Source: a virus. From it: a stretch of DNA of 30,079 nt. Positions 1 to 30,079 of this stretch are shown here, piece after piece. The DNA lies in the IMG/VR virus record IMGVR_UViG_3300045988_012809, positions 1 to 30,079 of that record. One strand, given 5' to 3'. The number at the start of each line of letters is the position of its first letter. Positions within the stretch are counted from its first letter, which is position 1. The notes below the pieces were generated by a model that was not told the origin of the DNA, did not search any database, and saw only the letters and a program-made list of their open reading frames with translations. A program made the position numbers and the translations under genes.

Positions 1-55
1 ATATTATATATATCAGGCATGGTGCTTGATATATGACCGAAGGAGTCGAACACAA
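1..55. repeat. Left copy of the 55-nt terminal overlap (identical to 30025-30079)
   Basis: Direct comparison: atattatatatatcaggcatggtgcttgatatatgaccgaaggagtcgaacacaa occurs at both ends. Confidence 0.95.
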
Positions 56-1058
56 ACCATCACCAGCAAACACACCTCATATTCCCAGCAGTGAAGACCT
101 GTGGGCGGGACTCGTCACCCGCCCACACCCAACCGAAAGAACAACATCAATGAAGATCATCAATATATCGCAAGCCACCGAAACCGAAGCATGGCTCGAC
201 GAACGAGTAGGCCGTATCACCGGCACCAAAAGCGGCGAACTCGCCTTGAAACACTACACCCAAACCGACGTAGAAAAACTCAAAGAGTACCGAGACAAGG
301 CGTTGGAACAAGCAAAGAAGGCGAAAACGCCAGACAAAGCCAACGAGTATTACACGAAGGCCCAGAACTACGACGATAAGATCGTGGACGCCGAAGCCAA
401 GAACAAGCGACTCAAGGTCGGCGTGGACTTCTGGAAGTTCCTCGCGGAACTGTGGGCCGAACCAGCGGACGGTGAACCTCCAATGGAACGCGGACACCGT
501 CTCGAACCCGAAAACATCCAGATCACACTCAAAACACTCGGCTTCAACCACAGCGATTGCGTCACCGACTGCGGTATCTGGGAGAGTGACGACGATGACC
601 GTATCGCTTGCAGTCCAGACGCCTACGAGAACACTGAGAAGCCGACGTGGGCCATCGAATGCAAGTCGCTCGGCTCAGCCTACCATTTGCAGACCGTCGT
701 ACCGTGGATGATGCACACGAACGCCATGCGATCCCATATCGCCAACCTCAAACCTGAACTGGTCGAGGTCATTGAACAGGTGTTGCCCGAGTACACGCTC
801 GACAGCAAAGCTACCGGTTTCGACTTCATCCCCGACCAATACAAAGCACAGGTGCTCCAGTACTTCGTCGTATGCGATTCGCTGGAAGTCCTCTTCTTCT
901 CGATGTTCGACCCGCGCGTGATCGGAGCCGCACACCATCAGGTCATCCCCGTGTACCGCAAGGACATCACCGAACAGATCGATAACCATAAGCATAGCCA
1001 GTTGGCCACACTCCATATCTCCGATGTGCTGGCCGACGCTCTGGGGGTGACGTTCTGA
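33..1058 (+). CDS. YqaJ / lambda-Exo-like PD-(D/E)xK recombination exonuclease
   Basis: EAWLDERVGRITGTKSGEL (YqaJ N-terminal motif), SPDAY...WAIECKS (nuclease core), YKAQVLQYF. The first 39 aa are low complexity, so the ATG at 150 (MKIINISQ) is a plausible true start. Confidence 0.75.
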   Translation: MTEGVEHKPSPANTPHIPSSEDLWAGLVTRPHPTERTTSMKIINISQATETEAWLDERVGRITGTKSGELALKHYTQTDVEKLKEYRDKALEQAKKAKTPDKANEYYTKAQNYDDKIVDAEAKNKRLKVGVDFWKFLAELWAEPADGEPPMERGHRLEPENIQITLKTLGFNHSDCVTDCGIWESDDDDRIACSPDAYENTEKPTWAIECKSLGSAYHLQTVVPWMMHTNAMRSHIANLKPELVEVIEQVLPEYTLDSKATGFDFIPDQYKAQVLQYFVVCDSLEVLFFSMFDPRVIGAAHHQVIPVYRKDITEQIDNHKHSQLATLHISDVLADALGVTF

Positions 1059-1381
1059 TGAAGACCGCAACCATTCTGGAAAGCCCTGACATGTTCGCAC
1101 TATTCGACGGATGCCCCACATGCAAGCGGCAGAGCGCCGTTTATCTGATGACGTGCCGCGTGTACGCCCAACAGATGGGGCGTAGGCTCCGTATCGTGCC
1201 GTCGGGGAGCCCCACCGCCAGAGGCATACGCGCCATCGCCAAAGACCAAGGGATAACCGTGCGCTACCCGATGATCTTGCTGGACGGATTGTTTTACTTC
1301 CAGCCGCAAGACATCAGCCTTGACGATTACCTAGCGGACGAAGACGAACCCGAAGAAGAGGAGGAACCCAATGAAGAATAA
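1058..1381 (+). CDS. Small CxxC (CPTC) thioredoxin/glutaredoxin-like protein with a poly-acidic tail
   Basis: TGATG overlap with the upstream stop. Contains FALFDGCPTCKRQ and YPMILLDGLFYF, with a C-terminal DEDEPEEEEEPNEE tail. The fold assignment is tentative. Confidence 0.5.
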   Translation: MKTATILESPDMFALFDGCPTCKRQSAVYLMTCRVYAQQMGRRLRIVPSGSPTARGIRAIAKDQGITVRYPMILLDGLFYFQPQDISLDDYLADEDEPEEEEEPNEE

Positions 1382-1709
1382 CACTCTGGCCAACGATGTG
1401 CTGGAACTGTTCGACAGTAACCATATCACCGCGAACAGTCTGAGAAAGTTCGTGGTGGAGAGCGTGGCCGACTTCCTCGGAGACGACAAGCACGACAAAG
1501 CGTGCGGCAAACTGTTCGACCGTTGGTATCAACACGTGCGCTGCTCCATCTGGATCGGTGCCGCTCGATACGCCTTGCAACAGCACGGGTCCGGTTACGC
1601 CGAAGCCGCCAGCGAGGCGAAACAACTCTACGAAAGCCTGTACGCGGACTACAACAAGCGGTATTACTGTTGGCGTCGCCACGAGGAAAGGAAAACCAAT
1701 GAAGACTAA
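1371..1709 (+). CDS. Hypothetical early protein
   Basis: ORF in operon context, overlapping both neighbours. No recognisable motif. Confidence 0.6.
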   Translation: MKNNTLANDVLELFDSNHITANSLRKFVVESVADFLGDDKHDKACGKLFDRWYQHVRCSIWIGAARYALQQHGSGYAEAASEAKQLYESLYADYNKRYYCWRRHEERKTNED

Positions 1710-2058
1710 TTGGTGGACTGCCGTGCTTTCAGCTGGAATCACGGCGGGATACGTAACCACTGTCGTACAGCTCTCGCCCGGCCCCGGCTATATGTTCTCC
1801 ATGCTCCGTCGCAAGCTGACCGTAAAAACCGAAAACCTTTCCAGCTCGCTCCCAACGTGGGCCAAGGATTACGCGGATAGTCTCGGGGAACTCGCCTATT
1901 GCGGTTGGTGTCTTAGCCCGTGGGTGTCGCTTCCGGTGTGGGCGATGGCAGCCAAGATCAACGGGGTACGGTTCGGAGTCAAGTGGGTGGCCGGGTGGAT
2001 TGTGGCCGGTGGCGTGGCCGCGTTCCTCCGCCACTCGGCTGAAACGGCGGTGGCGTGA
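1699..2058 (+). CDS. Multi-pass membrane protein (unknown function)
   Basis: ATG at 1699 is preceded by AGGAAAGGA. Hydrophobic segments include WWTAVLSAGITAGYV, WVSLPVWAMAA and VAGWIVAGGVAAF. The longer track ORF from 1558 has an implausible N-terminus. Confidence 0.6.
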   Translation: MKTNWWTAVLSAGITAGYVTTVVQLSPGPGYMFSMLRRKLTVKTENLSSSLPTWAKDYADSLGELAYCGWCLSPWVSLPVWAMAAKINGVRFGVKWVAGWIVAGGVAAFLRHSAETAVA

Positions 2059-2336
2059 TGTTCAGCAAACAACAGGTTCATGTGCTGTTGATTCTTTGGA
2101 TGGCTAAGCGTCCGCTTACCCATGAGGAAATCGAACGTATGGCGGTTTTAGCGAAATATGACGATACTCCGCAGGGATTGAGGACGCGCATGATCGAGCT
2201 TGAGCGTTCCGGTCATGTGTGCCGTGTCGATAGGGAGGGTGTAAACAGTCGGCACCGTCATTGCTGGCGTTTCGCGTTGACCGACGCCGGGCGTGAAGCC
2301 ATTAGTGAGCTGTTTGACGAAACGGAAACAATGTGA
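2055..2336 (+). CDS. Winged-helix DNA-binding protein (MarR/PadR-like fold, tentative)
   Basis: LLILWMAKRPLTHEEIERMA...RTRMIELERSGHVCRV resembles wHTH recognition helix plus wing. The start overlaps the upstream stop. Confidence 0.5.
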   Translation: MMFSKQQVHVLLILWMAKRPLTHEEIERMAVLAKYDDTPQGLRTRMIELERSGHVCRVDREGVNSRHRHCWRFALTDAGREAISELFDETETM

Positions 2337-2354
2337 TATGATCTATATATCACA
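2314..2354 (+). promoter_or_regulatory. Promoter P-D: TTGACG -17- TGaTATGAT plus the dyad TGTGATA...TATCACA
   Basis: -35 at 2314-2319, extended -10 at 2334-2342. The conserved 21-nt motif at 2332-2352 extends as a 7-bp-arm dyad (TGTGATA/TATCACA) to 2354. It ends 20 nt upstream of the XRE gene. Confidence 0.6.
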
Positions 2355-2373
2355 CATCGTAGGAAGGTGAAAC

Positions 2374-2703
2374 ATGCGCAAGCAAAACAAAATCAAAACA
2401 GTAATCAACGGTCAAGAAGTCACCGTGGAACAAGACAGTCAGACCGGCCAGTTCTACACCCGGCAAACCGTCGGCAACATCCCAGTTGACTACACGACCA
2501 TCAGCGACAGCGTAACCATCGGCCAGTGCATCAAATACTGGCGGATACGCCACGGGTACTCACAAGCGGAACTAGCCGAACGAATCGGCGTAGCCGGCCA
2601 GAACGTCATCGCCATGTGGGAAAACGGACGCCGCAAACCACAAAAACAATACCGGTTGCGACTAGCCAAACAACTCGGCTATGACATTCTGGCGAAAGAC
2701 TAG
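2374..2703 (+). CDS. XRE-family HTH transcriptional regulator (Cro/CI-like)
   Basis: C-terminal HTH_3 signature IKYWRIRHGYSQAELAERIGVAGQNVIAMWENGRRKP. SD AGGAAGGTG lies upstream. Confidence 0.8.
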   Translation: MRKQNKIKTVINGQEVTVEQDSQTGQFYTRQTVGNIPVDYTTISDSVTIGQCIKYWRIRHGYSQAELAERIGVAGQNVIAMWENGRRKPQKQYRLRLAKQLGYDILAKD

Positions 2704-2750
2704 AAGTCTGCACCATTAATCCCAATCATCATCACACCAAAGGAGCAACA

Positions 2751-3038
2751 ATGAACACCATCAACTATCTGACCTCGATCATCAACCTCTTGCAGAAGGC
2801 CCCGCAAGCACAGGGAATCATCGACACCCAAGGACTAGGACAGGAACTCACGTTCGGCCAGATCGGGATTAAAGACGCTGGGGCGTTCCTCAAACTCTAC
2901 GACATCCTAAGCAGCGTTGAGGGCGTCAAGCTCACATCCATTCATGAATGCAAGACAGACGCCGATAAACAATATTTCTTCAAAGTAGTCGCCCCAATAA
3001 CCATGTACTTCTTCCACTGCGCGGGGGTATTCGAGTGA
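2751..3038 (+). CDS. Hypothetical protein
   Basis: ORF with SD AAAGGAGC 7 nt upstream. No recognisable motif. Confidence 0.6.
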   Translation: MNTINYLTSIINLLQKAPQAQGIIDTQGLGQELTFGQIGIKDAGAFLKLYDILSSVEGVKLTSIHECKTDADKQYFFKVVAPITMYFFHCAGVFE

Positions 3039-3364
3039 GCAAGACAGACCCCGATATCGAAACACGTATGGCCGTATTCCACCGTGACCACGGCAGATGT
3101 TTCATCTGCGGGAAAACGTTGAGCGCCTCAGCGTTCAACCTGCATCATAGGCGTATGCGATCCCACGCTTGGAAAGGACTGAACCTACCCGGCAACCTGA
3201 TTACCGTGTGTGGCTCGGGTACGATGGGATGTCACGGGCGTATACACGCCCACCCAAAGGAATCATACGAAAACGGTTGGCTGGTCAGCGCCTACAACGA
3301 TCACCCAGAAAACGTTCCAGTGTTCAGCGAATACCGAAAACGAAAATTACTCTTAAGCAACTAA
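3035..3364 (+). CDS. HNH endonuclease
   Basis: CFICG...NLHHRRMRS...NLITVCGSGTMGCHGRIH (Cys-box plus H-N-H pattern). Confidence 0.85.
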   Translation: MSKTDPDIETRMAVFHRDHGRCFICGKTLSASAFNLHHRRMRSHAWKGLNLPGNLITVCGSGTMGCHGRIHAHPKESYENGWLVSAYNDHPENVPVFSEYRKRKLLLSN

Positions 3365-3373
3365 GCAAAGAAT

Positions 3374-3408
3374 AGCCCGGCGCCAGTCATCAAGACCAGT
3401 GCCGGGCT
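3374..3408. terminator. Imperfect GC-rich hairpin between convergent genes (candidate bidirectional terminator)
   Basis: agcccggc(gccagtc)atcaa(gaccagt)gccgggct. The outer 8 bp pair perfectly. On the minus strand it is followed by ATTCTTTGCTT. Confidence 0.45.
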
Positions 3409-3457
3409 AATTCATTCGGTCATCACACCATCGCTCGAAAGGAGCAACACCAGTGTA

Positions 3458-3733
3458 TCACTTGGAGATGCCTGCGTAGTGGACGCCGAACATGCCAGCC
3501 ACGCCGGAGCCGACCAGAGCGCAAGCGCCACCCATCACGGCCACCCATGACGGCACGTCCGGCACGGCGCTCACGAAACTCAGCACCGCACCGGCGATAC
3601 CGACCAGACCGGAAACAAGATACGCCCACTTGCGAGTCGCGGCGTTGAACGTCGGCACGTAATCATCATTACCGTCCGGAACCTCGTTGGTAATCACGGT
3701 GTCCTTGACCGGTTCACCAGTATCAATACTCAT
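3458..3733 (-). CDS. Holin-like protein with two transmembrane segments
   Basis: TM1 WAYLVSGLVGIAGAVLSFVSAV and TM2 WVAVMGGACALVGSGVAGMFGV. It lies immediately downstream of the endolysin. Confidence 0.6.
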   Translation of the reverse strand: MSIDTGEPVKDTVITNEVPDGNDDYVPTFNAATRKWAYLVSGLVGIAGAVLSFVSAVPDVPSWVAVMGGACALVGSGVAGMFGVHYAGISK

Positions 3734-3755
3734 AACAAACCTCCTATCGGATAGT

Positions 3756-4895
3756 CTACTTGATGCGGATAGTCTGACCAGCGTAGATCATGTCAGGGTT
3801 GGCGATACCGTTCAATGCCGCCAGATTGGAGACACTGGTGCCATACTGGGCGGCGATACCGCTCAACGTGTCACCGGGCTGGATAGTGTACGTTGTAACG
3901 GACGGTGACGGTGCGCCGCCCGGCAGTTTCAGCACCTGACCGGGATAAATCAGATTCGGGTCGGCAAGGCCGTTAAGCTGCTGGAGAGTCTGCCACGAAG
4001 TCCCGTACTTGGCGGCGATACCGCTCAACGTGTCCCCCGACTGCACCGTATACGTGTCGTTACCGGGCTGAACCGTATTGGCAGTACCATTGATCTTCAA
4101 CACCTGACCCGGATAAATCAGATTCGGGTCAGACAGATTATTGATCTGCGCCAGCACCTGCCAGCTAGTCCCATACATCGACGCAATACCGCTCAACGTG
4201 TCACCGGAACGCACGGTGTACGTGTCAGACGCTGGAGTAGACGGGGCAGGAGCGGAAGGGGTCGGCACGTTGGTCACACTCGAATGACCCGCCTTATACG
4301 CGTTCCAAGCGGTCACATCACCGTAGAACTTGTCAAGGTCAAGACTGCCTGAATATCCGGGCAAACGACCATTGCCAGAATACTGGCGTATAGCACACGC
4401 ATACGCGCCCTCGTTCCACGGCGTATCCTGATACCCAGTAACGTCCATATTCGCATACTGAGCTACCCACAATCCACGATCACCAATATTCTGAACGTCG
4501 TTAAGCATGGACGCGCCCGTGTAGACGATAGGCTGGGAGCCTGTACGCTCGTACACGCGGTCACAGAACACCCTGATCCACTGTTGAGCAGGCGCGCCAG
4601 ACCCGAATAGTCCGTTACCCTGTTGCTCCCAGTCCAAGCACCATACGACCTTGCCGACCCAATTCGCGCAATTGTTCACGAAAAAGTCAGCCTCGGAAAC
4701 GGCGTTACCGCCGTTGGCGTAATGGTATACGCCCACGCACTTTCCCAGACTCAACGCCTGCTCCACTTGCCGGGCGCAATCCGCTGACACGTACCAGCAT
4801 CCCTCAGTCGCTTTGCTGATGACGAAATCACACGGCACAACAGACAGGTCGATTCCAGCCTGCCAATTACTGATGTCGATACCATTCAAAGCCAT
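3756..4895 (-). CDS. Endolysin: GH25 muramidase plus three LysM repeats
   Basis: [17 protein letters not shown]...[10 protein letters not shown]...GVYHYANG is a GH25 signature. It is followed by 3x [20 protein letters not shown]...[17 protein letters not shown] lies 7 nt before the ATG at 4895. The track ORF to 5021 is an unlikely extension. Confidence 0.9.
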
Positions 4896-4906
4896 CGAAA
4901 CTCCTC

Positions 4907-5038
4907 CTATAAGCTGATCGTGTAGAAGAACAGCCACACCATGCATAAAACGGCGTAGGCCGTTATCAGGACGTGGCCTATCAACGAGACGACGGCGAGC
5001 GAGAATACAAGAATCACACACCGTTTGAAACGTCTCAT
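4907..5038 (-). CDS. 43-aa hydrophobic peptide (not in the ORF track)
   Basis: Hand translation: [43 protein letters not shown]. It sits just upstream of the endolysin. The SD is poor. Confidence 0.35.
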
Positions 5039-5100
5039 AGGATCATCTTAGCATCGAACGAATCGAGATTATTATTACCGATAATGCGTATTAGGCTCGG

Positions 5101-5469
5101 CTAATCATTATCTCCAGCCAGTTCCTCAAGCGATGCAATCCGTTCGCGTAGATCATCAGGCAACGACGGTTTAGGATGATTCTCCAAAAATTCAGGCTCG
5201 ATGATCTCGCAGAATTTTGATAGCCAGTGGCCCAACGCGCGAATATAGCCCGTCTCAAGATCGATGGTGTATTGCAACTCATCCCGGTTCTTGATTAGCG
5301 CGTTTATCTTCTGGTCTTGTGCGTCGATCTGCCGTTTCATATCCCCTTGGGCGGAAACTAGCGCCTGATACGCGCTAGTCAGGTCTGACCTACGGTTGGC
5401 TACCCATGTTATGAGTCCTCCGAGGGCTACGCCGCCTACGCCGATGATTGCCGTGAGAATATCAGTCAT
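5101..5469 (-). CDS. N-terminally membrane-anchored coiled-coil protein (lysis-cassette associated)
   Basis: MTDILTAIIGVGGVALGGLITWV forms a TM segment, followed by a heptad-rich region QALVSAQGDMKRQIDAQDQKINALIKNRDELQ. An alternative TTG start lies at 5487. Confidence 0.55.
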   Translation of the reverse strand: MTDILTAIIGVGGVALGGLITWVANRRSDLTSAYQALVSAQGDMKRQIDAQDQKINALIKNRDELQYTIDLETGYIRALGHWLSKFCEIIEPEFLENHPKPSLPDDLRERIASLEELAGDND

Positions 5470-5569
5470 GATCTCTATCTTAGACAATGATGATAATGCT
5501 CATGGGATATGGGAGTATGTCGTTTATCATGTGAAGAACGGCAATTGGCGGTACGCCTCTATAACGAGA

Positions 5570-6598
5570 TTACAGGCCCCAGTTAATCCGGGTTACGGTG
5601 AACTCCGTAGAACCGCCGACAATCGAAACGGGATTATCCCCAAGACCCAACGATATAGCAGTGTCATCCGGGATATTGTAGACCACGTTCGGAATACCGA
5701 ACGACGTATATGAAGCCCAGTTATTCTTTGAGAACGAAACATGAGTGTCGATATACTTGGACCAAGTGTTTCCGGAGAACCGTCGGAACCACACCGTAGG
5801 CGTGTCTGTATACTCATACTTGACATTAAGGAATGCACTAAGCATATACCACCCACCGTGCAGAATATGGCAGCAGTTTATGTCTCCGAATTTCGCCAAT
5901 TCCACGTTTTGAGTGCTTCCGAACGATGTAACGCGGGATGAGAACGTAAATTCATACAAACTGTTAGAATTCGTATATCCGTTGGCTTTGAACGTGTCCG
6001 ACGAGTCAAACAGCTGCGGAGCCTCCCACGCCCCATCGTTTCTGACATAATGGGCATTATCGGCCATCGTCACAGCCTCCTGCCCGTCCACCGCGTCAAT
6101 AGTGTTAAGCTGGTCAAGATCACGCGCCATCAGGATAGCGCTGTTACGAATCATCGGAGCCACATCGGACGCGACACCGGCGTTAACCTCGGCGATTACC
6201 AGACCGTTGATATTCGAGTCAGGAGTGCCAGCAGGGAACACTTCTATCTTTCCGCGCGGAGTCGTACCATGCGACTGCGAGGGGTCTTCCACAGTAACCG
6301 CAATCTTGTAACTATTGGTGGAATTTGCGAGGTTCACGATCGTATTGGTGGTAATGGCGTAAGTGTACGCGCCCAAACCATCCCACGGGCTGATGGTACC
6401 GCAATGAGGTTTGACCGTAACGGTCAGACCGTTCACCGTGACCAGAGGACTCGGGGAACCGTAACGGATACCAGACAACCCGTTGAACGCGCTACCATCA
6501 GACGGAACTGATAGAGGGTTGATGGCGTGACGGTAATCGTCCGCAGTATACGTCGGGGTACCGTTTTTCGCGGTAAGCGGGTGCATGATGATAGCCAT
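5570..6598 (-). CDS. Distal tail fibre / receptor-binding protein candidate
   Basis: Last structural gene before the lysis genes. The sequence is Ser/Thr/Asn/Gly-rich and looks beta-rich. GGAGGA lies 6 nt before the ATG at 6598. An alternative ATGA-overlap start is at 6604. Confidence 0.5.
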   Translation of the reverse strand: MAIIMHPLTAKNGTPTYTADDYRHAINPLSVPSDGSAFNGLSGIRYGSPSPLVTVNGLTVTVKPHCGTISPWDGLGAYTYAITTNTIVNLANSTNSYKIAVTVEDPSQSHGTTPRGKIEVFPAGTPDSNINGLVIAEVNAGVASDVAPMIRNSAILMARDLDQLNTIDAVDGQEAVTMADNAHYVRNDGAWEAPQLFDSSDTFKANGYTNSNSLYEFTFSSRVTSFGSTQNVELAKFGDINCCHILHGGWYMLSAFLNVKYEYTDTPTVWFRRFSGNTWSKYIDTHVSFSKNNWASYTSFGIPNVVYNIPDDTAISLGLGDNPVSIVGGSTEFTVTRINWGL

Positions 6599-6600
6599 AA

Positions 6601-7350
6601 TCATTCCTCCGAATCGTCTACACCTATTTTATCTTTGTCAGTGGATAGAGCATCAACCTTAGCTTTGAGCGCGTCCAATTCATCCGCAACCTGTTGAGCA
6701 AGTCGAAGCGCCGCCACACTCAACATCGGATAATTAATGCCCACCAGACTGCCATCTGCATCATATTCGCAGAAGAAACCTAAACCGTTCTCATCCAAAT
6801 CGTCGGCTATCATGCCTACCAGCGGCTGCGAATCATCAAGGTTCAGGTTCTTGTCATCCTTCATCCGATATACACACCACTTCACCTTGCGGAGAGCCTC
6901 AACAGGAATGTAATCGTCGGCGTCAACGATATCGGTTTTCACCGCACGAATCGACTGCGCCGTGCCCATAGTGCCGTCGGACAATATCCATGCGGTGCGC
7001 CATTGGCCGGACGTAAACAAGTTGTTGTAGGCGTTGCCGGTACCAGTACCACCACGGTTCGGAGTCAATACCCCCCAGTTCCATTCCCGTGTTTTAGCGT
7101 CAATCTCGGAACGGGTGTAACTGTTGCGGGTGATGCTTTCCTGCACCCGCTGGTCAAGATTGTTCGTCAACGTCTGCACTTCCTTGACCATTTGAGTGAT
7201 CTGATCAAGCATTTCAGTGATCTGATCGACCATAGGCTTAACGCTGTTGACGATGCTCGGCGGCAACTCCTGCAATTGGCGTTTAATGTCCGAGAACTGG
7301 CGGGCTGTAGCGTCAGCGCTATCTAGACTGAACTTGAATTTGCTCGGCAT
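6601..7350 (-). CDS. Tail fibre protein with a C-terminal peptidase-S74 intramolecular chaperone domain
   Basis: N-terminal coiled coil. SIRAVK (Ser-x4-Lys dyad spacing) is followed by VGMIADDLDE...LVGINYPMLSVAALRLAQQVADELDALKAKVDAL. AGGAGG lies 7 nt before the ATG at 7350. Confidence 0.65.
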   Translation of the reverse strand: MPSKFKFSLDSADATARQFSDIKRQLQELPPSIVNSVKPMVDQITEMLDQITQMVKEVQTLTNNLDQRVQESITRNSYTRSEIDAKTREWNWGVLTPNRGGTGTGNAYNNLFTSGQWRTAWILSDGTMGTAQSIRAVKTDIVDADDYIPVEALRKVKWCVYRMKDDKNLNLDDSQPLVGMIADDLDENGLGFFCEYDADGSLVGINYPMLSVAALRLAQQVADELDALKAKVDALSTDKDKIGVDDSEE

Positions 7351-8479
7351 TATCATCCTCCTGTTGCAATGTAGGCGTGATAGTCCACGCCTGACTAAAA
7401 TCAATCTCATACCCGATAATACGGGCGGAACCGTGATTATAGTCGGGGAAATGCTCGGCGTCTTCCTTCACAGTCCATGCGATAAGGTCGCCCGGCTTCC
7501 ACTCCTCGTACACCATTGGAGCGGATAGCAGACTCAAGCCCATAGTGATGGTCTGGGTACCGTTCTGCATCTGCAACAACGAGGACTTGGCATGTTCGTT
7601 CAACGTACTCTTGTTCTTGATGCTGGTTGACGGTTGGAACACATATTCGAGTCGAGGCCGGTGGGGCTGGTCTGCGATCATCCAATCGGACTGGGGACGG
7701 TCGCCCGCGTCAGCCGTACTCACCGCCATGACAGCGTTAGCCCCATACCCGTTCGTGTAATCCTCCAACAGGGTGAACGTGGTCATAACGCTTTCATCGA
7801 ACGTGGTGCTTGGCGTGGTGGAACCGATATGGTCGGCTACCGTCATCACAGGCTCATAATGACCGTCATTGATGGCACGCCACGAGGTACACCATTCCGG
7901 CCCGTTCAGAACGTTGGCGAGCTCCTGCAATACGCTTAGCAGGGTCTTGTCGCTTTCGGCCTCATACGTGCGGTCACGTTTGATGCTGCTCGGTGACGCT
8001 TCGACAACAAGATTGAAACGATGGTTTTCAAGCGTGGTGGTCACGAGGTCTTCCACTATCTCGCATTGGTCACGATTAGTGTACGTATGATCCTGCACAT
8101 ACACGTTATCGAGATAGTGTTCTACGGTTGCCAATGTCAACGTCAAACCGTCACCGCGCATTACCCGCTCTCGTTTGACCACGATACCGCCCCACAACAC
8201 GGTGGATTCGCGCACCAGAAGTATGGCGGCCTGATACGGGGTGGTTGCTTCATCCCAATTGCGGGGAGCATTGCGCCACGGGAGCGTGGCAGTCTCGCTA
8301 GTTGTTTCCTCGAAACGGTAGGTCAGGTGAGTCAGTTGGAGGTCTGGGAGTTCGGCTATCACCGTACCGTCATCCAACGTAACGGCCAAGAACTGTAAGC
8401 CGGAACGCTGCCACAATACACGCGCCGTGTCAGAGTGCAAGCCGTTCGACTGCGGCAACCGGTTAGAGATAAAAGACAT
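7319..8479 (-). CDS. Tail-associated (Tal-like) baseplate hub / minor tail protein
   Basis: Second gene after the tape measure. Strong SD AAGGAGG. The call is positional only. Confidence 0.5.
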   Translation of the reverse strand: MSFISNRLPQSNGLHSDTARVLWQRSGLQFLAVTLDDGTVIAELPDLQLTHLTYRFEETTSETATLPWRNAPRNWDEATTPYQAAILLVRESTVLWGGIVVKRERVMRGDGLTLTLATVEHYLDNVYVQDHTYTNRDQCEIVEDLVTTTLENHRFNLVVEASPSSIKRDRTYEAESDKTLLSVLQELANVLNGPEWCTSWRAINDGHYEPVMTVADHIGSTTPSTTFDESVMTTFTLLEDYTNGYGANAVMAVSTADAGDRPQSDWMIADQPHRPRLEYVFQPSTSIKNKSTLNEHAKSSLLQMQNGTQTITMGLSLLSAPMVYEEWKPGDLIAWTVKEDAEHFPDYNHGSARIIGYEIDFSQAWTITPTLQQEDDNAEQIQVQSR

Positions 8480-8491
8480 GCGCTACCTCCT

Positions 8492-9385
8492 TTAGATGTA
8501 AGCCGGGTTGAACGTGACCGTCATACGCGCGTTATCCGATGGGTCCTCGGCGCTGAACATCCAAACATTCTCCCCGATTTCCGCGTAACTCCATTCACGC
8601 TGGATCACACTGCCACGTGCCGGATCGGTGCCATCGATAAGAATCTCATGCGTGTCACCGTTGATAAGAATGTAATGCCCCTCACCCAAACTGAGGTCAA
8701 ACGCCATGATATGCCCGCTCGGACTATGCTCAACCTGCGGGTTGACCACAGGCCCATCGATGCGAATAGTCACCGGACTTGGAGCACTACCCGTGTTATT
8801 GAGGCGCACGCTACCCGACACGGTTGTTTCAGACCACACCCACGTAGACCCATTGAGCGTGTCGATGTCCTCGAAATGATACGGGAAAGTCACACCGCCC
8901 TGACTGTTTGGCAGAGCAGTGTTACCGCTCACCGACTGCGTATCGTAAAGGTACGAGTCCAAAGAGGTCAAACCAATACTGAATTTGAGAATGTTGACGC
9001 CAGCCCACTCCACCAATGGAGCTGAAGACGATTGCATGACCTGCACTTGACGGCTGATGTCCCCCAGTTGCACTACAAGCGACTGACTGGTGATGTTAAA
9101 CGACCGTTTGAAGGCGTCCCAAGCGTTGACGCAGTTTTCCGTGCATTTGCCAATGATATGACCCTCAATGGCGATTGAGCGGCCCTGAGCCACGGGAATA
9201 TTGCTGAACCAGCCGTCCGACCATGCTTTGTCCTTGGTCTGCAAGGTCGAGCCAACGCCGTCGAACAGGCCCGAAACGTTTTGAAACGTTACGTGCCACT
9301 CGCACCCGTACTGGTCAGTCCCATACAAGGGGAACCCGTTCAGGGTTAGACGAACGTCGCGCGGGTCAAGAGTGAAGATAGCCAT
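8492..9385 (-). CDS. Distal tail protein (Dit-like)
   Basis: Lies immediately downstream of the tape measure gene. About 300 aa, typical of siphovirus Dit. The call is positional. Confidence 0.55.
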   Translation of the reverse strand: MAIFTLDPRDVRLTLNGFPLYGTDQYGCEWHVTFQNVSGLFDGVGSTLQTKDKAWSDGWFSNIPVAQGRSIAIEGHIIGKCTENCVNAWDAFKRSFNITSQSLVVQLGDISRQVQVMQSSSAPLVEWAGVNILKFSIGLTSLDSYLYDTQSVSGNTALPNSQGGVTFPYHFEDIDTLNGSTWVWSETTVSGSVRLNNTGSAPSPVTIRIDGPVVNPQVEHSPSGHIMAFDLSLGEGHYILINGDTHEILIDGTDPARGSVIQREWSYAEIGENVWMFSAEDPSDNARMTVTFNPAYI

Positions 9386-9410
9386 ACCCTCAGTCTACCC
9401 GCGCGGCTTG

Positions 9411-11459
9411 TCACACGTAATGGAAATTAATCACCCTAACGGTTTCCCGTGCCGCCGCGTTCGGGTCAAGAGCGTTCACCGTGATAGGCGCGTTCACACG
9501 CGGGACACTAGTCGCGTTCATGGGCACCGGGCTAGACATGACAGGCATGGGCGCCACGATGGACGAAGGAAGAAGCGAGTCCACCATGTTTTCCACCGGA
9601 CGAGTGGCCGCACGCGTGTTCTCCGTCACGCCACGGCCAAGACCAGCAGGAATCATCCGACCGATTTCACGGTCGAACACCTTCGACGGGGAGTGGATGC
9701 CCAGCAGGCTTTTGGCGCCGTCGATGATACCGCCAACAGCGTCCTTGACTGCTGAGATGGCACCGCCGATGGCGTTCTTAATGCCGTTAACCAGACCTTG
9801 AATAATGTTCTTGCCAGCGCTGAGAAGCCATGATCCGGCTCCGCTGAACACGCCCATGATACGGCTCGGGATGCTGGTGATGAAGCTCATCATGGAACTA
9901 ACGCCACTGCTGACAGCACTGGTGATACCACTCCATGCGCCGCTTACCGCTCCCCTGATACCGTTCCACACACTGCCGAAAACACCTCTGATACTGTTTA
10001 ACACGCTTGAGATAACGCCCAACACTGCATTAATGGCACCAGAAACGATACTTTTGATACCGTCCCAGACGCTGGAAACGATATCCTTGATTCCCTTCCA
10101 TACCCCAGACCAATCACCGTTAATCGCGTCCAATACGGTGGTGATTATCGCGTTGAGAACGTTCATAACCGAAGTGACAACCGTCTGAATGAATGGGAAC
10201 ACCGCGTTGATGACGCCTTGAATGTAACTGCCACAGATTTGGAACGCTGATTGGATGGCTGGTAGCACGGCTTGAATCAACGTAGCGATGTTATTAATCA
10301 CCGGTGTTACCGCAGTCGCAATAACGCTCATAGTTTGCATGATGTTGCTAACTACCGTCGCCAACACGGGGGCAATGGTCTGAATCGCGGCCATGATTAC
10401 AGGCATGATGGCATTGCCTAGATTCTGCAAAGCACCCATGAGAGGCTGAAGCGCCGGAAGCAACTGCGACTGCACGACTCCTACAACCGGTTGGAACGCT
10501 GTCTGGAACGTTGTGCCGATCCGCGAGAGAGTCGGGCCGATAGTTTGCACCAGTCCCGTAAACACGCCGCTAAGACCACTGATGCCTTGCGCCAACATAC
10601 TAATGCCGGATGTCAGCGGGCCTTTAAACTGGTCAAGAATCGTCGTACCCACGCCAACCACGGACGCTTCCAGATTACCCATCGCACCTTCGATAGTGCT
10701 GGTGCTGGTAGCGGCTTCCTTTGCGGCATCCGTCATACCCAAGTTCATTATGGCTTGGTTGAATTCATCCGCGCTGATCTCGCCTTTTTCCATCGCCTTG
10801 CGGAAGTCCCCGGTGTAAGCCCCGTTCTTCAGCATGGCTTCCTGAAGTTTGCCGGATGCACCGGGGATGGCGTCGGCCAACTGGTTCCAGTTCTCCGTGG
10901 TGAGCTTGCCTGCGCCAGCGGTCTGCGTAAGCACCATACCCACCGAACTGAAAGTTTCCGCGTTACCACCGGCTACAGCGTTCAAATTGCCAGCGGCTTC
11001 GGCCAGTTTGTCGAATCCTTGTACACCGTTCGCCGCAAGCTGCGCGGTCACGTTGCGAATATCGCTGATGCTGTAAACGGTCTGGTCGGCGTAAGTCTGA
11101 GTGCTGGCGGTGAGAGCGTCAATAGTCCCGGTATCCAGTCCGGCAAAGTTCAACGTGCTTTTGAACTTGTCCGCCGAATCGGACGCCTCCACAATATCGT
11201 CAGTAAGGTTGCCGATGGCGTCCACAGCCATACCGATCCCAGAGGATACGAGACCGCCAACGGCACCGGCGACTACACCGAACTTTCCGAACCCGCTGGA
11301 AGACTTGCCAGCCGACTTGGCAGCGTTACCCAGCGCCCCATCAGCCTGTCGCGCCGACTCTTCAATCTGATGGCTACCCGATTGAATATCCTTGACGCCA
11401 GCGTTCCAATCGCTAGTGTTGATTTCTGCGTCTAGGGTCAGTGTCGAGTCTGCCATCAC
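9411..11459 (-). CDS. Tape measure protein
   Basis: 682 aa and Ala/Gly/Ser/Val-rich, with long helical and TM-like repeats (GIKSIVSGAINAVLGVISSVLNSIRG...). It follows the chaperone ORFs. Starts with GTG at 11459 or ATG at 11456. Confidence 0.85.
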   Translation of the reverse strand: MMADSTLTLDAEINTSDWNAGVKDIQSGSHQIEESARQADGALGNAAKSAGKSSSGFGKFGVVAGAVGGLVSSGIGMAVDAIGNLTDDIVEASDSADKFKSTLNFAGLDTGTIDALTASTQTYADQTVYSISDIRNVTAQLAANGVQGFDKLAEAAGNLNAVAGGNAETFSSVGMVLTQTAGAGKLTTENWNQLADAIPGASGKLQEAMLKNGAYTGDFRKAMEKGEISADEFNQAIMNLGMTDAAKEAATSTSTIEGAMGNLEASVVGVGTTILDQFKGPLTSGISMLAQGISGLSGVFTGLVQTIGPTLSRIGTTFQTAFQPVVGVVQSQLLPALQPLMGALQNLGNAIMPVIMAAIQTIAPVLATVVSNIMQTMSVIATAVTPVINNIATLIQAVLPAIQSAFQICGSYIQGVINAVFPFIQTVVTSVMNVLNAIITTVLDAINGDWSGVWKGIKDIVSSVWDGIKSIVSGAINAVLGVISSVLNSIRGVFGSVWNGIRGAVSGAWSGITSAVSSGVSSMMSFITSIPSRIMGVFSGAGSWLLSAGKNIIQGLVNGIKNAIGGAISAVKDAVGGIIDGAKSLLGIHSPSKVFDREIGRMIPAGLGRGVTENTRAATRPVENMVDSLLPSSIVAPMPVMSSPVPMNATSVPRVNAPITVNALDPNAAARETVRVINFHYV

Positions 11460-11785
11460 AAGTCCTTCATAAGATTATTGATGATACTGGTTATCCTCTG
11501 GTCGCCATGTTTGGATAGCGCGGCGGCGATGCAATTGAACGTCATTTGGTATTGTTCAGCCAGACGCCGCCGTTTGATACGGCGCCCCTCACGAAGCAGT
11601 CTCATCATAAGGTCGGGATCAACATTGTTTTCCAACACGTCGCGGATAGCCTGCCACCCATACACATCACCCAGTCCAGCGAGGATATGAACGCTCGGAA
11701 GCGGTTTGTTGGACGCCTCTTTCCGTTTGTAATCCTTCATCGCCTCCCGTTCGACGGGAGTGAGCAGACTATCCCACGACCTCAT
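11456..11785 (-). CDS. Second tail-assembly-chaperone-position protein
   Basis: Lies between the first chaperone ORF and the tape measure. Basic C-terminal half. The ATG directly follows the upstream TAA, in the same frame. Confidence 0.5.
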   Translation of the reverse strand: MRSWDSLLTPVEREAMKDYKRKEASNKPLPSVHILAGLGDVYGWQAIRDVLENNVDPDLMMRLLREGRRIKRRRLAEQYQMTFNCIAAALSKHGDQRITSIINNLMKDL

Positions 11786-12139
11786 TTATTCGCCCTTGAT
11801 GTCAACCGTGATGTTCCTCGCCATAAGCCCGGACAACGCGGTCATGGCACGCTGATAGGCGAGACCGCTACGCTCCCGCGTCTTCACCTTCCACTCGGAG
11901 AATTTATCAGCGGGACTCATAAGCGATTCCACCAGCGGGAAAATAATCTTTTCTGCGGTTTCCAAAGTCTCACGGTTCGCCCCGCCAGCTCTTAGCCTGT
12001 CAATCGTCTCCGCATTATCCAAGATCGTGAGCACATCCTTCGAGCCGAGCGGGCGCATGGTATACACAGTGCCGTCAAGTTTGACGGTGAGGGTGCGGAA
12101 CGCTTCACGGGTGTCGATGCTCAAAACCGGGGTAGTCAT
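11786..12139 (-). CDS. Tail assembly chaperone (gpG-position)
   Basis: First ORF after the major tail protein, 117 aa and acidic. The call is positional. Confidence 0.5.
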   Translation of the reverse strand: MTTPVLSIDTREAFRTLTVKLDGTVYTMRPLGSKDVLTILDNAETIDRLRAGGANRETLETAEKIIFPLVESLMSPADKFSEWKVKTRERSGLAYQRAMTALSGLMARNITVDIKGE

Positions 12140-12199
12140 TATTGCTCCAATCGGGTGGTATCATGGATCATGTTGCTTTTCTCGCAACCTTCCATCTTG

Positions 12200-12229
12200 C
12201 GCCCGCCACCACAATTCTGGTGGCGGGCG
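12200..12229 (-). terminator. Perfect 12-bp GC-rich hairpin after the major tail gene (attenuator/terminator candidate, no U-tract)
   Basis: cgcccgccacca caattc tggtggcgggcg. It lies 11 nt past the major tail stop codon. Confidence 0.4.
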
Positions 12230-12239
12230 TTACTTATGC

Positions 12240-13064
12240 TCAACTCTTGACGTTGAAGTTAACCACGGTCTGCACACTACCGCTCTTGAACGTGACGGTA
12301 CCCGTACCGGCCTGCTTCAACTGAATATCCCAAGTGCCATCCCCGTTGTCCGTGGCGGCGGCCTTTCCGGCTTCGGCTACCGTGGCGGTGATGCTGCCAG
12401 TCGCACCGTTCGGGGAGGCCACCACATTGACCGTCACATGATCGTTGACTTTGCCGGAAATGTTCGTCGGGGACGCGGTAAGCGCTGTGACCTGAACGTT
12501 ATCCGTCTTGATAGTGCCGGAATCCTCGTCGTAATACGACGGGTTATCCAGATCAAGTTCGCCCATGACCACGGCACCGTTCGCACCGGCGGTCATCGAA
12601 CCGGACAGTGTGATCACGAACGGGTCGGACAGGCTCAGAGTGAATTCGCCGCCCGCGCTGATTAGCGCCTGCGGGATACGGAAGTCCTGCGCAGACGAAT
12701 GGCCATCGCACACGTTATGAATGATGATGTCACGCGGAGTGTTCGACACGCATTCGTTTGCTCCGAAACGCACCTGACCGGTTTCGGACATCGAACCGGA
12801 GACAACCCGCTTGAACTTTGCATTATGATACAGTTCGGGGAACAACATTCCGAGGAAACGAACGCTCGGACAAATGATGTTCAGCTCGAAACTCATTTCC
12901 TCATATGAGCCATTCGGCACGTTGATGGTGCCGGACTGCGAGGCAACCTCGGTAGTACCGGGGGTCAGGGTGATAGTACCTACTTCATCCTGCACAAAGT
13001 CGGGGCTGATTACGAGGTCATCGATGTAGACGGTCTTTTTGCCGATCAGTGGGTAGGAGGCCAT
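12240..13064 (-). CDS. Major tail protein with a C-terminal Ig-like (Big_2-type) domain
   Basis: Position upstream of the chaperones. The C-terminus VQVTALTASPTNISGKVNDHVTVNVVASPNGATGSITATV...GTGTVTFKSGSVQTVVNFNV looks like a bacterial Ig domain. Confidence 0.75.
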   Translation of the reverse strand: MASYPLIGKKTVYIDDLVISPDFVQDEVGTITLTPGTTEVASQSGTINVPNGSYEEMSFELNIICPSVRFLGMLFPELYHNAKFKRVVSGSMSETGQVRFGANECVSNTPRDIIIHNVCDGHSSAQDFRIPQALISAGGEFTLSLSDPFVITLSGSMTAGANGAVVMGELDLDNPSYYDEDSGTIKTDNVQVTALTASPTNISGKVNDHVTVNVVASPNGATGSITATVAEAGKAAATDNGDGTWDIQLKQAGTGTVTFKSGSVQTVVNFNVKS

Positions 13065-13117
13065 TGTAATGTCCTTTCGTCGGACGGGACTGCACGCGCG
13101 CGACTAATGGACGGTTC

Positions 13118-13546
13118 CTATTCTACCGTTTCAGTGGAGAGTTTGTAATCCACGTTAAATCGGATGCTTTTCACCCATCGGCCTTCACCGTCAATGGCGT
13201 CCATGTCGATGGCGGTAGCCGGATGCACGCGGATTGATACAAAGTCAATATCGGCAATGGGGTTGCATGTCAGTTGGCAATAGTCATGCAGCCGATTGTT
13301 GATGAAGTGCAGGAGTCTGAGCATCAACTTTCCTTGCTCGATTACGTCGAAGTAACGGCTGCTGACTGTGAGCTGATCCGTGTACAGGTCGCCATTGATG
13401 TCCACAGTGTTCGCGTTGACCCAGATGCCTTCCGCGTTGGTGACGCTACCCGTGTCCAATACGGGACTGGTGCCGAAGAACAGGGTCTTACCGTAAGTTC
13501 CGAAACCCTCGTTTTGTAGGGTCATGCACATGGCCAGATCAATCAT
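13118..13546 (-). CDS. Tail terminator / tail completion protein (positional)
   Basis: Lies immediately upstream of the major tail gene, 142 aa. Confidence 0.4.
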   Translation of the reverse strand: MIDLAMCMTLQNEGFGTYGKTLFFGTSPVLDTGSVTNAEGIWVNANTVDINGDLYTDQLTVSSRYFDVIEQGKLMLRLLHFINNRLHDYCQLTCNPIADIDFVSIRVHPATAIDMDAIDGEGRWVKSIRFNVDYKLSTETVE

Positions 13547-13556
13547 GATGTCGCTC

Positions 13557-13880
13557 CTATCCTAGATCGAAGTACGATTCCACACGGCTAGCTGCGGTGT
13601 CCCGCGCCCGCTTGAGGTAACGCACCTTATTCGGGTGGAGATGGTTCACACGTTCGCGGAGAGGAGCGTAAGGGACACGATCGTTGCCGAACGTGACACG
13701 CCACTTAAGCGTGGACACTTGTTGGAAACGGCCACTGTTACGCAAAGCGCCAGACTTGTAAGGCGCGTTCTCACGGGCCATCTTGAGAATGTCGGTCATC
13801 ATTCTCACGCCGCCCTTGTTTAACTGTTGGGTGGAGAGTTTACGCATCCAATCAGCGGATAACTTTAACTTGTAGCTCAT
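13557..13880 (-). CDS. HK97 gp10-like neck / tail-completion protein
   Basis: ARENAPYKSGALRNSG...VPYAPLRERV resembles the AP-x-x-TG-x-LR-x-S ... YA motif of this family. Confidence 0.55.
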   Translation of the reverse strand: MSYKLKLSADWMRKLSTQQLNKGGVRMMTDILKMARENAPYKSGALRNSGRFQQVSTLKWRVTFGNDRVPYAPLRERVNHLHPNKVRYLKRARDTAASRVESYFDLG

Positions 13881-14263
13881 ATGCTGTCCCTCCCATACGG
13901 GTTTCCATACACGGTGACAAACCGGGTTTCACCCATGTCCATATCGTCGCCGCGACTTGCTTGCGTGACTTGGTACACTCTGCCATCGGACAGTTTCAAC
14001 ATCAGATCAGGCCATAATTCCATGTTCTCCCGCAGATTCTCGGGGAGTGTGTCCGTTTGAATGTGGAAACGTCGGCTACTGATACGCGAACCGTATTCAA
14101 TCGGCTGGTCGGACTGGGTGGAATGCTTCACAATCACCTGCAATTCGGCCAGTCGTTCGTTCGGCAGACCGGGAGCCGTGTACCGCCAAAGCGTCGCCGT
14201 CTGGACTTGGTGCGGGAACAAGCGGAACGGGTCACAGAGCGTTGCCATAAGCGTAGTCACCAC
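13877..14263 (-). CDS. Head closure / head-tail joining protein (positional)
   Basis: 128 aa with an ATGA-type overlap onto the downstream gene. An alternative ATG lies at 14248. Confidence 0.45.
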   Translation of the reverse strand: MVTTLMATLCDPFRLFPHQVQTATLWRYTAPGLPNERLAELQVIVKHSTQSDQPIEYGSRISSRRFHIQTDTLPENLRENMELWPDLMLKLSDGRVYQVTQASRGDDMDMGETRFVTVYGNPYGRDSI

Positions 14264-14894
14264 CCATATAGTCTTGATCGTTCAGCCACCACGGCAATTG
14301 ATGATGCTTGCGTGGCATGGACAGGATGCTACCAGTCTGAACTTCGTTACGGCATAGGCTCCATTTGCTGATAAGAGACTGGTACGGGGTTAACGCACGT
14401 TCCATAGCCGTTTCGGTGATTGTGGCGTAACTAACGCTGACATCCTCGATGCTTTTGGACGTGATAATGTCGGTCTGGTCAAGAACGTTCTGGTCTGCCT
14501 CGATAACAGCCGCCAATACAGAAGATAATGGGGCGGGGAGTTTGGCGAACCCGTGCGTTCCTGTCACGGTTACTACCGTACCCGCCGTGAGACGTTCCGT
14601 GATGGTAATACAGTTCGTATACTTGGTTTCTGGCTTCCACCCGTCGCCCATATCATAGTTCACATGGAAATCGAGGTTCACGCCGTCGGTGGTCTGCACG
14701 CTGGTCACAGCCGAATACCATGCCAGTAGGGCTACGTGACGACCGTCTCCTACTATAATTCCCACGTAATCATCGGTAATCTGGAATAGGTCTTTTTGGC
14801 ATATGATGTTGGCGAGGTCTGCGAGCGCGGCATCCTTCCACCGCGCATAGGCTGCTTCTCCCACTTGGTCGATTACGCTGGCGTCGATGTCCAT
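14232..14894 (-). CDS. Head-tail adaptor with an extra C-terminal domain (positional)
   Basis: First gene after the capsid hairpin. SD GGAAGGAG. At 220 aa it is larger than usual adaptors. Confidence 0.45.
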   Translation of the reverse strand: MDIDASVIDQVGEAAYARWKDAALADLANIICQKDLFQITDDYVGIIVGDGRHVALLAWYSAVTSVQTTDGVNLDFHVNYDMGDGWKPETKYTNCITITERLTAGTVVTVTGTHGFAKLPAPLSSVLAAVIEADQNVLDQTDIITSKSIEDVSVSYATITETAMERALTPYQSLISKWSLCRNEVQTGSILSMPRKHHQLPWWLNDQDYMGGDYAYGNAL

Positions 14895-14918
14895 GTTTGC
14901 TCCTTCCGAAATGAGTTA

Positions 14919-14949
14919 GGCCCTACCTCCCATTGTAGGAGATAGGGCC
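14919..14949 (-). terminator. Hairpin downstream of the capsid operon segment (11/12-bp stem)
   Basis: ggccctacctcc cattgta ggagatagggcc. On the minus strand it is followed by TAACTCATTTCGG. Confidence 0.45.
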
Positions 14950-14985
14950 TTGCGGTGCAGTCCCGCTACTGTTTAGGGTAGCGTG

Positions 14986-15180
14986 TCAGGCGGACGCCAT
15001 CAGACCTGCGGCGATCAGAGCGTCCACTACTTGCTTTACTGTGCCGGATGCCGGGTCAACGTGAGCGGCCTTACCGATAGGCTGGCCCTCTTCGTTCACA
15101 AAGTTGATGACCTTAACACTGTTCATGTTGTCTTTGGGCAGCGCCTTGCCGCCGACTCGTGCGTACATTTCAGCGTTCAT
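14986..15180 (-). CDS. Small protein downstream of the capsid gene (unknown; decoration or head-associated candidate)
   Basis: TGATG overlap with the capsid stop. GAAGG SD. 64 aa. Confidence 0.55.
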   Translation of the reverse strand: MNAEMYARVGGKALPKDNMNSVKVINFVNEEGQPIGKAAHVDPASGTVKQVVDALIAAGLMASA

Positions 15181-17012
15181 CACTTGGCCTTCGGCTTGAT
15201 GACCACGGCGGACTTCTCAGCGTCCAGACCGCCACCAGCGTAAATCTCCTGAAGATACTCGTTGGTGTTCGTGGACAGTGCAAAGTTCGTGAACGCCTCA
15301 ATGGACGTATCGCCAACCACCGGGTAGTGGGACGCGGACATGATAATACCCATAGTCTTGGCGTCATCCGAGTCAGTCCACCATTCCGGGGTGATGATCT
15401 GGTTAACGCTGAGAGCGCGGGCCAGAGTATCGTCACCGCCGAGAGCGATGTACGTGTTGCCGTTCGCGTCCGCGGACATCAGCAGATTAGCGACAGTGTC
15501 AGCGTTGCAGATCAGCACCTTGTTTCCCTGAGCGCGAACCATGTGGGAGGCGCGCACGAAGTCCATCAGCGGGGTCGTATCCGTCATGGTGTAGGAGAGC
15601 GCGAAACGGTTGCCATGCCACTCGGACGTTTTGTCTTCCGCGTCGGTCACAACGCTGCGGAAGTGCGCCATGTCCGTGTAACCGCCGAGCGTAATCTGCC
15701 GTTCGATGGTCTGGATAATGTAGTTCGGGAGCTCCTGAAGCACGTAGCGGATCAGAGCGCCCGGGCGCTGGGTGCGGCGGATGTCACCCTTGTTCAGGGT
15801 GATGTACTTGTAGGTGTAGTCGGCCTGAAGCTCACGCTTCACGAACGAAAGCACCTGTTTCTTCTTCTCCGTGCCGTAGGAGGCCACCGGGTAGCCGTGG
15901 GCGCGGGTCTGTTCGGTCAGTCCGTCGATATTGCCGCCGAGGGTCAGACGATCCAAGCCGGTCTTGCGCAGCAGGTTCCACAGGCCGGAGCCTCGCGTGT
16001 TCAAAGCGTCCGAGATAGTGGTGATGGCTCCGGTCGGGATGAACTTGTTCACGTTGTCAGCGTCAACGCCGAACGATGCCGTGTCCGACATGTTACGGTT
16101 CACGGTGTCCGCCCACTCACGGTGGAACGCTTCGACACCCTTGTTGTCAGTGTTGATCAAGGCACGTTCGAACGCGATCATGGCATCGTCGGAGTCCAGC
16201 CACGTCTTACGGTCGTGGGAGAACTTCACGGTACCCGACTGGTGGGCGGCGTGATTGGCCTTGTTGATGATGATGGTCTGGTGGGCGTTGGAAGCCTGCA
16301 CGGGTTTCTCCGGTTCCGGGGTGCTCTTGCCCTCGCCCTCGCCCTCGCCCTCGCCTTCCGTCTTGCCGGTGACAGCGGCGGTGATCTCGTCAAGCGCGGA
16401 TTGCATGATGTCGCCGATGGAATCGGTGAGCTGTTCCGCCTCGTCCGGCGTGAGTTTGAACTGGGCAATGGTACGCGCCAGTTTCTTCAGGAGTTCCGGG
16501 TTCATGGTGTCTCCATTCTTGTTGTTTCGGCTGTTGATTGCTGTGAAAGCGGCCCGAGGATCGGCCCCACGATAGACGACGCTGATTTCCAGTAGTTCGC
16601 CATCATGGATGATACCGTCCTTGCCGGGACGCTGGTTGAATTCGACGGTGATACTGAAACTGTTGGTCAAGCATCCGTCTGCGGCAAGCTGGCGGATACG
16701 TTCGCCTTGATCTACCTCGCTGAGTTTCGCTTCGGCCATTAGTCCGGCGTCGGTCATCCAAAGTCGGGTGATTGCACCTGCTTGGCATTCGATGCTGGGC
16801 ATGTGGTCGATCAGGAGCGGTAGCGATAGTTTGTCGGACTCGGTGAGGTCGGACACGAGTTTCAGAGTGCCGTCGATTAACGGCGCTTTCAGTGTCTTCA
16901 GGTCTACGGTGAGTCCGTCACACATTACTTTGCCGCTGTTGGCGAGGAAGGTGAGGGTACGACCATTAGTTTCTGGGGCACCGCTGTTGACGAAGCTCTT
17001 ACGAGTCTTCAT
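15180..17012 (-). CDS. Prohead protease (S78/HK97-type) :: scaffold-like linker :: HK97-fold major capsid protein, in one ORF
   Basis: 610 aa. The N-terminal ~160 aa are protease-like (LPLLIDHMPS...NSFSITVEF...VVYRGADP). Next comes a helical, acidic segment with GEGEGEGEG. The remaining ~400 aa have a capsid-like C-terminus. Confidence 0.8.
   Translation of the reverse strand: MKTRKSFVNSGAPETNGRTLTFLANSGKVMCDGLTVDLKTLKAPLIDGTLKLVSDLTESDKLSLPLLIDHMPSIECQAGAITRLWMTDAGLMAEAKLSEVDQGERIRQLAADGCLTNSFSITVEFNQRPGKDGIIHDGELLEISVVYRGADPRAAFTAINSRNNKNGDTMNPELLKKLARTIAQFKLTPDEAEQLTDSIGDIMQSALDEITAAVTGKTEGEGEGEGEGKSTPEPEKPVQASNAHQTIIINKANHAAHQSGTVKFSHDRKTWLDSDDAMIAFERALINTDNKGVEAFHREWADTVNRNMSDTASFGVDADNVNKFIPTGAITTISDALNTRGSGLWNLLRKTGLDRLTLGGNIDGLTEQTRAHGYPVASYGTEKKKQVLSFVKRELQADYTYKYITLNKGDIRRTQRPGALIRYVLQELPNYIIQTIERQITLGGYTDMAHFRSVVTDAEDKTSEWHGNRFALSYTMTDTTPLMDFVRASHMVRAQGNKVLICNADTVANLLMSADANGNTYIALGGDDTLARALSVNQIITPEWWTDSDDAKTMGIIMSASHYPVVGDTSIEAFTNFALSTNTNEYLQEIYAGGGLDAEKSAVVIKPKAK
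16329..16358. repeat. Hexanucleotide microsatellite (gccctc)x4 plus one imperfect unit; encodes (GE)n
   Basis: gccctcgccctcgccctcgccctcgccttc, read directly from the sequence. Confidence 0.9.
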
Positions 17013-17066
17013 TTGTTCCCTTTCAAATGAGTAGGGGAGGGGTGCGGTCGAACGTCCTTAATGGGC

Positions 17067-17207
17067 TTAATGTTCTGCTCCCCATAGTAGCACGATGCGG
17101 TACGTGTCCAAACCTTTGCAGTTCGGGCATTTCAACGTGACCGTGGTGTTGCGGGCGCAGGAGCCTAGGTAGCGTCCGCAACGTTTGCAATGGATGTCAT
17201 ATGTCAT
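17067..17207 (-). CDS. 46-aa Com-like zinc-ribbon protein (not in the ORF track)
   Basis: Hand translation: MTYDIHCKRCGRYLGSCARNTTVTLKCPNCKGLDTYRIVLLWGAEH. Contains two CxxC pairs. ATGA overlap with the portal stop. SD GAGGTGG. Confidence 0.55.
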   Translation of the reverse strand: MTYDIHCKRCGRYLGSCARNTTVTLKCPNCKGLDTYRIVLLWGAEH

Positions 17208-19291
17208 GATTCGACCACCTCGTAATCCTCATAGCACCGGCAGTTGGGGTGTCCGTTCGGTGTTTGCATACTCTCGAAGTTGTTCACGTAGGTTCTGCCG
17301 CCTATTTCTACGCTGGCGTTCTCAGCCATATACGTGTCATCCAATGCGATTCGATTGCCTTCCATGTGATTGCAGAATTCGCATACTTTTTCGTCGCCGC
17401 TGGTGCGCCAAACCTTGGCTAGTCGGATGCCGAGTGTTTCGCTGAGGTTGCGGGCGCTGTACAAGCTGCCGAGCCGTTGGGATTGCACAGTCTCACACCG
17501 GGCAATCAGTTCGGCGTGTTCGTTGCTCATGCGTTCGAGCGCTTCTCGGAGGTGTTCTGCGTCCCACTGGTCCACGTCGGCCCGGTTCAACAGTTCGAGC
17601 ACGTCGTCCGTAATGGTCTTGCTGGTGGACTTGGCGATGCTCCGCAAGTGTTCCACGTAGGCTTCACGCACGGTTGCGGGGAGTTCCGTCCAAAAGTAGA
17701 GTTGCCGCCAATCATCTGCGGTGTATCCCTCGATATTCACGGCGATGGAGCTTTCGGGGTGGACTTCAGCCCACATGGTAATGACCTGTTCCAGTTCGTA
17801 GCCGGTACGGCGTGCGTAGGCTGCGAGGTTGGTCATCAGTTCGTCTTCCACGTCGTTTATCCACTGGTCGCCGATGGCTTCCAGATCGTCGCGTAGCCCG
17901 TTCTTGGAGCGGCGTGCCATGCGGATTACGCGGTTCACGTAGGTGCGAGTGGCGGGGATGATACGGGTTTCGGTTGCCGTTTCCTGCGATTTGATATTAC
18001 GGCTATACCGTTTTGCGGCTACTGGGATACTTAGTGTCGGGGCCTGCTGGTGCAGGTCAAGACGCTTATACGAGTCGGGGAGTCCGAGCGCGTCCACGGC
18101 AGCCTCCAAACTGGCCCCCATGTTCAAAAGCTGGGTCAGCGAGTCGACACGTACCTTCTGTGTGTCGGCCTGCACCTTTGCTATGTCGGTTTGGGACGGC
18201 AGGTTGAGATCGAACGTGATGCCGTAGCCGAGTCCTCCGGTGATGCGGTCAAGTTCGAATTGCCATTTATCCCACACCGTCATGCACAACGGTTTAAGGG
18301 TGTTTTCAATGAACGCGCGTTCCGCCTGTTCGGCGTTGGCGTAGGTTTGCCCGTTATCGATGCCTCGAATGATGTCCGGGACTGCGAGCGCGTTCGACAG
18401 TCGGTTGTTTACCACGTCGTTCACGGTCTGCAAGTCTAGACTGTCGTTGGCGTTCTGGAACGGTACCCATACGAGTTTGCTGGTGGTGCTGGGCTTATGG
18501 GTCATGGGGTCAACCGGGATCATGTTATAGACGATTCCGTTGTTGTTGCCTGCACCTCGGAACGTGCTTTCGAGTCGGTCGCGGTTGCGCTGGAAGTCCT
18601 CAGTGTTTTCCGACACGATGCCGAGCATTCCAGCGGGTACGGCGTTGTTGCCGAAGAAGCCACGCTCATAGTCGGCGATCATATCGTCCACGTTCGCCCA
18701 CTTCTTCACCGTCATGGCTGGTGCGATGCCGCGCGTCGGGTCGTTGGGGTGCTGGCTGTAGCTGAGGGCGATTGTTTCGTTTCGGGAGAATTCGTAGGCT
18801 TGTTCGCCGTCGCCCAAGTCCATAGTGACGCGATGGTACCAGTCCGAGCGCGTGGAATTATACTGGCGACTGTTCGACGGTAGGAGCGTGTATCCGATGA
18901 TGTTCGTTGGGGTGATGTCTCCGCCCGGCCCGTTGCTTGTCCAGATCAGAACATCCAAGTGGGATTGGGTGAGGATGCTGGCGCAAACGATCTTGAGGAA
19001 CTCCAAGCACGAATAGGTGTCGTTGGGCGCGTAGAGTGCGGCCAGTGGTGCGGGGGGCGGGTCGATACGGCGGTTTTCTGAGTCCACGGCGTAGGGGATT
19101 ACCGTGCTGAACCTTTGCGCGATGGCGTTGACGTAGGGGAACACGTTGTCGTAAGTATCGTGCATGGGGATGGTGTTGCCGCCCATTGGCTGCCACATGT
19201 TCCCGCCCATTGGTGTGGGGGACGTGCTGGGCGCATGGTTACGGTCGAAAGCGCTCATAAACCCGTCACGGAGATTGTTCAGCAGGCTCAC
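17204..19291 (-). CDS. Portal protein fused to a MuF / SPP1 gp7-like minor head protein domain
   Basis: 695 aa, located directly after terL. The C-terminus KVCEFCNHMEGN...TPNGHPNCRCYEDYEV is the MuF-family signature. Confidence 0.85.
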   Translation of the reverse strand: MSLLNNLRDGFMSAFDRNHAPSTSPTPMGGNMWQPMGGNTIPMHDTYDNVFPYVNAIAQRFSTVIPYAVDSENRRIDPPPAPLAALYAPNDTYSCLEFLKIVCASILTQSHLDVLIWTSNGPGGDITPTNIIGYTLLPSNSRQYNSTRSDWYHRVTMDLGDGEQAYEFSRNETIALSYSQHPNDPTRGIAPAMTVKKWANVDDMIADYERGFFGNNAVPAGMLGIVSENTEDFQRNRDRLESTFRGAGNNNGIVYNMIPVDPMTHKPSTTSKLVWVPFQNANDSLDLQTVNDVVNNRLSNALAVPDIIRGIDNGQTYANAEQAERAFIENTLKPLCMTVWDKWQFELDRITGGLGYGITFDLNLPSQTDIAKVQADTQKVRVDSLTQLLNMGASLEAAVDALGLPDSYKRLDLHQQAPTLSIPVAAKRYSRNIKSQETATETRIIPATRTYVNRVIRMARRSKNGLRDDLEAIGDQWINDVEDELMTNLAAYARRTGYELEQVITMWAEVHPESSIAVNIEGYTADDWRQLYFWTELPATVREAYVEHLRSIAKSTSKTITDDVLELLNRADVDQWDAEHLREALERMSNEHAELIARCETVQSQRLGSLYSARNLSETLGIRLAKVWRTSGDEKVCEFCNHMEGNRIALDDTYMAENASVEIGGRTYVNNFESMQTPNGHPNCRCYEDYEVVES

Positions 19292-19349
19292 ATTTTCCTC
19301 GATTCATCTAAAACCCTATGTCTAGTCTACCGGGGTGCAGGGCCTAAAC

Positions 19350-20609
19350 CTAGCAAACGGATACGTCCCAAGATGGCAGCTTCGGCGGTTCGTAGCAGGC
19401 AAGCAATACGGCGTCCGCTAGATCGGGGCTGCCCAAGTTCTCCCGGTCTTTGTAATCCTGTTTGCTTTCTATCTGTCGTTGGTTCCTGCTGGTGATTTTC
19501 CACCGTCGCGTGGTCAATTCGCTTGAGAGCTTGACGAAGTCATCAAGATTAGGGTTGATGCTCAATGATGGCAGCATGGTAGCAAAGTCGAACCATAGTT
19601 CGCTGGCAATATTCGGATACTGTTGGTCTTTGGCCTTACCGGCGTAGTTGATGGCGTCAACGGGCAGGCCGTTTGTCTTGAGCAGGTCTGTTAATCCTCC
19701 GCCTACACCGGTATCGTCTACGCGGATGGCTACGGGCTTGTACTGGTCTGCCCGGAGTTTGATGCGTTCCGCCGTGTCCACGATACTGCTGTGCGTCCAC
19801 GATTCCAAGATGCTGATTCGGTTGCCCTGTTTGATGCAGAGCGCTGTGCGGTCGTTGCCGTATCGGGCCACGTCCACGCCGAACGTCACGAGCCCGGTCA
19901 ATGGTTTGCGTTGTACGGCTTCGTTTATCATGGTGTCGCTGATTAGCTGGTTATCAGTGTCGGAGTATGGCAAGCCTAGCCAGATGTGAGCATAGTCCGC
20001 TGACTGTTGGTCGGCGTGGATCATGTTCAACACGTCTTGGCTTAGCAGGCGGCGCACGTCGTTGTAGGTGGTGTGCCAGTGGCATGTCTGGCGGCGGCGT
20101 TCCTCCGAGTCGCCCGTGATGAAGTACGTCCATACGGGATCATGTGAAGTTAGCGGGTTCCAAGTGAAGATCAGCGTGGAATTGGGTCGGCGGATAGTCG
20201 GGATAAGCGTGGTCAGGCTTTCCTTGCTGATGGTCTGCGCTTCCTCGACCCAACACACGTCCACGCCCTCGATGCTCTTGATCGATTCCAGATTATTGTG
20301 CAGTCCTCGGAAGATGAACATGCTGCCGTTGATGTGGCGGATTGCGTCGCGCGTGACCTCGAACCCCTTGACTCCGAACGATTCAATGATGTCGGCCAGC
20401 AGCTTATGCACGGAGTCGGTGATACTGTTCTGGAATTCGCGGGCGCACAATACCGTGATGGGTTGGGTGGCGGCGCGGAGTATGAGACTCTGCGCGACGC
20501 TTGTACTTTTGCCGCTGGCTCGTCCACCGGAATAGCAGTAATACCGGTATGGTGGCGTCTCCGAGTGGAGCCACCACCATAAGTCACGGTACGGTTTAGC
20601 TATCTTCAT
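19350..20609 (-). CDS. terL: Terminase large subunit (Terminase_3 / PBSX-type)
   Basis: Walker A YSGGRASGKST, VCWVEEAQ (Walker B), and a C-terminal RNase-H-like nuclease region (VDVARYGNDRT...VDDTGVGGG). Confidence 0.9.
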   Translation of the reverse strand: MKIAKPYRDLWWWLHSETPPYRYYCYSGGRASGKSTSVAQSLILRAATQPITVLCAREFQNSITDSVHKLLADIIESFGVKGFEVTRDAIRHINGSMFIFRGLHNNLESIKSIEGVDVCWVEEAQTISKESLTTLIPTIRRPNSTLIFTWNPLTSHDPVWTYFITGDSEERRRQTCHWHTTYNDVRRLLSQDVLNMIHADQQSADYAHIWLGLPYSDTDNQLISDTMINEAVQRKPLTGLVTFGVDVARYGNDRTALCIKQGNRISILESWTHSSIVDTAERIKLRADQYKPVAIRVDDTGVGGGLTDLLKTNGLPVDAINYAGKAKDQQYPNIASELWFDFATMLPSLSINPNLDDFVKLSSELTTRRWKITSRNQRQIESKQDYKDRENLGSPDLADAVLLACYEPPKLPSWDVSVC

Positions 20610-21100
20610 CCGTGCTTCCTGATAACGAAACTGGCGGTCTTCACACGACGCGACGTTTTACTGAAATTAGGCTTGTGCTTACGTGCGATTTCTACCGCGC
20701 GCTTCTTGTGAAAAATGTTGATATTGTTCCGGGTTAGCTTCCAATCGTCGTGGTGCAGCAGTGCGTGTTTCATTGCAATGTTCGAGGTTTGCAGGAAGCA
20801 ATCATATTTGATGCTCACATGCTTGGCTACCGTTGTGGCCAGCAGTCTCCCGAGCCCGATCCCCTGCCAGTCCGGGTGAATGACAATCCGATGTATGCGA
20901 GCCATTGCAGTACCGTTACGTCTGGGCATGATGATTACCGCGCAGAAGCCGACAGCCTCCCCGCAGTATTTGACCTCCCAACATCGGGCGTTGTTCTGTA
21001 TCTTGCCTGTCAGATAATGATATCGCTTAAACTTTGCCCACTCGCTTCGGTCGCATCGTTCGACGGTGAACCGTCGTTGAGCGGGCTTGAACGTTTTGGG
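20606..21100 (-). CDS. GNAT acetyltransferase domain in the -1 frame relative to the ATPase; it has no start codon that would give a complete domain
   Basis: The frame is open from 21115 to 20606: FTVERCDRSEWAKFKRYHYL...RCWEVKYCGEAVGFCAVII...IHRIVIHPDWQGIGLGRLL (acetyl-CoA Q/RxxGxG motif). The only ATG (20929) has no SD and would truncate the fold. Confidence 0.6.
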   Translation of the reverse strand, partial: PKTFKPAQRRFTVERCDRSEWAKFKRYHYLTGKIQNNARCWEVKYCGEAVGFCAVIIMPRRNGTAMARIHRIVIHPDWQGIGLGRLLATTVAKHVSIKYDCFLQTSNIAMKHALLHHDDWKLTRNNINIFHKKRAVEIARKHKPNFSKTSRRVKTASFVIRKHG

Positions 21101-21720
21101 TCGATCATCCCCATATCATTCGTGGAATACACCCAATCGGGTTGCAACCAGTCGAGTATATCGGAATGGCAGGTTACCGCGATGAACCGGAGTCCGGACG
21201 TGCGTTTGATGTGCTTGTGCAATGCAAGGCAGAGGTTATAGGCCACGTTCCGGTCAACCACGCTGGTGAACTCGTCGTAGGCCACGGGATTATCAGGTGT
21301 CGCGGAAAGCAGTGTGTAGGCCAGATCGGCACGCATTTTCTCACCGTTGCTCAGCACCGTGTAGGGTTTCAGCCATGACGGGACGCTGGAGAAACCGAGC
21401 GAGGTGAACATTCGTGTTATCTCCCCGACCGTGGGGCCTTGGGGCATGTCCATTATCACGCTGGGATTACGATGCTCAGGCAGTGGGATGAGACAGTCGC
21501 CGAACAGTTCGCGGGCGATGGTAGTTTTCCCTGTTCCGCTGGCTCCGACAATGGCGCCTATCTGCCAACTGTCAGGCAGGATTATCTCCCCTGTGAAGTG
21601 TTCCGTTACCTCGGGAACTGTGTAATCGTAGTCGGAGCGTATGGCGTTAACACGGAAGTTGTCTACCGGCGGCGTACTACTCCGAGTAATATCAATCTTC
21701 AGATGGTGATGATCTTGCAC
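21010..21720 (-). CDS. Soluble ABC-type ATPase (no membrane domain)
   Basis: Walker A GASGTGKTT, ABC signature LSNGEKMR, Walker B VAYDEFTS, H-loop VTCHSD. GTG start with SD AGGAGGG at 6 nt. Confidence 0.8.
   Translation of the reverse strand: MQDHHHLKIDITRSSTPPVDNFRVNAIRSDYDYTVPEVTEHFTGEIILPDSWQIGAIVGASGTGKTTIARELFGDCLIPLPEHRNPSVIMDMPQGPTVGEITRMFTSLGFSSVPSWLKPYTVLSNGEKMRADLAYTLLSATPDNPVAYDEFTSVVDRNVAYNLCLALHKHIKRTSGLRFIAVTCHSDILDWLQPDWVYSTNDMGMIDPKRSSPLNDGSPSNDATEASGQSLSDIII
21094..21100 (-). promoter_or_regulatory. Candidate -1 ribosomal frameshift heptamer C_CCA_AAA
   Basis: The zero frame reads gaC CCA AAA cgt. A -1 slip reads CCC AAA ACG and continues into the GNAT frame. A 6-bp hairpin lies at 21061-21076, 17 nt downstream. 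Confidence 0.4.
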
Positions 21721-22253
21721 GAATATCCCTCCTGTACAAGCTTGTCGAACACGGTTTCGAGTTCGCTTTCATTGTCCACGTTGACTTGGATAGCGTGCTT
21801 ATCGTCGATATCGTTCAAACCTTCATCACTGTCATGGTCTTCCATGTCAAGAGATGGCAGGTCAAACCCATAGAAGTCCATATCGAAGTCAGTCGTGAGG
21901 TCTTCCAGTTCCACGTCGAGCATATCCGCGTCCCACCCGGTGTTCATGGTGAGCTGGTTGTGAATGAGGGTGTAGGCTCGGCGTTGCGAGTCGGTCAGAT
22001 CATCAAGACAGATTACCGGGCATTCCTCAATATTAAGTTTCTGCAAGGCGAGTACCCTGCCGTGGCCTTCCACGATGATCGGGGTACCGTCCTTGTCATG
22101 CCAGACGGCCACAGGGTCGTTCATACCGAACTCACGTATACTTGCGGCGATCTGTGCCACCTGCTCGTCGGGATGCTGTTTCGCGTTCCGAGCATAGGGA
22201 ATCAGGTCACTGGTCTTCATGGTTTGGACTTGCAAACGTGGTTTACTCATCAT
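21699..22253 (-). CDS. ParB N-terminal (ParB/Srx) nuclease-like domain protein
   Basis: LIPYARNAKQHPDEQVAQIAASIREFGMNDPVAV...IIVEGHGRVLALQKLNIEECPVICLDDLTDSQRRAYTLIHNQ is the classic ParBc pattern. Confidence 0.85.
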   Translation of the reverse strand: MMSKPRLQVQTMKTSDLIPYARNAKQHPDEQVAQIAASIREFGMNDPVAVWHDKDGTPIIVEGHGRVLALQKLNIEECPVICLDDLTDSQRRAYTLIHNQLTMNTGWDADMLDVELEDLTTDFDMDFYGFDLPSLDMEDHDSDEGLNDIDDKHAIQVNVDNESELETVFDKLVQEGYSCKIITI

Positions 22254-22639
22254 TCGCTATTCTTCTTGTTCTCGGGATTATCGTCGAACGGTTCCAACAC
22301 GATACGCGGCGGCTCGTAGCCGGTCACGTTCACATCGGTGGACTGGTGGGGTTTCCCGTCCAAACGGTCGATCAGATCGGTAGCGACTTTCGGGTTCTTC
22401 TCCGCGTCCACAATATGCTTGACCGCGATACGTTGGATCATGGTCAGACTGGGGTCTTTCGCTTTCTCAGCGAATTCTTTTGCGGATAGTTTCCCGTATT
22501 CGCGTATCCACCGGGTCGGGCTGGTGTCTTTAGTCCATGTGCCTCGGTCTTGCGGGCGTTCTTGGAAGCCGCCTTTGCCGGTTGGATTGTTGACGCCGCC
22601 GGTGATTCTGCCGTGGGTGTCTCGGGTTACGTTGCTCAT
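22250..22639 (-). CDS. terS: Terminase small subunit candidate
   Basis: Contains NPTGKGGFQERPQ and LIDRLDGKPHQS, motifs remembered from small-terminase families. It heads the packaging module. Confidence 0.55.
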   Translation of the reverse strand: MSNVTRDTHGRITGGVNNPTGKGGFQERPQDRGTWTKDTSPTRWIREYGKLSAKEFAEKAKDPSLTMIQRIAVKHIVDAEKNPKVATDLIDRLDGKPHQSTDVNVTGYEPPRIVLEPFDDNPENKKNSE

Positions 22640-22649
22640 AAGAGGTATT

Positions 22650-22805
22650 TTATGCTTTCTTGGGTTTAGTTTGGTGTTGGTGTTGGTTGATGATGGTTTG
22701 TATTTCTTCTGTGGTGGTGTTGAGTAGTTGGGCGATGTATTCGGGTTGGTAGTGTTTGCGGTGCCATTGGAGGGCTAGTTCGGTTTTTCGTTGGCTGATG
22801 GGCAT
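22650..22805 (-). CDS. 51-aa putative HTH peptide (not in the ORF track)
   Basis: Hand translation: MPISQRKTELALQWHRKHYQPEYIAQLLNTTTEEIQTIINQHQHQTKPKKA. SD AAGGA at 7 nt. Confidence 0.45.
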   Translation of the reverse strand: MPISQRKTELALQWHRKHYQPEYIAQLLNTTTEEIQTIINQHQHQTKPKKA

Positions 22806-22814
22806 GGTGGTTCC

Positions 22815-22976
22815 TTAGGCGAGGATGTAGGTTATGAGGAGTTTGAGTAGGGCGATGGTGCCGGTGGTGGTGAGTAGGGTGGTTAGGGTGATGAGTAGTC
22901 CGCCGAGGATGCGGCCTAGTTTGTAGCCGGGGGTTGTGGTGTTGCGGAAGTAGTCGAATTCGTTTGGTTTTTTCAT
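22815..22976 (-). CDS. 53-aa single-pass membrane peptide (not in the ORF track)
   Basis: Hand translation: MKKPNEFDYFRNTTTPGYKLGRILGGLLITLTTLLTTTGTIALLKLLITYILA. ATGA overlap with the RusA stop. Confidence 0.45.
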   Translation of the reverse strand: MKKPNEFDYFRNTTTPGYKLGRILGGLLITLTTLLTTTGTIALLKLLITYILA

Positions 22977-23902
22977 TGGTTCTTTTCCCATGTGATTGTG
23001 AGGGATACGCCGGTGGGGGTGTTGTCGGCGTATCGTTTGTGGCTGATTACGTTGGTGATCTGGCAGTCGTCATGCCAGATGTGGGTTTCGGTGATGGCGT
23101 CGTATAGGGCGCGTTGGAGTTTGTCGATGTCTGGTTTGACGGTGGGGTGTTTTCGTTTTCTTGGTGGGATGGTTTTGGGGCGGGGTAGGTAGAACGTGGT
23201 TTCTACGGTCACGTATGAGTCGTGGGGGATGGTGGGAGCCTGGTGGTTGAGGATGGTGTCGCGTACATGGTCGCGCCACGGGCGTTCTTTTTTGTCCATT
23301 GGTATGAGGCGGGTGACTGGTTTGCCGGTGGTGCGGCTCCTGCCGGTGATTGGACGGTAGGAGCCTTTACTTGCGGGTATGCCGGGGATGAACAGTTTGA
23401 ACGAGGATGGTTTGCTGGTTATTGGTTGATCTCCTTCTAGTGTTTGACTCACGGTCGGGTCGTAACTCCAGTCAAGTCGTACAGGCACAGGATTGTGCCA
23501 CGTGTTTTCCGTTGTCTTTCCTTGTATTGTCTTGACTGTGAGTCGTATGGCGTTGTGGTATTCGGTTCTTGACGCGCAGTCAGAATCCCGTTGAGGGTAG
23601 GGGTCGGGTTTCAACGCCTCGTAGGACGTTTTCGTCCCGGCTTTGGTCTCGGCGTCCGTGGGTGGCGTGTTGCGGTCGCGCAGGTGCGGTGGGTCGAGCA
23701 TGATCATGCGGAACGTCTCGTCAGGGGATGGCAGGTCGCGGTGGTCCATCAGCGTGTCCGGCTTGACCTTGAATCTGCGTTCGTCACATAGTTTCCGACT
23801 TTCGTCGCGCATGTCACCGGAGAGTATACGGTTGTCTGACTTGTCGGAATAGAATATTCGTCCGCCGCAGGCTGGGTCGGGAACAGGTTGGTATGCGCTC
23901 AT
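22973..23902 (-). CDS. rusA: Fusion ORF: N-terminal fragment of a small SAM-dependent methyltransferase (ends at DPPH) plus a C-terminal RusA Holliday-junction resolvase
   Basis: N-terminus: ACGGRIFYSDKSDN...KVKPDTLMDHRDLPSPDETFRMIMLDPPHL. C-terminus: FKLFIPGIPASKGSYRP...TVKPDIDKLQRALYDAIT...IWHDDCQITNVISHKRYA (RusA motifs). Confidence 0.75.
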   Translation of the reverse strand: MSAYQPVPDPACGGRIFYSDKSDNRILSGDMRDESRKLCDERRFKVKPDTLMDHRDLPSPDETFRMIMLDPPHLRDRNTPPTDAETKAGTKTSYEALKPDPYPQRDSDCASRTEYHNAIRLTVKTIQGKTTENTWHNPVPVRLDWSYDPTVSQTLEGDQPITSKPSSFKLFIPGIPASKGSYRPITGRSRTTGKPVTRLIPMDKKERPWRDHVRDTILNHQAPTIPHDSYVTVETTFYLPRPKTIPPRKRKHPTVKPDIDKLQRALYDAITETHIWHDDCQITNVISHKRYADNTPTGVSLTITWEKNQ

Positions 23903-24139
23903 TTATCTTCGTTTCGTTGTTCCTAGTTTTTTGCTGTTGCTCATGTTTATGCCGCCCCAGATGCCTTGCAATGGGTAGCTGTTTATCACGGCATGTTTCG
24001 CAGCATATCGTTTGCATTCGTGTATCACCGGGCATGTGGAGCAGGCTTTAAGGGCTAATCGTTCCTCAATCCGTGTGGTTGGGAAAAACAGGTCAGGGTC
24101 CATGTCACGGCAAACGGCCTTGTTGCGCCAGTCGCTCAA
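23903..24139 (-). CDS. whiB: WhiB-family Fe-S transcription factor
   Basis: Four Cys (C10, C33, C36, C42), DPDLFFP, CSTCPVIHEC and GIWGG. Confidence 0.9.
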   Translation of the reverse strand: MSDWRNKAVCRDMDPDLFFPTTRIEERLALKACSTCPVIHECKRYAAKHAVINSYPLQGIWGGINMSNSKKLGTTKRR

Positions 24140-24588
24140 TTCAATTCCTTAGCAGCCTCATTGGCTAGTTGTCGTTTACGTTTCCGCTTTGCCTCATAAT
24201 GGGCGTGTTTCTCGGGATGCTCCAACATCCAACGGCGATGGTATTCAGCCATTTCACGTTGATGGGCGGCGGCATATTTACGGGCCGAAGCCCGAGCCTG
24301 AGTCAAATGTTTCGACCGGTATCGGCGTGCATACTCATTGCGTTTCTCACGATTACGAGCGTTCCGTTGGTTCGCCAGGTCACGCAGATGCTGCGCGTAC
24401 TCGGGGTCGGTTCGACGCCGTTCCTTGACACGACAGTTCCGGCACATGCCATCCTTGCCGACCCGGCACATGCTACCGCACCAATCGCATTTCGGGTGAC
24501 GTTCAGTTATCAGGCCGGACAGTTCGCCGCCGTTCCGGCAATAGTCGATGAACTCCTCATCGGTCATGTCATCAACGTTCACATCCAC
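24136..24588 (-). CDS. Zinc-ribbon protein with a basic, repeat-rich helical tail (unknown function)
   Basis: CDWCGSMCRVGKDGMCRNC, followed by R/K/N/E-rich repeats (NQRNARNREKRNEYARRYR...). The start is uncertain: GTG at 24588 or 24582, or ATG at 24567. Confidence 0.6.
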   Translation of the reverse strand: MDVNVDDMTDEEFIDYCRNGGELSGLITERHPKCDWCGSMCRVGKDGMCRNCRVKERRRTDPEYAQHLRDLANQRNARNREKRNEYARRYRSKHLTQARASARKYAAAHQREMAEYHRRWMLEHPEKHAHYEAKRKRKRQLANEAAKELN

Positions 24589-24707
24589 ACCTCCCCATTA
24601 GTGAACCTGCGGAACAATACAGGGTCGAGCTTGTACAACGCCCGCCGAAACTGCGGGTCACGGCAGAACAGTATGAACAACAGGTTTACTGCTTCTGTGG
24701 TTCGCAT
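24579..24707 (-). CDS. 42-aa ORF with a strong SD (not in the ORF track)
   Basis: GGGAGG lies 9 nt before the ATG. Hand translation: MRTTEAVNLLFILFCRDPQFRRALYKLDPVLFRRFTNGEVWM. The stop overlaps the next gene. Confidence 0.45.
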   Translation of the reverse strand: MRTTEAVNLLFILFCRDPQFRRALYKLDPVLFRRFTNGEVWM

Positions 24708-24739
24708 CGCGTTCAACCTCCCTTATCGTTCAGAAGCAC

Positions 24740-24922
24740 TCAACCATGTTGTGCGGTGAGATCAAGTCTGGTTAACGGCAGACGGTGCGCGCCGAGTGTT
24801 CTGATGAGGAGGTCGTGGTCTGCCGTGGTGCTGTGTCCGTCGTTGAGTTCGGTTTCGTCACCGTCGGTGGTGTCGGGACAGTTCTGCCACATCTTGACGT
24901 AGGCACGTTTCGTGATTTTCAT
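24740..24922 (-). CDS. Hypothetical protein
   Basis: ORF in operon context with an ATGA overlap onto the upstream gene. Confidence 0.5.
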   Translation of the reverse strand: MKITKRAYVKMWQNCPDTTDGDETELNDGHSTTADHDLLIRTLGAHRLPLTRLDLTAQHG

Positions 24923-25230
24923 GATTGCTCCTTTCCTGAGAATACGCCGGTTTGGTAGGCATCACAGATCATCCGAACAAGTTCGTCTGACTCTAGTCGG
25001 ATAAATGGGTACTCGCTCGTATCGATTTCACGGACAGCATCCTGTTTAGAGTTCTCGGTTTGTTCCGTTTCGTCGAGCTTCGATGGGGCCAATAATTCTA
25101 GAGTTTTATAGGAGACTTTGGCAGTTGATTCGATGGTGTAATTGTCATCTTGTTTGCTAATGTCCAGAGCTCTTATGGCCGAGTGGATTGCGCGATGCAG
25201 TTGTTGGTCCGTTACGAGATAGCGGGTCAT
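24919..25230 (-). CDS. Hypothetical protein
   Basis: ATG at 25230 preceded by AAAGGA. The track start at 25245 is TTG. Confidence 0.6.
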   Translation of the reverse strand: MTRYLVTDQQLHRAIHSAIRALDISKQDDNYTIESTAKVSYKTLELLAPSKLDETEQTENSKQDAVREIDTSEYPFIRLESDELVRMICDAYQTGVFSGKEQS

Positions 25231-25261
25231 GGTAGTTCCTTTCAATCGGTGTTGACTTGGG

Positions 25262-25396
25262 TTAGTCCGTACATTTCTTCCTTGGTGGCTGACTGTGCAC
25301 GGCCAGCCTGTATCCGCAGTAGGGGCAGGTCACGTAATATGTGCCGACAACCTCTCCGCAGTGGGCGCATTCCACGCATCGGATCGCCTTGCTCAT
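25262..25396 (-). CDS. 44-aa zinc-ribbon protein (not in the ORF track)
   Basis: Hand translation: MSKAIRCVECAHCGEVVGTYYVTCPYCGYRLAVHSQPPRKKCTD. ATGA overlap with the upstream stop. SD GGAAGG. Confidence 0.55.
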   Translation of the reverse strand: MSKAIRCVECAHCGEVVGTYYVTCPYCGYRLAVHSQPPRKKCTD

Positions 25397-25707
25397 TCGG
25401 TTACCGCCTTCCGCGTGATTTCGAGCAGGTCTCGTGCTTTGTCAAGCCATTCGTCTTGCGCGTCACACGTTCCCATGTTCCGCCATAGGTTCTTCTCTTG
25501 TTCGGCTGGCGGCTCGGTCGGGAACCAGAGTGGCGGCTGTGAGAGGTAACACAGTCTTTTCGCCACGGCCTCGATCTCAACGGCGGTTGGTGGAGCGGAA
25601 CGTCCGGCCATGTACGCTGTACCGGCAAGCTCACGAACCGTCTGGGGAGTCAAATCATCATTCATGCCGTGCTCGTAAGCGTCGGCCTCGTCCTCCAGAA
25701 TGCTCAT
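25393..25707 (-). CDS. Hypothetical protein
   Basis: ORF in operon context with overlapping stop/start. Confidence 0.6.
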   Translation of the reverse strand: MSILEDEADAYEHGMNDDLTPQTVRELAGTAYMAGRSAPPTAVEIEAVAKRLCYLSQPPLWFPTEPPAEQEKNLWRNMGTCDAQDEWLDKARDLLEITRKAVTE

Positions 25708-25949
25708 TTCGTGTCCTCGCTTTGATTCGGTACTTCCGTGGGCATGTTGCCGGAATAGCCGAGCAGGGAACGGCAGTGATCGGCTGTCTTTTCGTATGCG
25801 TTGACTTGTCCCCTCATGACACCATATGCGTTCATGTCATGATGCATCAGAAGAGCGCTCGCCAGTCTCAGGCCTTCCGTTGCTAACTGTTCGCACCAGG
25901 CGATGATCTCGTTGAGCGTCTTGTCTTTCTCGGTGACGTTGGTAGCCAT
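25704..25949 (-). CDS. Hypothetical protein
   Basis: The ATG at 25949 overlaps the SSB stop (TGATG). The track ORF to 26021 would overlap ssb by 73 nt. Confidence 0.55.
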   Translation of the reverse strand: MATNVTEKDKTLNEIIAWCEQLATEGLRLASALLMHHDMNAYGVMRGQVNAYEKTADHCRSLLGYSGNMPTEVPNQSEDTK

Positions 25950-26395
25950 CAGAACACGTCCCATTCGTTGTCGGTCTGGTTGGATGAGTCGGTAGGGTCG
26001 AACTGGCCTGTTCCCGGCCATTGAGTGCCGGACTGCTGAGTCTGCTGGTTTTTCGCCTTGAGCAGGGCGAGACTAATGGTCGCGTGTTTGATGGTGAAGT
26101 CGGTGCGCGGCTGACCATGATTGTCGGTGCCGGTCTTCCATTTCAAGACTCCCTCGACTCGTACCGGTGTGCCCTTGCGCAACATGCGTCCGTAGGTTTC
26201 GGCAAGTCTCGGGTCATATTCGAAGATGGTTGCCCACATGGTGTCGTGGTCTACCCACTGTTTCGTGTTTTTGTCCATGTGGCCGCCTGTGGCGGCGACT
26301 CGGATAAGCATGTAGGGGGTGCCGTCGCTGGTCTGTTTGCGTTCGGGGTCTGCCGCCACGCGTGCGAGCGGTATCGTGATTCGGGGATCATTCAT
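25949..26395 (-). CDS. ssb: Single-stranded DNA-binding protein
   Basis: OB-fold-like N-terminus (ITIPLARVAADPE...GTPVRVEGVLKWKT), a Q/G/T-rich linker and an acidic tip DNEWDVF. Confidence 0.85.
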   Translation of the reverse strand: MNDPRITIPLARVAADPERKQTSDGTPYMLIRVAATGGHMDKNTKQWVDHDTMWATIFEYDPRLAETYGRMLRKGTPVRVEGVLKWKTGTDNHGQPRTDFTIKHATISLALLKAKNQQTQQSGTQWPGTGQFDPTDSSNQTDNEWDVF

Positions 26396-26570
26396 TGTTG
26401 ATTGTTTCTCCTATTGGTAGTGGTGTGATGTTGGGGTTGAAGTAGTAGCGGTTGCCTACCTTGATGTATGGCAGTCGTTTCTCTCGGCAGTATCTGCGGA
26501 CTGTTTGGATGTTGAGGTGCCAGCGTTCCGCGTATTGTTCCGTTGTTGCGGTGTAGTCTTTAGCGTTCAT
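26388..26570 (-). CDS. Excisionase/MerR-like HTH DNA-binding protein; first gene of the leftward operon
   Basis: AERWHLNIQTVRRYCREKRLPYIKVGNRYYF matches the HTH_17 / Xis-type pattern. Confidence 0.65.
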   Translation of the reverse strand: MNAKDYTATTEQYAERWHLNIQTVRRYCREKRLPYIKVGNRYYFNPNITPLPIGETINNE

Positions 26571-26576
26571 GATTTA

Positions 26577-26605
26577 AATATACATCAGATTGCGTTTGAT
26601 TGCAA
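26577..26605 (-). promoter_or_regulatory. Leftward promoter P-L: TTGCAA -17- TATATT, predicted leaderless
   Basis: -35 at 26605-26600 and -10 at 26582-26577. The A of the ATG at 26570 is the 7th nt after the -10 hexamer. Confidence 0.6.
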
Positions 26606-26628
26606 GTGGTGTCGCCGTGATATATAAT
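26600..26628 (+). promoter_or_regulatory. Rightward promoter P-R: TTGCAA -17- TATAAT
   Basis: It uses the same palindromic hexamer at 26600-26605 as its -35. The -10 is at 26623-26628. Confidence 0.6.
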
Positions 26629-26685
26629 AAATATGTATGCAAGGATAACGTTTAAATAAAAATCAAAGACAGTCAGAATAAAGTA

Positions 26686-26717
26686 AGCGCCTCCCTCGAG
26701 AGAATGAAGGAGGCGCT
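26686..26717. promoter_or_regulatory. 9-bp GC-rich hairpin in the replication gene leader
   Basis: agcgcctcc (14-nt loop) ggaggcgct. A T-rich tract follows only on the minus strand. Confidence 0.5.
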
Positions 26718-26735
26718 AACAGAAAGGATGGAAAC

Positions 26736-27617
26736 GTGTCCGATACGAGTATAGCACAGAACCCGGGTTTTTCCATGCTGCCGAATTGGGCGGTGGACGA
26801 TGACCGGTTGGGCGGCTACGACCTGCTGGTGTACATGGCGTTGATACGCCACGCCGACAACACCGGCGTCTGCTGGCCCAGCTTGGAGAGGCTGGCAAAG
26901 ATCGCGCGTTGCTCGCAGCCCACGGTGTCCAAGAGCCTCAACGTGCTCGAACAATTGGGGTACATCCGACGGGTCAAGTCCGATGGCAGGGCCAACCGGT
27001 ATCACGTCTCGCTGTGGAAGCCCACCCCAAAACCTGGTTATGACCATGCATCGACCCCAAAACCTGCTTTTGACCCCCCAAAACCTGCTTTTGACCCACC
27101 CCAAAACCTGCTTTTGACTAACAATACCCAAGAGAACAAAACCCAAGAACAATACTCGCGCGGAGAAGAAAAAATCACAGTCTCCTGCCATTCGGGGGAT
27201 ACTCTCAAGGCGCTTATGGGATTGTGGCCTAAGAAATGCAGGGTGTCCAACGAATTCATTCAGTGCTTCAATCAGGCGTTCGACGAGGTTGGTGCCGACG
27301 CGCTTATGAGGGCGGCGAAACGTTTCGTGGAATCGTGCGAGGGTACGCCGTTGCAGTATGTGCGGACTCTGCCCGTGTGGCTGGCTGACGTGGTTAATTG
27401 GAGGGGGCAGAAGCAGGAGAACCGCAGTGAAGCGCAGTTGTCGAATTGGATGGCCCGTAGGCTTCCTGATTCTATGGCCGCGGACGTGGAGATTGTTCTG
27501 CGGGCGAGACGCGCATATTGGGGTGGCCAAGGCGGTTTGATGGCGCTGGAACGGGAGTTCTTTCCGGACGGCACCGAACACGCCTCGATCCGACATACAA
27601 GGGAGCAACAGAGATGA
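26736..27617 (+). CDS. Replication initiator / replisome organiser with an N-terminal winged HTH (HTH_36-like)
   Basis: FSMLPNWAVDDDRLGGYDLLVYMALIRHADNTGVCWPSLERLAKIARCSQPTVSKSLNVLEQLGYIRR. GTG start. Contains internal DNA iterons. Confidence 0.7.
   Translation: MSDTSIAQNPGFSMLPNWAVDDDRLGGYDLLVYMALIRHADNTGVCWPSLERLAKIARCSQPTVSKSLNVLEQLGYIRRVKSDGRANRYHVSLWKPTPKPGYDHASTPKPAFDPPKPAFDPPQNLLLTNNTQENKTQEQYSRGEEKITVSCHSGDTLKALMGLWPKKCRVSNEFIQCFNQAFDEVGADALMRAAKRFVESCEGTPLQYVRTLPVWLADVVNWRGQKQENRSEAQLSNWMARRLPDSMAADVEIVLRARRAYWGGQGGLMALEREFFPDGTEHASIRHTREQQR
27025..27118 (+). repeat. Four direct 20-nt repeats CCCCAAAACCTG(C/G)TT(T/A)TGAC (iteron-like, candidate origin)
   Basis: Copies at 27025, 27055, 27076 and 27099. 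The last three are identical. Each contains CAAAA-n5-TTTTG dyad symmetry. Confidence 0.65.
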
Positions 27618-27991
27618 ACAACGCCAAAGAAATCACTCTCAAGCAAGTCCAAGACATGATTCACAGCATCGACACCAGTCTGATTCCAGAATGCCGTGAC
27701 TTCGACGCATACACCGAGACGGACGAGATATGGCGTATCGGAGACTACGGGTATGTTGACGCCGACGTGTACGAGCAGGCGTTCAGGGATTATGAGGAAC
27801 GTAACGGGGAGACCGAGTGGGCGCGCCCCATGTACGTTCTTGAGGGCAACCAGCCGAACCACCTCGAATACTTCGTGGAAGCGTACGATCTCGGCGGGAT
27901 GCCAATGCTGAACGGGCTTCTGGACGCCCAGTTCGACAACGGGAACGCGGATGAGGTGTATCTGACGAACGGCGAGGCATGGCCGATCTGA
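27614..27991 (+). CDS. Highly acidic 125-aa protein (unknown function)
   Basis: ATGA overlap with the rep stop. By eye, roughly 27 D/E against 7 K/R residues. Confidence 0.65.
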   Translation: MNNAKEITLKQVQDMIHSIDTSLIPECRDFDAYTETDEIWRIGDYGYVDADVYEQAFRDYEERNGETEWARPMYVLEGNQPNHLEYFVEAYDLGGMPMLNGLLDAQFDNGNADEVYLTNGEAWPI

Positions 27992-28001
27992 CTTGATGCA
28001 T

Positions 28002-28030
28002 GTCCTAGCGTCCTAGCCATACGTCCTAGC
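28002..28030 (+). repeat. Three exact GTCCTAGC octamers
   Basis: Copies at 28002-28009, 28010-28017 and 28023-28030. A degenerate copy ACGTCCGATTAGG lies at 28031-28043. Confidence 0.8.
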
Positions 28031-28073
28031 ACGTCCGATTAGGGCGCTGGAACATGTCCCCGCGTGTCGCTGA

Positions 28074-28112
28074 TTGCCTGACCCCACCATATGTGATATA
28101 TTATATATATCA
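28074..28112 (+). promoter_or_regulatory. Promoter P-B: TTGCCT -17- TGaTATATT plus conserved dyad
   Basis: -35 at 28074-28079, extended -10 at 28094-28102, 21-nt motif tgtgatatattatatatatca at 28092-28112. Confidence 0.6.
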
Positions 28113-28154
28113 AACAAACGGTTTGATCTTATACCATAAACGAGGAGTATCGAA

Positions 28155-28460
28155 ATGCGTAAAACACAATACTATGCCACTGCTCTCAAGGCAGCCGAAG
28201 CAGTACCGGTCATCACAAAAAAGCGTGCGGGAATCGAGGGCGTGGAATACGACATCGAGGAATACACAACGGCGGATGCGTATGATGATCCGTTTCCGCC
28301 GGCCGCGACGTGGTGCCCAGCATGGTTTGCCTATGGCAAGAGCTGGAAGACTCTTAAGGGTGCGCAACGCTTTTTGGCATTGCAGCTCCAATGTCACGGT
28401 AAGGGCCTTGCGGATTATGCGAGGCAGTTCCGCATCGTCGCCCGTAAGAGCGAGGCGTGA
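28155..28460 (+). CDS. Hypothetical protein
   Basis: SD GAGGAG lies 7 nt before the ATG. No recognisable motif. Confidence 0.65.
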   Translation: MRKTQYYATALKAAEAVPVITKKRAGIEGVEYDIEEYTTADAYDDPFPPAATWCPAWFAYGKSWKTLKGAQRFLALQLQCHGKGLADYARQFRIVARKSEA

Positions 28461-28521
28461 AGGCTGCCGAGATTGACGCTACCGCCCCCCCCAAGCAATG
28501 CCGAGAAATACAGACATCAGT

Positions 28522-28560
28522 TTGCAACATCACACAACATGTGATATACTTTATATATCA
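28522..28560 (+). promoter_or_regulatory. Promoter P-C: TTGCAA -17- TGaTATACT plus conserved dyad
   Basis: -35 at 28522-28527, extended -10 at 28542-28550, motif tgtgatatactttatatatca at 28540-28560. Confidence 0.6.
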
Positions 28561-28583
28561 TCACACTATCGGAAAGGAACCTT

Positions 28584-29210
28584 GTGATGGCAACCAACAA
28601 CCTAAGTAACAAGTTCATGCGGGTACTCAACGAAGTCCCCAACTTCGTCACCGACGAAACCGCGCAGGCAGGCAAAAAGACTTACAAGTACCTCAACCTC
28701 GCCACGATACTCAAGACCATCAAACCGGTTTTCGAGAAGTACGGGCTGGCATTCAGCCAGCGCGTCACGTTCGACAACACGGGAGAAGCGCGACAGGTCA
28801 TCGGAACAGTAGAAACCATCATATTCGACGATGAAGAACAGATGGTGGCCTGCTCCTACCCGTTCTTCGTGACCGGCGACCCCCAGCAGGTCGGCAGCGC
28901 AATCACCTACGCACGCCGCTACAGTCTCTACGCGGTATTGGGCATTTTCCCGGACAAGGACGATGACGGCGCGTATGCCAAACAACAATACGAAACCGCA
29001 GACCGTACCATCAGCGTCAACCAGTACGCCGATCTTGTCAAGGCGATGAACGCACACAACATCCCATCCGAGTCGCGCGGCGAATACATCAACAGCATCC
29101 TGAACCGTCAGGTCAGGGGATGGAAGGAACTCACGCAAACCGATTTCCGGAATCTGATGGACGGACTCACGGAAACCGATTTCCGGAATCTGATGAACTC
29201 AGCCAACTGA
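28584..29210 (+). CDS. erf: ERF-family single-strand annealing protein
   Basis: KYLNLATILKTIKPVFEKYGL...QQVGSAITYARRYSLYAVLGIFPDKDDDG (ERF hallmark). Starts at GTG 28584 or ATG 28587. Confidence 0.85.
   Translation: MMATNNLSNKFMRVLNEVPNFVTDETAQAGKKTYKYLNLATILKTIKPVFEKYGLAFSQRVTFDNTGEARQVIGTVETIIFDDEEQMVACSYPFFVTGDPQQVGSAITYARRYSLYAVLGIFPDKDDDGAYAKQQYETADRTISVNQYADLVKAMNAHNIPSESRGEYINSILNRQVRGWKELTQTDFRNLMDGLTETDFRNLMNSAN
29129..29195 (+). repeat. Tandem duplication with 36-nt period (31-nt cores, one mismatch) inside the erf 3' end
   Basis: actcacgcaaaccgatttccggaatctgatg at 29129-29159 and actcacggaaaccgatttccggaatctgatg at 29165-29195. They encode LTQTDFRNLMDG / LTETDFRNLMNS. Confidence 0.9.
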
Positions 29211-29212
29211 AC

Positions 29213-29725
29213 ATGAAAGGAACACAACCAATGTACGTCACACTGTACGCGGCAGACAGCCAACAAATCGTCCTCGACGCCATCAAGGACACCGAAGACG
29301 CCAAACCGCTGTTCATCAACCACTACACATTTGATGGGAACAAGACCAGTGTCATAAGCGAGGTGTTGGACGATATCCCGGAGTCAGTAGCTAAAGACCT
29401 GCTGGCCATCATCAAGTACGTCCACAAGTTCTACCCTGAATCAGGGCAAACTGACATGGAAACACCGGGTTGCAGCGCACTGGTCACGAGCATGGAACCT
29501 ATTCCATCGCACAGGGATGACGCCGATGGAATCGTGGGTGTATTCCAATTCGGAACCAAACTAAGTGATCTGAACATGTGTGTTCTGGACATGAATCGCG
29601 TCGACTTTGCCCATAGGCTCATCGACCACATGTATAAGTGCGTCAAGGCGTATATCGATGACCCGCGACCCATGTCGGAGAAGATGGGTGAAGAGATCGA
29701 AAAGGAATTGGAGAATCTGAAATGA
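29213..29725 (+). CDS. Hypothetical protein
   Basis: The ATG at 29213 lies just after the erf stop. An alternative ATG at 29231 has AAAGGA upstream. The track start at 29120 lies inside erf. Confidence 0.6.
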   Translation: MKGTQPMYVTLYAADSQQIVLDAIKDTEDAKPLFINHYTFDGNKTSVISEVLDDIPESVAKDLLAIIKYVHKFYPESGQTDMETPGCSALVTSMEPIPSHRDDADGIVGVFQFGTKLSDLNMCVLDMNRVDFAHRLIDHMYKCVKAYIDDPRPMSEKMGEEIEKELENLK

Positions 29726-29979
29726 ATCAACAGAAGAACAACAGCAAGAACAAGCCTTTCGGCGTAATCGACGCTATTCGATACATGATGTTCACGGCGA
29801 TGGGGCTGTTCATGTCAGGGGCCGGGTTCGGAGGATGCGTGGTCTGTTCCGTGGCTCAGGGGTGTTCTTGGAATATCGTGTTTCCCTGCCTGGCAATGGT
29901 GCTTATTGGGGCCATTGTGGTTATGCTCAGCGTCATCAACATGGTTGACGCCATAGGGTCCAGTAATGGGGGTGTGTGA
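29722..29979 (+). CDS. Small Cys-rich membrane protein with two TM segments
   Basis: ATGA overlap. Hydrophobic segments MMFTAMGLFMSGAGFGGCVVC and IVFPCLAMVLIGAIVVMLSVI. Confidence 0.6.
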   Translation: MNQQKNNSKNKPFGVIDAIRYMMFTAMGLFMSGAGFGGCVVCSVAQGCSWNIVFPCLAMVLIGAIVVMLSVINMVDAIGSSNGGV

Positions 29980-29999
29980 TTTTTCCGATACACGCCATG

Positions 30000-30039
30000 T
30001 TGCTCAACCCCACCACATTGTGATATATTATATATATCA
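30000..30039 (+). promoter_or_regulatory. Promoter P-A: TTGCTC -18- TGaTATATT plus conserved dyad; drives the exonuclease operon across the junction
   Basis: -35 at 30000-30005, extended -10 at 30021-30029, motif tgtgatatattatatatatca at 30019-30039. This motif is identical to the P-B copy. Confidence 0.55.
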
Positions 30040-30079
30040 GGCATGGTGCTTGATATATGACCGAAGGAGTCGAACACAA
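30025..30079. repeat. Right copy of the 55-nt terminal overlap (identical to 1-55)
   Basis: Same 55-mer as nt 1-55. It duplicates the 5' end of the exonuclease gene and part of its promoter. Confidence 0.95.

Follow-up and report, generated by a model that had tools for sequence, protein, structure and literature searches.

The closest described counterpart of the locus analysed here is the ParB-associated ABC-ATPase/GNAT module predicted by Iyer, Zhang, Burroughs and Aravind (NAR 2013), which, as far as it is quoted in PMC7824862, has the same domains, order and motifs and an adjacent ParB, and whose ABC-ATPase-coupled GNAT was predicted to place an acyl modification, of a kind not characterised, on a DNA base. 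Mom of phage Mu, a GNAT-fold enzyme, acylates a base of double-stranded DNA late in infection and is a precedent for the chemistry proposed below, but it works without an ATPase or ParB partner and uses Gly-tRNA rather than a CoA thioester (PMC13219725). TmcA and NAT10 likewise join a P-loop ATPase and a GNAT domain in one polypeptide and act on a nucleic-acid base; the ATPase of TmcA is helicase-like and is accompanied by DUF1726 and tRNA-binding domains. A short phage ParB, with a nucleotide-binding and a C-terminal domain and no obvious DNA-binding domain, activates a thymine dioxygenase, an Fe/2OG enzyme, on double-stranded DNA and is needed for activity there; it is encoded beside this DNA-modifying enzyme, often near terminase genes (PMC13229309). 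Finally, –1 frameshifting in dnaX (tau/gamma) and in other bacterial and phage genes involves, according to PMC5009743 and PMC4066793, a slippery heptamer separated by a short spacer from a stem further downstream, and in the dnaX type yields two products that share the N-terminus and are made in a fixed ratio.

Here, we describe a locus on the minus strand of a viral DNA stretch of 30,079 nt (IMGVR_UViG_3300045988_012809:1-30079), referred to in its full length as the window. Its genes are, in order, a putative small terminase subunit (terS; 22250–22639, 129 aa, named by position and homology only), a ParB-like protein (21699–22253, 184 aa), an ABC-ATPase ORF (21010–21720, 236 aa), a GNAT ORF (20606–20929, 107 aa as called), the large terminase subunit (terL; 19350–20609, Pfam Terminase_3, 1.5e-38) and, as context, a portal protein fused to a Mu F-like head-morphogenesis domain (17204–19291; Pfam Phage_portal, 3e-21, and Phage_Mu_F, 1e-8). 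The terS stop overlaps the ParB start by 4 nt, the ParB and ATPase ORFs overlap by 22 nt and the GNAT stop overlaps the terL start by 4 nt (ATGA). When recomputed, these coordinates and overlaps, as well as the ATPase and GNAT motifs, agreed with the original prediction, which had described a trio of tightly coupled genes wedged between terS and terL. The trio itself did not stand: the probable frameshift between the ATPase and GNAT ORFs, two halves of one gene, had been overlooked, and what lies here is a mobile phage module of two genes, widespread and uncharacterised. In the reading that we prefer, with a probability of about 0.55 for the explanation as a whole, a ParB-like protein and a frameshift-joined ATPase-GNAT encoded between terS and terL would acylate phage DNA.

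The wedged position was confirmed by sequence comparison with Bifidobacterium phage BlindUri1, whose TerL is 51% identical to that of the window. The putative TerS shares 36% identity (E 7e-22) with the product of a 132-aa ORF directly upstream of terL in BlindUri1, and there this terS-position gene abuts terL with no gene in between, which marks the module as a genuine insertion in the window. The putative TerS had no match to a curated terS family in Pfam, PHROG, NCBIfam or the PDB, and hhalign related it with a probability of 91% to small ORFs that other phages carry between module and terL.

Sequence comparison also establishes what the domains are and that a single gene encodes the ATPase-GNAT, of which the ABC-ATPase and GNAT ORFs are the two halves, fused in most relatives. 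A single family, phrog_11143, listed in PHROG as 'unknown function', spans both ORFs; the match of the zero-frame ATPase ORF involves positions 11–192 (PHROGs, 1.5e-51). The GNAT ORF as called is separated from the ATPase stop by 81 nt (20930–21009), at variance with the tight coupling originally proposed, and does not contain the N-terminal third of its domain. The lacking portion, with the family-invariant F..HY residues, comes from a –1-frame stretch that overlaps the ATPase ORF at its 3' end; this frame stays open from position 21115 onwards, and no ATG, GTG or TTG occurs in it before 20929. Residues 1–209 of the ATPase ORF, joined to the –1-frame segment (20606–21094; linker and whole GNAT domain, 162 aa and stop), give a 371-aa ATPase-GNAT that can be aligned over its full length to 39 fused homologues (40–45% identity), and most of the more than 7000 homologues are 350–380 aa long with ABC_tran and Acetyltransf domains. 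The Pfam ABC_tran and GNAT matches of the window are under the curated cut-offs; its motif residues (Walker A GASGTGKT, signature LSNGEK, Walker B VAYDEF, H-loop CHSD and GNAT motif A QGIGLG) correspond to invariant columns of the family alignment A1. The AlphaFold2 model of the 371-aa protein, which ends after the GNAT domain, has a pLDDT of 88 and a pTM of 0.79. Among PDB entries, the ATPase profile finds ABC nucleotide-binding domains, and Foldseek retrieves those of CysA, MalK, Wzt and MacB, a likeness to transporter-type domains rather than to the DNA-handling Rad50, SMC and RecF types; a gene for a permease or transmembrane partner was found neither in the window region nor among the conserved neighbours of related loci. 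The "ABC-type ATPase fused to an acetyltransferase" cited in the original prediction was essentially correct, since members of the family are natively a single polypeptide. Where databases give "ABC transporter" and "hypothetical protein" for what is one enzyme, the annotation is in error and needs repair.

The candidate site for joining the two halves is the slippery heptamer C_CCA_AAA (21094–21100), which is in phase with the ATPase frame, fits the X_XXY_YYZ pattern and is kept in 15 of the 16 members of the window's clade, the exception (L014) having C_CUA_AAA. A predicted stimulatory stem-loop (21036–21086) follows after a spacer of 7 nt; its outer helix, formed by GCCCGCUC (21079–21086) and GAGUGGGC (21036–21043), encloses an inner hairpin (21061–21076), and the minimum free energy is –25.3 kcal/mol for 60 nt (z = –2.9), with 0 of 200 shuffled sequences folding as well. 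Across 13 sequences of the clade the outer helix is 96% paired, all changes being one-sided with no two-sided compensation. Normal decoding would stop at 21010 and release the 236-aa ATPase-only protein, with a 27-aa tail, and a –1 slip on C_CCA_AAA, probably promoted by the stem-loop, would give the full 371-aa enzyme. In the overlap, the pN/pS of the tail in the 0 frame is 0.8–1.9, the value of an unselected sequence, against 0.2–0.5 in the –1 (GNAT) frame, a pattern that indicates purifying selection on the –1 frame and none on the 0 frame. Although A_AAA was the weakest of six active tetramers measured in Escherichia coli (PMC4066793), which counts against a frameshift, we infer that ribosomes shift at C_CCA_AAA, and we hold frameshift-dependent expression of the long ATPase-GNAT to be likely.

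The comparison of related loci points in the same direction, even if these are phylogenetically related and the following counts overstate the number of independent observations: the –1 relation occurs in 16/16 members of the window's clade, at the same site, down to 59% identity and from different samples, in 24/24 split loci from the first two collection scans (none is +1) and, with the position again kept, in 29 of 31 Lactococcus phage P335 relatives, independently sequenced cultured phages included. In a neighbour-joining tree, the window's clade and phages of Lactococcus, Streptococcus, Oenococcus and Lachnospiraceae make up one split clade. An in-frame heptamer or a U_UUU tetramer, with a stem 5–6 nt downstream, is present in 28–29 of the 32 unique split genes; an equivalent stem with covarying pairs recurs in further split lineages, the P335 clade among them, and the excess of complementarity is found in split genes only. 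Among the split genes surveyed, a convincing stem was not found in Oenococcus (L086) and L197. These alignments show a conserved –1 arrangement with selection acting on the –1 frame. The split could nevertheless involve no recoding at all and reflect a decaying pseudogene, an assembly error or two genes, with the GNAT re-initiating at an internal codon, as the two ORFs listed by gene callers and GenBank annotators would suggest; three independent splits (L113, L131 and L154) are indeed located in A9–A10 homopolymers, which are prone to sequencing errors, and one P335 relative (L191) has a +1 relation. The constancy of frame and position just described speaks against this reading, as do the family-invariant residues, under purifying selection, in the –1-frame stretch upstream of any start codon, the recurrence of slip site, spacer and stem across lineages, and the ATG at 20929 of the window, which is not kept even in relatives with 92% identity; we therefore regard an absence of recoding as quite improbable.

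A different sequence feature occupies the same linker in the fused homologues, 69 of 142 of which have exactly A10 there. The codons CAA-AAA-AAA-AAT are invariant in the 59 unique fused genes with A10, and a –1-frame stop, usually TAG, directly follows A10 in 61 of 70. This arrangement mimics dnaX as presented in the sources cited above, a shift ending in an immediate stop, whereas in the window, which belongs to another gene family, the shift would yield the longer product. The two layouts are mirror images, one shift leading to the long form and the other to the short form, and they likely constitute a new family of recoding sites. No frameshift in an ABC-ATPase, GNAT or ParB-linked gene is mentioned in the part of the review PMC5009743 that was examined, and –1 recoding in the ATPase-GNAT family appears to be new to the literature. 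The predicted 2013 module, of which Tenacibaculum phage pT24, itself a tblastn match of the window protein (H21), is an example, differs from the window's clade, as far as the quoting source describes it, in that here the two domains occupy separate frames and would have to be linked by a –1 shift, and in its location upstream of terS rather than between terS and terL.

ABC ATPase domains function as dimers. Since two products would come from one slip site, the site would fix the ratio of the isoforms, and the dimeric action of such domains makes mixed ATPase-only/ATPase-GNAT dimers conceivable, though this is speculation. A broader proposal is that a linker recoding signal is conserved throughout the family, as an obligatory –1 frameshift in phages of Gram-positive bacteria and as an invariant A10 with a –1-frame stop in many low-GC phages, that it sets the isoform ratio and that, with ParB, the enzyme carries out an undescribed DNA base acylation on phage genomes shortly before packaging; in this full extent it is tentative, and we would sooner doubt it than adopt it.

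The first gene of the module was originally called a ParB nuclease, a designation that found no support, as only the nucleotide-binding N-terminal domain of the ParB/Noc/KorB type is recognisable in its product (Pfam ParB_N, E 3e-6; PHROGs phrog_620, 2e-47). Pfam and NCBIfam detect this N-terminal domain only, below the curated cut-offs of the full-length models. With the AlphaFold2 model (pLDDT 81), Foldseek retrieves the CTP-binding domain of ParB, Noc, PadC and KorB over just ~95–120 residues, with an rmsd of 1.7–2.4 Å over ~95 residues to 7bnr, 6sdk and 7nfu; structural matches end at that point, and a central HTH centromere-binding domain is not recognisable. As modelled, the protein is composed of the nucleotide-binding N-terminal domain and a short C-terminal domain, the same plan as in the ParB of the thymine dioxygenase system, which it also resembles in its genomic setting; the partners are different, and in the window the partner enzyme would be the ATPase-GNAT. 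The best matches of the ParB domain are the N-terminal parts of phage DNA methyltransferases (phrog_498, 1e-44; PADLOC MTase_II, 3e-33), in keeping with the earlier remark that this slot usually holds ParB-linked methyltransferases.

The module is not rare; it turns up in 61 phage records of GenBank, over 550 IMG/VR stretches and over 7000 protein clusters, and thousands of phages and prophages carry it. Gene neighbourhoods bear out the association of its parts: in 148 of 155 loci the ATPase-GNAT gene is directly preceded by a ParB-like ORF, three proteins (P0161, P0192 and P0212) are ParB–ATPase–GNAT triple fusions, and the module normally adjoins the terminase genes. The ParB partnership is near-obligate, and synteny with terminase genes is evident, the module lying beside terS, terL and portal genes in very different viruses, bacterial and possibly archaeal. 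Such constancy, together with the translational coupling of the window module to both terS and terL, might suggest a packaging accessory, in which ParB and the ATPase assist the terminase in recognition or processing of the packaging site, with a secondary role for the GNAT. The nearest cultured relative, however, packages its DNA without the module, the catalytic and CoA motifs of the GNAT are invariant family-wide, and ParB-methyltransferase genes occupy the same position with no known packaging role; we give this explanation very little credence.

ParB-linked methyltransferases and ParB-dependent thymine dioxygenases provide the analogy from which we infer, as the best account of the module, an acylation of phage DNA with the assistance of ParB. 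The task of ParB would be to bring the ATPase-GNAT to double-stranded phage DNA or to activate it there; binding or turnover would be powered by the ATPase, and the GNAT would move an acyl group onto a DNA base before packaging, with protection from host nucleases as the outcome. Acetyl-CoA would be the simplest donor, given that the CoA-binding motif QGIGLG is intact. The notion of a nucleic-acid-directed acyl-transfer or anti-defence module, put forward in the original prediction, agrees with the published one as quoted in PMC7824862. Substrate, acyl donor and biological role are all deduced; for DNA as the target, we consider the chances even. PMC13219725 reports that simple acyl groups are chemically unstable at N6 of adenine, which counts against DNA acylation, as does the likeness of the ATPase to transporter-type rather than DNA-handling domains. 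The window GNAT has no detected sequence similarity to Mom. The literature searched holds no report of a modified base in any module-carrying phage and no biochemical or mass-spectrometric data on DNA-base acylation by the ATPase-GNAT family.

The weak, generic matches of the GNAT half (RimI, 0.0026; diamine acetyltransferase, 0.0023; Naa60 and other N-acetyltransferases by fold) would equally suit a protein or small-molecule substrate. The enzyme could accordingly be a protein acetyltransferase acting on a host protein, in takeover or anti-defence, or on a phage packaging protein, with ParB and the ATPase as a nucleotide-controlled switch; some phage GNATs acetylate the RNA polymerase of the host (PMC7824862), fusions of a ParB fold with an acetyltransferase bind NTPs and have no known role on DNA (PMC12704722), and Porphyromonas phage records label the gene 'acr candidate'. 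We consider this unlikely, if the most probable of the alternatives: the near-obligate partner comes from the ParB subfamily also found in fusion with DNA methyltransferases of phages, one relative (P0223) carries a methyltransferase domain fused to its ATPase-GNAT, and the terminase-adjacent position is constant across the viruses surveyed.

RNA is a still less probable target, whether for a TmcA- or NAT10-like ATP-dependent acetyltransferase or for an enzyme that, like Mom, takes its acyl group from a charged tRNA. TmcA (2zpa) is among the whole-length Foldseek matches, a faint sequence match to NAT10 has an E of 0.55, and tRNA genes lie directly downstream of the GNAT in L001, L013 and L014. 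The TM-score to TmcA is just 0.30, however, the ATPase is an ABC nucleotide-binding domain instead of the helicase-type module, no DUF1726 or tRNA-binding domain accompanies the GNAT, and the tRNA genes are limited to one subclade and absent from the window; an RNA target would also leave the ParB linkage unexplained. The parallel with TmcA drawn in the original prediction is in these respects an analogy only, and its statement that no system with such an architecture has been characterised agrees with the literature searched.

If DNA is acylated by the ParB-assisted ATPase-GNAT, this would be a new chemistry among phage DNA modifications, and a ParB-fold partner of a DNA-modifying enzyme would be on record for a second time, the thymine dioxygenase system being the first. 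Carriers of the module include cultured or tractable phages and prophages, namely Lactococcus phage P335, Streptococcus pyogenes prophages and Oenococcus phages, as well as Gordonia phages such as Jace and Sisko, Arthrobacter phages such as EastWest, Leptospira LE3 and LE4 and Burkholderia phiE255.

On the minus strand of the window, the putative terS, an ORF of 129 aa (22250-22639), is followed by a ParB-like ORF of 184 aa (21699-22253; Pfam ParB_N, 3e-6), an ABC-ATPase ORF of 236 aa (21010-21720), an ORF of 107 aa with a GNAT motif (20606-20929), terL (19350-20609; Pfam Terminase_3, 1.5e-38) and a portal/Mu-F fusion, which is one ORF of 695 aa (17204-19291); the Pfam matches of the ATPase and GNAT ORFs are sub-threshold. 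The original prediction of three separate genes, encoding ParB, ABC-ATPase and GNAT and wedged between terS and terL, stood as to domains, coordinates, position and overlaps (exactly 22 nt for ParB/ATPase and ATGA for GNAT/terL, the terS/ParB overlap also being ATGA), but not as to the number of genes, since the ATPase and GNAT ORFs are, on sequence grounds, one gene. In fact, phrog_11143, a PHROG profile of 357 positions and unknown function, spans both, matching the ATPase ORF with positions 11-192 and the GNAT ORF with positions 253-344. Upstream, the GNAT frame stays open as far as 21115, deep within the ATPase ORF, and from there it contains no ATG, GTG or TTG before 20929. Reading the ATPase codons to 209 and then stepping –1 at C_CCA_AAA (21094-21100) gives a protein of 371 aa, which has more than 7000 homologues, nearly all of 350-380 aa and with both domains, and which aligns end to end with 39 homologues fused in a single ORF; in this alignment the family-invariant residues F231, H235 and Y236 fall in the stretch devoid of start codons. 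The AlphaFold model of the 371-aa protein, obtained from the same alignment (pLDDT 88, pTM 0.79), matches ABC transporter-type nucleotide-binding domains and GNAT folds in the PDB and, among viral models, a full-length protein of Leptospira phage LE4 (TM 0.80). NCBIfam searches with the window proteins gave only sub-threshold transporter and RimI matches. One homologue of 755 aa (P0259) seems, as judged by eye, to carry an intein-like insertion, with 'RPYGTL' and then 'CADEATEILT…' at the point where the ABC signature LSNGE is expected.

The –1 relation between the two halves is widely shared. The nearest database proteins (92, 91, 70 and 59% identity) end at the same place as the window ATPase ORF, and in their contigs the GNAT half lies in the –1 frame after GAC CCA AAA. 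The 80 IMG/VR loci comprise 12 close relatives, every one split at –1, and 68 distant relatives, every one fused; adding 80 genome loci and three GenBank phages raises the number of split loci to 24, 24/24 at –1 and none at +1. The split loci include those of Lactococcus phage P335, Streptococcus pyogenes prophage 315.4 and an Oenococcus phage, annotated in GenBank as “ABC transporter” and “hypothetical protein”, and a scan of P335 relatives found the –1 relation in 29 of 31. These Firmicutes phages group with the window clade in a neighbour-joining tree, and the joint clade is wholly split, which argues that the arrangement is old. The overlap is predicted to be read in the GNAT frame, as settled by substitution patterns over 13 pairs: pN/pS there is 0.2-0.5 for this frame, against 0.8-1.9 for the ATPase frame. 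Purifying selection also acts between the 0-frame stop and the first possible start codon of the window, the ATG at 20929, which even relatives 92% identical do not conserve. The predicted frameshift is conserved and no accident. Only in L191 (IMG/VR_UViG_3300037400_002120) are the halves in a +1 relation; this relative also has a mismatched stem (GCCAC/GUGGA), and it may represent a degenerating copy or a fault of assembly.

The heptamer C_CCA_AAA of the window is followed by a 7-nt spacer and then by an 8-bp stem formed by GCCCGCUC (21079-21086) and GAGUGGGC (21036-21043), with a small hairpin inside it. The predicted fold of this 60-nt segment has an energy of –25.3 kcal/mol, compared with a mean of –17.0 in 200 shuffles, none of which was as stable (z = –2.9). 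Within the window clade the outer helix is 96% paired and its changes are one-sided only, so that no two-sided covariation was found inside this clade alone. The case is stronger across lineages, where the 3′ strand of the stem always falls on conserved Glu-Trp codons and the 5′ strand varies to match it (CCCCCAC/GUGGGGG in the P335 group, GCCAC/GUGGC in the locus L188 and GCCCAC/GUGGGC in others). In 28-29 of the 32 unique split genes, the stem lies 5-6 nt after a U_UUU tetramer or an in-frame heptamer, either C_CCA_AAA or U_UUU_UUU. The candidate slip site of P335 is G_GUU_UUU. An excess of complementarity over shuffled controls occurs in the split genes only (–13.3 vs. –8.6 kcal/mol), the fused genes having none. 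In Escherichia coli such slip motifs have been shown to shift, A_AAA being the weakest of six active tetramers (PMC4066793). As for other candidates, an SD-like GGGGA before the heptamer was dropped as a stimulator, not being kept in L001-type relatives, and the slip site A_AAA_AAC initially assigned to the locus L104 was replaced by U_UUU_UUU, which lies 5 nt before the stem and is closer to the common architecture. Transcriptional slippage in the window was set aside, the A-run being only 4 nt long.

Transcriptional slippage is possible, instead, for fused homologues with a run of exactly ten A's (A10), found at the same linker in 69 of 142 fused genes. The 59 unique A10 genes, whose proteins are as little as 40% identical, all read CAA AAA AAA AAT at the run, with a third-position entropy of 0 vs. 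0.9-1.6 in the flanking codons; GC-rich fused members, for example from Planctomycetota, have no A10 tract. A –1-frame stop directly follows the A-run in 61 of 70 A10 genes, so that slippage by –1, or transcripts lengthened by one A, would yield the ATPase alone, in a manner resembling dnaX. We infer that the split and the A10 layouts predict the same two isoforms. Four fused IMG/VR loci of 47-49% GC (L022, L027, L030 and L032) keep the A10 without the –1-frame stop; in L022 the –1 frame runs through the GNAT region for 153 codons without a stop, and one further A10 gene likewise has 153 open codons. Neither the layout that depends on a frameshift nor the broader recoding signal at the linker seems to have been described before, since recoding in ATPase-GNAT genes is not mentioned in the available portions of the literature searched and of the main recoding review (PMC5009743).

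Of the 155 loci with sufficient sequence, 148 have a ParB-like ORF (about 170-190 aa) immediately upstream, and in five others such an ORF is no more than 670 nt away; this count surveys all ORFs, as a greedy longest-ORF filter loses ParB in GC-rich loci (120/154). Three cluster representatives are single-polypeptide ParB–ATPase–GNAT fusions. The model of the window ParB matches the nucleotide-binding domain of ParB, Noc, PadC and KorB and gave no match to their HTH domain, and its sequence is nearest to the N-terminal regions of DNA methyltransferases from phages. Downstream, 67 of 84 viral loci have a terL-like gene, mostly preceded by a small ORF resembling terS, and a Planctomycete locus has a terminase-like gene and a lambda-type portal downstream, the evidence for an archaeal locus being weaker. 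In the window clade, instead, the module is placed between the terS-position gene and terL. The position between the two is correctly described as wedged, because in the nearest cultured relative, Bifidobacterium phage BlindUri1 (TerL 51% identical), a homologue of the 129-aa ORF (E 7e-22) abuts terL with no module between them. A PDB sequence search with this ORF gave only noise, Rfam had no match in 19000-23500 of the window and the region had no match to GenBank phages at the DNA level. In the 70%-identity subclade (L001:4211-4554, L013:4129-4427, L014:6210-6680), the GNAT stop and terL are about 1.1 kb apart, and the gap holds genes for tRNA-Ser(GCU) and tRNA-Gln(UUG) as well as an unusual tRNA-like gene whose anticodon was called as two bases; tRNA genes are absent from the window. 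The relatives L001 and L003 share with the window the fusion of the portal to a Mu F-like head-morphogenesis domain. Three separate ParB plus ATPase-GNAT loci (L095, L096 and L097) occur on one archaeal chromosome (Methanoregulaceae MAG OY969564.1), and L097 may hold further ATPase-GNAT-like ORFs downstream of the first.

The module belongs to a known but uncharacterised kind, and the proposal of a nucleic-acid-directed acetylation or anti-defence system was supported in part. One publication (PMC7824862), citing Iyer et al. (2013), relates the prediction that a GNAT coupled to an ABC-ATPase makes an uncharacterised DNA base acyl modification, and names as an example Tenacibaculum phage pT24, which is also among the matches of the window protein. 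Furthermore, a short phage ParB is needed for thymine dioxygenase action on dsDNA (PMC13229309), the GNAT protein Mom uses Gly-tRNA to acylate adenine in dsDNA (PMC13219725), ParB-fold/acetyltransferase fusions, one of which binds GTP, have been surveyed (PMC12704722), and the relative P0223 has an extra methyltransferase domain. Taken together, these favour acylation of the phage DNA prior to packaging, dependent on ATP and assisted by ParB, a reading to which we assign a probability of about one half. The GNAT half gives generic matches only; that the enzyme acts instead on a protein target is rather improbable, and a role linked to RNA or tRNA is more doubtful still. A known defence system is not supported, as PADLOC gave only weak ABC-type matches to the window proteins. 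Nothing on COG2401 turned up in the literature searched. The frameshift and the proposed DNA acylation can both be tested directly in cultured phages; Lactococcus phage P335, the Gordonia phages Jace and Sisko, Arthrobacter phage EastWest, the Leptospira phages LE3 and LE4 and phage phiE255 all carry the module.

The genome collection contains no member of the window's own clade, hence no prophage-based host, but the TerL similarity to Bifidobacterium phages makes a Bifidobacterium the likely host. A small Cys-rich WhiB-like ORF (23903-24139), whose counterpart in the relative L003 has a Pfam Whib match, together with the likeness of TerL to phages of Bifidobacterium asteroides from the honeybee gut, points to an actinobacterial host. 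In 22001-24000, the plus strand shows an AT skew of –0.37 to –0.41 and a GC skew of +0.21 to +0.28; this tract matches an A/C-rich minus-strand stretch upstream of terS and also coincides with an ORF of 309 aa (22973-23902) composed of a low-complexity N-terminal half and a RusA-like resolvase C-terminal half, the RusA ORF being of 149 aa in relatives.

Follow-up and report, generated by a model that had tools for sequence, protein, structure and literature searches.

A probable programmed -1 ribosomal frameshift joining an ABC-type ATPase to a GNAT acetyltransferase domain in a phage late operon

Gene arrangement and predicted products

The window, meaning the whole stretch of DNA that was analysed, is 30,079 nucleotides long and comes from the virus record IMGVR_UViG_3300045988_012809. 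On its minus strand, a ParB-like gene, an ATPase gene, an acetyltransferase frame of the GNAT type and a terminase gene follow one another. The features of the locus are as follows.

21699..22253, minus strand: gene for a protein with a ParB N-terminal domain (184 aa), directly upstream of the ATPase (Pfam ParB_N, E 3.3e-6; phrog_620, E 2e-47)
21010..21720, minus strand: zero-frame ATPase ORF with a GTG start at 21720 and a TGA stop at 21012..21010 (236 aa, 26.1 kDa)
21116..21118, minus strand: TGA closing the -1 frame upstream; only a shift 3' of it can yield a fusion
21094..21100, minus strand: slippery heptamer C_CCA_AAA with the zero-frame codons CCA (21099..21097) and AAA (21096..21094), in the context gaC CCA AAA cgt
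21087..21093, minus strand: spacer of 7 nt (CGUUCAA) separating the stem from the heptamer
21036..21086, minus strand: predicted stimulatory stem-loop, in which an 8-bp closing stem encloses an inner 6-bp hairpin
21061..21076, minus strand: inner hairpin cgacgg-ttca-ccgtcg, 6 bp, 17 nt past the heptamer, not conserved
20606..21094, minus strand: -1-frame coding part, consisting of the linker TFKPAQR and a complete GNAT domain (fusion residues 210-371)
20927..20929, minus strand: first ATG in the GNAT frame, equal to M264 of the fusion and implausible as a start
19350..20609, minus strand: terminase large subunit, the next gene downstream, joined by an ATGA overlap (Pfam Terminase_3, E 1.5e-38)

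The 3' end of the ParB-like gene overlaps the ATPase start by 22 nt in the window, and the identical overlap was found in the P335, 315.4, Oenococcus and MismyG phages. At the other end, the GNAT stop codon (TGA, 20608..20606) overlaps the terminase ATG. The GNAT frame opens at 21115 on the minus strand and runs to this stop as an ORF of 169 codons. It is exactly -1 relative to the ATPase, as had been proposed in a preliminary description of the sequence, and the two frames overlap at 21115..21010. The same description had placed a canonical -1 heptamer, C_CCA_AAA, in the zero frame within the overlap, and this was located at 21100..21094. A shift there would give ...MGMIDPK-TFKPAQRRFTVERC..., with 371 aa and 42.3 kDa, and the product without a shift has 236 aa and 26.1 kDa. 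Both computed lengths agree with those anticipated (about 371 and 236 aa).

The ATPase carries, in order, the invariant or nearly invariant Walker A (GASGTGKT), signature (LSNGEKMR), Walker B (YDEF) and H-loop (CH) motifs in alignment A1. Its profile matched the ABC nucleotide-binding domains in the PDB with an E value of 3e-14, and these were also found by Foldseek. The Pfam ABC_tran gathering score was missed (19.9 bits against the cut-off of 25). The ATPase is a divergent soluble branch of the ABC type. Support for a transporter role was not found, so that the database name "ABC transporter" is doubtful. The zero-frame tail after K209, which is the last 27 residues and is read from the overlap, is not conserved.

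The GNAT domain scored 32.8 bits with Pfam Acetyltransf_1 (cut-off 20.7). The acetyl-CoA loop (Q/RxxGxG/A) is present as QGIGLG, ahead of helix a3. In the AlphaFold model of the fusion (mean pLDDT 85.6), the domain extends from b1 (218-223) and a1 (225-234) through b7 (360-367). The complete GNAT fold (b1-a1-a2-b2-b4-a3-b5-a4-b6-b7) is found only in the frameshift product, in which b1 and a1 precede any start codon. The ORF listing gave the ATG at 20929 as the first ATG, GTG or TTG in the GNAT frame. No purine run resembling a Shine-Dalgarno sequence was found in the 24 nt that precede it (GGCTTCTGCGCGGTAATCATC), and a start at this ATG would remove b1, a1, b2 and most of b3 from the model. 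The earlier claims that this ATG is the first start, lacks a ribosome-binding sequence and would cost the N-terminal part of the domain were thus borne out. The fusion aligned end to end with phrog_11143 (E 5.8e-76), its residues 21-360 corresponding to profile positions 12-343 of 357. It is colinear with 27 true fusions, and the inferred junction DPK|TFKP falls on the Lys-rich linker (Q/V)KK(N/K)RP.

Conservation of the junction among homologues

Both kinds of homologue envisaged in the preliminary description were found among 166 homologous loci: 125 are single in-frame ATPase-GNAT fusions and 41 have the GNAT in the -1 frame. None has it in the +1 frame. The frame switches at the ATPase/GNAT junction in 40 of the 41 split loci; the other one (L108) is an off-junction frameshift inside the GNAT domain and has no heptamer. 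Apparent internal stops in two "fused" loci (L037 and L135) were discarded as alignment over-extension upstream of the true start. An in-frame X_XXY_YYZ is present at 29 of 35 distinct split junctions versus 2 of 115 fused ones (Fisher p = 9e-23). The heptamer varies by lineage and is CCCAAAA, TTTTTTT, TTTTTTC, AAAAAAA/G/C or AAAGGGC. Split junctions without a canonical heptamer occur in Strep/Lacto phages (GUU_UUU_C) and in L021 (C_CUA_AAA). The split loci form one large old clade and two further clades, and the GNAT motifs QGIGLG, YHY and W are retained across lineages down to 47% ATPase identity. Covalent variants were also seen: the homologue P0137 is an ATPase-ATPase-GNAT protein, and P0140 and P0253 are fusions of a ParB-fold protein with the ATPase. 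The clade of the window is known only from metagenomes. A near-identity DNA search of a phage collection gave no match, and a GTDB genome scan gave no close relative, the best match having 51% ATPase identity.

The heptamer of the window is kept in its relatives. CCCAAAA is identical in 19 distinct junctions with an ATPase identity of 57-94%, and close relatives retain the exact GAC CCA AAA. In the window, C_CCA_AAA is the sole in-frame X_XXY_YYZ in the 237-codon ATPase ORF, and the frequency of XXXYYYN is 0.002 per position. Therefore, a chance occurrence is unlikely. Nineteen long ORFs together contain only 11 in-frame heptamers. In six relatives (L007, L009, L011, L015, L018 and L022), a -1-frame TGA directly abuts the heptamer, immediately before CCC AAA, and this confines the shift to the heptamer itself. 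In another close relative (L012), a TAA stands in the -1 frame eight codons past the heptamer. Substitutions were counted by codon position in 14 sequences with at least 90% ATPase identity. Upstream of the heptamer they are distributed over the zero-frame positions 1, 2 and 3 as 36, 13 and 158, and in the overlap over the -1-frame positions as 2, 3 and 9. The heptamer marks the point at which the coding constraint passes from frame zero to frame -1.

C_CC.A_AA.A is listed among the shift-prone heptamers in E. coli, where X_XXA_AAA is far weaker than X_XXA_AAG, a point against the frameshift (PMC4066793 for both motifs). The host may be an actinobacterium, since the close relative L005 carries a WhiB gene. 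To have a positive control for the heptamer within the same phage, a tail-chaperone frameshift was sought, and none was found.

A predicted stem-loop follows the heptamer after 7 nt, which is a normal spacing for a stimulatory structure (5-9 nt). The arms of its closing stem are GCCCGCUC (21086..21079) and GAGUGGGC (21043..21036), and its minimum free energy is -27.8 kcal/mol (z = -2.1). All 14 distinct aligned sequences keep the 8-bp stem fully paired, and three one-sided changes in them preserve pairing. Covariation is modest: every change in alignment A2 affects one side only, and the covariation score is no higher than that of shuffles. L007 and L023 keep the 5' arm with another 3' arm and show a mutual G-C to A-U double change. 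A homologous stem was found in the Strep/Lacto phages and in L026; the AT-rich lineages L027, L029 and L034 have no convincing structure. A duplex-energy test of the stem, with the conserved Trp codon as its anchor, gave almost no separation between split and fused loci; chance pairing also occurs in GC-rich fused genes. Shuffle-normalised z-scores were used instead. For the 75 nt downstream, the mean z was -1.99 at split junctions (n = 33) versus -0.06 at fused ones (n = 116), with p = 4e-11; the difference persisted with 17 lineage representatives (p = 1.6e-4).

The preliminary description had pointed to the inner 6-bp hairpin as a possible stimulator and had remarked on its long spacing. 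The hairpin at 21076-21061 and the 17-nt distance are as stated. It is the less likely stimulator and breaks in relatives of 70% identity: 84% of its cells are paired in the alignment, with the pairing lost in L006, L020 and L021 and reduced in L008, L010 and L022. In the predicted structures, the conserved outer 8-bp stem, 7 nt downstream, is more likely to be the stimulator. A GGGGA lies at 21112..21108, 8-12 nt upstream of the heptamer, and is absent in L006 and L020. An Rfam search of the region gave no match.

Proposed mechanism and alternative explanations

The sequence evidence makes it very probable that this phage late-operon gene uses a programmed -1 ribosomal frameshift to encode both an ATPase and an ATPase-GNAT fusion. 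Most ribosomes would read on without shifting as far as the stop at 21012..21010 and make the 26-kDa ABC-type ATPase, whose short tail is unconserved. Some would pause with CCA occupied by tRNA-Pro and AAA by tRNA-Lys, and the pause would likely be caused by the 8-bp stem-loop 7 nt downstream. Both tRNAs would then slip back by one base and pair with CCC and AAA. Translation in the -1 frame would resume at ACG and give the 42-kDa fusion ...IDPK-TFKPAQRRFTVERC.... If the shift occurs in this way, the site sets a fixed ratio of the ATPase alone to the ATPase-acetyltransferase. Lineages with the in-frame fusion would make the long form only. The sequences show the frame arrangement, the heptamer and its conservation, the switch of coding constraint and the predicted conserved stem; the shifting itself, its efficiency and the roles of both products are inferred.

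The simplest alternative is a sequencing or assembly error, in which the true gene has five A's and is a plain in-frame fusion. Indels in homopolymers are a frequent kind of error, and in-frame fusions make up most of the distant homologues. However, the four-A heptamer and the -1 layout recur in 19 distinct junctions from ENA, Logan and IMG/VR assemblies that represent at least nine independent samples or assemblies, and the ATPase-only clusters P0001-P0003 (236/235 aa) contain 68, 1533 and 164 member sequences. Errors would also predict +1 cases and scattered positions, none of which were seen. A missing fifth A, the caution raised in the preliminary description, is thereby excluded, and an error is hardly credible. 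A decaying pseudogene, with the GNAT half inactivated by mutation and the ATPase alone functional, would fit the true off-junction frameshift of L108 and the nonsense codon in the GNAT frame of L012. The 169-codon -1 ORF remains open, though, and its GNAT motifs survive across lineages down to 47% ATPase identity. The third-position bias in the -1 frame, the specific enrichment of slippery heptamers and structure at split junctions, and the large old clade with two others are likewise contrary to decay, which we regard as extremely improbable.

Transcriptional slippage would place the event in the RNA polymerase, which would add one A so that some mRNAs become in-frame without any ribosomal shift. 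Bacterial RNA polymerases slip on A/T runs of about 9-10, and the junctions of L027, L029, L034 and L168 have runs of about that length (A or T). The window, however, has only A4 and C3, far under the lengths known to support slippage, and the zero-frame X_XXY_YYZ with a conserved stem at 7 nt is specific to ribosomal frameshifting. Slippage is thus very improbable here. The GNAT could finally be a separate gene with its own initiation, from a non-canonical codon or through reinitiation coupled to termination at the ATPase stop. TTG or ATG starts near the ATPase stop are annotated in the P335 and Oenococcus phages with a 4-nt overlap, and L020 and L021 have a -1-frame ATG slightly upstream of the heptamer. 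Such sporadic starts are not conserved, and those near the zero-frame stop fall past b1 and a1, so that the fold would be truncated. The preliminary description had named independent initiation in homologues as evidence for this arrangement, yet 26 of 33 distinct split junctions have no ATG, GTG or TTG upstream of helix a1, and the window has none before M264. In addition, the residues from the heptamer to the region of the zero-frame stop are conserved in the -1 frame. Two separate genes are therefore improbable. In the phiNIH1.1 record, ribosome-binding sites are given for the neighbouring genes and the GNAT stretch is left unannotated.

ABC nucleotide-binding domains act as ATP-bridged dimers. 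Considering this and the covalent ATPase-ATPase-GNAT arrangement of P0137, the programmed frameshift may serve to build asymmetric dimers. As to function, our guess is an ATP-driven dimer of nucleotide-binding domains with one or two acetyltransferase domains, which acts with the neighbouring ParB-like protein near DNA packaging. Taken together, the observations could tentatively be read as an unrecognised recoding family across phyla, which sets the ratio of ATPase to fusion and forms asymmetric single-GNAT dimers with the ParB-fold protein at the onset of packaging. The phages concerned are those of Actinobacteria (host inferred), Firmicutes, Bacteroidota and Gammaproteobacteria.

Significance and comparison with known systems

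Apart from a few other cases, the known conserved -1 frameshifts of phages are mostly those of tail assembly chaperones. The present locus, if the shift is real, adds one that is widespread and affects a non-structural enzyme gene. For this gene family, no programmed -1 frameshift was found described: the literature searched, including a review of recoding (PMC5009743) and the paper on PRFect (PMC10885494), gave neither the frameshift nor the function of the family. A systematic annotation error is also corrected, in which an "ABC transporter" is recorded and, after it, either a truncated "hypothetical protein" or a gap without annotation. Misannotated carriers include S. pyogenes 315.4, phiNIH1.1, Lactococcus P335 and Oenococcus phages. 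Frameshifted and fused versions within one family provide a natural comparison for the purpose of a fixed short-to-long ratio. The family also offers varied bacterial slippery sites from hosts other than E. coli, several with a downstream stem-loop. Besides, the pair of the ParB-like protein and the ATPase-GNAT beside the terminase is flagged as a candidate functional unit.

The tail assembly chaperones G/GT of lambda and other tailed phages reportedly arise by a -1 frameshift. As in lambda G/GT, a late-operon pair has a downstream ORF that is start-less and -1 in frame, phages differ in the slippery sequence but keep the shift at the same place, and a short product and a C-terminally extended fusion would be made in a fixed ratio. 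On the other hand, the families are unrelated. Here an enzyme domain (GNAT) would be added to an ATPase, a conserved stem-loop lies at 7 nt, and many relatives have resolved to a plain in-frame fusion (125/166 loci). The dnaX gene (tau/gamma) is a bacterial ATPase gene with a -1 frameshift, which uses a heptamer, a 3' hairpin and an upstream Shine-Dalgarno-like element. Both systems give two products with a common ATPase domain, and GGGGA lies upstream of the heptamer here. However, the shifted product is shorter in dnaX and would be longer here, with the gain of a domain. In the IS3-family orfA/orfAB (IS911, IS3 and IS150), there is likewise a heptamer with a 3' stem-loop or pseudoknot (PMC4066793), sometimes with an upstream Shine-Dalgarno-like element, and moderate-efficiency motifs are tolerated. 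The frameshift fusion carries the catalytic domain there as well, but IS elements encode a transposase rather than a phage ATPase-GNAT. They mostly use A_AAA_AAG or A_AAA_AAA (PMC4066793), and the window uses C_CCA_AAA.

The in-frame phrog_11143 proteins, such as the putative GNAT protein of Leptospira phage LE4 and gp75 of Arthrobacter phage EastWest, belong to the same family with the same domain order. The fusion model superposed on the LE4 protein with a TM of 0.80, and their genes also have a ParB-like gene upstream and a terminase nearby. In contrast to the window, they are one ORF; heptamers are rare at their junctions (2/115) and there is no excess of downstream structure. TmcA/NAT10 (PDB 2zpa) also has a P-loop ATPase followed by GNAT and is the sole solved structure that aligned over both halves in order. 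Its ATPase is helicase-like, whereas that of the window is ABC-type, and the extra domains of TmcA, DUF1726 and a tRNA-binding domain among them, are missing here. Membership in the TmcA/NAT10 RNA cytidine acetyltransferases was rejected (TM 0.28-0.30, 11% identity, ABC-type ATPase), and the likeness is an architectural analogy only.

Gene arrangement and the slippery site

The window is of siphovirus type, a phage or prophage of about 30 kb with a GC content of about 54%. Its late genes are all encoded on the minus strand and are listed below in order.

Late genes of the window, from the RusA-like gene to the endolysin
minus strand: RusA-like gene, then two small ORFs
22253..21699, minus strand: ParB N-terminal-domain gene
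21720..21010, minus strand: ATPase ORF
ends at 20606, minus strand: GNAT frame
20609..19350, minus strand: terminase large subunit
minus strand: portal-MuF fusion, then major capsid protein, tape measure protein and GH25/LysM endolysin

All of the sequence statements of the preliminary description were reproduced. The -1 frame is closed by a TGA at 21118..21116 and is open from 21115 onward, and its first ATG, GTG or TTG is the ATG at 20929. The heptamer C_CCA_AAA lies at 21100..21094 and is read GAC CCA AAA CGT in the zero frame. A -1 shift at this site would give ...MGMIDPK-TFKPAQRRFTVERC... with 371 aa (predicted mass 42.3 kDa), and termination in the zero frame would give 236 aa (26.1 kDa). 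The heptamer is the sole in-frame X_XXY_YYZ within the ATPase ORF, and in-frame heptamers elsewhere in the window are rare (11 in 19 long ORFs).

The gene coupling is tight. The stop codon of GNAT and the ATG of the terminase overlap (ATGA, 20606..20609, minus strand), and the GTG start of the ATPase is placed 22 nt within the ParB-like gene (21699..21720, minus strand), an overlap also found in the P335, 315.4, Oenococcus and MismyG phages. No small terminase gene was recognisable between GNAT and TerL in the window, and the 129-aa ORF at 22250..22639 had no family match. In the RusA region (22973..23902, minus strand), the mechanical ORF has 309 aa with the RusA match confined to residues 188–303, and the RusA gene of the close relative L005 (92% ATPase identity) has 149 aa; the first 180 residues of the 309-aa ORF may result from over-extension or belong to a separate gene. 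The portal and a Mu-F-like domain share a single 695-aa ORF (17204..19291, minus strand), likewise in L005 and another relative, L006. Two small genes (117 and 109 aa; 11456..12139, minus strand) 5' of the tape measure gene share a frame and are separated solely by a TAA with an immediate ATG (ggc gaa TAA ATG agg). Because this pair neither overlaps in the -1 frame nor contains a usable in-frame heptamer, the phage seems to lack the usual G/GT tail-chaperone frameshift. Since L005 carries a WhiB gene, an actinobacterial host is suggested for the window phage.

The ATPase and GNAT halves as one predicted protein

The ATPase and GNAT halves most likely belong to one protein. The predicted fusion matched phrog_11143, a family of unknown function, from end to end (E 6e-76), and scored above threshold with GNAT models and weakly with ABC_tran of Pfam. 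Thousands of homologues came up in a database search. Among the best 120 listed, most are single two-domain ORFs of 350–380 aa with 41–48% identity, and the closest matches among those listed, with 92, 91, 70 and 59% identity, consist of the ATPase alone (232–236 aa). The predicted product is colinear with 27 true fusions, and its junction DPK|TFKP aligns on their Lys-rich linker (Q/V)KK(N/K)RP. The AlphaFold model obtained from this alignment (mean pLDDT 85.6) shows an ABC-like domain and, after it, a complete GNAT fold. In the model b1 (FTVERC, residues 218–223) begins at 21070, where the GNAT start had been placed. M264, encoded by the ATG at 20929, falls within b3; therefore, a protein initiated there would lack b1, a1, b2 and most of b3, the truncation expected in the preliminary description. 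In whole-length fold comparison, a fused homologue of Leptospira phage LE4 scores best (TM 0.80). In the PDB, the ATPase-then-GNAT order occurs only in TmcA, which has the same domain order but poor structural similarity.

The ATPase half has a complete set of ABC nucleotide-binding-domain motifs and scores under the Pfam ABC_tran cut-off. No evidence of a transporter role was found in motifs, Pfam or profile comparison. A search of 1.84 billion cluster representatives gave 227 relatives at E up to 1e-30. The best 150 of these include many ATPase-only proteins (218–240 aa), the ParB-ATPase fusions P0140 and P0253 (ParB_N and ATPase), and P0137, in which two family-type ATPase domains in tandem are followed by one GNAT. 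Several relatives of 560–620 aa begin with an unknown domain of roughly 230 aa. By their architecture, the ParB-ATPase fusions point to a link between the ATPase and its ParB-fold neighbour. Because fused architectures including ATPase-ATPase-GNAT exist, an ATPase dimer bearing one GNAT is suggested to be a workable unit, and a mixture of short and long products would give such a dimer. In streptococcal phages, the gene immediately after ATPase-GNAT encodes an ASCH domain (L002 2589..2966, L004 2608..2976, L167 1689..2066). As ASCH proteins include N4-acetylcytidine amidohydrolases, this neighbour hints at a possible theme of nucleic-acid acetylation.

Frame, heptamer and selection in homologous loci

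The GNAT frame relative to the ATPase was determined by local tblastn in 166 homologous loci from annotated phages, contigs encoding the closest proteins, IMG/VR and GTDB genomes. Both in-frame fusions (125) and -1 splits (41) were found, and no +1 arrangement. The switch lies at the domain junction in 40 of the 41 split loci. The exception, L108 (Nonomuraea turkmeniaca NZ_VCKY01000297.1), has its frameshift within the GNAT domain, with no slippery heptamer, and resembles an ordinary inactivating mutation or an error of assembly. As a gauge of the background frameshift rate, it amounts to 1 in 166 loci. In a neighbour-joining tree built from the ATPase domain, the split loci fall into three groups: a large clade of 31 (the window clade together with Lactococcus P335, S. 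pyogenes 315.4, Streptococcus MismyG, Oenococcus phages and a Coxiellaceae contig), a Bacteroidota pair and a single locus.

Between the ATPase domain end and the GNAT match start, an in-frame X_XXY_YYZ was present in 29 of 35 distinct split junctions versus 2 of 115 fused ones (Fisher p = 9e-23). The slippery sequence varies with lineage: C_CCA_AAA occurs at 19 distinct junctions, A_AAG_GGC in Oenococcus phages, and T_TTT_TTT, T_TTT_TTC, A_AAA_AAA, A_AAA_AAG or A_AAA_AAC in others. In L168, the locus of P0140 (160..1838), ParB_N-ATPase is followed by an A_AAA_AAA junction to GNAT, and the -1 frame opens exactly at the A run. The streptococcal and lactococcal phages carry a non-canonical CAG GUU UUU C, which contains the shift-prone U_UUU tetramer (PMC4066793). 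GAC CCA AAA is unchanged in the window clade down to 57% ATPase identity. In six loci (L007, L009, L011, L015, L018, L022), the -1-frame TGA abuts the 5' side of CCC AAA (aT TGA CCC AAA), so an earlier shift is impossible there; a much later shift is impossible because (F)KP is conserved three codons after the heptamer. The window clade has two exceptions. In L012 (IMGVR_UViG_3300045988_016992), a C-to-T change makes a -1-frame TAA eight codons past the heptamer and leaves the downstream stem paired (U-G). In L021 (IMGVR_UViG_3300045988_044552), the heptamer is C_CTA_AAA with a -1-frame ATG just 5' of it.

Substitutions were counted by codon position in 14 sequences with at least 90% ATPase identity. 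Positions 1/2/3 of the zero frame received 36/13/158 over the 600 nt 5' of the heptamer; those of the -1 frame received 2/3/9 in the overlap and 77/65/130 in the remainder of GNAT. Therefore, the frame under selection changes at the heptamer. The zero-frame tail is without protein-level conservation.

Separate initiation of GNAT, which the preliminary description had disfavoured, finds no conserved start: ATG, GTG and TTG are absent from the -1 frame before helix a1 in 26 of 33 distinct split junctions, and the few starts present are not conserved. This explains why gene callers place varying internal starts for the second gene. In the phiNIH1.1 record, the neighbouring genes have annotated ribosome-binding sites and the GNAT stretch is blank; this unannotated 450-nt stretch (L166/L167, 1237..1688) is the GNAT part of the frameshifted gene. 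In other records, the GNAT part begins at internal TTG or ATG codons and is entered as a truncated hypothetical protein, and the ATPase part carries the name 'ABC iron siderophore transporter'.

Downstream RNA structure and comparison with known frameshift systems

The 6-bp hairpin at 21076..21061, put forward earlier, is real but not conserved; it breaks in the relatives with 70% identity (84% of cells paired). It lies inside an 8-bp stem, GCCCGCUC (21086..21079) with GAGUGGGC (21043..21036), which begins 7 nt past the heptamer. This stem is 100% paired in 14 distinct sequences, with three one-sided changes that preserve pairing (C-G to U-G twice, G-U to A-U once); these 14 have no double changes and a covariation score not above shuffles. 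L007 and L023 keep the 5' arm, whose partner there is a different 3' arm located 13 nt closer; between these two loci there is a G-C to A-U double change. A homologous stem, CCCCCAC with GUGGGGG, stands 5–7 nt past the slippery run in L026 and the streptococcal and lactococcal phages, its 3' arm on a conserved Trp codon. When the 75 nt 3' of the junction were folded against dinucleotide shuffles, the mean z was -1.99 for split (n = 33) versus -0.06 for fused loci (n = 116) (Mann-Whitney p = 4e-11; 1.6e-4 with one representative per lineage). Clear structure was not seen in AT-rich lineages whose A or U runs are very long; these may depend on the run itself or on slippage during transcription. 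Rfam had no matching family for the frameshift region.

Taken across the homologues, the comparative support for a -1 frameshift is strong, and the evidence fits the standard tandem-slippage model. The ribosome would be held by the stem at its entrance, and tRNA-Pro would shift from CCA to CCC and tRNA-Lys from AAA to AAA. C_CC.A_AA.A is among the shift-prone E. coli heptamers, weaker than C_CC.A_AA.G (PMC4066793). The G-rich stretch GGGGA (21112..21108), 8–12 nt 5' of the heptamer, could work as the Shine-Dalgarno-like enhancer of dnaX or IS911 does; little weight is placed on it because it is absent from L006 and L020. No description of -1 frameshifting in the ATPase-GNAT gene family was found in the literature searched, and in public records the family appears as two genes or with the GNAT stretch unannotated. 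The -1 frameshift mechanism itself is classical.

Follow-up and report, generated by a model that had tools for sequence, protein, structure and literature searches.

A candidate pair of divergent promoters with a common palindromic -35 hexamer in the control region of a gut actinobacterial siphovirus

Genome layout and the control region

The stretch of DNA analysed here (the window) is 30,079 nt long and its two ends are identical, bases 1–55 being repeated at 30025–30079. The window is therefore a circular assembly of ~30,024 bp, and the rightward arm, which begins at 26736, wraps around the circle and runs to ~3364. According to the annotation of the window, the leftward block extends from 26570 to 3458 and spans 23 kb. 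Its early genes encode an HTH_17 protein, SSB, small proteins, WhiB, a RusA fusion and a ParB-like protein, and its later genes encode the large terminase, portal, capsid, tape measure, Dit and a GH25-LysM lysin. The rightward arm encodes a replication initiator of the HTH_36 / DnaD / O-like type, ERF, a YqaJ exonuclease and, at 2374–2703, an HTH protein of the XRE type (HTH_3). The window is a siphovirus genome, and no integrase was found in its gene content. A first-pass annotation of this DNA had set a replication/recombination arm on one side against a leftward early-plus-late block on the other. The assignment of replication and recombination to the rightward arm stands, but the division is less clean than proposed, as the leftward block also carries genes of this kind (SSB and RusA).

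Megablast of the region gave no DNA-level match to cultured phages, and an Rfam search of the whole window returned no family. The portal shares 47% identity with its counterpart in the Bifidobacterium asteroides (honey-bee) phages BlindBasel1 and BlindUri1, the nearest cellular homologues of the lysin belong mostly to Collinsella and in some cases to Bifidobacteriaceae, and the close relatives of the phage come from human-gut metagenomes. The actinobacterial origin suggested earlier is borne out by the agreement of the WhiB gene, the portal and the lysin, which together place the host among gut Actinomycetota. Its placement within this group is ambiguous, Collinsella and Bifidobacteriaceae being the candidates.

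The first leftward gene (26388–26570, minus strand) encodes a 60-aa Xis-like winged-helix protein of the Pfam HTH_17 family (E=1.9e-7), which has weak similarity to lambda Xis. A PHROGs search with this protein returned nothing, and the same 60-aa open reading frame is predicted in relatives by independent gene callers. On the plus strand, the replication-initiator gene (HTH_36; DnaD/O-like) occupies 26736–27617, with a Shine-Dalgarno (SD) sequence, AGAAAGGA, at 26721–26728 and its start codon at 26736–26738. Three iterons of ~22 bp are present within the gene, at 27054–27118. Among the best 120 database matches of the initiator, identity ranges from 78 to 100%, and no more distant homologue is among them. 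The 165-nt intergenic region between the two genes is much richer in AT than the rest of the genome, as had been noted before, with a GC content of 0.37 against a genome average of 0.54; the part from 26571 to 26685 has a GC content of only 0.30.

Promoter elements around the TTGCAA hexamer

The palindromic hexamer TTGCAA at 26600–26605 is predicted to serve as the -35 element, on both strands, of a rightward promoter (P_R) and a leftward promoter (P_L). The -10 element of P_R is TATAAT (26623–26628, plus strand), located 17 nt from TTGCAA and giving 10 of 12 matches to the consensus, and that of P_L is TATATT (26577–26582, minus strand), also located 17 nt from the hexamer and giving 9 of 12 matches. 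Both are of the sigma-70/sigma-A type, with hexamers near TTGACA and TATAAT and 17-nt spacers that lie within the range of 16–18 nt. Mapped promoters of Bifidobacterium breve have the canonical TTGACA/TATAAT hexamers with an optimum of 17 bp (PMC5746004). The -10 elements of the pair are 40 bp apart and the predicted transcription start sites (TSSs) ~65 bp apart. For P_R, the predicted TSS at ~26635 would leave a leader of ~100 nt before the initiator gene. A consensus scan of the genome found only three sites with 10 of 12 promoter matches, P_R among them. All the coordinates given in the first-pass annotation (TTGCAA, both -10 elements, the 17-nt spacers, the leftward ATG and two GATTGC copies) are correct, and its description of two near-consensus promoters with one -35 element is upheld by the consensus scan and by all 65 relatives aligned below.

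TTGCnn is also present at the matching distance from the -10 element in other rightward promoters of the phage. The other rightward promoters are marked by the palindrome TGATAT-N7-ATATCA, which had escaped the earlier annotation. At P_R only a half-site of this palindrome is present, and just in relatives of the window type.

When the whole window was shuffled 300 times with its dinucleotides preserved, no back-to-back pair with a shared -35 element appeared; when only the AT-rich intergenic region was shuffled, 3 of 20,000 sequences had one. Of these 20,000 local shuffles, 98 (0.5%) placed a minus-strand promoter at the leaderless distance described below, and none contained both the shared pair and the leaderless promoter. 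An origin of the layout by chance is excluded.

Related loci were fetched (71 in number), from which 65 distinct intergenic sequences were aligned. The heptamer ATTGCAA (26599–26605) is invariant in all 65. The P_L -10 element is located 17 nt from the -35 element in every relative and reads TATATT in 60, TATACT in 4 and TATAGT in 1, so that the key positions of TAnnnT are always retained. The P_R -10 element is TATAAT at 17 nt in 63 of the 65; in one relative it lies at 16 nt and in another it reads TACAAT. The spacers vary, with 31 versions for P_R and 31 for P_L among the 65 relatives, and for P_R the spacer sequences form two groups unrelated to each other, the window type with GTGGTGTCGCCGTGA and the majority type with GTAGCATGTGCTAGC. 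Conservation of at least 97.5% is seen in 17 of the 18 hexamer columns as against 61 of the 165 intergenic columns (hypergeometric P=1.2e-7). Conserved runs of at least four columns comprise TATAC at the left -10 element, ATTGCAA at the -35 element and TATAATA at the right -10 element, the remaining ones being ATAT at the expected rightward start, two ends of a hairpin stem and GAAA of the SD sequence; the longest conserved intergenic runs coincide with the hairpin stem, the SD sequence and the three hexamers. This pattern is the footprint expected of two functional promoters. However, the relatives have diverged by just ~10–20%, so that their conservation partly reflects shared ancestry, and the footprint test is supportive, not conclusive.

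The trinucleotide CAT at 26568–26570 is the ATG of the 60-aa open reading frame, and its A (26570) is the 7th nt after the P_L -10 element. All 65 relatives have ATG at this start, with the A at the 7th nt in 60 and at the 8th in 5; the initiator gene, whose mRNA would have a leader, starts with ATG in 37 relatives and with GTG in 28. The 12 nt before the HTH start, TATATTTAAATC, contain the -10 element itself and an in-frame TAA two codons upstream. These 12 nt contain neither an SD sequence nor a purine-rich stretch, while SD matches of 4–9 nt precede most other phage genes. A start further downstream is impossible, since the Pfam HTH_17 match already begins at residue 9. The presence of a -10 element 6–7 nt from an invariant ATG, together with the missing SD sequence and the in-frame TAA, leads to the prediction that the HTH mRNA is leaderless and that its TSS is the A of the ATG. 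The prediction, which had also been made in the first-pass annotation, is well supported. Leaderless mRNAs are known in mycobacteria. In Bifidobacterium pseudolongum, leaderless starts make up 15% of the mapped TSSs (PMC4782308). Like such actinobacterial mRNAs, in which a TAnnnT -10 element ends 6–7 nt before the AUG and no SD sequence is present, the leftward mRNA of the phage is predicted to begin with its start codon.

The distant relative BlindBasel1 encodes an unannotated 56-aa homologue of the HTH protein (32% identity, pairwise E=3e-8). In its reading frame the first ATG follows an extended -10 element, TGtTATAGT, with the A as the 7th base after it, and a rightward promoter of the form TTGCAA-17-TATACT is also present. 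The leaderless promoter and the rightward promoter of BlindBasel1 are ~600 bp apart, which means that a common -35 element is not required for function. Sharing of the element may be a clade-specific compaction.

An exact-pattern scan of IMG/VR with ANTATA-N17-TTGCAA-N17-TATAAT gave at least 120 matches, compared with 39 and 23 when the composition-matched palindromes TGTACA and AAGCTT were used as controls. Among the matches listed are 19 sites from this clade and 92 other distinct sites, with a mean GC content of 0.37. Among these listed 92 other sites, SD-like motifs are present on both flanks in 30, against 0.6 expected, and the motifs in the listed sites peak 6 nt after each -10 element. 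Open reading frames could be called on both flanks of 21 of the listed sites, mostly with a ~52-aa RHH_3 protein on one side and TnpB (IS605 OrfB), a GIY-YIG protein (SegE-like) or a zinc-finger protein opposite. These RHH-regulator cassettes of low-GC phages have a geometry identical to that of the window, with a -10 element, 17 nt, TTGCAA, 17 nt and a second -10 element between divergent genes. They differ from it in their unrelated genes, in their low GC content and in that both mRNAs apparently start at an SD sequence 6 nt past the -10 element. At least two families of phage elements that are unrelated to each other thus make use of a shared -35 element, the geometry having been either re-invented or spread in the low-GC cassettes.

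Terminator and putative countertranscript at the initiator gene

A leftward-facing intrinsic terminator is located at 26676–26717 on the minus strand, between P_R and the initiator gene, and is the best-scoring terminator of the region. It has a 12-bp stem (26717 to 26686) with 8 GC pairs and a T-rich tail, TACTTTATTC, so that the transcribed strand has the GC-rich hairpin and, after it, the U-rich stretch that mark an intrinsic terminator. Seven pairs of the stem are invariant and one covaries (C-G in 54 sequences, U-A in 5 and U-G in 3), while the loop is free to vary. Of 62 sequences, 58 fold more stably as minus-strand than as plus-strand RNA (-20.2 vs -16.7 kcal/mol, p=2e-11). Many pairs of the hairpin are G-U in the minus-strand RNA and would become A-C mismatches in the other, and 47 of the 62 sequences keep the T-rich tail. 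This strand asymmetry and the conserved tail argue that the hairpin is a leftward terminator, standing upstream of P_L. A role as a rightward attenuator was rejected, as the plus strand has no U-tract after the stem and folds more weakly. It is also unlikely that the terminator serves to stop read-through of the late operon around the circle, because the convergent junction of the arms (~3373–3410) has a hairpin of its own with T-rich tails on both strands. The position of the terminator upstream of P_L implies that transcripts of the leftward operon must start within 26685–26570, and P_L is the only conserved promoter candidate in this interval. The first-pass annotation had missed both the terminator and the probable antisense promoter described next.

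The putative antisense promoter (P_as) lies on the minus strand at 26748–26775, in codons 5–14 of the initiator gene. It consists of an extended -10 element, TGcTATACT (26756–26748), and a weak -35 element, TGGAAA (26775–26770), and its predicted TSS is at ~26741. The extended -10 element sits in codons 5–7 and, read leftward, precedes the terminator by 30 nt; TGnTATAnT is kept in 63 of the 65 relatives, with codon 5 preserving TATAnT in these 63. Codon 6 is the rare ATA in all 65, and codon 7 is NCA in all 65, where N is G in 43, A in 18, T in 3 and C in 1. The amino acid at codon 7 thus changes, but its wobble A never varies, so that the TG of the extended -10 element is preserved. Third-position variability is low at P_as, but it is equally low in 6 of 78 comparable windows. 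The synonymous-site evidence for P_as is therefore only suggestive, and its -35 element is poor.

Taken together, P_as and the terminator predict an antisense RNA of ~65 nt (~26676–26741, minus strand). Its predicted fold (-27.4 kcal/mol, z=-5.96) has a single-stranded 5' tail, CCAUCCUUUCU, followed by the terminator hairpin. The tail is complementary to the SD sequence (26721–26728) and the start codon (26736–26738) of the initiator gene, and the RNA would most likely be a countertranscript of this gene, acting at its translation start. If real, an antisense RNA over the initiator start would represent plasmid-like replication control in a phage. The predicted arrangement is similar to that of RNAII of plasmid pMV158, a countertranscript that covers the repB translation start: in both, a single-stranded 5' tail lies against the SD sequence and start of the replication gene and is followed by one terminator hairpin. 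Unlike RNAII, which belongs to a rolling-circle plasmid, the RNA described here is from a phage and is predicted.

Proposed working of the locus and comparison with known systems

We consider it probable that the locus as a whole combines two promoters with a common -35 element, a leaderless P_L mRNA and a countertranscript layer at the initiator gene. It would be the central site at which transcription is controlled in a siphovirus of a human-gut actinobacterium, with a circularly assembled genome of ~30 kb. There the housekeeping sigma factor (sigma-A/sigma-70 type) would read TTGCAA as the -35 element of both P_L and P_R. From P_L (TTGCAA-17-TATATT) the leaderless HTH mRNA heading the 23-kb leftward operon would be made, and from P_R (TTGCAA-17-TATAAT), with its start ~65 bp away and on the other strand, the initiator mRNA with its ~100-nt leader. 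The upstream halves of the two polymerase footprints would coincide and, since one hexamer cannot hold two sigma region-4 domains, a single polymerase would be bound at a time. Mutually exclusive occupancy of TTGCAA, as proposed from the outset, is plausible and structurally sound. Such exclusion would partition initiations between the arms and would not in itself be a switch. P_as and the terminator would in turn yield the ~65-nt countertranscript paired to the SD sequence and start codon of the initiator, and the terminator would presumably also keep antisense transcription out of P_L.

The first-pass annotation had gone further in proposing that competition for the hexamer acts as a minimal genetic switch. 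This proposal is not supported, because competition alone only partitions polymerase and gives no bistability. In models of overlapping divergent promoters, switching requires a differential regulator (PMC3167631), and bidirectional promoters with a shared -10 element show little competition at basal activity, which becomes marked if activity is raised or an activator acts (PMC12825309). The two GATTGC repeats (26588–26593 and 26598–26603), which had been suggested as an operator, are indeed found in the window, but the upstream copy is present in only 1 of the 65 relatives, namely the window itself, and reads GATTAT or GATTGT in the others. No conserved palindrome or direct repeat was found across 26570–26640 in the alignment of 65 relatives. 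An ATC-N-GAT pseudo-palindrome in the P_L spacer was also rejected as an operator, because the ATTATAT variants do not conserve it. Relatives with either type of P_R spacer have one and the same recognition region in the HTH protein, so that nothing ties the protein to this spacer; residues 10 and 40 are the only ones that vary with the spacer type, a pattern that fits plain phylogeny, and a coupling of spacer type to HTH sequence was therefore discarded.

A true bistable or temporal switch would have to combine polymerase exclusion with a regulator that binds the GATTGC repeats or some other operator and flips transcription between the replication arm and the early/late operon. This regulator could be the leaderless HTH product, the XRE protein or, through sigma region 4, WhiB. 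P_L and P_R do overlap, three candidate regulators (HTH_17, XRE HTH_3 and WhiB) are encoded by the phage, and positions 26583–26591 of the P_L spacer are unusually conserved. Overlapping divergent promoters are able to switch under a differential regulator, as in pLS20 Pc/Pr (PMC4207663) and in the model cited above (PMC3167631). However, the near absence of the upstream GATTGC among relatives, the want of any conserved repeat over the core, the occurrence of two unrelated P_R spacer types alongside an invariant HTH recognition region, and the reduction to a half-site at P_R of the palindrome that marks other rightward promoters make such a switch unlikely. A different possibility is that only one promoter of the pair is used and that the HTH operon is transcribed with a leader, either from the (TA)n tract at the P_R -10 element or by antisense read-through. 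The TATATT beside the ATG would then owe its conservation to something else. Symmetric AT-rich -10 regions are often bidirectional (bioRxiv 10.1101/2020.01.31.928960), the conserved, (TA)-rich stretch at 26620–26634 could fire leftward, and leadered translation without an SD sequence exists. We regard this as quite unlikely: a near-consensus -35/-10 pair with a 17-nt spacer stands at the exact leaderless distance in 65 of 65 relatives, as it does in only 0.5% of local shuffles; BlindBasel1 independently has the same distance from -10 element to ATG; a leftward start at the P_R -10 element would have no acceptable -35 element; and the strong, conserved terminator would block read-through from P_as.

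It could also be argued that ATTGCAA is primarily a protein-binding or replication element, such as a site for the initiator or the Xis-like protein in an AT-rich region resembling an origin, and that its likeness to a -35 element is incidental. The AT-rich region adjoins the initiator gene, and the invariance of A26599 extends the conserved block to 7 bp. Yet the iterons sit inside the initiator gene (27054–27118) and are unrelated in sequence to this block. TTGCnn is moreover found correctly spaced before four other -10 elements and in BlindBasel1, and TTGCAA recurs with 17/17 spacing in unrelated cassettes with SD sequences after both -10 elements, all of which renders the idea highly improbable. 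The reading with two promoters on a common -35 element remains our preferred one.

This reading has some practical consequences for annotation, namely a leaderless first leftward gene, a small HTH gene missed in BlindBasel1 and the start codon of the initiator. The locus is an unusually clean natural case, in which one palindromic hexamer would provide the -35 element of two near-consensus promoters; the hexamer is invariant in a large and abundant group of uncultured human-gut actinobacterial phages. A bolder proposal, which we put forward as doubtful, is that bidirectional promoters with a shared -35 element form a distinct, recurrent and compact class of phage control elements, and that the present one sets the ratio of initiator to leaderless operon, tuned by the countertranscript and possibly by WhiB. 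WhiB-like proteins bind region 4 of sigma-A. The WhiB protein of the phage could for this reason act on both promoters through the one hexamer. If such a class exists, sigma region 4 would read TTGCAA in either orientation, and a -10 element would stand 17 nt from it on each side. Shared -35 bidirectional promoters were not found described as a class in the literature.

Overlapping divergent promoters are already known, as are leaderless early genes, and the pair described here is a compact variant with a single common -35 element. Like pLS20 Pc/Pr and lambda P_R/P_RM, it consists of opposed promoters placed close enough for polymerase exclusion, and like the overlapping divergent promoters of mobile elements it heads divergent regulatory and structural operons. 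Lambda P_R and P_RM have separate -35 elements and start sites 82 bp apart, with CI/Cro operators between and over them. Unlike lambda, the phage has a common -35 element, predicted TSSs ~65 bp apart and no operator that could be found. In pLS20, each of the two promoters has its -35 element where the other has its -10 element (PMC4207663), whereas here the overlap is confined to a single palindromic -35 element with 17/17 symmetry. Overlapping divergent promoters have also been surveyed in E. coli and modelled (PMC3167631). The bidirectional promoters of Warman et al. have a common -10 element and TSSs 7–25 bp apart, with a mode of 18 (bioRxiv 10.1101/2020.01.31.928960). The present pair resembles this class (see also PMC12825309) in that one symmetric element serves both strands, but lies outside it, as here it is the -35 element that is common, with 40 bp between the -10 elements and ~65 bp between the predicted TSSs. 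The locus offers a minimal template of ~70 bp for the partition of polymerase with the -35 element alone in common, which would complement the work on shared -10 elements.

A palindrome on the rightward promoters and candidate regulators

Four predicted rightward promoters of the window carry the palindrome TGATAT-N7-ATATCA (28093-28112, 28541-28560, 30020-30039 and 2333-2352), which covers the extended -10 element and the start site; TGn+TAT of the -10 forms its left half. Each of the four copies is preceded, 13-14 nt upstream, by TTGCnn or TTGACG, and a fifth, half-degenerate copy is located at 26617-26636. No match to the palindrome is expected by chance, and it is found 2-5 times per related locus. 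The palindrome is likely an operator. An XRE/Cro-type HTH_3 protein (2374-2703, plus strand, E=9e-11) is the natural candidate for binding it, because the promoter of its own gene (2314-2342) bears the palindrome. A separate feature is the presence of three copies of GTCCTAGC in the stretch 28002-28030, immediately upstream of the promoter at 28074.

The leftward operon encodes a WhiB-family protein (23903-24139, minus strand; PF02467, E=7.5e-16). WhiB-family proteins bind region 4 of sigma-A, the domain that reads the -35 element, here the palindromic TTGCAA shared by the two divergent promoters.

The predicted leaderless HTH gene and cassettes with a shared TTGCAA

A homologue of the predicted leaderless HTH gene of the window is present in Bifidobacterium phage BlindBasel1 (MT006235) as an unannotated ORF of 56 aa (28286-28456, minus strand), where TGtTATAGT is followed by ATG at 7 nt. 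Between this ORF and a predicted rightward promoter (TTGCAA-17-TATACT, 29074) lies a GC-rich, apparently non-coding region of about 600 bp (28500-29070). In two other related loci (L002 and L003), a 9-bp tandem duplication (TTTAGCGTA) near the start of the HTH gene makes the N-terminus of the protein three residues longer (MYAKYAKDY...) and leaves the distance from the -10 to the ATG unchanged.

Low-GC phage contigs among the IMG/VR matches listed (L143-L262; for example L198:356, L153:2079, L179:6168 and L169:981) carry a cassette family whose control regions have the layout seen in the window, -10/17/TTGCAA/17/-10. In these cassettes a RHH_3 protein of about 52 aa is divergent to TnpB (IS605 OrfB), a GIY-YIG (SegE-like) endonuclease or a zinc-finger protein. 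The flanks of TTGCAA are frequently palindromic, as in GGACTTGCAAGTCC. On either side, the SD begins 6 nt past the -10, and the mRNAs would therefore start at the SD.

Circular assembly and the replication initiator

Positions 1-55 and 30025-30079 of the window are identical, and the assembly is therefore circular, with a length of about 30,024 bp. Consequently, the rightward arm runs on past the window end to about 3364. Where the two arms converge, at about 3373-3410, there is a GC-rich hairpin (AGCCCGGC...GCCGGGCT) that has T-rich tails on both strands and is likely a bidirectional terminator; it is absent from the terminator scan output owing to the loop limit of the scan.

Gene calls differ in the start of the replication initiator, which is Met14 (26775; 280 aa, P0001) according to JGI, while the ENA protein has 293 aa. 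We favour 26736 over 26775 because the SD (AGAAAGGA) and codons 2-13 are both conserved; the codon at 26736 is GTG in the window and ATG in 37 of the 65 relatives. Within the gene, three direct repeats of about 22 bp, ACCCCAAAACCTGCTTTTGACC (27054-27118), and two 15-bp repeats (27120-27148) sit in a local GC dip and are probably origin iterons, comparable to those of lambda O.

Follow-up and report, generated by a model that had tools for sequence, protein, structure and literature searches.

Early promoters of a gut phage related to Bifidobacterium phages carry a conserved symmetric box that may be an overlapping operator

Several early promoters in a stretch of viral DNA share a 21-nt box with dyad symmetry, which raises the question of whether the box is simply a well-kept promoter or also the site at which a regulator acts. 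We analysed the stretch as a whole (IMG/VR record IMGVR_UViG_3300045988_012809, 30,079 nucleotides; the window). All four copies of the box, TGTGATATNNTNTATATATCA, that had been listed in a preliminary description of this DNA were found exactly, at 30019-30039 (copy A), 28092-28112 (copy B), 28540-28560 (copy C) and 2332-2352 (copy D), every one on the plus strand. Allowing up to three mismatches gave five matches in the window–the fifth is a palindromic self-match of copy B–and shuffled controls had a mean of 0.03 matches, with none of 100 reaching five. The window contains 11 copies of the heptamer TATATCA (2.0 expected), all of them within five promoter cassettes; all five sites are at promoters of one 6.6-kb arm, and the other ~23 kb has none.

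Bases 1-55 of the window are the same as bases 30025-30079, so the assembly is circular, with a length of 30,024 bp, and copy A lies across the junction. By protein searches the nearest known phages are the Bifidobacterium phages BlindUri1 and BlindBasel1, with 51% identity in the terminase. The early arm gave no megablast match to known phages, and a search of IMG/VR found nothing closely related to BlindUri1. Among the ORFs scanned, which included every ORF of at least 300 aa, we found no integrase or recombinase, and no prophage copy was seen across 185,579 species-representative genomes. The source is a small, apparently virulent gut phage related to Bifidobacterium phages.

Each copy of the box is embedded in a recognizable promoter. 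Promoter A (30000-30039, plus strand) has the -35 element TTGCTC at 30000-30005, an 18-nt spacer, TG at 30021-30022, the -10 element TATATT at 30024-30029 and the right arm ATATCA at 30034-30039, with a predicted +1 at A30036; its bases 30025-30039 recur at 1-15 through the circular overlap, and it leads into a YqaJ-like exonuclease operon whose first gene starts at 150. Promoter B (28074-28112, plus strand), which drives the gene at 28155-28460, consists of TTGCCT (28074-28079), a 17-nt spacer, TG (28094-28095), TATATT (28097-28102) and a right arm at 28107-28112, with its predicted +1 at A28109. Promoter C (28522-28560, plus strand) has TTGCAA (28522-28527), a 17-nt spacer, TATACT (28545-28550) and a right arm at 28555-28560; its predicted +1 is A28557, and it drives the ERF gene, whose start is most likely the ATG at 28587, 26 nt past the box, together with the next two genes. 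Promoter D (2314-2354, plus strand) combines TTGACG (2314-2319), a 17-nt spacer, TATGAT (2337-2342) and a right arm at 2347-2352, with a predicted +1 at A2349. It drives a gene for an XRE-family regulator and contains the longest palindrome of the window copies, TGTGATAT-N7-ATATCACA (2332-2354). The -35 element and spacer of promoter D lie within the upstream gene (2055-2336), whose TGA stop codon (2334-2336) is inside the box.

The extended -10 elements named in the preliminary description, TGATATATT (twice), TGATATACT and TGATATGAT, were read correctly, and so were the -35 elements and spacers: TTGCCT-17, TTGCAA-17 and TTGACG-17 were scored by a promoter scanner, and TTGCTC-18 was read directly, because it matches TTGACA at only 3 of 6 positions and the scanner did not list it. 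An upstream TRTG is found in most copies. A fifth, degenerate copy, cgTGATATATAATAAATATGT, precedes a replication gene (box 26616-26636, promoter 26600-26636, plus strand; TTGCAA-17-TATAAT). Its left arm TGATAT is intact and its right arm, ATATGT, matches at 4 of 6 positions, and its palindromic TTGCAA doubles as the -35 element of a divergent leftward promoter.

The distances from the boxes to the genes were right only in part. Co-oriented early genes do follow, at 21-134 nt from box to Shine-Dalgarno (SD) sequence or start codon, but the interval of 17-42 nt given previously does not hold for copy A. It depended on taking the ATG at 33 (equivalent to 30057, 17 nt past copy A) as the exonuclease start, which we rejected: all homologues begin at the equivalent of window position 150, and some relatives have a stop two codons past the ATG equivalent to position 33. 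The leader of copy A is therefore ~134 nt long. The geometry of the elements, the SD-bearing early genes in the same direction and the equivalent sites in ~100 related contigs of uncultured phages bear out the view that the boxes are extended -10 promoters of the sigma-70/sigmaA type, and the elements fit the consensus mapped in Bifidobacterium breve, TTGACA-17-TATAAT (PMC5746004).

The motif is also kept in related phages, as the preliminary description would lead one to expect. The exact box is present in 117 IMG/VR stretches, 96 of which are G+C-rich and derive mostly from contigs of 28-33 kb, with the box at equivalent gene boundaries. When promoter candidates were picked blind to the right arm, by TTGnnn-N13-15-TGnTAnnnT alone in 66 oriented loci of the main clade, ATATCA stood exactly at box positions 16-21, corresponding to -2 to +4, in 212 of the 259 unique candidates. 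Across 167 unique cores TATATCA is practically invariant, and 163 of them have A at position 5; positions 12-14 and 22 onward vary. Searching the 185,579 species-representative genomes gave 97 scattered single hits, mostly in Firmicutes, and no multi-copy locus; these hits neither assign a host nor give evidence of a host regulon. Upstream of the box, accccacca is common to copies A and B, as had been noticed before, and outside the ~40-bp promoter the four window copies have little in common. A 10-mer of the GGCGTGTCGC type lies just upstream of the promoter B -35 element (28061-28070, plus strand), with an inverted partial copy, ACACGCC, before promoter A (29991-29997), and motifs of this type recur upstream of or over the -35 elements of early promoters in most clades. 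Enrichment of GCGTGTCGC in the window was discarded as an argument; matches with up to one mismatch are no more frequent than chance predicts, and what makes the motif significant is solely where it stands in relatives.

Cassettes A and B, two of the four, encode a conserved RNA stem-loop where the transcript is predicted to begin, and the right arm of the box also serves as its 5' arm: AUCAGGC-N5-GCUUGAU in transcript A (30036-30054, also 12-30 by the overlap; plus strand) and AUCAAAC-AAACG-GUUUGAU in transcript B (28109-28127, plus strand). The conserved stem, UCARGC-N5/6-GCYUGA, begins at the predicted +2 (stem positions 2-7/13-18), which lends the predicted start indirect support. Over seven pairs, 89% of cells are paired, two pairs show compensatory AU/GC changes and there are GU intermediates. 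Folding z-scores of the four leaders taken as single sequences are unremarkable (-0.3 to -1.9), and transcripts C and D have 5' ends able to pair with their own SD/start regions. Terminal stem-loops that stabilize mRNA are known from the E. coli ompA leader, the B. subtilis aprE leader and the stabilizer of phage SP82. Leaders A and B resemble them in having a short hairpin within 1-2 nt of the 5' end, followed by an SD sequence, and differ from them in that the 5' end is a predicted one and the hairpin is restricted to two of four cassettes. The stem-loops of A and B probably stabilize their mRNAs.

The proposal that the promoter carries an overlapping operator concerns the two-fold symmetric TGATAT-N7-ATATCA, which in copies A-D spans from about -15 to +4 and overlaps the core promoter elements. 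This is the arm type of the source phage. BlindUri1 and BlindBasel1 have TGTTAT-N7-ATAACA at three promoters each, in the same register. Among further relatives, L301 has four perfect copies of this second type, L299 has a perfect TGTTAT copy and a second with n = G, L300 has TGTTAT-N7-GTAACA, and L302 has TGGTAG-N7-CTACCA twice, in which the third base of the -10 element has changed and its partner has changed too. In a set of 45 promoters drawn from 11 clades, pair 5-19 is A-T in 25, T-A in 11, G-C in 2 and something else in 7, and pair 8-16 includes 2 cases of G-C. The covariation score is 0.183, compared with 0.078 +/- 0.013 in shuffles, which ignore the relatedness of clades; none of 500 shuffles reached the observed score, and slid registers all scored lower. 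As the clades are related, the covariation may represent perhaps two or three independent events.

The complementarity of the arms is not universal. Among orthologous promoters of the 66% clade, position 5 is A, T, C or G while position 19 stays T, and the right arms are ATATCA, ACATCA or ACATAC. L304 has TGCTAT...ATATCA, with arms that are not complementary at position 5, and L303 has ATATCG in two of three promoters. The overlapping dyad behaves like an operator in that arms switch together between clades, complementary and in the same register; the 66% clade and L304 break complementarity at position 5. An argument from covariation in BlindUri1 only had been weakened by the 66% clade, and further clades were then added. 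At the exonuclease-operon promoter of the 66% clade the palindrome reaches AGCTGATAT-N7-ATATCAGCT, with a compensatory variant, GTTGATAT-N7-ATATCAAC. Most of the left arm is dictated by the promoter (TG + n + TAT) and a (TA)n run is its own complement, so the independent signal of symmetry comes from few positions. Judged on these comparisons, the dyad seems to be under selection and not simply a product of TA-rich sequence.

We considered some other symmetric sites and set them aside. A second dyad, GCATAT-N7-ATATGC, at the replication-gene promoter of relatives was rejected because the (TA)n run between its ends varies in length. A CRP-like TGTGA...TCACA reading of copy D has a spacing of 13, and CRP sites have a spacing of 6. 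Judged from background knowledge, the dyad has no resemblance to the actinobacterial LexA box.

Which protein might bind the dyad? The best candidate, on circumstantial grounds, is the XRE-family regulator encoded at 2374-2703 on the plus strand, a protein of 109 aa with an N-terminal four-stranded beta domain and a C-terminal HTH_3 domain. Homologues with the N-terminal domain and C-terminal HTH are present in the main, 80%, 85% and 66% clades, in BlindUri1/BlindBasel1 and in L300, L301, L302 and L305; every clade whose early arm is fully readable has one, a co-occurrence that does not show binding. In the 66% clade the gene lies within the exonuclease operon, and in BlindUri1 it is at 8200-8613 of MT006234.1. 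Also in favor of the XRE protein, its own promoter, D, has the longest palindrome, with 8-bp arms. The protein sequence matches the 434 repressor, and the HTH of a structure model superposes on dimeric palindrome binders such as C.AhdI, HipB, SinR and P22 c2. A fold search recovered generic XRE HTH domains only, with E-values of 0.05 or worse, and the beta domain is weakly HicB-like.

Two other proteins deserve consideration. The small product of the gene at 2055-2336 (plus strand) was previously called a winged-helix protein; it has no significant Pfam hit, and a sequence search against solved structures returned nothing useful. The third candidate is a 60-aa HTH_17 (Xis/MerR-like) protein encoded on the minus strand (26388-26570) by the first gene of a long leftward operon. 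This gene appears to be leaderless, with TATATT, 6 nt and then ATG. The HTH_17 protein and other DNA-binding candidates are co-inherited with the XRE protein in the same genomes.

The reading that we favor, and consider probable with ample room for doubt, is that the host's housekeeping sigma factor recognizes these as strong early promoters and that an embedded operator lets an XRE dimer shut off the early arm. The promoter design would be a TTGnnn -35 element, a spacer of 17-18 bp, a TRTG-extended -10 element (TGnTAnnnT) and a start at the A of ATCA. The operator would be the 19-bp TGATAT-N7-ATATCA, centered at about -6, its left half being the extended -10 element and its right half lying over the start. 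On infection, host RNA polymerase would fire all five rightward promoters, giving the products for replication, ERF/exonuclease recombination, small unknown genes, the XRE protein and an HNH endonuclease. The XRE protein, made from the last early promoter, would then bind the dyads as a dimer and block polymerase at the -10 element and start, turning off the whole early arm together, its own operon included. Repressors are known to act at sites spanning -10 to +4. In cassettes A and B, ATCA would have a further role as the 5' arm of the stem-loop at the transcript end. We do not retain the earlier idea that the rightward early region is split into separately controlled units: the same box stands before all of them, which implies joint control, and there is no intrinsic terminator on the plus strand between the early units. 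The only strong one is a bidirectional hairpin at the end of the arm (3373-3409), which closes the rightward early arm and faces the convergent lysis genes.

It is possible, although we think it unlikely, that RNA polymerase is the only protein that binds the box–an optimized extended -10 element with an AT-rich discriminator and a conserved start (YA-N-CA)–and that the symmetry is a by-product, with the right arm kept for start-site choice, promoter escape or a 5' stem against 5'-end-dependent RNases. Left halves of the TGTGATATAAT type also serve unrelated phages and bacteria of low GC content as plain extended -10 promoters, and the variable (TA)n that follows the replication-gene promoter in relatives suggests a general taste for TA-rich discriminators. 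The uncompensated variation at position 5 in the 66% clade and L304, which nevertheless keep A[TC]ATCA, fits this explanation, as do the compensatory changes in the stem-loop from +2 and the pairing potential of transcripts C and D. However, a start-region element gives no reason for arm switches that are complementary on both sides, one of which alters a -10 base; ATATCA is invariant whether or not a cassette has a local hairpin; arms of 8-9 bp at some promoters extend beyond both the promoter elements and the hairpin; and no start-site motif was reported for the mapped B. breve promoters (PMC5746004).

A different protein could be the binder, whether the 2055-2336 product, the HTH_17 protein or a host regulator, leaving the XRE protein to do something else; we regard this as quite improbable. 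The idea gains from L305, where the recognition helix of the XRE protein differs yet the operator is the same TGATAT/ATATCA, and from the conserved GGCGTGTCGC beside the -35 element, which means that a site for another factor may exist and that the pairing of protein and site may differ from the one we favor. HTH_17 homologues were seen across most clades examined. Counting against the HTH_17 protein, those of its Xis/MerR type and size (60 aa) are generally bound to DNA as monomers or on direct repeats. The 2055-2336 protein is conserved across the main and 66% clades, but we did not detect it in BlindUri1, whose dyads are clear. Against a single host factor, the arms differ by phage clade, and the exact box is multi-copy in none of the 185,579 species-representative genomes. 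The XRE family, for its part, is a classic dimeric palindrome binder. Very improbable, in our view, is that the cassettes are chiefly recombination joints, shared boundaries of 40-100 bp for module exchange with promoter features secondary. The same upstream block, box and leader do precede different genes in relatives, and some genomes hold three copies with identical 50-nt upstream flanks, but joints would leave the promoter geometry, strand bias, SD sequences and start codons and cross-clade arm covariation unexplained, and the window copies share little beyond the ~40-bp promoter. If modules are exchanged at shared promoters, this more plausibly follows from the cassettes than explains what they are for.

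Promoters with a built-in operator, as in the reading with an XRE dimer, are a familiar kind of phage control; the setting here is a phage family that is uncharacterized but very abundant. The conserved inverted repeats (CIRs) of the Streptomyces phage phiC31 are likewise many near-identical, intergenic inverted-repeat operators at similar early promoters of an actinobacterial phage, and, as we propose here, one regulator governs several early operons and one copy autoregulates the regulator gene. Phage phiC31 is temperate and integrates, its repressor consists of the isoforms of the c gene, and the CIR is 17 bp long. That repressor is not an XRE protein of the present type, and the CIR differs in sequence and placement; in the source phage, by contrast, the left half of the proposed operator is the extended -10 element, and no integrase was found. 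The operators of lambdoid phages, 434 and P22 (for cI, Cro and c2) are also symmetric sites, of 14-19 bp, over core promoter elements, bound by dimeric HTH_3 proteins, and among relatives the specificity of the operator changes along with that of the repressor (heteroimmunity). The source phage differs in having one dyad per promoter instead of a tripartite OR/OL, five dispersed promoters instead of two, arm centers 13 bp apart instead of ~10, an XRE protein with its HTH behind a small beta domain, and no sign of a lysogeny module.

The stoperators of the cluster A mycobacteriophages L5 and Bxb1, with which the box had been compared in spirit, share with it a short repressor-type site in several copies in an actinobacterial phage. 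They are asymmetric sites of 13-14 bp in temperate phages, number 20-30 or more genome-wide, lie mostly off promoters and act on elongation in an orientation-dependent way. The analogy does not carry over to a symmetric site with five copies, all at promoters and none elsewhere, in a phage in which no integrase was found. The C1 operators of P1 resemble our proposal in that one repressor serves many dispersed operators, each overlapping the promoter of an operon of its own. P1, however, is temperate, with a plasmid prophage, and its operators are asymmetric 17-mers, in contrast to the symmetric site of the source phage.

A tentative extension, which we would not expect to hold as a whole, is that in these very abundant, integrase-less and apparently virulent gut phages of Bifidobacterium type one autoregulated XRE protein silences all early promoters together through an operator fused to the extended -10 element and the start, and that operator and regulator specificity have diverged in step (TGATAT, TGTTAT, TGGTAG). 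If so, related phages could be insulated from each other or mutually exclusive in co-infection, much like heteroimmunity without lysogeny. Should the model hold, it would give this group a map of early transcription made of five promoters, one operator type and one candidate regulator; a natural series of specificity switches, in which an HTH and its site co-evolve with one half-site locked by promoter function; and a set of genetic parts for bifidobacteria, namely compact strong promoters, leaders with 5' stabilizers and a matching repressor. Little is understood about phages of bifidobacteria, and next to nothing about virulent ones. The present family is very common in public metagenomes, where homologues of the exonuclease encoded downstream of promoter A number more than 1,300, with some clusters containing more than 1,000 member sequences.

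The 21-mer TGTGATATNNTNTATATATCA occurs in four exact copies, all on the plus strand as previously described, starting at 30019 (copy A), 28092 (B), 28540 (C) and 2332 (D). With up to three mismatches allowed, the window yields just one more match, that of the palindromic copy B to itself, and shuffled sequence gives a mean of 0.03 matches. Searching with the core dyad TGATAT-N7-ATATCA returned the same four sites and, at two mismatches, a fifth at 26618-26636. The heptamer TATATCA is present 11 times in the window versus 2.0 expected, and all 11 occurrences lie within these five promoter cassettes. The extended -10 and -35 elements reported for copies A to D hold: a promoter scan found plus-strand promoters with TG at B (TTGCCT-17-TATATT), C (TTGCAA-17-TATACT) and D (TTGACG-17-TATGAT), and direct reading gives TTGCTC-18-TATATT at A, also on the plus strand, with the weakest -35 of the copies. 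The exonuclease gene starts at ATG 150 and not at ATG 33, 17 nt past copy A, so the leader of promoter A is long.

Positions 1-55 are identical to 30025-30079, and this 55-nt terminal direct repeat means that the window represents a genome assembled as a 30,024-bp circle, with its junction inside copy A. By family scans the genome is small and siphovirus-like. Its rightward early arm, running from 26736 across the junction to 3364, encodes an HTH_36 replication initiator, ERF, a YqaJ-like exonuclease, small unknown genes, an XRE regulator and an HNH-like protein, and the 23-kb leftward arm, from 26570, encodes an HTH_17 protein, SSB, RusA, terminase, portal, a protease-capsid fusion, tape measure, tail proteins and a GH25-LysM lysin. 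These scans of the window's genes found no integrase or recombinase, and the phage appears to be virulent. All five boxes are in the rightward arm and directed at its genes. They had been thought to split it into separately controlled units, but we found no terminators between the promoter units, and the arm's single strong terminator (3373-3409) lies at its end, so the promoters reinforce one jointly controlled arm. This hairpin is very stable (whole-stretch z = -7.4); the early and lysis arms converge on it, and it probably terminates transcription from both directions.

We found no nucleotide similarity to known phages. The nearest cultured relatives by protein are the Bifidobacterium asteroides phages BlindUri1 and BlindBasel1 (51% terminase identity, same architecture), so the host is probably a member of the Bifidobacteriaceae. 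The phage family is abundant, as judged from its more than 1,300 exonuclease homologues, and the motif is kept in it: 117 IMG/VR stretches contain the exact box, and 96 of these are G+C-rich pieces, mostly from contigs of 28-33 kb belonging to this family, with 1-4 copies each at equivalent gene boundaries. The other matches come from AT-rich genomes and are plain promoters of the TGTGATATAAT type. Representative genomes of bacteria and archaea, 185,579 in all, gave scattered single matches only. One copy of TGTGATATCATTTATATATCA in the chromosome of Bombiscardovia coagulans, a member of the Bifidobacteriaceae from the bee gut (L174, 6339-6359), may be due to chance or be a similarly designed host promoter. 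Accessory content differs among clades: contig L305 has a reverse transcriptase (RVT_1; 17269-18444) and the 66% clade has a Bro-N/ANT protein (L119, 188-1354). Contig L304, in which a block of about 6.4 kb is duplicated, is probably a concatemer or assembly artefact.

We picked promoters in 66 oriented loci of the main clade by TTGnnn-N13-15-TGnTAnnnT alone, without using the right arm, and ATATCA lies exactly at box positions 16-21 in 212 of the 259 unique candidates, the others being mostly recurring sequences that resemble chance intragenic matches. In a set of 167 unique cores TATATCA varies no more than the -10 does, and position 5 is A in 163; the variable positions are 12-14 and all from 22 onward. 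Paralogous promoter classes that are not in the window, for example TGTGATATAATAAATATATCA and AGGGATATAATGGATATATCA, have the same conservation pattern. Host promoters of Bifidobacterium breve are of the form TTGACA-17-TATAAT, with no start-site motif reported (PMC5746004).

The symmetry has to be read with care, as the left arm is the promoter's own TG, n and TAT, and (TA)n is self-complementary; the comparison that decides is with clades further removed, which share one register relative to the -10. Contig L301 has four perfect copies of TGTTAT-N7-ATAACA, L299 has one and another copy with n = G, and L300 has TGTTAT-N7-GTAACA. In both copies of TGGTAG-N7-CTACCA in L302 the third -10 base is altered and its partner is altered to match, while L305 and L120 retain TGATAT/ATATCA. 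The BlindUri1/BlindBasel1 sites are TGTTATACTGATGATAACA, TGTTATACTGATACTAACA and TGTTACTATGTTAATAACA. Over 45 promoters from 11 related clades, facing positions 5 and 19 are A-T in 25, T-A in 11, G-C in 2 and other in 7, and the 8-16 pair includes G-C twice. For covariation the promoters score 0.183, against 0.078 +/- 0.013 for shuffles, and every slid register falls below this score. The exceptions are the 66% clade, where position 5 is free to vary and position 19 is constantly T (right arms ATATCA, ACATCA and ACATAC), L304 (TGCTAT...ATATCA) and L303 (ATATCG in two of three promoters). Because the clades are related, the independent arm switches number just two or three. We conclude that the dyad symmetry is probably under selection. 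An apparent second dyad at the relatives' replication-gene promoter was dropped because its (TA)n length varies.

That the box is explained by promoter function alone we consider unlikely, at about a quarter of the probability, and it keeps that share mainly because the right arm has a second role in a leader stem-loop. Cassettes A and B have this structure, UCARGC-N5/6-GCYUGA, as do about one-third of the relatives' promoter instances; it begins with the ATCA at predicted +2. In 37 distinct sequences, 89% of cells are paired and two pairs show compensatory AU/GC changes with GU intermediates, which point to RNA. The stem-loop would fit a 5'-terminal stabiliser, and its position indirectly supports the predicted transcription start at the A of ATCA; the 5' ends of leaders C and D could pair with the SD/start region, but weakly. 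Downstream of box A, a third copy of TGATATAT (30050-30057, equivalent to 26-33) forms with the right arm a 12-nt inverted repeat (ATATATCAGGCA/TGCTTGATATAT) that exceeds the RNA stem's need, and may be an extra half-site.

If the dyad is an operator, the XRE protein (2374-2703; HTH_3 match, E = 9e-11) is the leading candidate to bind it. Homologues that likewise combine an N-terminal domain with a C-terminal HTH occur in the 80%, 85% and 66% clades (42% identity in the last), BlindUri1/BlindBasel1, L300, L301, L302 and L305. In its structure model (pLDDT 77) four beta strands precede a helical HTH domain, which superposes with weak E-values on the dimeric palindrome binders C.AhdI, HipB, SinR and P22 c2; sequence searches match 434 repressor and SinR. 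Here the XRE gene is served by a promoter of its own, D, whose palindrome, TGTGATAT-N7-ATATCACA, is the longest. The XRE gene of the 66% clade lies within the exonuclease operon, whose promoter palindrome reaches AGCTGATAT-N7-ATATCAGCT in some members and is a compensatory GTTGATAT-N7-ATATCAAC in another. Both arrangements would fit autoregulation. BlindUri1 and L301 share the RYWE recognition-helix motif and the operator type, L302 differs in both, and L305 has a different recognition helix with an unchanged operator. The HTH_17 protein (26388-26570, minus strand), with homologues in most clades examined, is a less likely candidate to bind the dyad in place of XRE. For the small protein of 2055-2336, no homologue was detected in BlindUri1.

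The element would work like other phage systems, in which a single repressor acts on operators that are built into a number of similar early promoters. Closest to it are the conserved inverted repeats of phiC31 and the lambdoid/434/P22 operators of XRE-type dimers. The suggested likeness to stoperators breaks down on symmetry, copy number, placement and lifestyle. Distinguishing features of the putative operator are that its left half is the extended -10 itself and its centre is at about -6; those of the system are that the phage is apparently virulent and that arm specificity appears to have switched between clades.

Several other sites deserve mention. In most clades the 10-mer GGCGTGTCGC, in either orientation, overlaps the -35 of early promoters or lies immediately upstream of it (window 28061-70 and 29991-97; L119 at about 1850, 5000, 8830 and 12160; also L302, L303 and L305), and in the 66% clade it is often the 5' arm of a terminator-like hairpin immediately before the promoter. 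It is not enriched within this window alone, and we regard it as a second conserved candidate protein site. Several promoter copies are preceded, at a distance of about 50-60 nt, by a palindrome, GGGACATGTCCC (GGAACATGTCCC at 28047-28058), which relatives have upstream of B-type cassettes and, in some cases, repeat together with a 50-nt upstream block. Between the gene end at 27991 and promoter B are three to four short GTCCTAGC repeats (28002-28036), resembling 'gtcctag' copies in relatives. In the divergent control region at 26577-26628, palindromic TTGCAA (26600-26605) serves as -35 in both directions, rightward for the replication-gene promoter and leftward as TTGCAA-17-TATATT for the HTH_17 gene, which looks leaderless, with its ATG 6 nt past the -10. 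The replication-gene leader has a strong hairpin (26683-26720; whole-leader z = -4.3) that buries the SD-like GAAGGAGG and is terminator-like on the opposite strand; relatives keep the hairpin, with sequence changes at and near its loop. The replication-initiator gene (26736-27617) contains four iteron-like direct repeats of about 23-24 nt (CCCACCCCAAAACCTGCTTTTGAC; 27021-27118), which are probably the replication origin, by comparison with the lambda O gene. The 3' end of the ERF gene (29129-29198) contains a 36-nt tandem duplication that repeats the peptide T-[QE]-TDFRNLM.
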